A stretch of 64,000 nt of DNA from Flectonema sp. DT1601 (Eukaryota): positions 1,550,001 to 1,614,000 of the forward strand of contig OZ025786.1 of NCBI GenBank assembly GCA_964019425.1, written 5' to 3'. Every line of letters starts with the position of its first letter. Position 1 is the first letter of the stretch. Below the pieces are notes generated by a model that worked only from the letters and a program-made list of their open reading frames with translations, searched no databases and had not been told where the DNA came from. The translations under genes were made by a program, and so were the position numbers. Of the stretch, positions 1 through 64,000 are shown piece by piece.

Positions 1-79
1 AAGGTACATTTTTCCCCTTTGTCAAAAAAAAAAAAACGCGAAAGGCCACTATAGTGGCCTTCAGGGCTTAAAGGGTTAA
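1..79. mobile_element. Possible piggyBac-like element/MITE right terminus (element runs off window start)
   Basis: Ends ...GGGCTTAAAGGG followed by TTAA (76-79), i.e. TTAA-CCCTTT on the minus strand. Perfect 20-bp palindrome AAGGCCACTATAGTGGCCTT at 42-61. The other end is not visible. Confidence 0.4.
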
Positions 80-342
80 AGCCAATTATTTTTACTTTTT
101 TTAATTTTTTTTTTTTTTTAAATTTTCGGTTACTTAATTATGTATTCGGAGACGAGAAAAAAAAAAAAAAAAAAAAAAGAAAAACAATAGCCACTACGAT
201 GAAGGTATCCTGTCTGTTCGGTGTTCTGCTATTTATTGTCCATTTAGTTGTCTTTGGTATTACGTTCTATTAGTTTGTATTTCTTTTTCCCTTTTCCCTT
301 TTCCCTTTCCCTTTCCCTTTTTTTTTTTTTTTTTTTTTTTTT

Positions 343-390
343 GCACCGGCAAAAGTTCGGAGAAGAAACTATTCAGATTAAGAGCCGTTT
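343..390 (-). repeat. Dispersed short repeat family A, copy 1 (inverted)
   Basis: Reverse complement AAACGGCTCTTAATCTGAATAGTTTCTTCTCCGAACTTTTGCCGGTGC plus poly(A) aligns by eye with 4028-4073 and 32586-32634. Confidence 0.65.
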
Positions 391-880
391 TATTATTATT
401 TTTTAATCTTTTCTTTTTCCCTGTGCGCCAGTATTACTGTCTGAGCGGGTTCAAACAAAGTGAAGGTACTCAGAGGGCGTAAACTTAGTTTGTTTGGCAG
501 CAGCGTGCGGGTTATGTTACTTTTTTTTTTTTTTTTTTTGTATTTTTGTGAGTCTAATGTCATTTAATATGTGTCGTATACAATTTTTATTTTTATAGTA
601 TTTTTCTTTTTTTGTTTATTCTCTCCCTTTGACGAAAATTGGCGTTATCAACCGTATCTTACACTGTCTGCTCGCGCGGGCGGTGGGTTTAGGTAGTCAT
701 TTATTCCGGGTTATTCTACGTCTCTTATCGTATTACCCTGTTAGCTTTTCCTGGCTTTTGGCTTCCTAAACTTCGTAAATAAATAAACTCTATCATCTTA
801 ATTACTGTTCTTTTGCAAATTTAACTAACTAAAAACAACTTGAAATACGACCAAAAATTGATAAATTCGATTTATTAATA

Positions 881-990
881 AACTGGAATGAAGTCCTAAG
901 AGGGACGAGTAGTATAAGATTAAGGTTCCTTGAAACTATGTATTCCACAAGTGTTTTTATGGAACAGCAGAACAATGTATTTTTATAATT
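881..990 (+). repeat. Dispersed repeat family B, copy 1 (hammerhead-like, degenerate)
   Basis: ATGAAGTCCTAAGAGGGACGAGTAGTATAAGATTAAGGTTCCTTGAAACTAT is identical to the copy at ~4416; similarity continues through TTTATGGAACAGCAGA. Confidence 0.8.
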
Positions 991-1487
991 TATTTTCCTC
1001 TTTTTTTTTAATAATAAACTCATATTCTAACTAAATTAAAACGATATAGTCATAAGACACTTGTTGGTATCTATGGGTATCAATTATTCGATAAGGTGGA
1101 GTATTTTACTCTCACCAAGGTCTTAACTGTTTCTGTTAGGGAATGCTTTTTTTTTTTTTTTTTTTTTGGGGGGGGGTAAAGTCAACCCAAAAAATTTGGA
1201 AAAACGTATACTACAGTCACGGCCTTGTGGAGCTTCCACTAGAACCGTTGGCCCCCCTATTTCGGGCGAATTTTCTTTTCAAAATCAGTAATAGTGCAGT
1301 GGCTGGTACTATCTCTCTCGGGGGAGATTTTAGTTCCTCGAAATTCTTTTTTTTTCAGGTATCTGTTCAACTCGCTGTTACTCATTTTTTTTTAAGCTTG
1401 GAATTTTTTTTTTCTTTTCCGCTGTTCACTAGAAGTTGTAACATTTTTTTTCCCCCCAACTAACTCTGTCGTTTATTATTATTATTA

Positions 1488-3251
1488 CTGTAATTATAAA
1501 TATCACGGTGTATAAAAAATTTGGAGTATAACAACTTTGGATATAAAAAAGATGGTGGATTCTCGGAAAAAAAACTTGGTGGATTTTTATAAAAAAGTAT
1601 GAAAGTACACATTTTGACTGTAAAATGGTAGTTTTTGGGGATGAAATTTTTCACACTATGCGGAATTTTTTGAAAAAACGGGATCCTTTTGAACCCCTGA
1701 AGACGTCGGTAAGCAAGGTGGAGCTGGGTTTGATAAAGAAAGAGGAGCGGGTAAAGGAACACAAAAGTCTCGCTGCTATGAGAAGTGGTCAAGGGGGGAG
1801 TTGCTTAACATTGGTGAGATGGTGAACTCTGCCACCAATGTGTCAAGGGCGATTGCATACTTCAACACGGACCATAAGAAGAGATCAACAGTGCAGGCAG
1901 GGCAATGAAGCTCTTTGTTGAGGAACAAAAGAGGAAGACAAAGGGAGAACCACTAGAAGGGCAGGTGAAATCTGGGAGACCAACCATCTTAACCACTGAT
2001 GAGGAAGCGGGTGCTCGATTTAATTGAGAATATCCGTGCCTATGGTGGCTCTGTGTTTGCTTCTCTTCTCTGGTTTCAAGCACAGGTGATACGCCGGGAC
2101 GCGTGGATTCCGGTTACCTACAAGCAACATGGACCTACAAGTTCCTGGAACGGAAGGGTTGGATACCGTCTTGGAACCACTGCGAAAGTAGCGCCTGAAG
2201 CAGAACTCCTATCAGCTCGGTCAAGGTTTCTGGAGCAATAATCCCATACTTTATTAAGAAACGCTCCAATCGGATCTAAACTAACTAAAAAACACTCCAA
2301 TCGGATCACCCTGGCCTCGCAGTATATGCCCAGTTTAGGGGGCAGATAACTGAAGAAGTCCTTCGTCGATTTGAAGAAGCCAATACCACGGTTATACTGG
2401 TGCAAGGCGGATAGACTTCTCATCTCCGGCCGCTGGATCTAACTGTCATGGCCAACTTCAAAGAAGCATCAAGCTTTCTTGGTGAGTGGATGACAGAGCA
2501 GATGCGCAAGCGGGAGGAAAAGTTGAAAAAATCAAAGCAAAAAGCTGATAGAAACTTTAAAGCGCGCTGCGAAAGGGAAGGGTCCAAAGGGAGCTCCTGA
2601 ATCCGAACCCATGTCAAAATGGATGAAGGAGCTCACAAAAACGAAGTCGCAAATTGGGTGGATAATGACAGCCCTTGATAGTATTACGAAAAATACTATC
2701 ATGGCTGGTTTTATAAAAGCAGGTATTGTCAATCCTGCAAATCCACCCGAGTCCTGAAGTCCGTAGTTGTGAACATGAGTTCATGTTTCTTAATACCGCA
2801 CCTCATACCTCGGTGTATTACAACGATTGGAGAAGGGAACTCCTTAGTTGTAGTTGGCCTCGTCTAGACTACTACTTGCTGCTTTTAGGAATTTTGACAT
2901 CATTCATTAAGACTGGTGTGCAACCAGCTACCAACAACGTTATTTGTGGATATGTTGTCCTGATATGTATCTGGAAGCAACTTCAACATTAGTTATCAAT
3001 CCCCCACCAGGTTGGTACACAAGACCAGCCTGTAGAACTTTAACCAGTTCAAAATGTCGATAATTTAGTACCAAAGTCAAAAGAAAAAGGTCAAAAAAAA
3101 AAAATTTTTTTTTTTCTGGAATCCGAATTTTGCTAAGTGTTTTCTGTGAATGATTGTACTAAAAAAACTTTGGATATAATAAAGATGGTGGATTTGGCCA
3201 TTTTTTGCTGATTTGGAGACTTTTTATACACCATGATATTTATAATTACGG
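1488..3251 (+). mobile_element. pogo/Tigger-like (Tc1/mariner superfamily) DNA transposon, non-autonomous, copy 1
   Basis: 31-bp TIRs with 2 mismatches (CTGTAATTATAAATATCACGGTGTATAAAAA ... TTTTTATACACCATGATATTTATAATTACGG), TA on both sides (1486-87, 3252-53). Frameshifted transposase remnants: GRPTILTTDEE (HTH region), RPLDLTVMANFK (DDE_1 QPLD motif), ALDSITKNTIMAGFIKAGI. Confidence 0.9.
1657..2760 (+). pseudogene. Frameshifted, apparently internally deleted pogo-like transposase
   Basis: Transposase-like peptides are split over several frames and most of the DDE core appears to be missing. Boundaries approximate. Confidence 0.7.
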
Positions 3252-3889
3252 TATTATTTTTTTTCTTTTTTCGGAAACTGTCTGGCTGTATTTCTGTGTC
3301 ACTTGAGCAAAAGTTTTGTTTTACTTTCCCATTTGGCACACACATCTATGGATTTATGTTAAGGGATTGATTCAAAGCTAATAACACAAACGGTCAAAGA
3401 ATATGATGATTTGGGAAATGATAAGGTAATCTTTTTTTTTTTTTTGGAACTTCTGCTGAGTTTATGCGTGTTGTTGACACACGGGAACCCATAGGGCAGC
3501 TCATGCCTGCATGAGTTAGATACCGATGAACCCGGTTAGAAACAGATTATCTGAATCTCTTTGCATAAAACTTCCAGAGGTTGGGAACACTATCAGGACC
3601 TGAAGCACAACTCTACCTGTCCGTGAGTATTTGTCTTTGCTAATCTCGTCAAAATCAGATGGAACTCTTGTGGTTATTTCAAACTTTTGAAATCCTGAGA
3701 ATTTTCGAAAATTTTTTTTTTGTGTGGAATTAGATATCCGTGTTTTTTTTCTCTTCTTTTTTTCTCTTGCTGTTCATGCAATGGTTAGTGTTAGTAGGGG
3801 AATAACACAGTCAGGGTGTTAATGTTATACTGAAATTATAGGTTTATCAAGGCAAAGGATTGGTTATTGGAGATGAAAACAAAAAATAT

Positions 3890-3923
<34 letters not shown>

Positions 3924-4027
3924 AAGAAGAGAAAAAAAAGCATTCAGATTAATCTTATGTTTTCGTTGAACGCAGACAGAATCCTGTCCGCATGGTGAGG
4001 GGAAAATAAATTATGACTATATGAAAT

Positions 4028-4073
4028 AACGGCTTTCAATCTAAAGTAGTTTGTTCTCCGGCTATGTCGGTAC
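4028..4073 (+). repeat. Dispersed short repeat family A, copy 2
   Basis: AACGGCTTTCAATCTAAAGTAGTTTGTTCTCCGGCTATGTCGGTAC followed by a poly(A) run. Confidence 0.7.
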
Positions 4074-4406
4074 AAAAAAAAAAAAAAAAAAAAAGTCTAT
4101 CGATCCATGAAATTAAATTTGTCACTACTTCTTCCTTTTATGTCTTTCCCTTTATGTATGTTAATTTTATTTTATTTTCTGGGATTAGGTCCACTGCCTA
4201 ACTTGCACTCGGTAGTTCGGACTAGTTAGCTGATACTGGTATTTGATTGATTTTATTGTTTATTTTGTGATAACCCGCAACTAAAACCTTAATCAATATC
4301 GTTAAACTAAGGCAAGGTGGAAAAAAAAGCTGTAGATTGATTTCCCTTTTATTTAGTTACTGCTACGGCTATGGATTGTGTGGTAAATTACCCCGACTAA
4401 CCCGAA

Positions 4407-4515
4407 AACTTGCTGATGAAGTCCTAAGAGGGACGAGTAGTATAAGATTAAGGTTCCTTGAAACTATATATTTCATGGTAATTTATGGAACAGCAGATTT
4501 GTGTTTTTTATAACT
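4407..4515 (+). repeat. Dispersed repeat family B, copy 2 (hammerhead-like, degenerate)
   Basis: AACTTG-CTGATGA-A-GTCC-TAAGAG-GGAC-GAGTAGTATAAGATT; shares ~100 bp with 881-990. Confidence 0.8.
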
Positions 4516-5149
4516 TTTTTTTTATTTCTTGGCTTCTTAGGGGAAAATTCTATGCTTTTTGCGGTGAAAATCAGAAAAGCGCGGTATATCACTCTTGGCT
4601 GAGCGTGAAGTTTTTTCACCGCAAACATTATTTCACGCCTGGGCATGTGACTTATTTTTGACTTTCGAAGTGAATTTTTTTCTATTTTTTTTTTTTTTTT
4701 TTTGAGGAAAACCTGATAAGGATTGTCCTGGAGATTCACTTCTCACTACAGGACATGTCACCTAAAGGAGGGCTCGTAGACCGTCGGTGTAAATTTTCCC
4801 TTCGAAACGACGGTTTTAAATACAAATTCGGATACAGATTTTCACTTGTGGGTGGGTTCTTACCTCGTTTACTCCCACGCGCGTGAAAAACCAAAGGTTA
4901 TTAACAATCAGTTATCTTATTTTAATTTATTATTTTTATTTTCTTTTTTAAAAAAAAATATTTTAATTTATTGTAAAACTGTCTTATAAAAAACTAAGCT
5001 GTAGAATGATGCTTAGGGACAAAATAAATGTCATATCGTCTTTGCAAGTTTCAGTTCACTTACTAGACGTGTAAGAAGAAACCCTCTGACACAATGTGAT
5101 TGGATAATTTGATGGGACTTCAACAACATGCACCTTACTTTTATATATA

Positions 5150-6910
5150 CTGTAATTATAAATATCACGGTGTATAAAAAATTTGGAGTATAACAACTTT
5201 GGATATAAAAAAGATGGTGGATTCTCGGAAAAAAAACTTGGTGGATTTTTATAAAAAAGGATGAAAGTACACATTTTGACTGTAAAATGGTAGTTTTTGG
5301 GGATGAAATTTTTCACACTATGCGGAATTTTTTGAAAAAACGGGATCCTTTTGAACCCCTGAAGACGTCGGTAAGCAAGGTGGAGCTGGGTTTGATAAAG
5401 AAAGAGGAGCGGGTAAAGGAGCACAAGAGTCTCGCTGCTATGAGAAGTGGTCAAGGGGGGAGTTGCTTAACGTTGGTGAGATGGTGAACTCTGCCACCAA
5501 TGTGTCAAGGGCGATTGCATACTTCAACACGGACCATAAGAAGAGATCAACAGTGCAGGCAGGGCAATGAAGCTCTTGGTTGAAGAACAAAAGAGGAAGA
5601 CAAAGGGAGAACCACTAGAAGGGCAGGTGAAATCTGGGAGACCAACCATCTTAACCACTGATGAGGAAGCGGGTGCTCGATTTAATTGAGAATATCCGTG
5701 CCTACGGTGGCTCTGTGTTTGCTTCTCTTCTCTGGTTTCAAGCACAGGTGATACGCCGGAACGCGTGGATTCCGGTTCCCTACAAGCAACATGGACCTAC
5801 AAGTTCCTGGAACGGAAGGGTTGGATACCGTCTTGGAACCACTGCGAAAGTAGCGCCTGAAGCAGAACTCCTATCAGCTCGGTCAAGGTTTCTGGAGCAA
5901 TAATCCCATACTTTATTAAGAAACGCTCCAATCGGATCTAAACTAACTAAAAAACACTCCAATCGGATCACTGGCCTCGCAGTATATGCCCAGTTTAGGG
6001 GGCAGATAACTGAAGAAGTCCTTTGTCGATTTGAAGAAGCCAATATCACGGTTATGCTGGTGCAAGGCGGATGGACTTCTCATCTCCGGCCGCTGGATCT
6101 AACTGTCATGGCCAACTTCAAAGAAGCATCAAGCTTTCTTGGTGAGTGGATGACAGAGCAGATGCGCAAGCGGGAGGAAAAGTTGAAAAAATCAAAGCAA
6201 AAAGCTGATAGAAACTTTAAAGCGCGCTGCGAAAGGGAAGGGTCCAAAGGGAGCTCCTGAATCCGAACCCATGTCAAAATGGATGAAGGAGCTCACAAAA
6301 ACGAAGTCGCAAATTGGGTGGATAGTGACAGCCCTTGATAGTATTACGAAAAATACTATCATGGCTGGTTTTATAAAAGCAGGTATTGTCAATCCTGCAA
6401 ATCCACCCGAGCTCCTGAAGTCTGTAGTTGTGAACATGAGTTCATGTTTCTTAATACCGCACCTCATACCTCGGTGTATTACAACGATTGGAGAAGGGAA
6501 CTCCTTAGTTGTAGTTGGCCTCGTCTAGACTACTACTTGCTGCTTTTAGGAATTTTGACATCATTCATTAAGACTGGTGTGCAACCAGCTACCAACAACG
6601 TTATTTGTGGATATGTTGTCCTGATATGTATCTGGAAGCAACTTCAACATTAGTTATCAATCCCCCACCAGGTTGGTACACAAGACCAGCCTGTAGAACT
6701 TTAACCAGTTCAAAATGTCGATAATTTAGTACCAAAGTCAAAAGAAAAAGGTCAAAAAAAAAAAATTTTTTTTTCTGGAATCCGAATTTTGCTAAGTGTT
6801 TTCTGTGAATGATTGTACTAAAAAAACTTTGGATATAATAAAGATGGTGGATTTGGCCATTTTTTGCTGATTTGGAGACTTTTTATACACCATGATATTT
6901 ATAATTACGG
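5150..6910 (+). mobile_element. pogo/Tigger-like DNA transposon, non-autonomous, copy 2
   Basis: Near-identical to 1488-3251 with the same TIRs; TA at 5148-49 and 6911-12; flanks differ from copy 1. Confidence 0.9.
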
Positions 6911-7261
6911 TATTTTTTTTATTGTCTTTTGTTACTTCCCACTGTTACGGTAATGCTATTAGTCAAATTAATTTTAGCAAAAAAAAAAAAAAAACAGAAA
7001 TTATTGGTTACTTTTAGAGTTTATGGAAAAAAAAAAAAAAAAATGGAAAAAAAATGAAAAAATAGTGGTATTATATATAGCTTAACTGTGTCATGCTTTT
7101 TTTAAATTATTTTTAGCGGAGGCTACTTTATAAATAGCAATGCATCCGAGAGTGCGTAAGTATGGCAAATGGAATGCCTTTTTCAACGTGTAAATGCAAT
7201 GCCTATTAGGAAGACGAAAATTCTTCTCACCCGCAAACACGAACTGGATCAACACCGAACG

Positions 7262-7296
<35 letters not shown>

Positions 7297-7575
7297 TATC
7301 TATCCAACGAAATTTGTTTTTCTTTGTGTGAATGTGAACAAAAAGCCTTTCTTAGAAAAAAAAAAACTGATTCTTTTTTGTTTCCTTTTTTGTTCTTCTT
7401 GTTATTTGGACATTCCTTTTCTGTTTTTTTTATAGCTTTTTCCCCCTTTTCACCTCCCAGCCACCTCGGTTTGTATTGTTCATTTAAATGGTCAAACCTG
7501 TTAGAATATTGAGCAATGTATTAGTTTTTCTTCATTCAATCTTAACAGAAATTTTTTGGAAAAAAAAAAAAAAAA

Positions 7576-8451
7576 ATGGATTCCGTAGTCGACACTCACG
7601 TCCACCTCTCTGATAGAGAGAGATGGCAATTACCTGCATACGGTTGGCATAAGGAGGATCCAAAAATTGATCATGACTTTACCCCGGCAGTGTTTAATTC
7701 CGAAGTCTGTGAAACCGTTGAAAAGGTAATCTTTTGCGAGTGCATGTGTGCGGAAAGTGAGGAGTTAATGGCAGCAGAAGCGCAATGGGTATGCGAAATG
7801 GCTTCAAAAAACTCACACAAATTAGTTGGAGCAATTGCCTCGGCACCACTTGGCTTCGTAGAAGGAAACGATCTAAAGAAATATCTAAACACTATCAAAC
7901 ACCCAAACCTTAAAGGAATCAGACAACTAATTCAAGGAAAAGATGAGGGTTTTGGAGTTACTTCGAAATACATTGACGGATGCAAAGCAATCGGTGAAGC
8001 AAATCTCATAGTTGATCTCTGCGTCAAGGGACAGTTAGATTCTTGTATTGTACTTGCGGAGAAATGTCCTGAAACGACTTTCGTTCTAGATCATATCGGA
8101 AAACCAAACATAACAGGAGAGGGTGGTGTTTCTGATAAGGATTGGGAATCAAAAATTGCGCTTTTGGCGAAATTTTCAAATGTAAATGTGAAAATATCAG
8201 GCATAATCACAGAGGTAAAAGGAGCTACTTGGACGCCATCTCTCATCGAACCTTACATTCAATATGTTATCACTACCTTTTCATGGGATAGAGTTATGTA
8301 TGGATCTGATTGGTACGCTAGTAAGTTAGCATCTGAAACATACGGTGAGTGGATTAACGCACTGAAACAGCTTCCATTTATTAAAAATGCGGGAGAAGAC
8401 AATCAGCGAAAATTATTTAAACAAAACGCTGAAAGAATTTACAAATTATAA
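7576..8451 (+). CDS. Amidohydrolase_2 family metal-dependent hydrolase (sugar-lactonase-like)
   Basis: 291-aa ORF with VDTHVHL, GIRQ, FVLDHIGKP, VKISG, RVMYGSDW, NAERIYKL motifs. Confidence 0.85.
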   Translation: MDSVVDTHVHLSDRERWQLPAYGWHKEDPKIDHDFTPAVFNSEVCETVEKVIFCECMCAESEELMAAEAQWVCEMASKNSHKLVGAIASAPLGFVEGNDLKKYLNTIKHPNLKGIRQLIQGKDEGFGVTSKYIDGCKAIGEANLIVDLCVKGQLDSCIVLAEKCPETTFVLDHIGKPNITGEGGVSDKDWESKIALLAKFSNVNVKISGIITEVKGATWTPSLIEPYIQYVITTFSWDRVMYGSDWYASKLASETYGEWINALKQLPFIKNAGEDNQRKLFKQNAERIYKL

Positions 8452-8945
8452 AACAAAAAAAAAAAAAGTAAAGCAAAAATAAAAAAATAAAAAAAATAAA
8501 AAAATAATGTACTAATTAGAAACTAATGTGTGAATGCTAGTCGGACAGCATTTGTTTGCTGATTCACAGCAATAATAAAAAAAGGTTATTTGTAATTTAG
8601 TAATTTTTTTTTCTTCTTGTGAAACATTTTCGATTTCAACTCCACAAAAGAAATCTAACCGTACAATCAAAAAAAATGAAATATAAATAACAAATGCTGG
8701 TTCAACTTCGACCGAATAACCACGTGCGTATTCTTTTTTTTTTCCCCTTTTTTTTTTTTGAAAACTTTTCTTACCCACTCGCAAAGGGGCCAATGAGAGC
8801 TATGTGTGTGTTGTGTAGAGATAACGCCTTGACAAGTTACTTCTCATTCAGTCAGGTGTTGCTGCATTATTATGTCATTTATTTGGTAGTGGTAAACCTT
8901 AAGAACAAACTCATATCTTAACTCCTCTTACAGTAGGGAGGGAGG

Positions 8946-10172
8946 ATGCCTCTCCTTGCAAGGAGACTGCAGCGAGGGTGTCGACAAAGTTCCAGACTTT
9001 CCTGGTCTGGTGGAGGTAGAGTGTTAACGGCTGTCGTCAGCTGCAGAGCTGTCGAAAGCGCTGGCATGGGAATGATGGTTCCTCTTCTCCCAATGCTGGC
9101 TGAAGGTGTTGGTATCGGAGCCAGTGGAGTCGGCCTCATGGTAGGCGCTGCATCAACAGGAAAAATATTCTCTTCCTTAGCAATAGGAAGAGTTGCAGAT
9201 AAATCAGAAAATAGGAAAATTCTTATGATACTTGGTCGTATTACATGGTCTTTATCCGTCCTTGGAACTGCTTTGAGCACTACATTCTTCCCTCTTCTCC
9301 TCTCTCGCTTTACAATGGGAGTTGCAGCAGCGGCATCAACCGCTTGTGCAACAGCCTACGTAACTGACATTGCTGCTTCTATGACGCACAATAAAAATCT
9401 AACTCTCTGCAGTTTAGATTGCGCTTCCAGTTTCTCTTATGCCGCAGGTCCCCTACTGGGGGGAATTCTTGTGACTCATCTCGGAGTTAGCAGTCCGTTT
9501 TATATTCTTGGTGCTGCATCAGCTGCTGCAGTCTTCGCAGTTCACTTTTACCTCCCAGACGGGACTGGTGCAAAGAAGATTGAAGGAAATGTTGAAAAAG
9601 TACTTTCCTTTAAAAGTATAATAACAGGGATTCGAACAGCACCTGAAGCAATCATACTAGGAAGGGTTGCGACATATGTCGGATGGGGAGCAATGCTAAC
9701 ACTCGTTCCATTACAAGCTGCAACTGTCTGGGGAGCCACTGCGACAGATATCGGAATCGTATTTTCTGTTGCTGCTTCTGTTGGAATTATTTGTATGCCG
9801 GTTGCAGCTACTCTCGTTGATAAGTTTGGTTCTCAACATCTATATCGCATAGCTGCAGTGTTAGCTGTTGTTGGATGCACTGGTGTCGCTTGTTCTTCAA
9901 CATATCTCCAGTTCTTTGTGTCATTTCTAGTTTGGGAAACTGGCGAAGGAATACTCGCTTCTGTGTTAACATCAGTCACAGTGGAAACTGCTGCTGAGAA
10001 TCGCAAAGCAGAACTTATCACAACAACAAAACAAGCTGGTGAAGTTGCTCTTCTCCTCAGTTGTCCACTTTTTGGGGTCTTGGCGGACGTGTTTTCTCCT
10101 ACTTGCGGATTGTTAACTTGCGCTTCATTAACAGCAGCTCTCTTTTTACGTAGTGGTTATACAATGACTTGA
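8946..10172 (+). CDS. Major facilitator superfamily (DHA1-like) transporter
   Basis: 408 aa, about 12 hydrophobic segments; motif A-like GRVADKSENRK and LVDKFG; LLLSRFTMG; AGPLLGG. Confidence 0.85.
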   Translation: MPLLARRLQRGCRQSSRLSWSGGGRVLTAVVSCRAVESAGMGMMVPLLPMLAEGVGIGASGVGLMVGAASTGKIFSSLAIGRVADKSENRKILMILGRITWSLSVLGTALSTTFFPLLLSRFTMGVAAAASTACATAYVTDIAASMTHNKNLTLCSLDCASSFSYAAGPLLGGILVTHLGVSSPFYILGAASAAAVFAVHFYLPDGTGAKKIEGNVEKVLSFKSIITGIRTAPEAIILGRVATYVGWGAMLTLVPLQAATVWGATATDIGIVFSVAASVGIICMPVAATLVDKFGSQHLYRIAAVLAVVGCTGVACSSTYLQFFVSFLVWETGEGILASVLTSVTVETAAENRKAELITTTKQAGEVALLLSCPLFGVLADVFSPTCGLLTCASLTAALFLRSGYTMT

Positions 10173-10861
10173 TACAGCCACATTAATATAATGTTGGCCA
10201 TTCTTGAGCTTGAGTAAACAGTTTTAAACTGCTGCAAGGAATATATTTTCTTAATTTTTTTTCCTTTTTTTTTTTTTTTCAGTTCTGTTTTTTTTTTCTT
10301 TTTTTTTTCGGGAAGTTCTGTGCAAAAGTGTTAAATCAGATCTTTTAGTAATTGAGTACGCTTTTCCTCCTTCCTATTTTCTCATTTTCTGATTTGCCTT
10401 ACGTAATTGGCGTTCAGAAGAGATAAAAGATCGATGTACTGATCAGTGCAGTTACTCATTTCATTTTTTTTATGTGTAGTTATGTTTTTTTTTTAAAAAT
10501 TCTATACCCTCGGGATTTGATTAGCATTCTTCATTTTTTTTTACTCTTTTTTTTCAATGACATTATTCTCGTTAAGGGTAAGAAAAAAAAAAAAAAAACT
10601 ACTTTTTTTTTTTCTCTCTCTCTGCGTATACCGTGACGGAGCGCCACCGCGCCAGTCAGTCTTTTTTTTTTCATTTTTTTTTTTTTTTTTTTTTTTTTCC
10701 GTAACCTCATACGGGATGAGTAATTCTGCTACATGTTTTAGTCAATTTTCCATTTTTAAAATTGAACCTTCCAATCTACCAGGTCAACATGTTTCTATGA
10801 GCCCAAGATGATATATCGCAAAAAACTTTTTGTGTGACAGGTAAAAAAAAAAAAAAAAAAA

Positions 10862-11427
10862 ATGTCCGTGAAACCAATTTTAAAGCATGGTACAAGTTTC
10901 GTTGATGGAACACATCAAGTTGCAGATTCGAGACACATGAAATGGGATGAGGGTAATCTAAAAGAAAATCAAGAATATATGGATAACAATCCGAAAATGA
11001 AAATAGATGAACCGGACACTCCCTTCGTAGAATACAAAATGGAAGATGACCAAGAACTCAAACACGATGAGGAAACTGAAGAACTTGAAAAACGACGTAA
11101 ATTAGAAATTGAAAAACATACTGAAATTGATATCCACGCTAGACTTGTAATGGCTGAAGCGAAGCTTAACAAGCACGTCGATAAAACTGATGATGTGACC
11201 ACACCAACTGAAAAGGATAAAGAAGCGGATTTTAAAAATAAAAGACGTGCTGTGTATGCTGACGAAGGCGCAAAGTATGTTAATAATTATTTTTTTTTAA
11301 AAACAGCTGATAAAAAAAAAATCAAAATTAATTAACAAAAAAAAAAAAAATTAGATTTAAAGATCTTCTCAAGAATGGTATTCCTGACTCAGATGAAGAA
11401 GATGACGATGATGAAGATGAAAAATAA
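10862..11427 (+). CDS. PPP1R2: Protein phosphatase 1 inhibitor-2 (spliced: 10862-11274, 11355-11427)
   Basis: KPILK, MKWDEGNL, MKIDEPDTPF and FKNKRRAVY motifs. Removing the GTATGT...TTAG intron 11275-11354 gives an acidic C-terminus KFKDLLKNGIPDSDEEDDDDEDEK*. Confidence 0.85.
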
Positions 11428-11850
11428 GTGGTAACAAATCGATGATGGTTTATTATTTTTTTTAGATTTTAAAAAAGTATGCGCTGCTTGTTTCGAGACC
11501 TACGAATCGATCCTTAGAATCGAATGGTCCTTCGCAACTTTACAACTTCGTGTAGTAGGTATCAACTACCCGTGTGGTTATTATTACTGGCTCAATCGGT
11601 AATGGTCAGTCCCCTAGCCATTGTTATCTAAACACACATCTGATTCGTGATATTACTGCAAATTAAAAAAAAGCTTTCTTAGAGCTCACCTCCAGCTGGG
11701 TTGTTTTTTTGTATAACACAAATGGCAATGCCACTTCTTTACTCATAAAGGAGAAACAACATGACACACGTTTTGAGTTTTTTTTTAAAAAAAAAAAAAA
11801 AAAAATTAATGTTTTTTTTTTTATCTCTTACAATACAGACTATAAGAAAA

Positions 11851-13284
11851 ATGGCACCTATGCTGCCACCTCCTAAACCCTTGGCGAGGAATACGGTAGC
11901 CAAGGGAATTCCTATTGCGGAGATAAAGTATAAAAAACCAGAATGGTCAGGGAAAGGTTCACGAGGATGGGGAAGGTTTGAAGTAGTAAAAGGGGGCAGC
12001 CTAGTAGACATATTAAAAATAAGTAAAGAATACCACATCATAGGAAGAGACACTAGATGTGATACAGTTATAGAACACCCCAGCAGCTCAAGACAACATG
12101 CTGTATTTCAATTAAGTAGGAATGACGATATTTACGTATATGACTGTGATTCAGCTCATGGAACATTCGTCAACAAAAAACAAATAAAATCAAAAACTCA
12201 CATTAAACTGAATTCAGGTGATTCTGTGGTCTTTGGAAACAGCACTCGCTGTTTTGTACTGGATATACCAAGTGAAGAAGAACCTAAAGTGATTGTAACC
12301 GAATCGATGAGCTCTGAGTTAGAATTATTTAATACTAATAAGGAAAGTATTAAAGACTTATTACTTACAAAGCAATCCACTACAACAAGTAGTAATACGA
12401 ATACTGTAAACATTATTAAGGATGATCGGATAGAGGACGTCATTGGGTTCGACGAGGATGATGAGTTCTACGATCGAACTGTAAAAAAATCAAAATCAAC
12501 AAAAAATAAAAAAATAACATCGAATACGTTGAAAAAAGACATTTCTCGATTGGAATCTGAACAAATTACGTCGTCAAAAGAACGACAAGAACTTCTTAAT
12601 GATATCACTTCTGCTACCAATCTTGTTGAACAGTATGCTGATGATCCTCACCAGTCCTACATGGCTCAGGCTTCTTTATCAACCTCACGGGATCAATTAA
12701 AGTTACTCGATTCTCGCATCAAACAAACTGCTTCTGAGCTCCAATCGAAAATGGTAACTCTGCAGTCGGTGTTGCCGGTGTTGCCGGAGTTAAAAAAACC
12801 GACATCACACTCGGAAGAAAAGAAGGGTCAGATTACGCCAGGTGAGATTCAAATGATAAAGAGACCTAAAAAAGAAAATCAGCAACCGAAAATAAATAAC
12901 GTCGACACTGAGCAGCTGCTTAAAGCTCGAGAAGAAGAACTGAAAAGTCGAAGAGAAGAGAAAGAGACTCGAAAACAGTCAGCGATGAGCATACTAAAAG
13001 ATATTCAATCTGACATGGGACTCATCAGACAAAAGAAATCCAACAGTGAGAGAGCATCCGAGTCTTCAACACCCGCAACTGATGACATCAACTTGGTACC
13101 TTCTAATAATGATAACATCGACTGCTCAGACAAATCCGACAACAGTACTTGGGTCCAACCCACTGGACAAACCGGAGATGGTCGTTCTGCCGTATGTGTT
13201 CTGATTCTACTTTTGTTTTATGAAAACAAACAAAACAATAAAAAAAAAAAAAAAAAACAGCTGAACGACCTCCTCGGGTACTAA
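11851..13284 (+). CDS. SLC4A1AP: Kanadaptin-like FHA-domain protein (in-frame intron 13192-13260)
   Basis: FHA motifs IIGR, HPSSSRQHA, SAHGTFVN; DDDEFYDRT. Removing the 69-nt GTATGT...CAG intron gives WVQPTGQTGDGRSALNDLLGY*, matching the kanadaptin C-terminal motif. Confidence 0.8.
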   Translation: MAPMLPPPKPLARNTVAKGIPIAEIKYKKPEWSGKGSRGWGRFEVVKGGSLVDILKISKEYHIIGRDTRCDTVIEHPSSSRQHAVFQLSRNDDIYVYDCDSAHGTFVNKKQIKSKTHIKLNSGDSVVFGNSTRCFVLDIPSEEEPKVIVTESMSSELELFNTNKESIKDLLLTKQSTTTSSNTNTVNIIKDDRIEDVIGFDEDDEFYDRTVKKSKSTKNKKITSNTLKKDISRLESEQITSSKERQELLNDITSATNLVEQYADDPHQSYMAQASLSTSRDQLKLLDSRIKQTASELQSKMVTLQSVLPVLPELKKPTSHSEEKKGQITPGEIQMIKRPKKENQQPKINNVDTEQLLKAREEELKSRREEKETRKQSAMSILKDIQSDMGLIRQKKSNSERASESSTPATDDINLVPSNNDNIDCSDKSDNSTWVQPTGQTGDGRSAVCVLILLLFYENKQNNKKKKKKQLNDLLGY

Positions 13285-13497
13285 CCTACATAACACAACC
13301 TGTATCAGATTATGGGAATTAGATGAAATTATATTGGCTTATGACAAGCCAGGGGATGATTAGTTTTTTTTCTTTTTTTTCTTCAACACAATTTACATTA
13401 TTCTTCTAAAGGTCAATATTATGATAAACCTCTATTAACGAAGGGTTTGAGTTGAAGGGAGAGCTTTATACACAAAAAAAAAAAAAAAAAAAAAAAA

Positions 13498-14535
13498 ATG
13501 AAAGGAAACCCCGATGCGAAAGCTGGAATCAATATTTCAGCGATTCCAAAAATATCAAAAATATCACTTCGTGGAAAGTATGAGAGCGACATGTTTGATG
13601 GACCACAAGTAATTAAAAAGATGGAAATGGGTGAACTCGAGGAATGGACGAGAGGAATGGAGTGGCACCCAGGACTTCTACTCAAACGACCAAATGAAAA
13701 GTTTAACGTCTACACATCCAAGGATGGTAAAATAATAACAGAAGATAAGAAAGCGGGTTGCCCATATTCCTATCAATCAGGAACTAAGTCGTTAAAGATG
13801 GCTCCCAGGCAGTTGGTTGATACTCTCGCAATGAAAAACCGAACGTACAAATATCAATTTCAAGACACTATACTTGACACAGAGAAAGCCTGTAACGAAA
13901 GCTTACTCGGAAGTATCTGTCACGCGATTCACTACGGAGGTGTTCACAGTAATGATCTCTGTTATAGTGAACCTGGTAGCTATGTTCCCTTACGTTATTA
14001 TGATACAAACTGTCTTAGGTATCAAGTTTCTGGAAGGAGGAAATTAGTATTTTTCAATCCAGCATCATACACTTCTCTTTATCCATTTCCAGTTTCACAT
14101 CCTGCTGACAAGTTTAGTCAAGTTGGTGATTATCTTCATAATGGGACTCAACCGCCTGATGGAAAGTTTCCAAGATACATGTCAGCAGGAGAAGGTGGGA
14201 AGTTCACTTGTGAATTGCTACCGGGTGAAGTATTGTGTCTTCCGCAATATTGGTGGATATATGAATTACCCTCAAAGGAAGCTGTCACTACATTAACCTT
14301 ATACTGCATACCTGAACAACAGAAATCTAAGCTCGTTGAACATGGTTACCGACGAACACTTGAACTTCTTCTTAATGGTAAGTTAGAATCTACTGAAGCA
14401 CATAAGTTGTGGTCTTGTATTGATCTTGGATTTATTCCTTCAACTGGGTTCCACAGAGATGGTTTGAATACTATTTTAGAAAAGACTCAGCGTCACATTG
14501 GTGGAACTCGTCACTCTGTGCTTCTACGGGTATGA
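13498..14535 (+). CDS. JmjC/cupin-8 domain protein, FIH (HIF1AN)-like, probably inactive
   Basis: QVSGRRKLVFFNP, LYPFPVSHPADKFSQV and LLPGEVLCLPQYWW resemble FIH; the HxD and distal His ligand positions appear substituted. Confidence 0.75.
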   Translation: MKGNPDAKAGINISAIPKISKISLRGKYESDMFDGPQVIKKMEMGELEEWTRGMEWHPGLLLKRPNEKFNVYTSKDGKIITEDKKAGCPYSYQSGTKSLKMAPRQLVDTLAMKNRTYKYQFQDTILDTEKACNESLLGSICHAIHYGGVHSNDLCYSEPGSYVPLRYYDTNCLRYQVSGRRKLVFFNPASYTSLYPFPVSHPADKFSQVGDYLHNGTQPPDGKFPRYMSAGEGGKFTCELLPGEVLCLPQYWWIYELPSKEAVTTLTLYCIPEQQKSKLVEHGYRRTLELLLNGKLESTEAHKLWSCIDLGFIPSTGFHRDGLNTILEKTQRHIGGTRHSVLLRV

Positions 14536-15642
14536 AAACATTTACTTTTTTTTTGTACCTACAAACCCATTGTTCGGTAGAAAGGGAATTGTGGCAGCGT
14601 AACTACCTATTCATTTATTAGGATTTTCTACCGGTTGCGCACAAACAAAATAAAAGTGTGAGTGAGTAAGTAAAAAGTGAAGTTTACCGATTCTTTTTTT
14701 TTTTTTTTTTTTTTTGTTCGTTCTGTAGAGAGCTGCTCAGGTTGCTCGCATAAAACAAAAGTAAGTGACAGCAGCCTGATGCTATTTCTTGTGTCGCTTT
14801 CTTTGAAAAATTCCTCATAACAGGAGGCACTGCGTGCAATCAGAAACCGGGAAAAAACAAACAAACAAACAAACAGGAAATTGCAAAAGGTCGCTTTCAC
14901 ACATTAACACTTAAAGACAAGTACCTTCAACATCTATTATCGGGTTCAAAAGAACCGTATGAAGAAGAACCTAATAATGCTCTTCCACTTGCTCACTGGA
15001 TTAAATAAAAATGACACGGCGGAGGTTTGTACGGGAACAAAAAAAAAAAAAAAAAAGTCAGTCCGGCATGAGAAGGGTTCGTACGTAGCTCGTAGTCTCT
15101 TGGCTACGCAGAGTCCGTTTCTATGACACTCCGAAGACAAGACGTGAAGCCAATGCGAGATGGATATCTGGTGGGTCCTGTCGGTTGGATAGTAACCAAG
15201 AATTCCAGAGCAATGGATTTTGATTCCAAAGAAAGACTCCTTCTTCCGCGTCACCCTACAATGGATGGCAGGGAATACACGAGAAGAACTGCTGATTCCG
15301 GGAGTGCATATTCAGAACTACAACCAATGGCTTACTAGTAGCTACTTACATCACAGTGCTCTCGCTTATAAAGCATTGCAATCATCATGACAAAGTACTC
15401 AGAAGAGATGGCCTCGGAAGCCAGCATACTGAGATTCACGTTCATGCCACCAATCAAAAAAAGGCGACTGTTTGCATAGTTCTGTTGATATTTGATTAGG
15501 TCAGTTAGTAGAGTTTATGAAGTCAATCCACTACTTGGACAATCTTTATGAGATATTAACAAGTAAGTTAATAGTTAACCGTGTCGTAGTATAGATTAGT
15601 GTGTGTTATCTTTCCCTCTCAGCTTCCTAACAAAATATAAAA

Positions 15643-18600
15643 ATGTCTCTCCGACCTTCTACAGTTGGAACATACTACTCTCGTGGTGAGTGTGAACGGT
15701 ATATTCACAAAGCAATCCATCAGAAAAAGAAAGAAACTGAACCTATCACTGACAGCGTATTTAAAGCACACACAGAGAGAGGTAATAAGTTCGAAGATGA
15801 TTTAGTAAGAAAGTTAGCTTTAACAACAACCGTCATAAATGCTGAAAACGAAGAACCACTAAACAGCGAGACTATAATGCCTTTTATTAAAAAACACAAA
15901 CCGGAAGACGGCAACCCGTCAACAATATATTTTGCTCAATTCCCTTTAGCCCCTGTTACTCTTTATGGTACCTCAACAAGTAGGGCATTCCCTGACCTGT
16001 TGAGAGTTACGTATCATGAGAATGATTCGATTCACGTCACTATAATTGACATTAAAAGCAGTTCAAAGGCTAAGATTTCTCACTGGGCTCAAATAACGAC
16101 TTATCGACTTATTCTAACGAATATGATTAAGGACAGAAGTGTCGTGATATCTACATTTGGTGAGGTTTGGATTCCCTCAAATAATAAAAATAACTACTCA
16201 ATTCATGAGATGTGTTTACTAGCGACTACTGAACAGATAATTAAGTTAATAAAAACACTACCAAAAACACCAACGGAGTCATCACCGTCATGGAATCTCT
16301 CATCTACGTGTGGTGGATGTGATTACCTAAACCAGTGTCGATCTGAAGCTGAAGGTACTCTCAAAGCAATTCCGCTTCTTACAAAGGGAAGGTTTAAATC
16401 ATTAACCGACATCGAGGATTTAAATTCAAACATCCATCACGACTGTTCAACGTCGATGAGTAGCGATCTCCCTGAAACTATCTCTACTGGAATGGGTGAT
16501 GAATCAGTAATTAGAGTAGACCGACTTAATGTTGCAGAGCAACTGTCATTCAAGACTTTGAATGATAAGAACATTAGACTTCGATCTTTCAAAGAGCATC
16601 TGCTGTCAGCAGAACCTCCATCAGTTTATATTGTGATTAGCATCTTAAGAGATTACTCTGATGCTGTTGGGACGTCTAAATCATTAGTAGCAGCGGTTTT
16701 TGATGATAAAGGTGATCGATGCGAAAGTAAACAATTTGAACAAACAAACTGCAAAGAGGTACTTTCATTTTTACATAAACAAATACCATCAAATCAGTCA
16801 GTTGAGTTATACACTGCAACTGATGGAGATCGTGCGATCTTCATCACAATGTTATGTCAAGAATTCACTAACAGATCAGCAACACCTGATGAGAAGCAAA
16901 TCTTATCATATATATTCGATGCTGATACATTACACGGTCTCGGGATATATACTCCAGATCTTTTTAGAGGATTAGATACTTACAAACCTGTTTTAAGTAC
17001 TTCAGTGACATCTTCGCAATTGCAACTTATGAATTTAAGACGAGGTACTAGTGCGAAGGGTACAAAAGAGAGTTTAATGAAGAATCTGTTGTTAACTTTT
17101 GGGGAAGAAAAAACTCTGACAGAGGGCATTCAGGAAGAGTTGAGTTCATTCGACGGTCGCAATGGACTGCGAGCAGTTCCATACCTGATATCTACGATGT
17201 GTTGTCTTCCGACAGTGGGATACACGTCTGTTGATGAGTTGTATGAGTTTTTTGATGCAGACTTTCCTGCTGAGACGGAACTACTGACATCCTCACTTCA
17301 TGACATACATGGTATGCTGCAAGCTAGATGTGACTCTGCTATAAGTGTGATAGTAAGTGTCAGGGGAACCTTTCAAGAATCCTTAAAAGGAACACCTGTT
17401 TCTTCTATCAAATCTCCGCTTGAATTACCTCTTTCATTATCAAACATTGAGAGTTACAGCATCCAACGAATGATTTATTTAAAACAGCTCGCAATGAAGA
17501 CAAATTGTACCGAAGCAGTCAACGATCGCAGTACCGGTGAAGGACTCATCTCAGCAAAAATAATCGACAAAAAAAAATTAAAAATATCTATAAGTAACGG
17601 AAAGGACCTCTACGAGAAGAATAATTCTGCTTTGGAAGAGGCATTTCGAGGTGGTGCCTGGTTGGCATCGTTTGGTTCGAGTCCCGAATCGCACATCTTT
17701 TTTTCTGATGTGGCATATCATGCATACACGCAGAACAGTTCTGGATGGGTTCCAGGTGCTAATAATGAGTTTTTGTGTGTTGCTGACATTCTGCCAAAGG
17801 GAGAGAAGGCTACAGGCAGTTCATTCAAATATATCAGGGAATGGAGTTTTGAAATCGATCACGACAGCAAGTCGAAGTTAGTTTTGTATCCCGACACTTC
17901 AAACTGGAAAAAGGATCAGAGAGTTCTTAGTAGCATGTTAGATAAATTTGACTCTCTCACGCTATCAAAAAGAGTCTCTGACTTCGTGTATGATAAATCT
18001 CTTGATTCTTTATTTACGTCTGTGTGTCCAGTGAAAGGGTTTGATAAGGAAAATATATTTTGTAAAGTCTTTCAAAACAGTGTGGTCAACATCAAACCAC
18101 TAATTGGAACTCCACCAACCCCACTAAGCGAATCGGATATTCACATTTGTAAAGAAACTGAAGTACTAACAAAGTCTCAACAAGAAGCTTTCAATCATGC
18201 AATAAATAACAGATTACAGCTGGTTTGGGGACCACCAGGAACGGGTAAAACAACCTACTTGGCTCATGCGATTGCAAAGTTAGTTGAACTCAATTGGGAA
18301 TCCACTAGTTATAACATATTAGTTACAGCAGTTACTCGTGCAGCCATTAATGAATTAATCACGAAGGTTGGGAACCTATTTGAAGGGGAATGGGCAGAAC
18401 GGTGCCTCGTAGGATTTGAAGACCGAGCAGCAGATGTGAAAGGCCAACCAGTTGTTAATAAACCAATCAAAGTAGTCGGAACAACTGCTTGGCAATTAGG
18501 TTCTAAGAATTTAATTTTTCAAAGTCCATGCGACGGACAACCAAAACATTTTAAATCGGAACTTCCACAACAATTCGACTTAATTGTTATTGACGAAGGG

Positions 18601-19521
18601 TCTTTAATGGTCGTAGCAGACACTCCTCGTATTGTAAACAGTTTGGTACCTAAAACTGGAAGGCTCTTTGTTGCTGGTGATCATTTACAGCTACCTCCGA
18701 TTCAGGCTGAGGTAAAACTAAAACAGAATAACATCTGTCACACGGGATCGATCCTTTCATCTCTTATGCTGACCAGCGATGAACTCCCTATTCGTAACGC
18801 GTTTGAAACACCGAAGTTAAATCTTCATTCGTCGGTTGTTAAGTTAGTTGATAATCTTCGATCAAATGATGAAATTTGTAACTTCACGAGCAGGTTGTAT
18901 GGCTCTGATTACACTGTTCCTACTGGTCTGGGAATCTCGTTGCAGTTGAAGAGCACCCTTACAGAGCTTTCCACAGACATCGAAAACACCAACGAACTCG
19001 CAAAAGTACTCCACGACAGTCCTAATTGGAGTAAAGGAATGCTGACCGTAAAGATTATTGGTGAAGTAGGAGTGATGGATGAGGCAAACTTTATTATTCA
19101 ATTAGCTACAACTTTACGACATCTGATTGTGGGTGGTGATGAGATGGAAATATTCGCCACAGTGCCCACTAGAAAACAACGTTCATCAATCACACAGAAC
19201 AACACCACAACAGAAGTACTTTCAGATATAGACACGGTGAATAGTATGCAGGGTAGGACGTGTAATATTTCAGTTGCGGGTTATTGTTGTCCATCTCGCA
19301 CCGAATTTCTTTATGACGTCCGTCGACTTAATGTGGCACTGACTAGAGCTCGTTCTCTCAATGTGTTGGTTGTTTCTGAAACAGTCTTATCTCCTTCTGT
19401 TTCTGTGTGTGATTCTCCTAACTCAGTCCTTGGCTATCAACACCTGAGAGCCTTCGTAAATCAATCAGAAGTCATACAGGTTCAGCTCTCACCGTTCAGT
19501 GCTAAGTTCGTTACTGAGTAG
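15643..19521 (+). CDS. PD-(D/E)XK (Cas4/RecB/Dna2-like) nuclease fused to SF1 (Dna2/Upf1-like) helicase
   Basis: N-terminal C-E-R, FPDLL, IIDIK, QITTY, CGGCDYLNQC. C-terminal WGPPGTGKTT, IVIDEGS, GDHLQLPPI, NLRSN, DTVNSMQG, RRLNVALTRAR. Confidence 0.85.
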   Translation: MSLRPSTVGTYYSRGECERYIHKAIHQKKKETEPITDSVFKAHTERGNKFEDDLVRKLALTTTVINAENEEPLNSETIMPFIKKHKPEDGNPSTIYFAQFPLAPVTLYGTSTSRAFPDLLRVTYHENDSIHVTIIDIKSSSKAKISHWAQITTYRLILTNMIKDRSVVISTFGEVWIPSNNKNNYSIHEMCLLATTEQIIKLIKTLPKTPTESSPSWNLSSTCGGCDYLNQCRSEAEGTLKAIPLLTKGRFKSLTDIEDLNSNIHHDCSTSMSSDLPETISTGMGDESVIRVDRLNVAEQLSFKTLNDKNIRLRSFKEHLLSAEPPSVYIVISILRDYSDAVGTSKSLVAAVFDDKGDRCESKQFEQTNCKEVLSFLHKQIPSNQSVELYTATDGDRAIFITMLCQEFTNRSATPDEKQILSYIFDADTLHGLGIYTPDLFRGLDTYKPVLSTSVTSSQLQLMNLRRGTSAKGTKESLMKNLLLTFGEEKTLTEGIQEELSSFDGRNGLRAVPYLISTMCCLPTVGYTSVDELYEFFDADFPAETELLTSSLHDIHGMLQARCDSAISVIVSVRGTFQESLKGTPVSSIKSPLELPLSLSNIESYSIQRMIYLKQLAMKTNCTEAVNDRSTGEGLISAKIIDKKKLKISISNGKDLYEKNNSALEEAFRGGAWLASFGSSPESHIFFSDVAYHAYTQNSSGWVPGANNEFLCVADILPKGEKATGSSFKYIREWSFEIDHDSKSKLVLYPDTSNWKKDQRVLSSMLDKFDSLTLSKRVSDFVYDKSLDSLFTSVCPVKGFDKENIFCKVFQNSVVNIKPLIGTPPTPLSESDIHICKETEVLTKSQQEAFNHAINNRLQLVWGPPGTGKTTYLAHAIAKLVELNWESTSYNILVTAVTRAAINELITKVGNLFEGEWAERCLVGFEDRAADVKGQPVVNKPIKVVGTTAWQLGSKNLIFQSPCDGQPKHFKSELPQQFDLIVIDEGSLMVVADTPRIVNSLVPKTGRLFVAGDHLQLPPIQAEVKLKQNNICHTGSILSSLMLTSDELPIRNAFETPKLNLHSSVVKLVDNLRSNDEICNFTSRLYGSDYTVPTGLGISLQLKSTLTELSTDIENTNELAKVLHDSPNWSKGMLTVKIIGEVGVMDEANFIIQLATTLRHLIVGGDEMEIFATVPTRKQRSSITQNNTTTEVLSDIDTVNSMQGRTCNISVAGYCCPSRTEFLYDVRRLNVALTRARSLNVLVVSETVLSPSVSVCDSPNSVLGYQHLRAFVNQSEVIQVQLSPFSAKFVTE

Positions 19522-19525
19522 TTTC

Positions 19526-19556
<31 letters not shown>

Positions 19557-20060
19557 CTCCACCCGCGAAGTCTCCCATCCCATACAAAGACACGTTTCAT
19601 TAGAGTGTGGAGATATAAGAAAAATATTTCTTATACCTGCTTGTGCGCCAAACCGACTGAAAAAAACAACAACAACAGCTTGTTTACATAGTGTTGCTTC
19701 TCTTAATTTCTTTTTTAATGACGTTGACTGGAGCACTTTTTTTTTACCGAACGAAACTACAAACAACGAATAGATGATTAAAGTACCTTCACAACACCTT
19801 CGTGAAACGATGGCAATTGGCTCTCTTGAGCAATTCAATGGAAAAAAAAAAAAGAACAAAAAAAACTTCATCCCATAACCGTTCTATCCTTTTGGGAATT
19901 TGTTTGTCAGTTGTTGAAAGTGAACATTAATTTAATTTAAATCTTTTTTAAATTCAAATTCAGATAACGACACACACCATGCTACATAATACATTCTGAC
20001 CGTTCTATTCATTTTTAACACTTTTTATATCACATCGTACTACAGTTTGGCACACCCGAC

Positions 20061-23000
20061 ATGGCGTTGGAGTGGTTTTGGATCCCCGTTGGGATAGCTG
20101 TAGCAATAATTTTAATATTGTTAGTACTGTTGTGTAGAAGATTGGGACGTAGAGCACGAGTTAATATTGTTGATGAAAAGGGAGAAGACAGCAATCAGTT
20201 GGGGAGGCTTGCAGCTCCAGCGATAGTACCAAACGGTGGAAAGCATCCTGCGGGAACTCCTATTGTAATCGTACCAAGTGAGAGTGCTGGGGTGTATGCG
20301 AGGATCGGAAGACCAACAGAAATCCAAAATGAAAAGTTCAAAAACTACGATGGTCAAACCATATGTCTGGGTCAACCCAACCAGGCAGGAGTAATACGAG
20401 AGGGTGATGAAAAGTTATGGAGAGTTGGTACTTTCATCATCCAGGCATTCAGCTATGCCCCAGGTAGGGTCGATTCAGAAGTAGCCACGGTGATGGTTGA
20501 GGTAGTACCACCTACTGGGGAAGTGTTCTTTAGTCATTCTGCTGGTTGTTATGATTCTCCTTTTGAACTTGTTTTATTTCATCCTGACACTTCAAATATA
20601 TTATTTACGTATTCAGAAGGTAGTCATCCCGCTGAAAATCCTTGGGAATGCGGCATACCATACACTCATCCAATTCCAATAACATCTACTTGCGAAGTGA
20701 GAGCTGCAGTTCAGGGTTCTCGAACACCTGCAGCAGCTAAGCGTTTTACGATACCAGAGGTGATCCCTCCACCTGGAATATTCGTATCTGGTAGTAACTG
20801 TGCTAGTCAGAGTATAGCTGTTTTCCCTGGTGATCCCATAACATTTGGTAGTGTTTATGGTGCTACACTTCTATACTCAATGCGTCGAATAGGTAAATGT
20901 GATCCATCAAGCGTAGCAACACAACCATCTTGTGTATACACCAACGCCTTAGTAGCAACTCCTGGTGCTTGGGAAATTATTACTTTGGCACAGAAAAGTG
21001 ATTGGAAAGATTCAACTGAGTCTTTTATTAGAGTCTTGTGTGCTCCTGAGATGCCAAGAGTCGATCCCTCCACCGTAAGTGGAATGGCACCCCACACTGT
21101 TAGATTGTTATGTAATGGAAGTAGTGACTACTACACAGCTAATGTTATTATTCAGTATCATGTAGTCGTTAATGGTGAGATATTAGAAGGGACAAGTGAG
21201 CCATTCGCTAACTCATGTGAGCTTACTCTACCCAGTGGTCACTATATATTGAATGCAACATGTTTCGATCTCGACACGGACTTAAGATCTCGAGAAGTTG
21301 TAAGGGAAATATCAGTCGGAGAAGTTAAGAAGAAGAAACTATCTCCTTGTACCATTCATCCAAATGGGGGAGAACATATAGTCGGAGAAGATCCTTTGAT
21401 GGTTGTAATTAATTCTGGTGATGTGGGTGAGGGTGATCTCATTTGCGAAATTGAGATTCGTCAACCAGATAAGAAAATAACGAAAACGATAACAGCACCG
21501 ATTGGTGAAGAAGTTTCAATACCGCTACTTGGAAGGTTAAAAGTCGCAGCTGTTGTTATCTCACCTGACGGAACCCGAAGCACTCCAACCTTTGCATCGT
21601 TCACAGCAAAACCTCCGGCACCGAAATTATCTCCCAAAAACGGTGAATTCACTAGCAGCAGCTCTCTAAAGGTTTACCTTTACAAACCAGTAATGAATCC
21701 AATTATGGATATCTCTGACGTAAACCTCGTATACGAATTAACAAAATGGCATAGAGGATCATCAGAGACTACTACTATGAATAACAATCCAGATGCTCAA
21801 CCAATACCGATAGGAGCAGCTGGTAGGTATCAAGTGACGGCATATTTAGAAGTTGATGGCGTTAGATCACCAGAGTGCAGTGGATGGTATACTGTTCATT
21901 CTGATCCGTTGTCGGCACCTATTCCGGTGTTTAAACCAAGTCGAAAATATCATTCGGTTGGTGATAATGTTGAAGTTTCAATATCAACTACCGATCCATT
22001 AGCAAAAATATTCTGGTCAGACGGTTCTGACGGTGAATTCAAATTATACAAAACACCTATTTCTATATCACAATCAACAACAATGAAATCATACAGCACT
22101 CAAGAAGGTGTTCGCAACAGTGATATTGCGACTCAAGATTATGAGTTTTCAGGTGCCTCTCCAGGAGGTACTCGGCGACCACTTCTACCACCAGAAATCC
22201 ATCCAAAAGAACGATACATTGAAGGAAAAAACTCAATAGAAGTAATTATAAGCCAACCTGGTGTTTCATTTCATGAAGATGCAAAGATACTATACTCTAT
22301 TGATGAGGGGAATGAAAAAGTTTACAATCCAGACCATGAAATCATCCTTCAGCGTTCAGATGCGAAACCTAACGGAGATGTTTATATATGTGCTTACATT
22401 GAAGTACCTGGGATTGGTATTTCGGGTTCAACGAAAAAGACTTATAGTTTTGTTGATAATTCTACTCCAAGACAACGTGGTCATACCGAAAGTATAAAGA
22501 AACCAGTCGTGACTGTCCACGCTCATCAATTGTTAGTAGAGCTTAGACCGAATGAAAGTATAAAACATAAAAATGATATTAAAATATTATACACTGTTGA
22601 CGGTAGTTTTCCGTTAACTCGAGAGGGTGGATCTACACGAGTATTAGATTCAGGAAAAACAATTGAAATACCGCGACATGGATGTACAGAATTACGATGT
22701 CTGTGTATAGATACGAAGAACAGACTTCCTCCTTCAAGAGTTATATCAAAAACCTTTTCTGAGGGGATTGGATATTTACCTGTAGCGGTTCCGACTCACT
22801 CAGAAATTGCTAATCAGTCTGACACTAATTCAAATGAATTACAGCCACCCTCACTAATAGCTCATGCTCGTGTTGTTGTTTTAATTGCGACCTGTTCGAC
22901 TCCTGATAGTGTTATTAGATACGCTTTTGGGGATGTGAATATTAATTCTGAGAGTTCAATATTTCCTTCTCAAGGACTTCAAATTGTCACAAGCAATCCT

Positions 23001-23408
23001 TCAACGTCTTTCATCAGATTAGCAGCTTTTAAAAACGGAGTCGCATCTGGTGAAGTTCATCAGCAGTTTCGACATGTTCCGGGAACCGAACCGGAGCGAT
23101 CTGAAAAACATCTTAATAATGACGATGATGTTAAACAACAAAAACAACCTGTTGCGACTCAATCGGTTGCTACTGCTGTAAGCAGCGCTCAGACAATTCC
23201 GCTTCCTGTTCAGCCTCCGACTGTGGATACCCTTACGGGTTCGACTTTGTTTCCTCCAGCATCTCCTTTGATATTCTCAACATCATCAAATATACAAAAG
23301 GATACATTCTCAAGAGGATTTGCCAATGCAAAAGCTAAGGATTCTAAAAGAAAATCTCTTCTTGCCTCCCTCAAAAAGGATGACGAAGCTCGAGAACGAC
23401 GTGGATGA
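20061..23408 (+). CDS. N-terminally anchored membrane protein with Fn3-associated/CHB_HEX_C-like beta-rich repeats
   Basis: 1115 aa; N-terminal TM segment; recurring P-x-x-x-P-x-x-G and I-x-Y-T/S-x-D-G motifs (e.g. ILYTVDGSFP). Confidence 0.7.
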   Translation: MALEWFWIPVGIAVAIILILLVLLCRRLGRRARVNIVDEKGEDSNQLGRLAAPAIVPNGGKHPAGTPIVIVPSESAGVYARIGRPTEIQNEKFKNYDGQTICLGQPNQAGVIREGDEKLWRVGTFIIQAFSYAPGRVDSEVATVMVEVVPPTGEVFFSHSAGCYDSPFELVLFHPDTSNILFTYSEGSHPAENPWECGIPYTHPIPITSTCEVRAAVQGSRTPAAAKRFTIPEVIPPPGIFVSGSNCASQSIAVFPGDPITFGSVYGATLLYSMRRIGKCDPSSVATQPSCVYTNALVATPGAWEIITLAQKSDWKDSTESFIRVLCAPEMPRVDPSTVSGMAPHTVRLLCNGSSDYYTANVIIQYHVVVNGEILEGTSEPFANSCELTLPSGHYILNATCFDLDTDLRSREVVREISVGEVKKKKLSPCTIHPNGGEHIVGEDPLMVVINSGDVGEGDLICEIEIRQPDKKITKTITAPIGEEVSIPLLGRLKVAAVVISPDGTRSTPTFASFTAKPPAPKLSPKNGEFTSSSSLKVYLYKPVMNPIMDISDVNLVYELTKWHRGSSETTTMNNNPDAQPIPIGAAGRYQVTAYLEVDGVRSPECSGWYTVHSDPLSAPIPVFKPSRKYHSVGDNVEVSISTTDPLAKIFWSDGSDGEFKLYKTPISISQSTTMKSYSTQEGVRNSDIATQDYEFSGASPGGTRRPLLPPEIHPKERYIEGKNSIEVIISQPGVSFHEDAKILYSIDEGNEKVYNPDHEIILQRSDAKPNGDVYICAYIEVPGIGISGSTKKTYSFVDNSTPRQRGHTESIKKPVVTVHAHQLLVELRPNESIKHKNDIKILYTVDGSFPLTREGGSTRVLDSGKTIEIPRHGCTELRCLCIDTKNRLPPSRVISKTFSEGIGYLPVAVPTHSEIANQSDTNSNELQPPSLIAHARVVVLIATCSTPDSVIRYAFGDVNINSESSIFPSQGLQIVTSNPSTSFIRLAAFKNGVASGEVHQQFRHVPGTEPERSEKHLNNDDDVKQQKQPVATQSVATAVSSAQTIPLPVQPPTVDTLTGSTLFPPASPLIFSTSSNIQKDTFSRGFANAKAKDSKRKSLLASLKKDDEARERRG

Positions 23409-23712
23409 GAATGATGTTCTCTGACAACACACTAATTATTTATGTTATCGAATCTTAAGATTCTTATGTTTTTAGAATTAAAAATTTATTTTTTCTTTTT
23501 CTTTCCGTCTTCGTTTTTTATATTAGACTCCAAATAGACATTCAGGAATAAACTGTTATGTTTGTACATTAGCATTGCGTTCAATAGTTTACCTTTTTTT
23601 TATAATTATAGGTTTGGCATGGAGACATGATGTAGGCTATTTGTTGATTGTTGTTATTGTGATTGTTTTGTTTTTTTTATTAATATTATATTCATGGTCA
23701 GATAATATTAAG

Positions 23713-25482
23713 ATGGAATCTGGTACACTCACGGGTAGTTTTTCCTTTCCCGCGTTGTCTGACGGATTGCCTTCTGCTGCTGATGCTCGTGCGAGAGCAG
23801 AAAGAGAATTATCTGATTGGGAAGCAATCGCGCAGAGGAGTCCCAAATCGATGAGTATTAATTTAGGTGCACCAGCGCCAACAGCAGCGATACCAAGTGT
23901 CGCTGTTACTGTGACTCATGGAATGGCTCTACCTCCTCCTATGCCAGTTAGCCCAGCAGGTGATATCTACCGCGCTGCGGAAGAACGACTTCTCGAAACT
24001 GAAAAGCGAGTGAGGCATGAGTCTGAACTAGCTGAAGTTCAACGTAGGCAACGTGAAGAAGCTTCAGAACTAGAAGCAATTCACATGAAGCAATCTGTCC
24101 TCACTGAATTAGAACAAAAAGAAAAGAATCACTCAGAACGTGTTCAACGAGAACAACAAACACTTGACGACGAACGAATGCAACTCGCATCGAGAGAAGG
24201 TCGTTTAAAAGTTGCTGAAGCGGAGTACCAAGATGAGGTCTTAAAGTGTGATCTCGACATCAAACGTCGTTCATTACAATCAGAAGAAGCTCGTAGACGA
24301 ACAACTCAAGCACTGGAAGCAAAGCTTCGTATCGAACTAGCTCAGGAACTCGAACCACAACTCAGACTAACTATCGAACGAGAAGTCACTCACTCTGTAA
24401 CTCAAAAAGTTGAAGCTGATCTCAGAATAGAGTTTAATAAAGTTTGTCAAACAATGAAAGAAGAAATAGAAGCAGCGAGGAGGAAAATGGAGATCGAAAT
24501 CGAAGCTGCGCTGACTCCCAAAATTGAAGCAGCTCTACGACCTGTCTTGGCAGCTGAGGCAGAACAAATGATTCAAGAAAGTATAGTAATTCAGTTACAG
24601 GAAACATCTGATGCTGTTGTTCGACTTCGTAATGAGTTACAGTTGTGCGTTGATGAACGAGATCGAATGGCTGCAGACTCATCAACTCGAGAAATAGAAT
24701 TAAAATCGGAAATCGATCGTCTTACTGCGATGCTAATTGCCGAACAAGAGCGGGGTCAAGCCCTCGCCTTAGATGTTACAACATTTACAGAAAGATTAAA
24801 ATCATTTGAACAAGAACGTAAGTTATATCCTTTATTAAAGGAAGTCGAATCATTATCAATGCCTTGGTTACATGTTAATCAACAACTTGATGTTCTTAAA
24901 AAAGAGAACAGCACTCTCAAAGCTGGTCTAGACTTCTCTCAACGAGAGATTCAGTCATTAAGATCACAACAGATGGAAGCCATTGGTGGTGTGCAATCTG
25001 TGCAGAAGCCGACGTCACCAAGAATGTTGTCTCCACAGCGTATGCACTCCGAATTACTTCCACATTCAAGTGTAGGTAGTGCCGCGTATGGTCAAGGCAT
25101 TGGCACGCCAACAAGAATTCTTCCTCAGCATGAATCAGTTAACACTATCGCCACTTTCAAAAGCCCTCATAGAGCAGGGACACCGTATGTTATTATTCCT
25201 CTGTTCTCTTCTATTTTCAATCAACAAAAAAAACAACTCCAAAACAGCCGCTCTCGGGCAAACGCAAACGCAACTGCTAATTCGATGGTCCCTTGTAAGA
25301 ATAGATTTCGTCATACTCCAGTAAAAGATGCTCACACTCCTACTTTTCCATTTAAAAAACAAGATCGTGAAAGGATTTTCTTCGCTGAAATGGAACTTTT
25401 AAAAGGAGAAACTGCAAAGGAACAAGCAAGGCGAAAGAGAAGCAGCTCCCAGCGAACTCCAACAGCGAGGAAGTTGATGTAG
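23713..25482 (+). CDS. Coiled-coil protein of unknown function (probable in-frame intron 25185-25247)
   Basis: Long E/R/Q/L-rich heptad region; first plausible ATG at 23713; 63-nt GTATGT...AACAG segment with intron-like composition. Confidence 0.75.
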   Translation: MESGTLTGSFSFPALSDGLPSAADARARAERELSDWEAIAQRSPKSMSINLGAPAPTAAIPSVAVTVTHGMALPPPMPVSPAGDIYRAAEERLLETEKRVRHESELAEVQRRQREEASELEAIHMKQSVLTELEQKEKNHSERVQREQQTLDDERMQLASREGRLKVAEAEYQDEVLKCDLDIKRRSLQSEEARRRTTQALEAKLRIELAQELEPQLRLTIEREVTHSVTQKVEADLRIEFNKVCQTMKEEIEAARRKMEIEIEAALTPKIEAALRPVLAAEAEQMIQESIVIQLQETSDAVVRLRNELQLCVDERDRMAADSSTREIELKSEIDRLTAMLIAEQERGQALALDVTTFTERLKSFEQERKLYPLLKEVESLSMPWLHVNQQLDVLKKENSTLKAGLDFSQREIQSLRSQQMEAIGGVQSVQKPTSPRMLSPQRMHSELLPHSSVGSAAYGQGIGTPTRILPQHESVNTIATFKSPHRAGTPYVIIPLFSSIFNQQKKQLQNSRSRANANATANSMVPCKNRFRHTPVKDAHTPTFPFKKQDRERIFFAEMELLKGETAKEQARRKRSSSQRTPTARKLM

Positions 25483-25905
25483 GGTTGTTAACGAGCCGCG
25501 TGTTTTTAATTGTTATTGTATTTAATGTATTTTGTTATTGTACTTTTTTTTCCCCACCCTTTTTTAAGTTGCTTTATATCCTACTTCCTTAGATTTATAG
25601 TAGTCTTGTTCTCCAGTTTTCTTTTGTAGCTTACCCTCCAACCCTTTCCTGTTGTGGATTATTTTTTTGTTTCCACCAGTTACTTGGTGTGACAGCAGTG
25701 ATACCGTTTTCTTTTTTGTTTTTTGTTTTATTCTGCTTTCAAATATTTTTTTTTAAAGTCAAAAACATGACCCGACTAGACCGACCTAACAGAGTTTCTC
25801 ACTTCTAGTTAGTGTGTGCGTCATAAATCACTCAATGAAGTAGTATTTTGATTGATTTGAATAATGTTAACCCTGTTTATAACAAGTATTTCAAAACAAC
25901 ACAAA

Positions 25906-26253
25906 ATGCAATTTGAGTGCTTAGTATGCTTTGATGGGATCAAGTGTCCAATTGCAACACCATGTGGGCACATGTTTTGTGAGAACTGTATAACAACATG
26001 GTTGCTGGATCATGCAGGGTGTCCAACGTGTAGACGAGACGTATCAACTGGTAGCGTGTTAAAGATTTATAGTGGATGTGGAAGCTCTATGGAGATCCTT
26101 GGGGATGAGGTGGAGATCTTACGTGAGACTGTGAAATTAGTTACGAGGTTACAGCGTGACAATTTAAGATTGCGGATGAAGGTTAAAAGTTTTCGAGCAA
26201 TATCTCGAATCGTAAAAAAAAAACCAACATCACTCATTAGAATGCAGAGATAA
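25906..26253 (+). CDS. RING-finger protein (putative E3 ubiquitin ligase)
   Basis: CLVC...PCGHMFCENC...CPTC, followed by a short coiled coil. Confidence 0.85.
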   Translation: MQFECLVCFDGIKCPIATPCGHMFCENCITTWLLDHAGCPTCRRDVSTGSVLKIYSGCGSSMEILGDEVEILRETVKLVTRLQRDNLRLRMKVKSFRAISRIVKKKPTSLIRMQR

Positions 26254-26490
26254 AAAGTTTTTTTTTTTTTTTTTTTTTATTGATTACATCTCACCTTCTC
26301 ACCGAAGACCATCTCTCATGTTATTTTAACGTTGACAACCTTCAACTGGAATGATTATAAGTTTTTTTTTTTTTTTTTTTCTCCCATCCAGGTTTAATTA
26401 GCAACCCCGATATTAAACATATTTTTTTTGAGATATTTATTAATGCTAAAACTATCATACTATTTCACTGAACAGTACCATTACGAGACC

Positions 26491-28142
26491 ATGTCTCCAC
26501 CTTCTCCAACATATAAGCAATTTCATGAAGCTTTGAAGGAAGAGTTGAGCCCACGACGAGTTGTTGCGGGTAGTCCGCGAGAGAAATCTCCGAGAGAGTT
26601 AGATGATGAGATAGGAAGGCAAATGTCATTAGAAGCTATTGATAGAGATGTTAAGAACCAACCTAATGTGTTTCATGATCCAGGACGAGCTTTGGATGCG
26701 CTACTGGTACTGAGAGATTCAGTAGCGACACAGTTGAAGAAAAATCAATCAGATACCAGAGAGAGCGTCATGTCAAAATTTTGCCCACCAACAGCAGCTA
26801 TTCCTCCTCCTGTAAGAGATATTTTATCAAATCTATCAGAGCCTCAAGTCAATATCGCCTCCCTGGGTGAGTCTGAAGACGCTCTTCCAACGGTTGCCAA
26901 TTCATCGCCCCGACGAGAAAAATTAATCGCATACAACTCTCTCTCAAATTCTGAATGTGCGAATATTAACGCTTCTCGAATAATGTCTCACAGACCTTGG
27001 CTGACAAATAATCAGAAATCTGATCCTCAAAGTGCTGCGGCAGCTCATTTGTTGATGTATGCTGAAGGGATGCAAAATATAAGAGAACATCTGACTGCGA
27101 CTGAAGGAAGTTTAAAAGTTGGTTGTGAAGTTACCATATCTCCTGAATTCTTTAGTGGAGATGGCGGTGGCATGAAAACAGGTTTGTTGAAAATTTTTTC
27201 TTTTTAAAAAAAAAAAAAAAAAAAAAAGACACTAAATAGCATTGAGTTTAAAGAAAAAAATAACATCAGGAATAGTAGCCGCATTCAAAAGTGAGTTCAT
27301 TGCGACGGTTCACATTCAAAAGTCACATTCTGATCCCAAAGGTCAACTGGAAGTTGATGTAAATACGAAATATTTGAGAGCAAAAACAAGACGAATAGTT
27401 CCGATTGAAGCACTTGAGAAATGGGGATCACGTGGTCGTGAAATACCGTCTATTGCTGCTCATACGAAATATCAATCACCTTCTTCTGTTGGTAAGTATA
27501 TATCAACTGTATCTGACTGCAGACACATTCTCAATGCTATTGATGAACCTGCTTCGGTTTGTGATTTTATTACACATTTATAAGTAATATTTTCAAACAA
27601 CAACAACCAAAAAAAAAAAAAAAAAAAAACAGATTCCGAATCACGTTAGCTGCAGCAGTAGCAAAACTGATGGATTCACATTGAGAGACACCTCCTTTCA
27701 TGTTAGAGAAGTAGCAGGAGGATGTCTCGAAGGTGAGAATGCCCGCTATCGTCAGTTGGTTTCGATGATCAGTAAGTCAGTATTGATAGTCGATAATCCA
27801 AACTTTATAAAACAATCATGCGATAATTGTTATGACAAGAACGTTGATCCTGGAGTCCTAATTAATTATTGTGGAAGGGCTGGACGTGTTGTTCAAGTCA
27901 ATTCAGCTGCTGATACTGCACGCCTTGCCTTTAGAACAGCACATGTTTGGGTTCCTATTTCAGTCATCACTTTGTGTAACTCGGATCCAATGTCAAGCAT
28001 AGGCTGCAGAAATACTACAATATCTGTGTTGGGTAATCCGTCTAAAAGTGAATTGTTAGTAGCCGCGAAAGCCATCGCAAAGCGAGAAGATGAAAAATGG
28101 AAACTCCGTAAAAAAGAACGGGAAAAAGACACCAAATTCTAA
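26491..28142 (+). CDS. Hypothetical protein, three exons (26491-27181, 27270-27556, 27633-28142)
   Basis: Two GTTTGT...CAG introns (27182-27269, 27557-27632) join three listed ORFs in frame. Confidence 0.75.
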
Positions 28143-28419
28143 CTTCGATTCATTCGTTAGGGTTGTCGATATTATTGTTATTGTTATTGTACCTTTTTTT
28201 TTTTGAATTTTTTTTTTCCCCTCTTCCCCTTTCTCTATTGACACATTTTAGTAGCTGTTGTTAATTACTTTCATTATTTTCTTCAAAAAAAAAAAAAAAA
28301 AAAAGGAAGAATTTTCACTGTGACACATGTTTGGCTATTTGATGTTCATAACAACAAGGTTTTCTTTTTCTTTGCAATTTTTTCAATTATTATTACATAT
28401 TTCCTCTTTAAAGGTCTAC

Positions 28420-29202
28420 ATGATTATGCCGATAGGATTATACATTCGAATACCAAACAGTGCCGAGTTGGAATATATCGAAGTCGATGAAAACGCCGAC
28501 GTTGGAGTCGTTCGCGTTACGGTATCTGAAATACTACAGTGTAGTTGTAATTGTATTTGTTTGTATTTTTCTGAATCACTTTTAGTTGATGACTGTGTTC
28601 AGCTATCGGACATTGGTCTTTACTCAGAGGCTGTAATAGATTGCCAGTTCAGGATACGCAAAGCAATAAAAGAAGGAGGATGGTGGTTTAAACGACATCC
28701 GTCTCTCTCTCCATCGAGTGATAAACCTGAAAAACTAACAGTCTCAGATCGATTTGTAACTTCTTATAATGCTCTATGGTCGCAACCTCTTCGTGCACCA
28801 GATAGTGTCAGTATTGTTAGTGTTGCTTTCTTACTGTCGAGTAAGAGAAGGCTTGATTCGCGACACATGATTGGACTTATCGCCGAAGAGCATTTCACTG
28901 AATCAGCGTATTTCGATAGTCCTCCGAGAAATTCTACCCTGATAACGTATGAGCTCGGAGGTGATCTGATAATAGCTAATTCAGTTTTTCATACGGAGTC
29001 ATCATCGACTTTACCATCACTCTTTGGAACCGTTCCTGTAGAAATCCAGTTAGATGGAACAGAACGGAGTTGTACGGTAAACGTAAATAACATCCCCGTC
29101 ATCACTTCTGCTCCTGTGGAGTGTTGGCCATCAACAGAACTACATCCTTATGTTACTTTGAATGCTGATGGTGATTGTGTGCTTCCAGTATGGGCTAATT
29201 AA
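28420..29202 (+). CDS. Protein with N-terminal ubiquitin-like domain and beta-rich (SPRY-like?) C-terminus
   Basis: LYIRIP...IEVDENADV...LSDIGLYSEAVI is UBL-like; C-terminal LHPYVTL is SPRY-like. Start codon uncertain. Confidence 0.6.
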   Translation: MIMPIGLYIRIPNSAELEYIEVDENADVGVVRVTVSEILQCSCNCICLYFSESLLVDDCVQLSDIGLYSEAVIDCQFRIRKAIKEGGWWFKRHPSLSPSSDKPEKLTVSDRFVTSYNALWSQPLRAPDSVSIVSVAFLLSSKRRLDSRHMIGLIAEEHFTESAYFDSPPRNSTLITYELGGDLIIANSVFHTESSSTLPSLFGTVPVEIQLDGTERSCTVNVNNIPVITSAPVECWPSTELHPYVTLNADGDCVLPVWAN

Positions 29203-29608
29203 GTAGCTTATTTCATATCTTCTTTTTTTTTTTTTTTTTTTTTGTTTGTCTTATTGTGATAGGATTTCTCCGCTTCACCGAACCATTCCCTCTTTTTCTT
29301 TTTTTTTGCTTATTATTCGTTTTATCGAAATTTTTATCATTATGTTTTCTTGTGTGGAAAAAAAAAAAAAAAAAAAAAAATATCGTTTTTGTGTTCTCAC
29401 TATCCCTTATCCATTATATACAAAGAAACTATACGTCTGCTTTTTGACTTATTGTTATTATTATTTAATACCGAAGTAGAGTAGGCATGTTATTGTATTG
29501 ATTATTTCTGTTTGGGAGTGAGTGATTGATTTAAGTATATCTTCCAACAGAAGTAGGGGTGGGAGGGGGGCTTCCCCAGGCACTTCACAAAAAAGAGGTA
29601 AAAAGAAA

Positions 29609-30601
29609 ATGACAACACCTCTGGCGTTAGGTGAAATTTGTTTGCAAACGTGTACAGATGGAAGTTGTGTAGCAGTCGCGCAGATGAACTGTGTTGCGGG
29701 GTTGGTGTGTGTTAATGTAGTAACGTCAGCTACGTTAAGTACCTCAAGGTGTGCGTCAGGATGTGATCCTAATAGAATTATAACAAATGGGTTTCAGGTA
29801 TCGAATGGACATGCTGGCTGCTCAGCAGGGACGACAGTTGCTTTTTCATCATTTTGCGATTACTCTTGCGGAAGCAGAGCTACATGCCAAACAACAGGCA
29901 CTTGGGATACCGCCTCACCATGTGCCGCATCAGTGACTACCGCTCCTCCTCCATCTTCTTCTGACTCCGTTGTTGATAAGGATTGGTTCTGGCCTGTGAT
30001 TGGAGCAGTTATAGTGATTGCTTTATTGATAGCATTGGCACTTTGTTATAAATTTATATATAAAAGAAAAACAATGTTCAATGCTGAAGGGGAACATGAT
30101 GCGAGGCCGTTTGGTAAAAGATCACCAGGAGGTAGAAAACCACCTCCACTGATATCAGCTCTCAAAGGATCTCCAGGTCCAAAATCTCCGAGATCACCTC
30201 TAGTGAGAAAACGAGGAGTGACATTTAGCAATTACCATCCTGGTGATGTAGTAGAAGTTCATTATAAGGGAGAGTGGCATCCAGCGCAGATACGCACACA
30301 TGACCCTGATGGAACGTATACCATAACATGGTTACCTTCGTGTAGAGATTCAGTTTCAGGCATTTCTCGTGATAAGGTTCGTCCAAAAACTTCTAATTGG
30401 TCCACCCCTCCTCCGACTTCGGAGTATTATGAGAGCTATGATCCGACTAGCGCAGATCAGCATGATATCCAATGCATTTGGCAAAACAGTTGGCACACAG
30501 GAAGGTTAGAAGCTATTAATGCTGATGGTACTTATCTCATAAGATGGCCAGATGGATCGTATACTCCGAATATGGACCCAGCTGATACTAAACCATTGTA
30601 G
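29609..30601 (+). CDS. Single-pass membrane protein: Cys-rich N-terminus, two Tudor/Agenet-like C-terminal repeats
   Basis: Many Cys; TM WFWPVIGAVIVIALLIALALC; repeats YKGEWHPAQI...DGTYTITW and WQNSWHTGRL...DGTYLIRW. Confidence 0.7.
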   Translation: MTTPLALGEICLQTCTDGSCVAVAQMNCVAGLVCVNVVTSATLSTSRCASGCDPNRIITNGFQVSNGHAGCSAGTTVAFSSFCDYSCGSRATCQTTGTWDTASPCAASVTTAPPPSSSDSVVDKDWFWPVIGAVIVIALLIALALCYKFIYKRKTMFNAEGEHDARPFGKRSPGGRKPPPLISALKGSPGPKSPRSPLVRKRGVTFSNYHPGDVVEVHYKGEWHPAQIRTHDPDGTYTITWLPSCRDSVSGISRDKVRPKTSNWSTPPPTSEYYESYDPTSADQHDIQCIWQNSWHTGRLEAINADGTYLIRWPDGSYTPNMDPADTKPL

Positions 30602-31815
30602 TTTATATTCAATGAAATCTTGATTGATATCTCATTGCAAAAAAAAAAAAAGAGTGGATTTTTTTTTTTTTTTTTTTTCTCTGTGTGATCCTTTACTATA
30701 ATAGTCACGAAAAAAAAATAATAATAATAATAATAATAATAATCTCCTTCCTTATATATTCATCCCTACATATATTCTTTGTACATTCGGTTATTCTCAG
30801 TTTTTTTTTTTGGTTGTGTGTTTGTTTGCGACGACTTCGGGAAAAAAAAAAAAATAAAAAAAATCTTGGAATTAATTGAGTAAAGTCACATGAATAATTT
30901 TTTTTCTTTTTTTTTTTTTATTTTCTAATTTTTTTTTTCCAAAGAATAGAATGGCCGCAAATCATGTCCCCGTGGGTGCGTCGTGATGATAAGGCGGTGT
31001 GGACTTTTTTTTTTGCTAAACAGAACTTTTAATAGAGACCGGGAAAAAAAAAAAAAAAAAAAAAACTACAATCTCCTTTGCTTCGTTGACGTAGAGAAAT
31101 AATTATTCATCCCTACCCAGTTCAAAAAAAATAGTTTTTATTTTTGGTTGATTTGTGGTTGTTCTTTAACTAGTTTTTCTAGGTTCAGTAAGACAAAAAC
31201 TAAGTATCAACCAAACTGAACTATTTAGCGATTTACTTTGTTGATAGGTCGCTGTAAGTAGTGGAGGAAAAAAAGCAAAAAACAAAAAACAAAAAACTAC
31301 AAACTAATTCAGGCATTTCGATTTTCGTTTACGGTTATTGTCTTTGGGTTGGTAAACTCCTTTCTTTTTCATTCTTCGTTTTCTTCTTTTTCTTCTTCTT
31401 CAAACTATGATTTCCTGCTTTTTTCTTTTCCAATTATAAAAATATTAGTTTTTTTTTTTAATCATCCTTATTTGCTGTCTTGTATTAAACTTTTTTTTTT
31501 AAAAAAAATAAAAATAAAAAAATAGATGTTTCTTGAACTTATATATGCTAATACGCACCGGCAGTTGGTAGGACGAGTAGCAATAATGCGGCAAAAATCA
31601 AGCGACACATTTTCTCTGCATCCTACTATCTCTCTCTCAATGAGGTTGCCGACTGACAACACCGCATAGGTAGCTGATTTCCCTCTATTCCTTTGAACTT
31701 TCTTATTTGTGAAAACTGTATTTAGCCGTAGGAAAACCACTAATGGTCAGTTGGGTTCGTAGAAAAAAAAGAAAAAAAAAAAAAAAAAAATCCTCAAAAA
31801 CAGTAATCCCCCTTT

Positions 31816-31846
<31 letters not shown>

Positions 31847-32585
31847 CAATTCGTTTTTTTGTCTTGCCTATCGCTCCGAAAAAAAAAAAAAAAAAAAAAA
31901 AAAAAATGCAAAAGCAAAAGCAAAAATCCGCTTGCATGACAAGTGCCTTCATGAACAAGTTCCTTCGTGGCAAATACTCATACCTCGTCAGAATAATTAT
32001 ATAAAAGCATTCCTTTGCAGCACACAACCGTATCATTTCCGATGGTGTGCCTTTAGTGCCACCAACAGTTCTAATTTGAAGTCATTGGTCTGGAACTCTT
32101 TTTACGGCGAATCTCTGAGAACGTTACTTCACTTAATAGAATGCCTCTTCTCTCTGTCTGAAGTATCTCTCATTTGTGTTAGTTAACTTTCCTTTGCTAG
32201 TATGATTTGAGGAAAATTGTCGTCTCTGCAAGCTGAGGAACGGACTTCCTTTTTTTTTTTTTTTTTTTTTTAATACTTTTTCCCTTATTTGCACAAACTC
32301 TCTCTGGCACTGATAGTGTATTCTGTTTTACAACAGCAGGCAGGGAATAGTGTGAACAGCGATGTGTTGTGCATAAGGATTACATATAGTGCGTCGAAGT
32401 GATGAGTGGGTGTAGAAATATGTTAACTGCTCTGATGGCTCACTTCGAAAAACTGAAGAGGTTCATTCCTCGAAAACTGGTTGTGTATTATTCGGTACTA
32501 CATTTGTAATGTTGTCGATCTTTGTGCGTTAATCTCAAAACGGGGGGGGGAGATATGTCATGGCTATTTAAAAAAAAATATATAT

Positions 32586-32634
32586 CGGCTTTCAATCTGA
32601 ATAATTTCTTCTCCGACTATGTCGGCGTCGGTAC
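32586..32634 (+). repeat. Dispersed short repeat family A, copy 3
   Basis: CGGCTTTCAATCTGAATAATTTCTTCTCCGACTATGTCGGCGTCGGTAC, then an A-rich tail. Confidence 0.7.
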
Positions 32635-34241
32635 GTCAAAAAAAAAATAAATAAAAATAAATAAATAAATAAGCCGATTGATGCAAAAAAAAAAAGAAAA
32701 TTTTGCTCCTTTGTGAGGCATGCATTATCCTCCTCCTCTTTTTTTTTTCTTCTTCGTTTTTTATTACTTTGTTTTGTTCCCCCACCTCTTTCACATATTC
32801 TCTTATGATCATACAGGATCATCTCTCTAGTTTGTTTGTTAGCAGCAGAGTAGTTCATTACTTGGCGATCCTTGTTTGAAGAAGTAAAAGTTGTCCGATA
32901 CGAAACAAGAAAACAGATTTTGTAGACTCTCTGTGAAAACCCACGTAAGTTGTCTAGAAAGGAAATCTTGTTTGTTTAAATATTTTGCACTTATATTTGC
33001 AGCTTTAGGGGGGAAAAAAAAAAAAAAAAAAAAAATAAATAAAGATGAAACCATTTTTGTTGGTTTGGACTTGTAAAAAACACCAAATTTCTAAGCTCCG
33101 TCTCTAAAAGAAAAAAAAGAAGGATTCAGTGATCCATTCTAATTCTCACATTCTAACCGAATTGTGGTGTCAGGACGCAAAAAAATAAAATTTGGTGTTC
33201 TCACGCTTAATTCACTTTGGTTAGTTGTAGAGCCATTTTTTTCCTCTTTTTTTTTTTTTTTTTCAACCTTTGACAATGAACGAATTCTTGTACTCAAATT
33301 AAAATAAAATAAAATAAAAATAACAAAATCAAAACAACAACTGAATAAGGAAAAAAAAAAAAAAAAAAAAGGGGGAGAGAGAGAAATTTGTATTTTTTTT
33401 AATTTATTTATTTTTTAAAAATTATGTTTGTTCTTAGTCATAATGTAGTAAAAATTACTGTAAGTTTGTTTAAAAAAAAAAAAAAAAAAAAGAAAAAAGA
33501 AAAAAATCCCACCTACCCATGTCCAAGAAGCATGGTCGTGGTGAGGCTGTAGTGTCCTCTGTATTGGTATACCTAGCGTATTCCTTACTGCGTTTTTTTG
33601 TGTTTTTTTCTTTTGTACCAACACACATTGTTATGTAGAACTGATCGAAAATGATATTCAGTATGTATAAGTTACTCCGGTAACTGTTGTTAAGTGTTCG
33701 TCCCACAGAGTAGTATGTTATGGTTGTTTGTGTAGGGAGTTGCTGCAAAACTGAAGAATTGCGTGCAAGTTGTACTAATTGAGTACAAAGAGTTTTTCCA
33801 TTTTTTATTAGTTCTTTTTTTTTTTTTTTTTCTTCTTCCCTTTTTGAAAAAATCTTTTCTATTTCTGACTACTTCATGACCAAACTGGTTTGTTGCTGCT
33901 TCTTCCCTTCTCACCTGATGTCCCCACACAACTAATAATTTCCTTCGTAGTAGCCAGTAGCAGCTTTTATAATGCATCTTCTTGTGAGGATGCTTTCTTC
34001 CAGCCATTAGACCTTAATCTGTAGTAGCGTTGAGATTCTTTTTTTTTTTTTTTTTTTTTTTTGTTACAGAGGAAAAAACATCAATTTTCTTTTTTTTTTT
34101 TTATATAAGAAGTAGTAAAAAATTGATTAAAAAAAAAATAATGTTCGCTAGTTGATGTCATATTTTTTTGTTCTTAATATCTATCTCCTTTTTAAGCAAA
34201 AAAAAAAAAAAAAAAAAAAAAAGAAACCGAATGAAGTCCAG

Positions 34242-34295
34242 AACTTACTGATGAAGGCCCAAGAAGGATAGAAAATGATTAAGGAACTGAAACTT
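34242..34295 (+). repeat. Dispersed repeat family B, copy 3 (diverged)
   Basis: AACTTA-CTGATGA-AGGCCCAAGAAGGATAGAAAATGATTAAGGAACTGAAACT aligns by eye with 4407-4465. Confidence 0.55.
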
Positions 34296-34348
34296 CTATT
34301 ACCTAAATGGGAATGAAATGCTTTTTTTTTGTTTGCTTTTTTTTTTTT

Positions 34349-34383
<35 letters not shown>

Positions 34384-34491
34384 AGTTCGTCTTTATTTTT
34401 CTAATCCTACTTTTTTTTCTTCTTTTTTTTTTTTCTAAAAAAAAAATTAAAACTATTCTCCCTCCCTCTCAAGGTGATTCATACTAATAAA

Positions 34492-35247
34492 ATGCTAACT
34501 CGTATCACAAAAAAGTCGGCATACAACCGGCAAGTACGAAACCTTGTACTAGGCAAGATAGAAAAAGTACCAATGCCTAAAGAAGTAGCGGCACTGAGAA
34601 TGGCTTTGTACAGAAGAGATCAACAGTTGAATAAGAAAGCAGAAGATTATGAAGCGACTTGCCCACCTTTTGATGCTGAAAATATGTTGAAGGGGCTAGA
34701 ACTGTTGAGAGTTCCTACTAAGGCACAAGAGGAAGATATTGCAATGCTACGAGGACTGTTAGAAGCACAACCAAAAACAGTATCGTATGCTGTCACTTTT
34801 AGTAAAGACACTTACAAGGTAGGCCTACGAGCATTACGTAAAGTAGGAGATATTGATTCTGAAATGTCTTGGGTTGTTGGACATTATCTCACGAGTACAA
34901 TAACTTGGTATCATTTTGTTGGTCAAGGATTATATGTGATAGTAAGGAAGAGGTTTATATTTCTTACTTGTGTTTTGTTATTAGCAACTGCTGTTGGTTT
35001 TGCAGCCAAGAAAAAAGGTCACGAAATAGTTGATGCGAAACGAATTCATGAAAAAATTGAAACAGCCATCGTGAACCCAGTAGCACTTGAGAAAGCCAGA
35101 AGACAAACATCTCGCAATAACGTCCTGTCATATGCGGCACCTGTTGCCATCGCCACAATGATATTCGGATACCCAGGCACTGCTTTTGTCGGAGGCGCTT
35201 CATTTGTTGGATTGCTCATCAGCTCCATAGTCCCAGCTGATGGTTAG
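34492..35247 (+). CDS. Hypothetical membrane protein, possible mitochondrial presequence
   Basis: Basic, acid-free N-terminus MLTRITKKSAYNRQVR; hydrophobic segments in the C-terminal half. Confidence 0.7.
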   Translation: MLTRITKKSAYNRQVRNLVLGKIEKVPMPKEVAALRMALYRRDQQLNKKAEDYEATCPPFDAENMLKGLELLRVPTKAQEEDIAMLRGLLEAQPKTVSYAVTFSKDTYKVGLRALRKVGDIDSEMSWVVGHYLTSTITWYHFVGQGLYVIVRKRFIFLTCVLLLATAVGFAAKKKGHEIVDAKRIHEKIETAIVNPVALEKARRQTSRNNVLSYAAPVAIATMIFGYPGTAFVGGASFVGLLISSIVPADG

Positions 35248-35644
35248 TTAATCATTTTGTTCTATTAGAGTATGTATGCTAATCTATAGTATCGACGGTA
35301 CGAGCTGTTCGATTGCACTGCTTCGGCAGTCAAAAAAATATGTTAGACGCTGGTATCGAGCAATCCGCTTCAATCTAGCGAAGTTAGGTTTCTGTTTGGT
35401 TTTTTTTTCTTTTTTTTTTTTTCCCTACAAAAAAAATCATGTTTCAAAAAAAAGCAAAAAAATTGTGACATTCTCCAGAAACTAACATTTATTTAATTAC
35501 TAACCCTCATCAGTAAAGACAGAAATCATAATTTGACATCACTGGTGGCATTTTTTATTACAAAGTATTTAATTCGTCCTGTTCCAGTGAAAATGATAAA
35601 AAAAAAAAAAATATTCACATTTTAACAGGAATTTTTCTACACGA

Positions 35645-36556
35645 ATGGCTCCTTTATACCGAAGGAGACCTTCACTCAGTACTGTCTCTGGAAGTGAAGC
35701 GGAGGTACTAGCATTATCTATGGGACCTGGAGGAGGGAGGAGTCGTTCACTGACGTTAACAAGACCATCTCTGAATAGAATGATCCCGTTAGGGATGATT
35801 ACTAATAATGTTGAGATGCAAACTGTTAGAAAGAATGTTTTAAAACAGATTGATGCCATCCCTACGCTGATACCAGTCGTTCACATCCAGGAGAATGGTG
35901 TTATTCCAACTGCTCCACCAGAAGTTCTAAAATCAAACACACGAAGAAAACGATTGACTCTCCCTGACATCAGAGCAGTTCAAATTGAAACAAACGAGGA
36001 AAAAGAAAGATCTCTTCTCGAAGACAACGAAGTTAACCAACAAAATGAGATACTTTTAAATATGCAAGAATGTATTATAAAACTCAGCGTGAATCAACAA
36101 CAGTGGAATGCTCTTCATATAGAAGAAGAGCTCTCAAGAGATGAGATTGAAATTCAAGAAATTGGATCGCGTCCACAGCTGCGAATGCCGAAAACATCAA
36201 AGCAACAATCACTAAAAAAGAGTATCAAAGATGATCAGATAGCAACTTCTCCACGCAATGCGGATATTATTACGTTGGTGTCGGAAGCTGCTCCCACGAC
36301 TCGTTGGAATCCAACATCTTGCAGTAGAGTTGTTTCGAAACTGTCATCAGTTGGTATCTACAACGCAAATGACGTAGTTGAGAATTATGATTCCATTAAT
36401 GACTTACTTCAAAGAGCTGGTCATAAAGCAATGCATCCAAGGACTATCAGTCTGTTGTATTCTCTCTCAACTTACAACAGATCAGAAAGCATCGAATCGT
36501 CATCAATGAGTGACTTCACACAATTATACAATGTAAACCATCACATTGATTCATGA
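35645..36556 (+). CDS. Hypothetical protein
   Basis: 303-aa ORF with coding-like composition; AG acceptor-like site shortly upstream. Confidence 0.7.
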   Translation: MAPLYRRRPSLSTVSGSEAEVLALSMGPGGGRSRSLTLTRPSLNRMIPLGMITNNVEMQTVRKNVLKQIDAIPTLIPVVHIQENGVIPTAPPEVLKSNTRRKRLTLPDIRAVQIETNEEKERSLLEDNEVNQQNEILLNMQECIIKLSVNQQQWNALHIEEELSRDEIEIQEIGSRPQLRMPKTSKQQSLKKSIKDDQIATSPRNADIITLVSEAAPTTRWNPTSCSRVVSKLSSVGIYNANDVVENYDSINDLLQRAGHKAMHPRTISLLYSLSTYNRSESIESSSMSDFTQLYNVNHHIDS

Positions 36557-36857
36557 GTATCTTTTTTATTTTTTTATTTATTTCGTCATTCGCTTTACCA
36601 AACTGAAGCGTTGCGTACTTTGCTTTTGCCTGTTTTTCGTTACTTATTTTTGCATTTTTTCGCATTAGCTCCCTTTACAGGGTGACTGTTGCTCTCTTTT
36701 GTTTGATTTTCATTATTGTTGTTGTATTTTTAATTTTTTAAATTATTATTCATCCAACAATCAGGAGCAGTCATTATTTGTAATTGTTATTTTTATATTA
36801 TGAAAATAAAAATATAATTTTTCTTATTTTTATATCAACAGAGCGCGGGGTGCGCGA

Positions 36858-39800
36858 ATGGCTGCAACATGTGTAGTAAAACTAGGAAAAGGTACTGCCA
36901 TTCAAGGCAACTACCTAAGCCGAATGGATAAACAATACATGCCTAGTCCTAAGGTATACATTGAACTTGATGGAGTGAGGTCAGGAGAAAGTAAGATAAT
37001 TGAAAGAACGCGAGATCCGACATTTGGAGAAGAGATAACATGTACCGTCCCTGACAGTTGTATGAGTCTGACTTCAAAAATAACATTCAGAGTAGTGAAA
37101 TCTAATAATTACGGAGGTGAAGAGATGTGTTTAGGATATAAAACTATTCCTGTGAAAGAATCAAAGTCCTTAACAAGATTTAGAGAAGTGATGCTACTAT
37201 CAGATTCAACAAGTGAAGAACACGGTGGTACACTAGAAGTCGCATGGGTGTTTAAAGATGGCGTTGCTCAACCTCCTAAATCACCCTTAGCTGTAACCCC
37301 TCCAACTGATACTACAGTCGCAGATCCAAAGGCTGCTGCATCAGCGATAATAAAAGATATGATAAATCAAGATCAGAAGGCAGATGATGAAAAAACTCGC
37401 CTGTCGAATCTCGCAAAGATGAGAGAAGAGTTCATTAACAACAACAAACAGCAGCAGCAACAGCAACAGCAACAACAGCAGCAATCTCAGAATTATCCAC
37501 AAACCCAATCAGCGTCGCATCAGTATTCTCCAAAGGCTGGACAACAGAGGAATCCTTCGAGTCCCTCACAATCACAAATACAGCAGCAGCAGGGAGCTTC
37601 ACCTGATCAGCAGCCTTTTCAACAGTTTAATCCGTTTAGTGGTACTCAACAGCAACAGCCACCTGCATTCAACCCACTGTACACAACAGGTAGTAACCCA
37701 CAAAGTATCCCACTGGCAGGTCAACAGCAACAGCATCAACAACAACAACATCAGCAGCAGGGTTTCCGGCAGCAACAACAAGCGTTCCAGCAGCAGCAAC
37801 ATCAGCATCAGCATCAGCATCAGCCACAACAACAACAGGGTTTCCAGCAGCAGCAATTTAACCCTTTTACTGCTTCACAACAACCCGCTCAACAAGGGTT
37901 CCCGACTACTGCGCAACAGGCTGTTGGACAGCAGCAGCAATTTAACCCTTTCGCCGCGCAGCCAATAGCGACACCACCGGTGGCCACACAGCCACCGACG
38001 GCACAGCCAGTGGCCACACAGCCAACGGCGACACAACCAGTGGCCACACAGCCGGTGGGGCAGCAGCAGCAGTTCGCTCGACAGTCTCAGCAGCCGGAGA
38101 GACAACAGCAGGCTCAGCCTCAACCGACTTCTGTAGTGCAAGTACCTGTTACTGGTAGAACTGTAAATCCGTCAAATGTGTCCGATACCAGTCAGCAACC
38201 ACAACAAGTTCAGCAACCATCACAGCCATCTCCTAGAAAGGAAGTAACTGTTGAAACTGTTGTTAGGAAGTCACACGAAGCGAGTCCCAGCAATTTAGAT
38301 GAAAGACCCATCGCCGCAGTAAAGTCGACTCCACAGCGTCCTCAACGTACTCAGGAAGCAGTCTCAACACAAGTTAAAACAGCCTCTTCCTCTCCCAGAG
38401 GAACGAAGGTGGCCGAACTGGAAGCAGAGAAAGAACGAGCAGTTAGAGAAGAAAGGTACATCGATGCTCAAAAGATAAAAGAACAGATCGAAACATTAAA
38501 GAATCAGAGAACAACAACACCAGCAAGTTCTTCTTCGATATCTGTTGTGAATGTGAATGAGGGGAAGTTAGAACCAGGTTGCCGAGTTGTTGTGACTCGT
38601 CGTTTAGAATTTGCAAGCGGTCGAGTAATTGATGTTGGAGACATTGGAGAAGCGATTACCGTACCTGGAAAACCAGCTGTCGTTCAGTTTGTTGACGAAC
38701 AGGTCTGTTTTGCAGCTGAGGGTGATGAAGTTGAACCGATAATTCTAAAAGAAGGAACTCAAAGTGCACTACCAGGACTTCCTTATTCAATAGCTAAAGA
38801 AGCAGCTGTGAGACAATCAGTTTCAGAGGCAACCGTTGCCTCAGAATTTACAACAGGCTGTCCTGTTAGAAGTAAACGTCGTATTGAATTTGAAAACAGC
38901 AAAATCGTCGAAAAGGGAGCCCTCGGATATGCTGTCAAGGTACCTGGATCTGTAGCAGTTGTAAAAGTAAATGGAGTAGTGTTTTCAGCTGACCAAGGGG
39001 ATATTGAGGTACAGCAACAACAACAACAAAAACAACAACACAGAGTCACTTTTGAAGATGAAGTAAGTGACGCAATCCCTCAAACTACTGGTATTCCTTA
39101 CGTAGAGATACCTCCTCACATCTCATTGTCAAGAGGACCATCAACTAATAATAGACATTCTGTTGGAAGATCAAGGTCACCTCACTATAATGAACCTGTT
39201 GTTGTTCAAAGAGGTCCTGTTGACCAGTCGAATTCATCATTTCATATTCCTGTCTCATCATCATCATCACAACCAGGGTTTTACTTGACGATATCAACAC
39301 CTTCTGGTGTTGATTTAGTAGTTAAACAATTACATCCTCACGATACAGTCCTGAGGCTTAAGAAGTTGATAAGAACGATCAACGGTACTCCATCAAATCA
39401 ACAATCTCTAACACAAGAGTTAGTTAATGGAGGGATTTGTGTACTTGATGATAGAAGAACACTTTCTAGTTATGACATGAGAAGTGGTGATTGTTTGAGT
39501 TTGACAGTTCCATCGACATCAGCAGCGATCACCCTACGATTACCGAATGGTAAGTCTTGCAGGTTGAATAGTATTAAATTCGATGATACAGTCCTCACGT
39601 TAAAAAGAAAAGTTCACGACATGGCAAACATTCCAATCACAAGACAACGACTTCTTATTGGTAGCAGTGGAGAGGAACTCGCAGACCGTAGAACTCTCAG
39701 CGCCTCTGGTTTAGTAAACGGATGTGAAGTTATTGTCCGAGAGAAGGACAGTAAACAAAACACATCAAGGATACAAACCTTAAGACTTAGCGTTACTGAC

Positions 39801-40223
39801 TACACAGGCAGTTCTGTTAGTAAGAATTATGGAAGATCACTTCCTCTTCACTGCAGTGCTGATGATTCTGTTTCTACAGCGAAGAGATGGATTTCAGGAC
39901 GTCTTGGTGTTTCTCCAATGTCACTTGAAATGCTTCATAATGGAATGGAATTACGTGATAATCAAAAGATTAGAGACGTAGTAGCAAGTGGGACATCTGG
40001 GCTAGCTATACAATATAAATCGTCTCAGTCAGCTACGGCTGTTGGCCTTCGCAATCGCGTCAATGAAATGCGCAATTCAATGTCGATGTTATCAAAGCAT
40101 AATCGAAACCTCTCAAACACGATTGAGAACATAAACGACAACGGTCCTTATCAAAGACACGGAAGTTCCGTGTTCGACGTCTCTGCTTTGAGCAGAACGT
40201 TATCACCTGGTGCTTATCTATAG
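36858..40223 (+). CDS. C2-domain protein with polyQ region, UVR-like coil, two SH3-like repeats and three ubiquitin-like domains
   Basis: C2 (SKIIERTRDPTFGEE); Q-rich tract; EKERAVREERYIDAQKIKEQI (UVR-like); repeats GCRVVVTRRLEF/GCPVRSKRRIEF; UBL motifs DTVLRLKKLI, DTVLTLKRKV...QRLL, DSVSTAKRWI. Confidence 0.8.
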   Translation: MAATCVVKLGKGTAIQGNYLSRMDKQYMPSPKVYIELDGVRSGESKIIERTRDPTFGEEITCTVPDSCMSLTSKITFRVVKSNNYGGEEMCLGYKTIPVKESKSLTRFREVMLLSDSTSEEHGGTLEVAWVFKDGVAQPPKSPLAVTPPTDTTVADPKAAASAIIKDMINQDQKADDEKTRLSNLAKMREEFINNNKQQQQQQQQQQQQSQNYPQTQSASHQYSPKAGQQRNPSSPSQSQIQQQQGASPDQQPFQQFNPFSGTQQQQPPAFNPLYTTGSNPQSIPLAGQQQQHQQQQHQQQGFRQQQQAFQQQQHQHQHQHQPQQQQGFQQQQFNPFTASQQPAQQGFPTTAQQAVGQQQQFNPFAAQPIATPPVATQPPTAQPVATQPTATQPVATQPVGQQQQFARQSQQPERQQQAQPQPTSVVQVPVTGRTVNPSNVSDTSQQPQQVQQPSQPSPRKEVTVETVVRKSHEASPSNLDERPIAAVKSTPQRPQRTQEAVSTQVKTASSSPRGTKVAELEAEKERAVREERYIDAQKIKEQIETLKNQRTTTPASSSSISVVNVNEGKLEPGCRVVVTRRLEFASGRVIDVGDIGEAITVPGKPAVVQFVDEQVCFAAEGDEVEPIILKEGTQSALPGLPYSIAKEAAVRQSVSEATVASEFTTGCPVRSKRRIEFENSKIVEKGALGYAVKVPGSVAVVKVNGVVFSADQGDIEVQQQQQQKQQHRVTFEDEVSDAIPQTTGIPYVEIPPHISLSRGPSTNNRHSVGRSRSPHYNEPVVVQRGPVDQSNSSFHIPVSSSSSQPGFYLTISTPSGVDLVVKQLHPHDTVLRLKKLIRTINGTPSNQQSLTQELVNGGICVLDDRRTLSSYDMRSGDCLSLTVPSTSAAITLRLPNGKSCRLNSIKFDDTVLTLKRKVHDMANIPITRQRLLIGSSGEELADRRTLSASGLVNGCEVIVREKDSKQNTSRIQTLRLSVTDYTGSSVSKNYGRSLPLHCSADDSVSTAKRWISGRLGVSPMSLEMLHNGMELRDNQKIRDVVASGTSGLAIQYKSSQSATAVGLRNRVNEMRNSMSMLSKHNRNLSNTIENINDNGPYQRHGSSVFDVSALSRTLSPGAYL
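37959..38060 (+). repeat. Coding 15-bp minisatellite (QP[V/T/I]AT pentapeptide)
   Basis: About six to seven units resembling GCCAGTGGCCACACA within the C2/UBL gene. Confidence 0.8.
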
Positions 40224-41180
40224 GTTTCTATTGGAGACAATAAGTAGTAGTTTCTCTTTTTCCACCCCCTTCCTATTTTTTTTTTTTATAGTTATTAGAA
40301 CCCACCTTAACCCCTTTCCCTTCCCCAAGTTAAAAAAAAAAAAAAGTAACTGTATTCCAGACATGCTAGTTAGGGTGATTCAAAATACTGAATTGAGCAT
40401 CACCACGGTCACAGTATCCTTTTAGCAACTACTGTTTTGTGTTTACTAATAAATCAAAACAATTTATTTTCCCCAAAAGTTATTTTTTTAATAGATCTTA
40501 TCCTGTAATTCGCTAGTTTTTTTTTGTTAATGTGCACATGGTTGCCGATTTCCCCCCTTCATCCTTTTTTTTTTTTTTTTTGCATTTAACGAGTATTGTA
40601 GGAACGAAAAAAAGTATATTGGTAGCACACGTAAACCTCCTTTAGCTTAATCAGCTGTGAGTCAGTTTACAGTTTTCGTGACGCAAAACAAATTCAAGTT
40701 GGTTTTTTATTTGCAAAAAAAAAAAAAAAAAAAAAAAAAAAGCAGAAATTTATGTCCGCAGGCTTTTTTTAGTTACGTTTTCGCTTGTGCACGAGTACCC
40801 CCGCATTGGGATCAAAAAAAAAAAAAAAAAAAAGCATGTCTTTGTTTCTTTTTTTTTTCCCCCTCTTTCTTTTTTTTTCCCCTCAAAATTGTTATTACTT
40901 TAGATTATTTTAATTGTTCGGTGATTTGAAAAATTTCAGACGGTTGTGAAAGCAGAAGAGACTTTTATATTTATTTTGTGGTCTCTTCATCGGCTGTTTG
41001 CTATAGAATACTTTATCTTTGATTATGTTTTCTATACATGTGTGTAGTTATTGATGTCGTTATATTTGTTTTATAGAATACACCTTTTTAATTATAATTA
41101 TTCCCTCCCGACAGAAAAATAAGAAAAAAAACAAAACAATACTTACGGTAGTAAGATCACCGCTACTCCGACAACAAAGA

Positions 41181-42173
41181 ATGTGGACACGAATATGTTT
41201 GGTTGGGTTTGCGATTGGGATTTTTGTTATTAGATGGTTTCAATATAAGTTGTTGTACTTTCCGCAATTTGGATTTTATCCAGAGAAGATGGCTGATCCA
41301 AGTGATTGTAATGTAACAAATTGGAAGAAACTTATGATTCAAATTAAAGGCACTGATCAAAGCATCCTCGCATACCTACTCCAATATCCACCAACTGGAA
41401 GGACTCTTGATTCTAATTCTTGGAAACAACAACCGACAATAGTCTACTTCCACGGTAATGCTGGCAATGTAGGTGACAGATTACCCATAGGAACTGCATT
41501 GCAAGAGTCAGTAAGATGTAACGTTCTGATGGTTGCCTACAGAGGTTACAGAGGAAGTAGTCCAGCAGCTCCATCAGAAACTATTTTGGTTGAAGATGCC
41601 CTCGCTGCGTTAGGTGCGCTGATAGACGAAGGAGTCGACACATCGAAGGTATTCGTGATGGGAACTTCGTTAGGTGGAGCAGTGACATTAGCAACGGCGC
41701 TACGATCACCATATCCTCTGAAGGGAATTATGATTGAAAATACCTTCACGAGCATCGGTGATATGACTACCGTCCTACTTCGAGGTGCTTTACAAAAGCT
41801 CGGCATTCGAATTAATAGCAATCGCTCTCAGGCTGTTGGCAATATGAGGATTGCTTACTGGAGTACAATGTCGTACTTACCTGCTGTTGTAAACTTTTTA
41901 TGGAAAATTTTAAAACCGGTTTTTCTAAGTCTTCGGTGGCATTCTTTAGATAAAATTAAATTACTTCGCAAAGATCAGAACATCTTGTTCTTATCAGGAG
42001 CCATGGATACTTTAATCCCACCAGACCACATGCATGCTTTGTACTCAGCATGTCCTAGTGAAAGAAAAAAATTCATAACTTTTCCACGAGGAATGCACAA
42101 TAACACCTGCTGGCAACAAGATTGGCCGGAATCTGTTGGAAACTGGGTCAGAGAGTGTTTGTCAAAGGCTTAA
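41181..42173 (+). CDS. ABHD13: Alpha/beta hydrolase, ABHD13/Bem46 family
   Basis: N-terminal TM, FQYKLLY, YFHGNAGN, GTSLGG nucleophile elbow, ENTFTSI, LFLSGAMDTLIPP, GMHN. Confidence 0.85.
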   Translation: MWTRICLVGFAIGIFVIRWFQYKLLYFPQFGFYPEKMADPSDCNVTNWKKLMIQIKGTDQSILAYLLQYPPTGRTLDSNSWKQQPTIVYFHGNAGNVGDRLPIGTALQESVRCNVLMVAYRGYRGSSPAAPSETILVEDALAALGALIDEGVDTSKVFVMGTSLGGAVTLATALRSPYPLKGIMIENTFTSIGDMTTVLLRGALQKLGIRINSNRSQAVGNMRIAYWSTMSYLPAVVNFLWKILKPVFLSLRWHSLDKIKLLRKDQNILFLSGAMDTLIPPDHMHALYSACPSERKKFITFPRGMHNNTCWQQDWPESVGNWVRECLSKA

Positions 42174-42485
42174 AAAACCTCCTTAAAAAACTGAGGTTTA
42201 GTTAGTTTCCCCTTGTTTTAAGATTCGTTTCATAGCCTGATGTTCATCACCGTAAGCACCCGTTTTTTATTGTTGTTACCACTAACCTAGTTATGATAAG
42301 TGTGAAGTCTCATTATTTTTATGTGTTTAGTTTATATAAAAAAAAGAAAAAGAAAAAAACAACAACAATCTAATGGGTTCCTTACCAACACTCGATAAAC
42401 GCGAACTTTTTTCGAAAAAAAAAAAAAAAAAAAAAACAACAACAACAGAATTATTGTTACATTTCACAGGTCGCAATTATAACAA

Positions 42486-43499
42486 ATGTCAAATACTCAC
42501 ATCCAGTCATGTCAAGAAATGACAGCGGAAATGCAAACAGGGTGGTCATTAATACTACAAGGGTATATAACTATACGAAAAGGTATAACTGATGTCAGGT
42601 TGCCAAGCAATCAACTCGGAGTGTTGTCAGCATTAATGGGATACACAAAAATTTTAGTGGCATCGGTCCTAGCTCATATTGGTAATTATAAAATGATAAA
42701 GAGATCCTCAGTGAGTGATAATAATATTTTCCAATTTAACCCTCATCTACCAGAGCAGTCTAAGGGTCAACACCGACTACGACAATTGTTAGAACCAGAT
42801 ATAGATGCTGCTCCTTTCATTGGAAACTCTGTTGTTGCAGAGCAGCAAATACTTAGAGAAGTTGCTACTACTTTATCAAATGAGCTGGTCAAAGAGATTC
42901 AAGAGAGAAGTCAAGAATCGATTAGCACTCGGGTGACAATTAGCACAGAAGCAGAGGCATCTCGAAGAGAAAATGAAATGACTTTCGCACTTCAAAAGTA
43001 CATCAAAACTAACCAACTTCCGTCTGTTAAAGATGAATCTCAATTACGAAGTACGGTGAGTGAGTTGAGATCAGTGAATACGTTACTGAAGGAAAGATCA
43101 GATAGATTAGAGGCAAATTCATTGAAACTTTCAAGTGATAAATTTTCTCTCATGGCAGATCGCCAACAGCTTCTCCAACACGTTCGACAGCTGGAATCTA
43201 AAATTATAAATTTAAATCACGCTAATGGATTCTATAGAAAGGTACACAGACCTTCTTCTCGTAGCACTTCTCGTCAGCAACAAACACCTCACATGTCAGT
43301 CTCACCCATACCAAGGACTATATCTGTTGGTGGGGTTCAGATGGAACCTGAAGTCGTAGAATGGTTAAAAGAGATGTACGTCACATTAGAAAATGAAGAA
43401 AAAGAAAAATTAGAAACTGAAAACCAAATCCCAATTGGACCCGAACAACAGTCCAAGACAGGATTTGCTGAATACGTCGCATCTCGACGAGCTTCGTAA
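42486..43499 (+). CDS. Hypothetical coiled-coil protein
   Basis: 337-aa ORF with a heptad-like central region. Confidence 0.7.
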   Translation: MSNTHIQSCQEMTAEMQTGWSLILQGYITIRKGITDVRLPSNQLGVLSALMGYTKILVASVLAHIGNYKMIKRSSVSDNNIFQFNPHLPEQSKGQHRLRQLLEPDIDAAPFIGNSVVAEQQILREVATTLSNELVKEIQERSQESISTRVTISTEAEASRRENEMTFALQKYIKTNQLPSVKDESQLRSTVSELRSVNTLLKERSDRLEANSLKLSSDKFSLMADRQQLLQHVRQLESKIINLNHANGFYRKVHRPSSRSTSRQQQTPHMSVSPIPRTISVGGVQMEPEVVEWLKEMYVTLENEEKEKLETENQIPIGPEQQSKTGFAEYVASRRAS

Positions 43500-43597
43500 A
43501 AAAACTTTTATTTATTTACACTTTAATAACCACTTCTTAGTAATTTTGTTCGATTTTTTTTATGTTTTATTATTCTTTTTTCAAAAACAACAGGCTA

Positions 43598-45085
43598 ATG
43601 TCCGGCTGGACTGTCGTTGGCGACAGGAATCACTACAGCAATAAAAATGATAACAGCGATAATAAAAAGAAGAAACCGAACGTTAAAAAGACTGTCAATG
43701 AAGTGTCTCAAAACGGTAATAATGCCAGAGGGGTGAAGTGTAATGCGAAGACGCCGCCTTCTGCATCATCAACACCACCGTCGCGATCACTAATTGCGAA
43801 AGAGACTGACTCTGATCCTGTTAAGCAACTAACTGATGACAAGAAAAAACTACCTCCTTCAGATCTAGTTTCAAGCACAACTCTCAACGCTTTGCAAAAT
43901 GGTAAGGGATCACATCCATCCAGTGAAAAGAAACCTTCAAAAACAGAATGCCCAGAAAACTCAAAAAACAATACGAAGAAGACTGAGAGTTACAAGTTTG
44001 TTCTCAACATGAAACACACTGGATATCAGTTAAAGGGAATGACCAACAGATCTAATGACTGTTACAGTAACAGTGTACTACAGGCGTTATTGTCTTGCGC
44101 ACCTTTCTTAAATGCAATAAAATCATTACCAAAACTATCACACACGAATCAACCGATCCTTTCAGCTGTTCGCACAGTTGTTTATGGGTTTAAAGCAGGG
44201 TCTTTTTCTAGTGGTTCAGTAGATGGGTTGCCAGTTATTCGTGCGATGGCGAGTTGTTTTTCAGAAGCAGCGACGGGACGTCAAGCAGATGCATCTGAAT
44301 ACTTAGTCAGTTTGTTTGATGCTCTCAGTAAGGAATTAGCTTCTCTAATCAGTGATAGCTCATCGGATAAAAAAAAGAAACCACACGGACAAAACGGATG
44401 GGAAACCGTTGCTGCTTCCGGAACTAAAAGTATGGGAGTTGAACATACCACTGGAGAGAGACATGACTCAAATCCGATTGATGCGATTTTTGGAGCATCG
44501 GTCTCGAGTAGGTTAGCAGAAAAAGGTTCAAAACCATCAGTTTGTCTACAGCCTTATCATATCGTACCTCTTGACGTCTTCGATTCGAGTGAGTCTTCTA
44601 TTGAGTCTTGTTTGTTGAACTTTACGAAACCTGAAATTGTTGAATCTCGTGGTGGTCAATCCGCAACAAAACAATTCGTGTTCTCTAAACTCCCTCCAGT
44701 TTTAGTTATTTGCATCAAGAGATGGTCGTCTGAAGGAAAATCATCTCTCAAAATAGGAATCAACAAAAAGTTAACTATTCATCCTTCTTCAACTGTAACT
44801 CGTAAGAAAACTGATTACGATCTTGTCGCAGCAACATGTCATCGAGGAGCCACCATGAACTCGGGTCATTACACTACGGTATTACATAAAGGGGATGTTT
44901 GGTATGTTTTTTAAGATCTGCGGGTTTTTTTTCTTTTTTTTTAAATATTATTTTTCAAAAAACCCAAAACAAACCAACAAAAAAACAGGAAACATATTGA
45001 CGATTCCCACGTGAGTTCTATATCTGGTATTAATTCAGTTGCTGGAGAACCTTATCTTTTATTTTATCAAAAATGTAGCAAGTAA
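43598..45085 (+). CDS. Ubiquitin-specific protease (C19 family, USP10-like); intron 44902-44988
   Basis: Cys box GMTNRSNDCYSNSVLQAL, QADASEYL, His box HRG...GHY. Splicing restores WKHIDD...PYLLFY. Confidence 0.9.
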
Positions 45086-45599
45086 TACAGACACGGTGAA
45101 TACAATCCTAGCCTAATACACTTCGTGGCCACTGTGGTTTCTTTTTTTTTCTTTTTTTTCAGTCTTCGTCTTTGTAATGCCGCTGCAGCTGTCAATTCTA
45201 ACCAATCACCCGCTCCTGTACGCGTATTTTGTTATTATTTTTCAGGTTGGAAGGAAAAAAAAAAAAAAAAGAATTTTCTTTTATAAAAAAAAAACAATAA
45301 TTAGCATAATCATATTCATTCGCAACTTTTTTTTTTTTTTTTGAATTTTTATTTTCCTAACTGAGAATGTGTTGATGAGGTGCTACCCATCAATGAAGGC
45401 TTTAGACATTCACTGCATGTAATTACATTTCTGGTGTGAGTCTTTTCGTCTTTCACCGACAGGCAGCCATCCTCTCTTTTGATATTCTCCTGAATTGATT
45501 GATATTACGACCATTACAATATATATTTGTTGAAAAAAAACTGGGAAAAGCAGAACTTTTGTTATAGTTTTTTTTTTAACAAAAAAAAAAAACAACAAT

Positions 45600-47243
45600 A
45601 TGAAGAAGAAGAGGACTCGTGGAGACAGAGAAACAGAAGAAGAAGAGGTTGAACAAGTACTGTTTACGGAAGTTACGAAAAGCTTTCCACTTCAGAAACA
45701 AATCGAACAACTTGAAAGATCATTCAAGGGAATCCGACGAGTACTAGACCCGTCTCATTATGCGAAAGAGATAGTAGCCAGAGACAAAGAACGAGAAACA
45801 ATAAGTGAATTCGTTGATCGATGCGCACGAGGCAAAAAGGGAGCAAACATGTTGTACATTTCAGGTGTTCCGGGTACAGGTAAAACCTCATGCGTTAGAA
45901 GGGCCCTCGATGAAGCCGAAGAAAATAAAATTATATTTGAGAGGTGTGAAATCAACGGAATGCTTTTAAGAACTCCCCTCGACACTTTCACACAAATATT
46001 CCCCTCATTGAAAAAGTGTTTAAGTGATAAATTCATAACAGAAAGGAACATACCAAGATCAGCAACGGGTAAAGTAGCACTGTCATTCCTTAGGCTGACA
46101 CTTGAAGCTCAACGTGCATCGGAAGAAAAAAAGAATAAACAGCATCCAATGCACACACCTCTAGTGGTCGTGTTAGACGAGATGGATGTCGCTGTTGGAA
46201 AAACTGGTTCTGAAGTTCTATTCGATCTAACGGATTTATCACAACAGACTCCAAAATTTGCTTTTATTGGTATCGCAAACAGACAGAATTTGGGAAGCAT
46301 CTTCTCGGTAGATGGAAAAGAGCACACGAAGAGAGTTCAGTCAAGAATTGAAAAATTTCAAAGTGTAATTTTCGGTGTTTATAATAAAGAACAACTCTGT
46401 GAAATAATTGCAAGCAGACTCCGTGAAATTGTGACAGAGTCACGGGTCACAAAAACAACCCATGATCGGACCGTCCAGGTGATTTCTGAACTCCGTGGAA
46501 CTGACTTTTTCCCGACAGACACGTTAACATTTGCGATGACTGGCGTTTGTAAATTTGTTTCTGGTGATTGTCGACAGGCTTTATTATTCGCAAAGCATCT
46601 TATTTACTTTAGAGAAACCGCATTAGCACAAATAATTCAAGATTCTGATTCAACAACTGGTACCAGAAATTTACAAGCGTTCACATTGCCGGAGAATTTC
46701 ACGGTTTCGAAGGACTTGGTGAGTACGCAAATGAGACCGTTTTTGCATAAGAATGATGAAAAAGCTGTCACACCACACGAATTGATAGTTTTGTGTGTGG
46801 TTAATTATGAATACTTACTAAGTCCTCAAAATGAAGGTTATTCTTCAATTCAAAAGATAATTCAGAGATATCAAGTGTTCGCACCTCAACTAAAGAATCC
46901 AACTGAACCAGAAGTTGATATAAACGATTTGCTTGAGTTCGCAGATATGGACAAGGATGATGATGATCTTAGCAGTAGTAGTAGTGATTTCTATTATTGT
47001 ACCACACCACCAGAAGCTATTTATGCACCGTTGTCACCTCTTGAGCTTTCGCATGAGTGCAGCACGCTCATAAATTCATTACTGTCCAGAGGATACCTTT
47101 CACAACACCAGACAGTTGATTTTCAAGTTTCTCTTCCTCCGATCATTTCTCGAAATTTAAAAAGTATGTTGAACTCTTGTCCTGCTGTTGCTGCACTTCC
47201 ATTTGCGAAGAAGCTACAAGAAGGAGATGACCTGTATTATTGA
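45600..47243 (+). CDS. ORC1/CDC6: ORC1/CDC6 family AAA+ ATPase
   Basis: LYISGVPGTGKT, EING, VVLDEMD, IGIAN, RVQSR, GDCRQAL. Confidence 0.85.
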   Translation: MKKKRTRGDRETEEEEVEQVLFTEVTKSFPLQKQIEQLERSFKGIRRVLDPSHYAKEIVARDKERETISEFVDRCARGKKGANMLYISGVPGTGKTSCVRRALDEAEENKIIFERCEINGMLLRTPLDTFTQIFPSLKKCLSDKFITERNIPRSATGKVALSFLRLTLEAQRASEEKKNKQHPMHTPLVVVLDEMDVAVGKTGSEVLFDLTDLSQQTPKFAFIGIANRQNLGSIFSVDGKEHTKRVQSRIEKFQSVIFGVYNKEQLCEIIASRLREIVTESRVTKTTHDRTVQVISELRGTDFFPTDTLTFAMTGVCKFVSGDCRQALLFAKHLIYFRETALAQIIQDSDSTTGTRNLQAFTLPENFTVSKDLVSTQMRPFLHKNDEKAVTPHELIVLCVVNYEYLLSPQNEGYSSIQKIIQRYQVFAPQLKNPTEPEVDINDLLEFADMDKDDDDLSSSSSDFYYCTTPPEAIYAPLSPLELSHECSTLINSLLSRGYLSQHQTVDFQVSLPPIISRNLKSMLNSCPAVAALPFAKKLQEGDDLYY

Positions 47244-47358
47244 ATACAAAAAAAATCTCTTACGGTAGACATAATGACCATCTGTTATTGGTGTAGTTGA
47301 TTTAAGTTTGTTAATAATTGTGTTTTATTTTTTTATATTTTCAGTTCCAACACTAGAA

Positions 47359-49566
47359 ATGGTAAATAATGATTCAGCATACGACAGCCACGAAGAGTTC
47401 TTTGGTGAGGATGCCGCTCTTGTTAATGAAGCAACAGTTGAAAAGGAACCACCATCAGCGATTCATATGAGACAAAGAGATTTTCACTTGTTGATTGCAA
47501 AGAATAAGAAATCAGCTGTGTGGGTTTTTATTGTGTCAGCAGTATGTCTAGGATGTGCTCTTGGAGAAGTTGGTTACGATACCAGTGACACACCTGAAGA
47601 CGCTCCCGTGAATCCTCCTTGGGGGATGGTTCCTGCAACTGATGAATCAACAGTCTTCACTTGGCAGTCTTGGTTTAGTATTTGGGTGACAATGATTTCA
47701 CTCATGTTTATGATAAACGGAATTCCACCTGAACTGACTCTTTTACTCGCAACTCTAATCTTTCGTTTATTTGGAATCATTACTGATAAAGAAGCCTGGA
47801 GTGGATTCGAAAGCACTTCCGTCCTCTCAATCGGAGTCCTCTTCATCGTCGCTAAAGCACTAGAGAATTCTGGGACCATTCAACTTGCTGTTAAGTATGT
47901 TTTGGGTAAACCAAAAAACTCAGTTCTTGCGACGCTTCAATTGTGTATTCCCGTCGCTATAGTCAGTGCTTTTATAAACGACACTCCTGTAGTGGTGATG
48001 ATGCTTCCTATTGTTGAGAAGTGGGCTCAAGAGATTGGGATTCCAAAACAAAAACTTCTCATGCCTCTTTCCTTTTCAGCTCTTCTAGGCGGGATGTGTA
48101 CCCTCATCGGGACCAGTACTAATTTAGTACTGAAGGGATTGGTTGATAAAGATGATAGTCAGGACTTTACTCTTGATTTCTTTTCTATGACTGCAGTCGG
48201 TGCTCCAAACGCCTTAATTTGTGTTTTGTACTTAGCATTTGGTGGGCATTATCTCCTCCCAGATGGTCCAAACGACGGTTCTGTAGATGAATCTCAAGAG
48301 GATGACTCTGACCGATCAGGAGGTCGTTATTATATTCAATATTTCAAAGTTGGAGCTGAAAATGAAGGTAAGACTCCCATGAATCTTGGAGTCACGTTGG
48401 AACCGGGTGCTACACTTGTTGACATTAAAACAGATTCATCACTCTTACCACATGAACTGTCTCTTGATGAAAGGGTTTTAAAAAGAGATGATATCTTAGT
48501 TTTTTCAACAACAGTAAAAGGACTGTTAGCACTCAGAACAAAGATCGAACGTTCTGGTGGAAGCGCGGAACCAGTCAGTCCGCAATATTCAAAACTGGGA
48601 TCAAGACGTCGTCATCGAAAGCTATACGAGGTCATTGTAGACAACTCATGTCCTCTTATTGGAAGTTCCGTTATTGAAGCCGATTCATTAAAGCATTACG
48701 AAGCAGCAATCTTCGCGTTCAGACCAAGATCACGAGGAAATGGTAAACGAGTAACGCTTCAACCAAATTCCGATTCCACAACTGTAACCGTACAAGAACA
48801 CGACCATACAGCAGAGCTTGACATTGAAATAGGAGATGCACTACTTCTCGAGGGATATGGTGATTTTAAAAAGAAATGGGAAGACTCTAATCACTTTATG
48901 TTGGTTAATTCGATTGAAAATTCCCAACCAACTAGAAACGAACTCAGCAAAGATAAATATCGAAAATACTTTGCTGGATTGGTCTTGATCACAATGGTTT
49001 CCCTCGTCGCCAGCAAGGCTTTAAAGATTTTCGATGCTTCGATTTTAGCTGCTTTCGCTCTCGTGGCTATGCAATGCATTACTGTGTCGGAGGGATTCGC
49101 AACAATCAAAGGTCGTATTATTTTAGCCATCCTTGCATGTTATGGACTTGGCAAAGCGCTTGAAAACACCCACGTCACTGCTGCTGTCGCAAACGGTGCG
49201 ACTGACGTTGGTAAACATTTTTACAGTTTTATGGGTGACTTTATGGGATCAGTGGGAGTCTTATTTAGCGTTTTCGTTGTGTGTTCAGCAATGTCGTGTA
49301 TTGTTTCTAATCAGGCAACTGTTATTTTATTGTATCCGATTGTAAAAGATATGACTGGGTTGGAGGGGACAACCATTCAAAGGTTTGTCGTCATTTTAAT
49401 TATGGGTGCCTCGTCTTCGTTTATGACTCCTTTTGGATACCAAACTAACTTAATGGTTTGGGCACCTGGTAGATACTCATTTTTTGATTATACCAAATTC
49501 GGTGCCCCCTTGACTCTTATTGTCGGTCTTTCTTCAGCTTTTTTCACGAGAATTCTTATTTCTTAG
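47359..49566 (+). CDS. SLC13/DASS-type Na+/sulfate cotransporter (SLT-like) with TrkA-C-like central region
   Basis: SAFINDTPVV, KLLMPLSF, LGGMCTLIGTSTNL, SFMTPFGYQTNLMV, GRYSFFDYTKFGAPL. Confidence 0.88.
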   Translation: MVNNDSAYDSHEEFFGEDAALVNEATVEKEPPSAIHMRQRDFHLLIAKNKKSAVWVFIVSAVCLGCALGEVGYDTSDTPEDAPVNPPWGMVPATDESTVFTWQSWFSIWVTMISLMFMINGIPPELTLLLATLIFRLFGIITDKEAWSGFESTSVLSIGVLFIVAKALENSGTIQLAVKYVLGKPKNSVLATLQLCIPVAIVSAFINDTPVVVMMLPIVEKWAQEIGIPKQKLLMPLSFSALLGGMCTLIGTSTNLVLKGLVDKDDSQDFTLDFFSMTAVGAPNALICVLYLAFGGHYLLPDGPNDGSVDESQEDDSDRSGGRYYIQYFKVGAENEGKTPMNLGVTLEPGATLVDIKTDSSLLPHELSLDERVLKRDDILVFSTTVKGLLALRTKIERSGGSAEPVSPQYSKLGSRRRHRKLYEVIVDNSCPLIGSSVIEADSLKHYEAAIFAFRPRSRGNGKRVTLQPNSDSTTVTVQEHDHTAELDIEIGDALLLEGYGDFKKKWEDSNHFMLVNSIENSQPTRNELSKDKYRKYFAGLVLITMVSLVASKALKIFDASILAAFALVAMQCITVSEGFATIKGRIILAILACYGLGKALENTHVTAAVANGATDVGKHFYSFMGDFMGSVGVLFSVFVVCSAMSCIVSNQATVILLYPIVKDMTGLEGTTIQRFVVILIMGASSSFMTPFGYQTNLMVWAPGRYSFFDYTKFGAPLTLIVGLSSAFFTRILIS

Positions 49567-49810
49567 GGGAATTCTTTTTTTTTTTTTTCTTTTGTAAAAT
49601 TATTTTGTGCGTGTTGGGGAGAGCGTTTCGTGTTTTAACACGTCGCCTCTCTTTCTATGTCCGGGTGAAACGCTCTTATCGTTTTCAACGTGTGTATCTT
49701 ACCGTTTTGTTGTGCATTCTTTCCTCCGTTTTGACTCTTTTTTTTTTTTTTTTAGTTTTAATGTTTTTCTTTTTTCGCACACATCAACATTTGTCGGTTT
49801 TCCCCTCCCC

Positions 49811-49874
49811 TTATAATGATTCATGTCTAATTTGTTGCGTGTTAATCCTTGATTTATTTATCTAAGTCCCCCCC
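49811..49874 (+). repeat. Dispersed repeat family C, copy 1
   Basis: TTATAATGATTCATGTCTAATTTGTTGCGTGTTAATCCTTGATTTATTTATCTAAGTCCCCCC is nearly identical to 53060-53121. Confidence 0.85.
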
Positions 49875-51349
49875 TTTTTTTTTCTTTAGTCAGCTATTTG
49901 CCATTTGCAAATCTTCTTTCCTGCTGGCAGATTCAAGTCGGGTTCTCCTGACTTGTCCGTGACACCCTTATATAAAATTAGTTCGTTGTTGTTTACTGAA
50001 CTTTTTTTGATACACACAACCTTCGCATGGTGAGGGTTATTTGTTGCTGGTTTTCAAGTTCCCCTCGCGTAAGTAAAACTTGAGGAAGAAAATTTTGTGA
50101 TATTTCGATTTTTTTGCGTGTCTCTTTACTTTTACTTGTTAACAAGTCTTTGTAATAATCCTAAGAAGAGGATGATCAAAAAAAAAAAAAAAAAAAAAAA
50201 CTTGGAACGAAAATTGTAAAAAGAATTGGTTTTTATCTTAAAACTATACAGAAAATAGTAAATATAACAACTGTGATTTTTTGTTTGTGCACGAAACCGT
50301 GAACCGACTTAAACTGATAAAGCTAAAGGAAGTTTACGAGTGCTGCCAACATTCTTTTTCGTTCTTACAATACTTGTTAAATGCAAAAAAAAAAAGAAAA
50401 ATTAATCTATCATTCTGCAAAGTTATTTTTTTTTTCTTCTTTTTCTTCTTTTTTGTCCCTTTTCTCTCTCCGTATTGCGTACTCTTGTTGTCACTTTTGA
50501 GATGAAATACCTGATTAGAGCGACTCAGATTTATGTTCTGGGATGGAAAAACTTTTCATCTACTACACCGCGTCCTGCACAAAAAAACTTATCAAAACTT
50601 TTCGATGAGTTATAATAGAATAGAGCGAAAGATTTGTTGCTGTTTGTCAGACTGTGCGTGATCCATCTCTGCTGTGACGTTTTTTTTTTTCTTTTTTTTC
50701 CCACATTTCTGTTTGTTTCTTCCCAGGGCTCTCTCTCTCTCTCATTTAACGTAACCGCCGTCTGATGTATTATTTAATTTTTTGCGAATCTTTTGCAACT
50801 TTTTTTTTTTTTTTTTTTGAGACAAGCTTTTTCTCTTGTTTCTTTGTTGAGAGTAAATTGTGTAAAAACAGCGGCCTACAACGTTAATCTCATTCCACTG
50901 CTAAAGTGATCAACCGGAAGAGGGGGGGAACGGGGTTTTTTTTCGTCAAAAAACGAATGACGTTTGCTCGTTATTTTCGGTAAATAAGAATCTTGTCTTT
51001 TTTGTAAGACCTTCTTTTTTCTGACAATGAAAAAAAAAAAACAAAAAACATATTAGCAATAAGAAAGATACGAAAAGTACTCTTAAAATGTAAGGTACTG
51101 ATAGCTGAATCTTGCCTTTTTTTTAACCCAATCCCTTTTTCTGACGTTTATTCATTTTTTTTAATTCGTGTTTGCTGTATCTTCAGTTAATGATTGGAGA
51201 AGTTTAAGGGAACATGTGCAGAGATCTTCACATAAAAATCAAAAAAAAAAGAAAAGAAAAAGGTGATAAATTCAATTTTGGTGTTTTTCAATAATTTAAT
51301 TTAAACAACATAAAAAAAAAAAGGAAAGTAAACAAGAAAAAAATAAAAT

Positions 51350-52557
51350 ATGTCGAAAAAAACTCTTGCGAGGCAACTAAGATGTTGGTCTATGGGAATG
51401 GAGAGTGAAATCGTAAGTGGGAGATCAACAACAAATTGGAGACCTCGTAAAGATGCCGAACGCGATGGTAAAGTTTCAAAAACTAGTAAAATCGATGAAG
51501 CGACTGTTGGACTATTCGGGAATGACCCTAGAGGTGCTTGGGTTAAACCACCTAAAGTAGCAACACACACTGGAAAGTTAGATTCAGAGAGAAAGACTCT
51601 ATGGGAAGAAGCTCTCTACACCCAACAGCCTAACCTTATGAACGACTCAACTCATATTTTAGCTGAAGGTATCCCTGAAGCTGTTGGAGGACCTGACCCG
51701 ATGGAACATAACAAACAAGACCCTTACGTCAACTCTCGTTTTATTGGAATGTATCCATCGAGCATGAGTGAGGTTTGTGTACTTTTTTTTTCCTTACGTT
51801 TTTATTTTACAAAACCACCAAAAAAAAAAAAAAAAAAAAACAGAATCCTGGACAATACTGGAAACATATTAACTCACAAACGCTGTACTCGCACATGCTG
51901 TTTGAGCAATCAAAGAGTGCTGAGACTGACCGTTATGGAGGAGAGTTTGGTTTGCCGAAGGATGATTTCCAAACTCAAAATGGAGTTCTTCCACTGCTCT
52001 CTGCTGAAAAGTTTAGAAACTTAAAGTACCAAATTCACGAACCTATCGTGAGAGAGCTTAATGCTATCACTGACGGTGGAAAAGTAAGCCTCTTGGACAT
52101 TTTGAGACTCACCTTAGATGAGAAGAAACTGTCTATCGCATCTGCGCATTCTGCTTGGTGTACTTTTTGGGGTTCAATATACCCGAGAGGAGGTGTCTTA
52201 AGACCTGAATTTAACGAAATTATAGAACGCGATTTTGAAAGTGTCTCTGGTCTAGAAGCGGCATTTACTACTCAAGGAACTGCTTTGTATTCTAATGGAG
52301 GAGGAACTGTTTGGTTAGTATTGAATGAAGCAACTGATAAGATGGAAGTAATTTCAATTTTATCAGGACCAAAACACCCTTATCATATGAATTATAAAAT
52401 TATTGCTGCGATGATCATCACCGAAGATACAGTTAAAGGATTCGACTCATCGTCTGAGTATATCGATAGGTTTCTCAGTGTTTTTGACTACGACTATGCC
52501 TATGCATCATACTGTGAAGCGAAGGGTATTATGAAGCCAAGTTCACTTGTTTTCTAG
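51350..52557 (+). CDS. Fe/Mn superoxide-dismutase-like protein lacking metal ligands (possible mitoribosomal subunit); intron 51773-51843
   Basis: A GTTTGT...CAG intron joins two ORFs in frame. SOD-like motifs TFWGSI, IERDFES, GGGTVWLV, EYIDRF; the DxWEH motif is replaced by IITED. Confidence 0.75.
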
Positions 52558-53059
52558 AGTTGAAAGTAGTGTTCAATATTATGTTCCGGTTTTTGATCTC
52601 CTTATTTTTGTAACGTGTGTCGGTTCTATTTTCTGAAACACGTAAAAAAAAGTGTTTTTCGGTAACAATATTATTTTTTAGTGTGTTTTTTTTTTTTTTT
52701 TTTTTTTTTGTAATTTTTTTATTCGACGTTCCAAAGCGTTTTTTTTCACCAACTTCCCCTTTTTTTTTCCCTTTCCCCTCAAAGTGTGTTTCGATTTTTA
52801 TGGTTCTCTTTTCTTCTCGCTTCTATGCTTAACTTCAGTGCACAACCACGAAGGGTTCCTTCCCTTGTTTCTTAAGAAAAGATGCCGAAGAGAGTTTACA
52901 CTAATAAAACAACTAATAAATAAATATTTTTATTTTTCCAGTTGGATATCCTAAACACAAATATGTACGCTCTATAAATGTCTCACATCGAAAATAAAAC
53001 CAACTCTCGTTTATTCCCCCCCCCCCTAAAGCATGCGATTTTGTGTGGACAGAATCCAG

Positions 53060-53250
53060 TTATAATGACTCATGTCTAATTTGTTGCGTGTTAACCTTGA
53101 TTTATTTATCCAAGTCCCCCCTCGTGCAGTATTCTTCCCAGGTAAATCTTTTCGTATCGTATCAAAGGTCCCCCCTCGTGCAGTATTCTTCCCAGATAAA
53201 TCTTTTCGTATCGTATCAAAGGTCCCCCCTTATTTATCCAAGTCCCCCCT
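53060..53250 (+). repeat. Repeat family C copy 2 plus a 54-bp tandem duplication
   Basis: GTCCCCCCTCGTGCAGTATTCTTCCCAG(G/A)TAAATCTTTTCGTATCGTATCAAAG at 53114 and 53168; GTCCCCCC recurs at 53222 and 53242. Confidence 0.85.
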
Positions 53251-53338
53251 TGTTGCTCTCATGCTCAGCAGACTTGTTTCCTAAAATAACATTTTTAATT
53301 ATGTTTTTAATTACGTCTCAAAACACTCAGTCAATGAC

Positions 53339-54106
53339 ATGAGATCTGGTAGAATAGCTCGAAATGTGAAGTTGCCTTTTTGGTTGAAATGTAGTGGACT
53401 CGTAGCTACTGTAGTGGGAACAGGTGTTTGGTATGTTAAACAATGTGGTTTACAATTTGATTGGAATGGAGGAATGTGGAGTGAAATAACAGCATGGGAA
53501 AAGAGTGGACAATATGTTTATGTCATTCCGATGGTTCACATTGGAGAAAAGAGGTTCTATGATGACGTTGTCGATGTCTGTAAGGGAAGTATTGTTTTAT
53601 TAGAAGGGATTGACATGACACCATTACCTGCTCCAATTAGAGTTGTTGTTCGATTGATTAATCAAATCATACTCATAGTTGGAATCATAGTAGTTGGTTC
53701 ATTTATTGATATCAGTAGTTTCATTCGTAGGGTTGATCCAACACCGAGGAAGTCTGTTGTTTGTCAAGAAGACTTTTTCACACCATCGGTTTGTTGTAAT
53801 TCATTTCCGATTATGTCAGATGTTCATACTACTTCAACAGCAAGTCTTATCGCAGGTCGAAATGATTATTTGATGAAGGTATTCGATACCATTCCTCGTC
53901 AGCAGTTCTTTCCAATATCAATTCCTTGGGGTGCTGCTCACACTCCAGGAATATCATCGTCCCTTAGTGAGAGGGGATACTCTCCTGTGGGGGTGAGATA
54001 TATCAGAATCGGATCGATTTCAGAACTTATTTCACACTTATTTCGAATGACTCAATCAAGGTTAGAAAACCGTAACGTGATTCCTATGCGGGTTACGATG
54101 TGTTGA
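53339..54106 (+). CDS. Uncharacterised protein, TraB/GumN-like motifs
   Basis: VIPMVHIG, VLLEG, RND, IPWGAAHTPGI; two hydrophobic segments. Confidence 0.65.
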   Translation: MRSGRIARNVKLPFWLKCSGLVATVVGTGVWYVKQCGLQFDWNGGMWSEITAWEKSGQYVYVIPMVHIGEKRFYDDVVDVCKGSIVLLEGIDMTPLPAPIRVVVRLINQIILIVGIIVVGSFIDISSFIRRVDPTPRKSVVCQEDFFTPSVCCNSFPIMSDVHTTSTASLIAGRNDYLMKVFDTIPRQQFFPISIPWGAAHTPGISSSLSERGYSPVGVRYIRIGSISELISHLFRMTQSRLENRNVIPMRVTMC

Positions 54107-54109
54107 TTT

Positions 54110-54140
<31 letters not shown>

Positions 54141-54405
54141 CAATTGGGAGGTTTCTTGCCTGCTTTCCATTTATAAAAAAAAAAAAAAATAATATAGAAT
54201 AAAATCATTTGATACTACTACTTGGTAAAGAAGATTAAAATTATTATTTTTTTTATTCTTTTATAGAACAGAGCAATTTTCATCCAACGGCAATCATGTC
54301 TACCGACAACAATTATACTAACAGCGCCAAACCATATGCAAGTGATTCTTTTAACCTCATTGTACTTCACCCCTCAGGAATTAGTACAAAGCAGAGCAAC
54401 CAATC

Positions 54406-56655
54406 ATGTCAACGGAATTAGTCTCTGCGATGACTAACACTGTTCGCAGATGTCTCGAAAATGGCAAACCTGGTCCAACAAAAATAATACTAAATAACTT
54501 ACTGTATGAAAGATGCAGTGCTAGCGGTACCAGAGGAAAACAATACGCAAAAGTGATAAAAAAAATAGCTGAAGAACTGCAACAGGGAGTAGATGAAGGC
54601 ATAAAAGGAAATGATAAAAGTAATATAAAATTCGTATTGAAGTTAATTGAAGGTATAACACAAGATAGGAGATCACTCCTTCCTCATAAAGACTTCATTC
54701 TTCGTACAATACAGCCTTCAATAGACAGTGAACACAATATAACCTCACCAGAGACTACCGACTGCACACTACCTCCGAATCTTTTATCGAATCGATTTGG
54801 TTATGAACGCTGCAGGGGAGATGAGTTTCAGGTACATGCATTATCTAAGGACAACGACGATGAAGAATACACGAAGATTAAAAACTTCGTAGAAGAGAGT
54901 AATGTGCACAATTTAGCTCTTCAAGTTGTTGCGATCGAGAAAGTGTTCAATCCTGAGTTGGAGAAGGATTATCAAAAGCTTAAATTATCACTCAACGATC
55001 CAGATCCATCAGCTGTTGAATATTCATTTCACGGAACAAATGTTACAAACATTGAAAGTATTGCAAAGTATGGATTTCATCCACCGACACATCCATCTCT
55101 GTTATACGGAATGGGAATTTATTTTGCATCAAACAGCAGTAAATGCGTTTGGTTCGTCGAGCCATGGGACATCGATGCCCTTCAAAATATTACTGAGCCA
55201 TACACTTGGCCAGGAGTTCCTCAGCAGCTGGTCGTTGCTGAACTCGCAGTTGGTAATTACAAAGAAGTTTGTTTTTATTTTTTATTTTTTTTATTTATTA
55301 TTTATTACTTCACTCATCCTATGTTAAAATTATAAAAAAAAAAAAACACACAATTACACAATTAGGTTCAGTCTCCCACACCTGATGAAACACAAGAATC
55401 ACTTTTAAAAGAAGGCTACGACTCAATAAAAGCCATCGCTAATTCACAACATAAAAAAGGATGTCGATACGAAGAATGGGTAGTCTACAACCCAAAACAG
55501 GCATTCCCTCGTTATATTGTTCATTATCGAAAAACACACATGCCTCTTGATTCAAAGGATCCTACTTTTGACGTTTCAACCAATAAATGGATTGAAACAA
55601 CAAAAACAAAAATTCGCAGTAAAAAAACTAACGAAGTCGGATTGGTGATTGGAAAATTCATGCCGATTCATGAGGGACACGTCAGTCTAATTGAAACAGC
55701 GAAGAGTGAAAGTGAAAAAGTTGTTATAATAGTTTGCGACAACGGAGACAAAAACATCATAACTGGAAGGAAGAGGGTCAGATTAATTAAAGAACTATTC
55801 CCATCAAATAGAATACAAATCGTCCTCAGATTAGACATGACAGAATACAATTTACCATCTGAATGCGTCACTGAAGATGAATGGAAAAGATGGTCATCGA
55901 AGTTAATAAATATTTGTGAAGATCAAGGATTTGGAGCACCGAATTGTATATTCGGTGGAGAACAGTACGTTTCAACTTTATCAAAACACATGAACATATC
56001 TTCTCATGTAGTTGAAAGAAATGATCCAAAGCAGACTACCGTCGTCAGCGCAACTGAGGTTAGAGAATCTCCAATTACTTCGTTTGAAAAGATTCCACAA
56101 TCAGTAAAAAGAGACATGGCAAAAAGGGTTGTATTATTTGGATCAGAATCCGTGGGAAAGACGACCATGGCTAAACAACTTGCGAATAAATATAACTGCT
56201 GTTGGGTTCCTGAGGGAGCTCGTAGAATTCTCGGTGATGTACAAGTGACGAATATTTCACAAATGGAGTTCATTGCTGCTGAACAGCTGCGAAGCGAAGA
56301 TCACATCTGCGCTTACAACAACTCACCAATTGTGTTCTGTGATACCGACTTAGTAGTCACAACTGTCTATGCTGATTACTACTTTCCTAATGAGTGTCCT
56401 GATTGGATTCGTCATGCTGCTGAACAACGACAGTATTCACTTTATTTATTCTTATCTTGTGAGGTTCCCTGGGTATCAGATCCACTCAGAGATCTTTCAG
56501 GTTCATTACGATTGGAGATGGAAACTAAATTCAAATCAGCATTAACAACCAAAACAAATATAAATCCAACTCGTGTTGTTTACATTACTGGTTCTGATTG
56601 GGAAGGCAGATTCAATCAGGCAGTAGTCGCAATTGATGACCTGCTAAGCTCTTAA
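54406..56655 (+). CDS. PARP-type ADP-ribosyltransferase fused to NadR-like NMN adenylyltransferase/ribosylnicotinamide kinase (exons 54406-55266, 55366-56655; ~716 aa)
   Basis: Exon 1 has FHGT and YGMGIYFASNSSK. After a GTTTGT...TTAG intron, exon 2 reads GYDSI...YEEWVVYNPKQAFPRYIVHY and runs without a stop into GKFMPIHEGH, VSATEVR, VVLFGSESVGKTT, PEGAR, FCDTD, WVSDPLR. Confidence 0.85.
55267..55365 (+). other. Spliceosomal intron within the PARP domain
   Basis: GTTTGT donor; T-rich then A-rich body; TTAG acceptor (alternative in-frame CAG at 55369-55371); phase 0; contains the in-frame stop that ends ORF 54406-55335. Confidence 0.85.
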
Positions 56656-57347
56656 TATTCATATCTTTTCTACGTCACTAACAATAGTGAGTGTCTTATT
56701 TCCTATCCTGAGACACGCTATTTTGCATTCCTTCCTAACTGATTATTTCGCGATTTTTTTTTTCTCGAACACGATTTTTTTTAAACGAAATCTCTCACAA
56801 AGTACAACTACACCTATTATTTTTTTTGTTAGCAGGTCACAGAAGGGGATATTTGTGTAGAAGACCTTGGTATTGGTAACGTCAGACCTTGACATGGAAA
56901 TAATTCAAACAGGTCGAGGGGGGGATATTTACACCCAGCTCCCAAATAAGAAAACGAAAAAAAGAAAAAAAAAATGTCTTTTGGAGAACTATTTAACCCG
57001 GATAATCTTATTAATACTTCAGAGAAGGATAAACTTACGAATTCTGAAGTTTTGAGCCGTATGTTTGTTTTTGTTTGTGTTGTGTTTTACTTTTGAGGAA
57101 TGTGTGCGTGATTGTTACCAGCGAATCACCTCAAAACAGTAAATTCACGTGCTGGAAGCTTTTTATTGTCTCTAAAACAGACAAAGAACATCTTGTCAGC
57201 AGGTATTAAGAAGCTTAACCAAGATAACTAAAAATATATATATTCATCTAGTTTGGTTGTTGCGGATTAGATTGGGGGGTTGTTTTGTATATTATTTAAA
57301 TTATACATTATAAACACAGGAGGAAGGGAGAAGATAAACAGAAAAAA

Positions 57348-57968
57348 ATGTCTAAATGTGACTCTCTCAACCCACAAAGAGAACCTCCCAGGCAGGATGA
57401 GCAGTATATACATATTTGTTATCCCATAATACAGCTTTATGCGAAATGTAGGGGAGAAAATGGATTTGCGAAATCTGAAGAACAGGTGAGCGATCCATGG
57501 CAGCACTCAACCACAGGAAATTTTGGCACCACGAAAGGAAAGCTTTTGGAAATGTCAGGAATTGGAAAAGGTCAGCAAACATTTCTCAGTGATACAATGC
57601 ATTTATTAAATCCTGATGTATCATCGGGGGTATCAGGCAAGCAAAGAAAGGATCCATGCTCAGACTACTATTCCGAAATGTTAAGTTGTAAGGAGAGTAT
57701 GCCTAACCTTAGAGGACGTGTCGATACCTGGAAACCACCTCCCAATCACGAACTATGTAATCTATTAAATAAACGTCTTATGAAATGTCTTCAATCAAAA
57801 GGAAGTACTACGATGTGTGTAACTGAAATAGGAGATGTCAATTCCAACAGGTGTCGTGAATCTGCGTTTGCCCGACAAGAGCTTCCTGAACGACACCAAT
57901 ACCTCGGCTCCACTATTGATGCCACTAGTATGCCGACAGAGAGAAACCATGGAAATATTATTATATAA
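57348..57968 (+). CDS. Hypothetical protein with two CX9C motifs
   Basis: CSDYYSEMLSC and CNLLNKRLMKC. Confidence 0.65.
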   Translation: MSKCDSLNPQREPPRQDEQYIHICYPIIQLYAKCRGENGFAKSEEQVSDPWQHSTTGNFGTTKGKLLEMSGIGKGQQTFLSDTMHLLNPDVSSGVSGKQRKDPCSDYYSEMLSCKESMPNLRGRVDTWKPPPNHELCNLLNKRLMKCLQSKGSTTMCVTEIGDVNSNRCRESAFARQELPERHQYLGSTIDATSMPTERNHGNIII

Positions 57969-58189
57969 GATTGCCTTTATTATGCTAAGTTGCGCATCAC
58001 CCTTAGTCACTGTATCTAAAAGTGATCAACACGGTTGTAATATTTACAAAAATGGAACATACATCCCTCCCTTAACTAACTTAGGGAATATATCATTTCT
58101 CACAGAGGAGTGAATTGACTCTACACTGATATAGGTGAAAATACTTTAATCACATTAACATTGGATACAGGTTACAATAACATAATAAC

Positions 58190-60567
58190 ATGTCGTGTCC
58201 GCACACGGATACCGTAACTGACAATGCGAGAGGAACAAAGATGTGTAGAATGTGTGGTGAGGTCCTGGAGTCAGATATCATAGCAGAAGAGCTGCAGGAT
58301 TTTTCTGGTGCTCCAGTCAAGTCAGCTGGAGCAGGATGGGCAAGAGCTGGAAGAAGTTTTCAAAAAACAGCAACGACTGGAGAATCATCATCTTCGAAAA
58401 TGGAACGGGTCAGACAAGAAATGGTTGTTGCTGCTACTGAAATGGAACTACCAGATTTCATTGAGGGTGCCTTACGAATATACCAAATGGCTTCAAATAC
58501 TGGTCAAATTGCCGTTGGAAGACAATATCATACTATGTGTTGTGCGTGTCTTTACATCGTTTGTCGAGTTCAGAGGCACCCAATTGAAATTTTCGATTTC
58601 CAAGAACGTCTTCAAGTTAATCCGTATTCTGTATCAAAGATACAAGAAACACTTTGTAAAATATTAAATATAAAGGCATCAGGTTTAGGAACTGCTGGAG
58701 ACCTCGTAAAATACATTAACGCTCTCGGTATTAAGAATTCTGAACAAGTAAAAAAGATTGAAGACACGGCACAAAAACTAATCGACCAAATGGATAAAGC
58801 TTTTATATCTGACGGAAGACAACCTGCTGGAATTAGAGCAGCTGCACTGTACCTATCAATCAGACTAAACGGCTTTGGCAGAATTCAACTTGAGCACGTC
58901 ACCAAAATCGTAGGCTCTGGAAACGCACAAGCACTAAACAGACTTCAAGAGCTAGGCGATGTCCAAAAGGAAACTGCAACTGGAAATGTTCTTCCACAAG
59001 CTCTGGTAAGACAGCAACATTTCGATAAACTTATAACAAAATACATCAAGCACCGACGGGAACAAGGGAAAGACGTGCAAGAAAATATTCACATGTACTC
59101 AAAAATGGATAAGGATCGCGTTACCCGCCTCGCAAGACAAAAAAAGCTCCGAAAACGAAGCAACATTCCAGAGCTCGCCAAAGATGCTAAGAAATTGGCA
59201 CGAGAAAATATCAACAAACTAATAGAAAAGAAAACTAAGCAAAAACAAAAGGACAAACAAAAACGAAAAATTGAAAAAGAAAAAAGAGCACACAGGGCAA
59301 AGAATAAAACCAGATCAAAGAAAAAGAGATTTAAAGAGAGAGACGTGTCCCCTGCAAGCAGCTGTGAAAGAGCTGCACTCTCCACCAAGAAAATTCAACA
59401 AATTAAAAATGATGCGAAGAAGTCGATTTTAGCAAAAGTACACGACTCGGATGACAGCAGCATTAGTATCGGTCATAACTTTGCTGATTCTGAATCAGGT
59501 GGTTCTGATATTGAAGTGTATTATTCTACTGATGAAGCAGATCATCATCTTAGTTTGTTAGATTGGTATAAAAAAGATTTAAAAAGACAAAAAATTGAAC
59601 AAGAATTCGACAGCAAAATTTCCAAAGACGGATTCCCAGACGTTACAAAACCTGAACAAAGCGATACAGAAATAGGACTCGATGACTTTAACTTCTCAGA
59701 TGTTGGATCAACTAAAAAGTTTATGGATGATGGAAGCTTCAGAGGAACTCCTAAAATTGAACCCGGAACCCCATACGACATGGGATGCGAATCAGACGCC
59801 TCAAACATAAGCAAACTAAGCAGAGGAGGAATGCCAGCTACATTTGATGCTGGTTTAATAAGCGACATAGTCGGGGTTGCCGAACAGGCCATGACTCAAC
59901 CACAGGGTGGAGGTGGTAGTGGTGGTGCAGAACAAGCCCTATTAGACTTGGGCATATCGTTTGACGAGAGTGCCTTTGAAGACACAAAACAAGAAGTTGA
60001 CGATACTGCCGTTATAATCCCATCCACAACTGCGATAAAAGAAGATATTAAAAACTTTTCATCATTCTCTGACGTATCCGACGACGAGCTCCAAAAAATA
60101 ATTATCACCGACGATAACGAAATATACCAAAGATTCGAAATGTGGAAATCACATTATTCTTCTCACCTTCAGTCTGCTCAAAGTCGCGCTAAGGAATTGG
60201 AAGAGAAGAAAAAGAATACAAAAAAACGAGCAAAAAGAGATCCTCAAGCATCTATTCTAGCCCCATCGACAATGGAGGTATGTTTATTTTTATTTTATTT
60301 TTGTGAAAAAAAAAAAAAGAGGTTAAAATTTTTTATTGAAAAAAAAAACCAACAACAACAAAACAGTTTGATGATACTGAGTACTATATCGAATCTGGGC
60401 TCCAACTTCGTGGTGACGCCAGAGGAGTTAATTTCAATAGGATTGGGAACATTCTTGGAAACTTGGACAATGCTGTAAAAAAGAAATCCAACGACGATCA
60501 CCTTCAATCCTTACTTGCGGAAAGTACAGAAAACGGAGGATTCGACTACGAAGGAGATTGGAATTAG
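58190..60567 (+). CDS. BRF1: TFIIIB subunit BRF1 (TFIIB-related); intron 60278-60366
   Basis: N-terminal Zn ribbon (CPH...CRMCGEVLE); cyclin repeats CACLYIVCR and GRQPAGIRAAALY; C-terminal SDVSDDEL...W block; spliced tail GVNFNRIGNIL. Confidence 0.88.
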
Positions 60568-60809
60568 AACTCAACAAAAAAAATCTTACAAAAAAGTTGT
60601 ATTGTAGCTCTTGTTTTTTTTTTTTTCTAAGTTAGTTAAAAAAACAAGGCATAAATAATCACATCAATACAAAACTATCCGACTAACATTACCAATTATA
60701 TTTAAACAGAAATGTCATATATGCAAAAGACTGATTATTTTTATTTTGTATTTTTGACATTAATACCTTTTTTAATTATTTAACAAAGTTATCTAAATAA
60801 CAATCACAT

Positions 60810-61871
60810 ATGTGGGATAGTGATGTTGAACGCTTTGATGAAGAGCTACCTGAGGAATCTGTTACCCGATATGGAAACATGAGTTCGATTAAAAATTATA
60901 AAAGAGGAAAAAAGATAGCTCGAGGTGCGTACGGCGATGTTTACTGTGCCACAGGAAAGGATGGAGAAGAAGTAGCGATCAAATTTATAAATTTACATGC
61001 GTTGGAAAGAGTTTTAGGTAGTACAGGACAGACTAACAATGGAGGTGGACCACCTCAGTTAGCACTTCGAGAAATAGCGAATCTGAAAGAAGTCGGAAAC
61101 AGAGATAAAAATATTCTTCCACTCCTCGACGTGTTAATGAATTCATCTGGCTCACCTTGTTTGGTATTTCCAAAGATGGAAGCAGACTTATCAAACGTAA
61201 TCAATAGCCACGGTGAACTTCCTTTATCGTCTTTATTCGTTGTAGCAAAATCACTTTTAAACGCCGTTTCACATTGTCATTCTCTAAGTATAATGCACAG
61301 AGATATAAAACCTGCTAATATATTGGTTTCTTCAAAAGGCGATGTTCTCCTTACCGATTTCGGGATGAGTCGAGGAGCTGTATCTGCAGCTGGGCTTTCG
61401 CCTGCCTACTGCAGAGTAACTCTGTCTTACAGAGCACCAGAATGTTTGTTGGGTAAGGGTAAGTATGGGAAAGAAGTTGATGTTTGGGGTGTTGGTGCCA
61501 CTCTGTTTGAGTGTTATTGTGGAAAAGCGTTACTTCACAACGCAACTGGTGAGATTCCAGCCCTTACAAAAATGGTTGAGATACTCGGATGGCCTCCGAC
61601 AGAAACAGAATGGCCAGACTATCAAAATTTATACTCTTTATCCTTGTTTGTTTTTGGAGAAACCGCTTCCAGCCTTCCCTCCTTGCTTGAAAGTCGTGTA
61701 GCGGTAAAAGACTTATCCTGTAGCTCACTTATATCAACTCTTCTTACTCGGTCTCCATATCAACGTCCTAGTGCGGAGTCAATGATGTCTCACAAATTTA
61801 TAAACATGTTTGATACGCCTTTGGATGAGTCGAAGAAACGACTATCAGAACTTCTCTCAACAGCGAAATAG
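60810..61871 (+). CDS. Cyclin-dependent kinase-related Ser/Thr kinase
   Basis: ARGAYGDV, VAIK, PQLALREI, HRDIKPAN, DFG, VTLSYRAPE, DVWGVG. Confidence 0.9.
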   Translation: MWDSDVERFDEELPEESVTRYGNMSSIKNYKRGKKIARGAYGDVYCATGKDGEEVAIKFINLHALERVLGSTGQTNNGGGPPQLALREIANLKEVGNRDKNILPLLDVLMNSSGSPCLVFPKMEADLSNVINSHGELPLSSLFVVAKSLLNAVSHCHSLSIMHRDIKPANILVSSKGDVLLTDFGMSRGAVSAAGLSPAYCRVTLSYRAPECLLGKGKYGKEVDVWGVGATLFECYCGKALLHNATGEIPALTKMVEILGWPPTETEWPDYQNLYSLSLFVFGETASSLPSLLESRVAVKDLSCSSLISTLLTRSPYQRPSAESMMSHKFINMFDTPLDESKKRLSELLSTAK

Positions 61872-62602
61872 AAATCGATGTTCAATAACACAAAACCTAC
61901 ACAGCAATAATTTTTATTTATTTATTTCTTTTTTTTTTTTTTTTAAATATCAACAACGGTTATGGTATTTCAAACCCACAGTTTTTTTTTTTTTTTTCTT
62001 TGCGTTCGTATTCTATATTGAACGTTTTTCTGCATGTGGTGCAAAAAAAAAAAAAATTCGGAGAGATGGGGTTTGAGGGAAAAAAAAAAATGAATGAAAA
62101 AAACAAAAAAACAAAACAAAAAAAGAAAAATGCGATTCCAATGACTTTCTTTATCTCCATTTGTGTGGCGATATGAACAACCTAATTTATTATTTATTTA
62201 TTTTTTTTTATTATTCCATTTTTTTTTTTTTTCCTGTTGTCTATTTTATTCATCTCTGTTGCTGGCATGCTTGCCGTCAGCGAAACACGACCGTAAATTT
62301 ATGGCATCTTCGGCACCTATCTTTAATCTTTATTTATAAAGAGAAGTGAAATAGAACGAGCACTAAAACCAAAAACACATTGCGGCCACCATCTGGTGGT
62401 AAACGGTCACTACAAGGCGACATGATTCCAGCCACAGCCTGGGAAGGTGATTTCTCACCCTTCTATTTTTTTTTTTTTTTTCTCTTCCAACTTTTATTAT
62501 TATTATTATTATTTAATTTTTTTTTTTTTTTTATCGCTCACGCTACAAAGCGTGGAAATCGGTGCTGCTCTCATTTTTTTTTTTCTTTCTCCTTTTTTTT
62601 TG

Positions 62603-62643
<41 letters not shown>

Positions 62644-62821
62644 TCGAATGTCGATATTCTGCCAATTATTTCTTTTTTGTTAATCAACGACAGTATTGAG
62701 AAGGTTTTTTTTTTTTCATTCTTCAAAGCAAGGAACGCAAAAAAAAAAAAAAAAAAAAAATCTCACTTACTTCTACAATACTGTTGTTCTTTGGTTGGAG
62801 ACAGAATCAACGAGAAAACAA

Positions 62822-62859
<38 letters not shown>

Positions 62860-63179
62860 AAAGGACAAGAACAAGAACCGGAAAAAGAAAAAAATAAAAG
62901 AGGAATGCATTTTTTCATTATTATTATTTTAGACCACAATACTACATTTTTATGAATAATGTGAGACCAGAGAGATTTAAGATTTGCTTCGTTATTTTTT
63001 TTTTCCAGGTTGAAATATGTTTTGGGGGAGAATATGTCAAAATATTTAAAATAACCCCTGACCAGGCCTCCTACTCTAACTTAGTAATTACACGTTAATG
63101 AGTGTCAACAATAATTCTCCAGGTTAAAAAGACAAAAAGTTTTGAAATTTTGATTTAAAAAAAAAATAAAAAAAAAAAA

Positions 63180-63518
63180 ATGAGTAACCCACAATCATGG
63201 AAGATGATCCACGATAGGTTGAAGGGTATTTTAAAATCGCCGACCCTATCAGGAAAAGCTCACCAATCAATGGTGTTATCAATGTATAAACAAACATTAT
63301 CAGAACTTAAAATATGGCCTTCAATTAAAAGAGCACGTGTTCGTCAAGAAGTCAGATCCATGTACAGACAGAGTGTCGAACTTACTGAAACAGAAGATAT
63401 ACAACAAGCAATTCAGAGTGGTAAGAACGGTTTGCAATCACTGGTGGAACAGAACGATAGTTTTGTTCGAAATAGATCTGGTAGTCATTTTACTCACACA
63501 CTACGAGGGCCTTTCTAG
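63180..63518 (+). CDS. LYR-motif (Complex1_LYR-like) protein
   Basis: VLSMYKQTL...VRQEVRSMYR...DIQQAIQSG pattern. Confidence 0.7.
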   Translation: MSNPQSWKMIHDRLKGILKSPTLSGKAHQSMVLSMYKQTLSELKIWPSIKRARVRQEVRSMYRQSVELTETEDIQQAIQSGKNGLQSLVEQNDSFVRNRSGSHFTHTLRGPF

Positions 63519-63740
63519 ACTGATCACATCACGTGGGAAGGCTTAAATTAATAGTGATGTAGTTAAACGTAAGTTATGCACCGCACGTCGTGTGAAAAGT
63601 TACATAAAGTATTTATGTACTTGGTATATGTGTGAGACAATGTTTTCTCCCCAAAATTACTTTTATCATTTTTTTTTTATTTTTTTTTTTTTTTCAGGAA
63701 AAAAAAATTTTTAAATTGAGAAAAAAAAAAAAAAAAAAAA

Positions 63741-64000
63741 ATGAATCAAAATATAGAGCGAGCAATGTACTTCGCATTGGGAAGCGCTGCGTTAATGTGT
63801 TGTATTCAGAGAAGGATAGATCGTCGGCGGAGACAAATATTAGATGATAACACAGATTGGGACCAATCACCAGTATGGGAAGCAGTTCCAGAGGGATCGA
63901 GGAGAGGAAAGATGGTTATTCCAAAGAAAGTAAATTGGAAAGGATGGAGCATTCTGATCGATCTTGATTGCTGTGCTGAGATTGGAAGCACTTCTCTTAA
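63741..64000 (+). CDS. 5' part of a protein truncated by the window end (possible HAD-like DxD motif)
   Basis: ATG after a poly(A) run; frame open to the window end (MNQNIERAMYFALG...WSILIDLDCCAEIG). Confidence 0.6.
   Translation, partial: MNQNIERAMYFALGSAALMCCIQRRIDRRRRQILDDNTDWDQSPVWEAVPEGSRRGKMVIPKKVNWKGWSILIDLDCCAEIGSTSL

Follow-up and report, generated by a model that had tools for sequence, protein, structure and literature searches.

The 64,000-nucleotide stretch of DNA from the marine single-celled eukaryote Flectonema sp. DT1601 analysed here as a whole (contig OZ025786.1, in the following the window) contains one spliced gene in which a PARP-type ADP-ribosyltransferase is fused to a NadR. 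The spliced product of 716 amino acids comprises a helical N-terminal domain, a PARP domain, a short linker and an HTH-less NadR, and the catalytic motifs are intact across all three enzyme domains. The architecture is real and apparently undescribed, it unites two known enzyme types, and it was seen in two species, the second instance being the ortholog P0002. By analogy with known systems, the protein likely works as a self-fuelling ADP-ribosyltransferase, its PARP half drawing on NAD+ that the NadR half makes on the spot; we assign this reading a probability of about 0.52. The features of the locus are as follows.

54296..54421, + strand: upstream ORF of 41 codons, out of frame, overlapping the start codon; possible acceptors for trans-splicing at 54266 and 54377
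54406..55266, + strand: coding exon 1 (aa 1-287); start agrees with the N-terminus of the complete ortholog P0002
54406..54720, + strand: all-helical domain at the N-terminus (aa 1-105) with five helices predicted; model pLDDT 62.6
54862..55266, + strand: first part of the PARP catalytic domain, carrying H209 (55030), Y239 (55120) and K246 (55141); PF00644 E 1e-14
55267..55365, + strand: intron of 99 nt, phase 0, GT-AG, T-rich then A-rich, with two in-frame stops
55366..56655, + strand: coding exon 2 (aa 288-716 and stop); 73% identity to P0002 over 100% of its length
55366..55530, + strand: PARP catalytic domain, last strands, with the putative catalytic E324 (55474); PF00644 positions 158-198 and tankyrase-1 alignment
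55534..55638, + strand: linker of ~35 aa; a separately called ORF begins at its M346 (55540)
55639..56118, + strand: NMN-adenylyltransferase domain with GKFxP, HxGH (H389 at 55669, H392 at 55678) and W463; PF01467 E 7.6e-7
56125..56652, + strand: nicotinamide-riboside (NR) kinase with Walker A at 56140, E570, DTD at 56341 and R662; PF13521 E 5.2e-28

Two long forward-strand frames are present at the locus, 54385-55335 and 55366-56655. With 55267-55365 excised, 716 codons free of stops are obtained, exon 2 being open as far as 56653. The intron begins with GTTTGT, ends with TTAG and has a GC content of 15%. In the Pfam analysis, exon 1 matched PF00644 positions 2-120 and the opening 55 codons of exon 2 matched positions 158-198, so the PARP domain is interrupted by the intron and its C-terminus lies upstream of ATG 55540, as the sequence-only reading had proposed. 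Four in-frame donor/acceptor pairs at the locus passed a strict filter, and 55267/55365 alone agrees with P0002 without a gap. The coordinates suggested earlier for a 99-nt phase-0 intron joining the two ORFs hold. The same intron style recurs in five other introns of the + strand, three of them with the GTTTGT donor, and in one further candidate. The earlier count of eight matching introns was not reproduced, which is no contradiction since the filter was strict. According to the accessible part of PMC12621601, introns in most diplonemids studied are of the canonical GT-AG type, their medians being 41-107 nt.

P0002 was the single fusion among 40 matches obtained with exon 2 in a search of proteins of 235-751 aa. 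It is a complete ORF of 719 aa on a transcript assembled with Trinity, which EukProt labels as the diplonemid Flectonema neradi, and carries both PF00644 and PF13521. It is identical to the spliced protein at 490/716 positions, collinear from residue 1 and gap-free at the junction. The fusion is thus one ORF in the relative, which gives independent, though not direct, support for the splice in Flectonema sp. DT1601. Identities amount to 159/210 in the PARP domain, 116/163 in the adenylyltransferase and 132/178 in the kinase; judged by these values, the PARP and NadR halves have diverged about equally between the two species. For aa 1-135 the identity is 65/135, and for the linker (aa 346-375) 18/30.

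These data also bear on a reading as two genes, or as an artefactual join, in which the PARP is truncated and the NadR stands alone, beginning at 55540. An automated caller does give separate proteins of 309 and 371 aa, and M346 is conserved. However, the truncated PARP would be without its catalytic strand, the ortholog is one complete ORF, and the interval from the acceptor to 55540 contains three ATGs that are out of frame, which leaves two separate genes highly improbable.

The neighbouring genes are eukaryotic (TFIIB/BRF1, protein kinase, RING, ubiquitin-C2, UCH, IPP-2 and LYR), and all long genes of the window are located on one strand. Together with the intron, these neighbours exclude bacterial contamination. 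The flanking ORFs 53339-54106 (255 aa) and 57348-57968 (206 aa) gave no significant Pfam match. Elsewhere in the window, 51350-52557 holds an Fe/Mn superoxide dismutase-like gene whose intron measures 71 nt (51773-51843) and whose long N-terminal part has no Pfam match, and 15643-19518 encodes a superfamily-1 helicase of 1,292 aa, likewise with a long N-terminal part that carries no annotation. Two non-coding stretches, at about 49810-49865 and 53060-53240, resemble each other and stood out as near-identical frames; a local direct repeat, about 55 nt long, lies within 53120-53240. Directly upstream of the fusion gene, pyrimidine-rich AG sites lie before (54266) and after (54377) the ATG of the short upstream ORF. 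Since these candidate sites flank that ATG, the choice between them in trans-splicing could control translation.

Exon 1 alone scores 55 bits against PF00644, and P0002 72.1 bits over model positions 2-198 of 199, compared to a curated cut-off of 26.7. The triad H209, Y239 and E324 is present in both species and aligns with tankyrase-1 and seven bacterial or phage PARPs; the coordinates predicted for it (H 55030, Y 55120, E 55474) were all reproduced. Common to the seven bacterial or phage PARPs are H209, G210, Y239, K246, E324 and Y328. The strand bearing E324 aligns with the EYVIY strand of tankyrase-1, with E324 at the position of its Glu, which we take to be the catalytic residue. The closest PDB sequences are PARP10, the tankyrases, PARP2 and PARP14/15, all of them weak matches (E about 1e-6 to 1e-4 for tankyrase-1/2 and PARP10/14/15). 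The H-Y-E motif and the catalytic role of the Glu of the EYVIY strand are defined in the portion of PMC1266365 available.

Regarding the fold, the predicted structure gave a Foldseek E of 2e-12 to PARP2, with PARP2 and tankyrase entries at about 1e-12 to 1e-11; E. coli NadR was matched at 2.7e-12. Against catalytic-only targets the TM values of the model were 0.65-0.71, at a low overall confidence (pLDDT 48.7; about 55-77 in the core strands). The look-alikes found in the atlas, at 0.95-0.96, are clusters of PF00644; those with a recorded origin are eukaryotic, which is not a guide to the range of the family. The atlas query with the whole protein returned no usable match. By profile, triad and predicted fold the domain is assigned to the PARP family (ARTD). 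The H-Y-E triad does not separate mono- from poly-ADP-ribosylation, and the finer features are mixed: the FYG-type motif ahead of Y239 is PARP10-like, E324 and K246 are tankyrase-like. Neither exon 1 nor P0002 showed a Pfam match to the WGR and zinc-finger domains of the DNA-dependent PARP1/2/3, the catalytic domain is preceded by no more than about 150 residues, and Pfam matches to ankyrin and SAM (tankyrase) or macro domains were likewise not obtained. Sequence similarity is too low for an assignment to a PARP clade.

In structure comparisons of the predicted model, the N-terminal domain reached a best Z of 9.8, among generic helical solenoids, and no Foldseek match at E<=0.001. A CID-like identity was considered and is unsupported, its Z of 8.7 at an rmsd of 5.5 being level with generic helical folds. 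As regards a regulatory helical domain, such as precedes the catalytic domain in the DNA-dependent PARP1/2/3, the N-terminal domain is helical but resembles generic helical folds only, and Pfam gave no PARP_reg match. A targeting or interaction module is the likely role of this domain.

The NadR half exceeds the cut-offs of both of its Pfam families, with 29.8 bits for PF01467 (cut-off 21) and 98.7 bits for PF13521 (cut-off 27), so that, together with PF00644, each half of the protein matches the profile expected for it in the initial reading. TIGR01526 is matched at E 9.3e-57 over model positions 2-324 of 325, with 192.7 bits against a cut-off of 341.15, and NF005988 with 144.6 bits, below its cut-off of 201, starting at model position 60. 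This half is NadR-like by its motifs and, by these scores, a divergent module and not an equivalog. Both species retain every one of the 10 invariant NadR columns, and the HxGH and P-loop motifs already recognized from the letters alone are intact. Among the strongly conserved columns (>=80%, i.e. at least that share of 75 relatives), 41/56 are kept in both species and 15 differ.

Among solved structures, the closest relative is phage Bas30_86 (9x6f, E 2e-30), which converts NR to NAD+ according to the available part of PMC13464706. Its residues K10, F11 and H18, of which K10 and H18 are key, align with K384, F385 and H392, and a serine stands at the position of D275, a predicted residue of the NR pocket. 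Other than P0002, the relatives are 25-39% identical and, where a source is named, bacterial or viral. The HTH repressor domain of the trifunctional enterobacterial NadR was not found; the PARP domain occupies its place.

In the NadR tree the two diplonemid sequences form a clade (SH-aLRT 100) on a stem of 1.3 changes per site. The tree was a quick one; its 154 rows comprised these two sequences, 115 full-length NadRs drawn from 159 loci and 37 top matches, and it gave no supported sister group or donor. The bacterial and phage relatives bear out the prokaryotic affinity behind the earlier suggestion of a horizontally acquired NadR, but the tree does not name the source. At 0.31, the GC3 of the NadR part equals that of 10 neighbours (0.31-0.36), thus no sign of a recent transfer is seen. 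The gain appears to be old, and horizontal transfer is what we infer from the distribution of the sequences. A horizontally acquired nadR would have joined a resident PARP gene in a diplonemid ancestor, which is the likely point of origin of the fusion.

The long stem and the 15 changed columns could also be expected if the NadR half were mainly a sensor that binds NMN, NAD+ or ATP, switches the PARP and so reports the NAD+ state. In enterobacterial NadR the same domains sense NAD+ on behalf of its DNA-binding domain, which provides a precedent, and the conserved linker (18/30) would suit such coupling. The catalytic motifs of both NadR domains are nevertheless intact in both species, as for an active enzyme, and we regard a sensor as unlikely.

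Searches for further instances, within the scope given here, turned up no third PARP-NadR fusion. With the PARP region of P0002, only P0002 itself was returned among proteins of 395-1259 aa, and only the window's own ORF among those of 30-394 aa. Twelve longer proteins scanned from the best 150 of 3,683 representative NadR matches contained no PARP fusion. Pattern scans of metagenome and viral contigs found no relative, although introns or divergence can defeat such scans, and 0/801 phage records covered 80% of P0002. PF00644 occurs in 3/50 bacterial genomes and 1/50 viral records carrying these NadRs. A PARP near nadR was not detected in 7,277 frames at 159 NadR loci (best E 0.4, with a weak two-sequence profile). 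Overall, a prokaryotic PARP-NadR neighbourhood was not found in the genomes, records and loci searched. In that viral record (L163, G091) the PARP (PF00644 E 6.8e-22) is separated from the NadR by about 30 kb. In a record named as a giant-virus MAG, positions 966-1493 of locus L136 match the NadR kinase half only and may encode an unrelated P-loop kinase. For eukaryotic viruses, PMC9503650 reported that NAD+ salvage was absent.

The suspicion that the fusion was new also agrees with the literature: a full-text search, with subscription papers mostly outside its range, retrieved no PARP-NadR or PARP-NMNAT fusion. NadR, NMNAT and adenylyltransferase are absent from the main text, as far as accessible, of the eukaryotic PARP surveys PMC4245714 and PMC2964712. 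The available portion of PMC9503650 covers NadR in phages and NadM-Nudix fusions and does not describe PARP-NadR, NadR is not mentioned in the text or the seven supplements of PMC10161547, and the accessible part of PMC7052976 has no relevant passage.

Fusions of NadR as such are not exceptional among proteins of prokaryotic type. Among the best 150 of the 3,683 relatives, partners were a methyltransferase, an NRPS-like A-T-R module (twice), PnuC and further adenylyltransferase domains. The fusion proteins observed are P0127, P0128, P0070, P0087 and P0077, and one of the two A-T-R cases is from Legionella. This readiness to fuse, the expanded PARP families of diplonemids and the common orientation of the long genes in the window are all compatible with an incidental merger of neighbours in a one-directional cluster, after which the domains would serve the bulk cell independently. 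Yet the fusion, the linker and the three domains were kept despite a residue difference of about 32% between the species, and an NAD+ maker joined to an NAD+ user is a non-random pair. An incidental origin is hence rather improbable in our assessment.

For the self-fuelling ADP-ribosyltransferase we counted the fusion and the intact motifs in both species and the similar conservation of the halves; against it, the 15/56 changed NadR columns including the serine at the D275 position. In the proposed sequence of events, the kinase would convert nicotinamide riboside to NMN and the adenylyltransferase NMN and ATP to NAD+, which the PARP domain, ~35 residues away, would spend locally on ADP-ribosylating targets chosen by the N-terminal domain. 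The released nicotinamide would return to NMN via a separate NAMPT; this enzyme is needed in trans because NadR starts from NR or NMN and not from nicotinamide.

According to supplement 5 of PMC10161547, four diplonemids possess 2-3 NMNAT genes each and expanded PARP families, and NAMPT and a NadD are diplonemid gains. A closed recycling loop is therefore possible, as other diplonemids have NAMPT, and a housekeeping need for NadR is unlikely, as the four already have NMNAT, NadD and NAMPT. In mammals, NMNAT1 feeds PARP1 locally, as stated in the accessible parts of PMC8003356 and PMC13515651. With only two species the retention of the fusion is weakly tested, and fusion need not mean coupling since NAD+ diffuses.

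The NadR half could instead replenish the cell's bulk NAD+ under stress or infection, with a PARP that is minor or NAD-hydrolysing and sets the turnover. The precedent is phage NARP3, in which, following the available part of PMC13464706, an HTH-less NadR restores NAD+ depleted by Sir2-HerA. Several other NAD+ synthases are present in other diplonemids, however, and no PnuC-like transporter family (PF04973) was matched among 30 ORFs/exons of the window scanned, so we consider this buffer quite improbable. By analogy with NARP3, the fusion might also have a stress or defence role. A PARP proof against NAD depletion, in which a phage-type HTH-less NadR is wired to an ADP-ribosylating effector, makes its own NAD+ from NR or NMN and keeps it working when a virus or bacterial symbiont drains NAD+, is a doubtful but conceivable form of it.

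Such a depletion-proof PARP, if true, would be the first single-chain system channelling NAD+ from a synthase to a PARP. The local use of PARP-adjacent NAD+ has so far been argued from separate NMNAT1 and PARP1 in complex settings; a natural fusion of 716 residues makes the question testable in vitro. The fusion adds a bacterial-type NadR to eukaryotes, with a breadth of two species so far, and fits the reported diplonemid gain of NAD+ salvage and PARP genes. If working, it could serve as a one-pot tool for ADP-ribosylation from NR analogues.

Of the known systems, mammalian NMNAT1-PARP1 offers the functional parallel: an NMN adenylyltransferase acts beside a PARP and is thought to supply NAD+ locally (PMC8003356 and PMC13515651, in the parts available). 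There the two are separate proteins, whereas here they form one chain, the synthase is of the bacterial NadR type with an additional NR kinase, and the PARP is without zinc-finger, BRCT and WGR matches. The HTH-less NadRs (Bas30_86 9x6f, Haemophilus 1lw7, 6gye) and E. coli 8x7f share NMNAT and RNK domains, HxGH, Walker A and DTD with the present protein, the solved relatives being matched at E 2e-30 to 8e-21. In contrast to these, the module described here is eukaryotic, stands behind a PARP, sits on a long branch and scores below the TIGR01526 cut-off. From phage NARP3 it differs by the eukaryotic context and by having no adjacent PnuC (PF04973) among the 30 window ORFs/exons scanned. Tankyrase-1/2 and PARP10/14/15 are the best PDB sequence matches, with H-Y-E as in tankyrase, but ankyrin, SAM, macro and WWE matches are missing here and the catalytic domain is central instead of C-terminal. 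Closest in principle, as a maker and a consumer of NAD+ in one chain, is NadM-Nudix, which in the accessible part of PMC9503650 is prokaryotic and phage-borne and has a pyrophosphatase as its consumer, not an ADP-ribosyltransferase.
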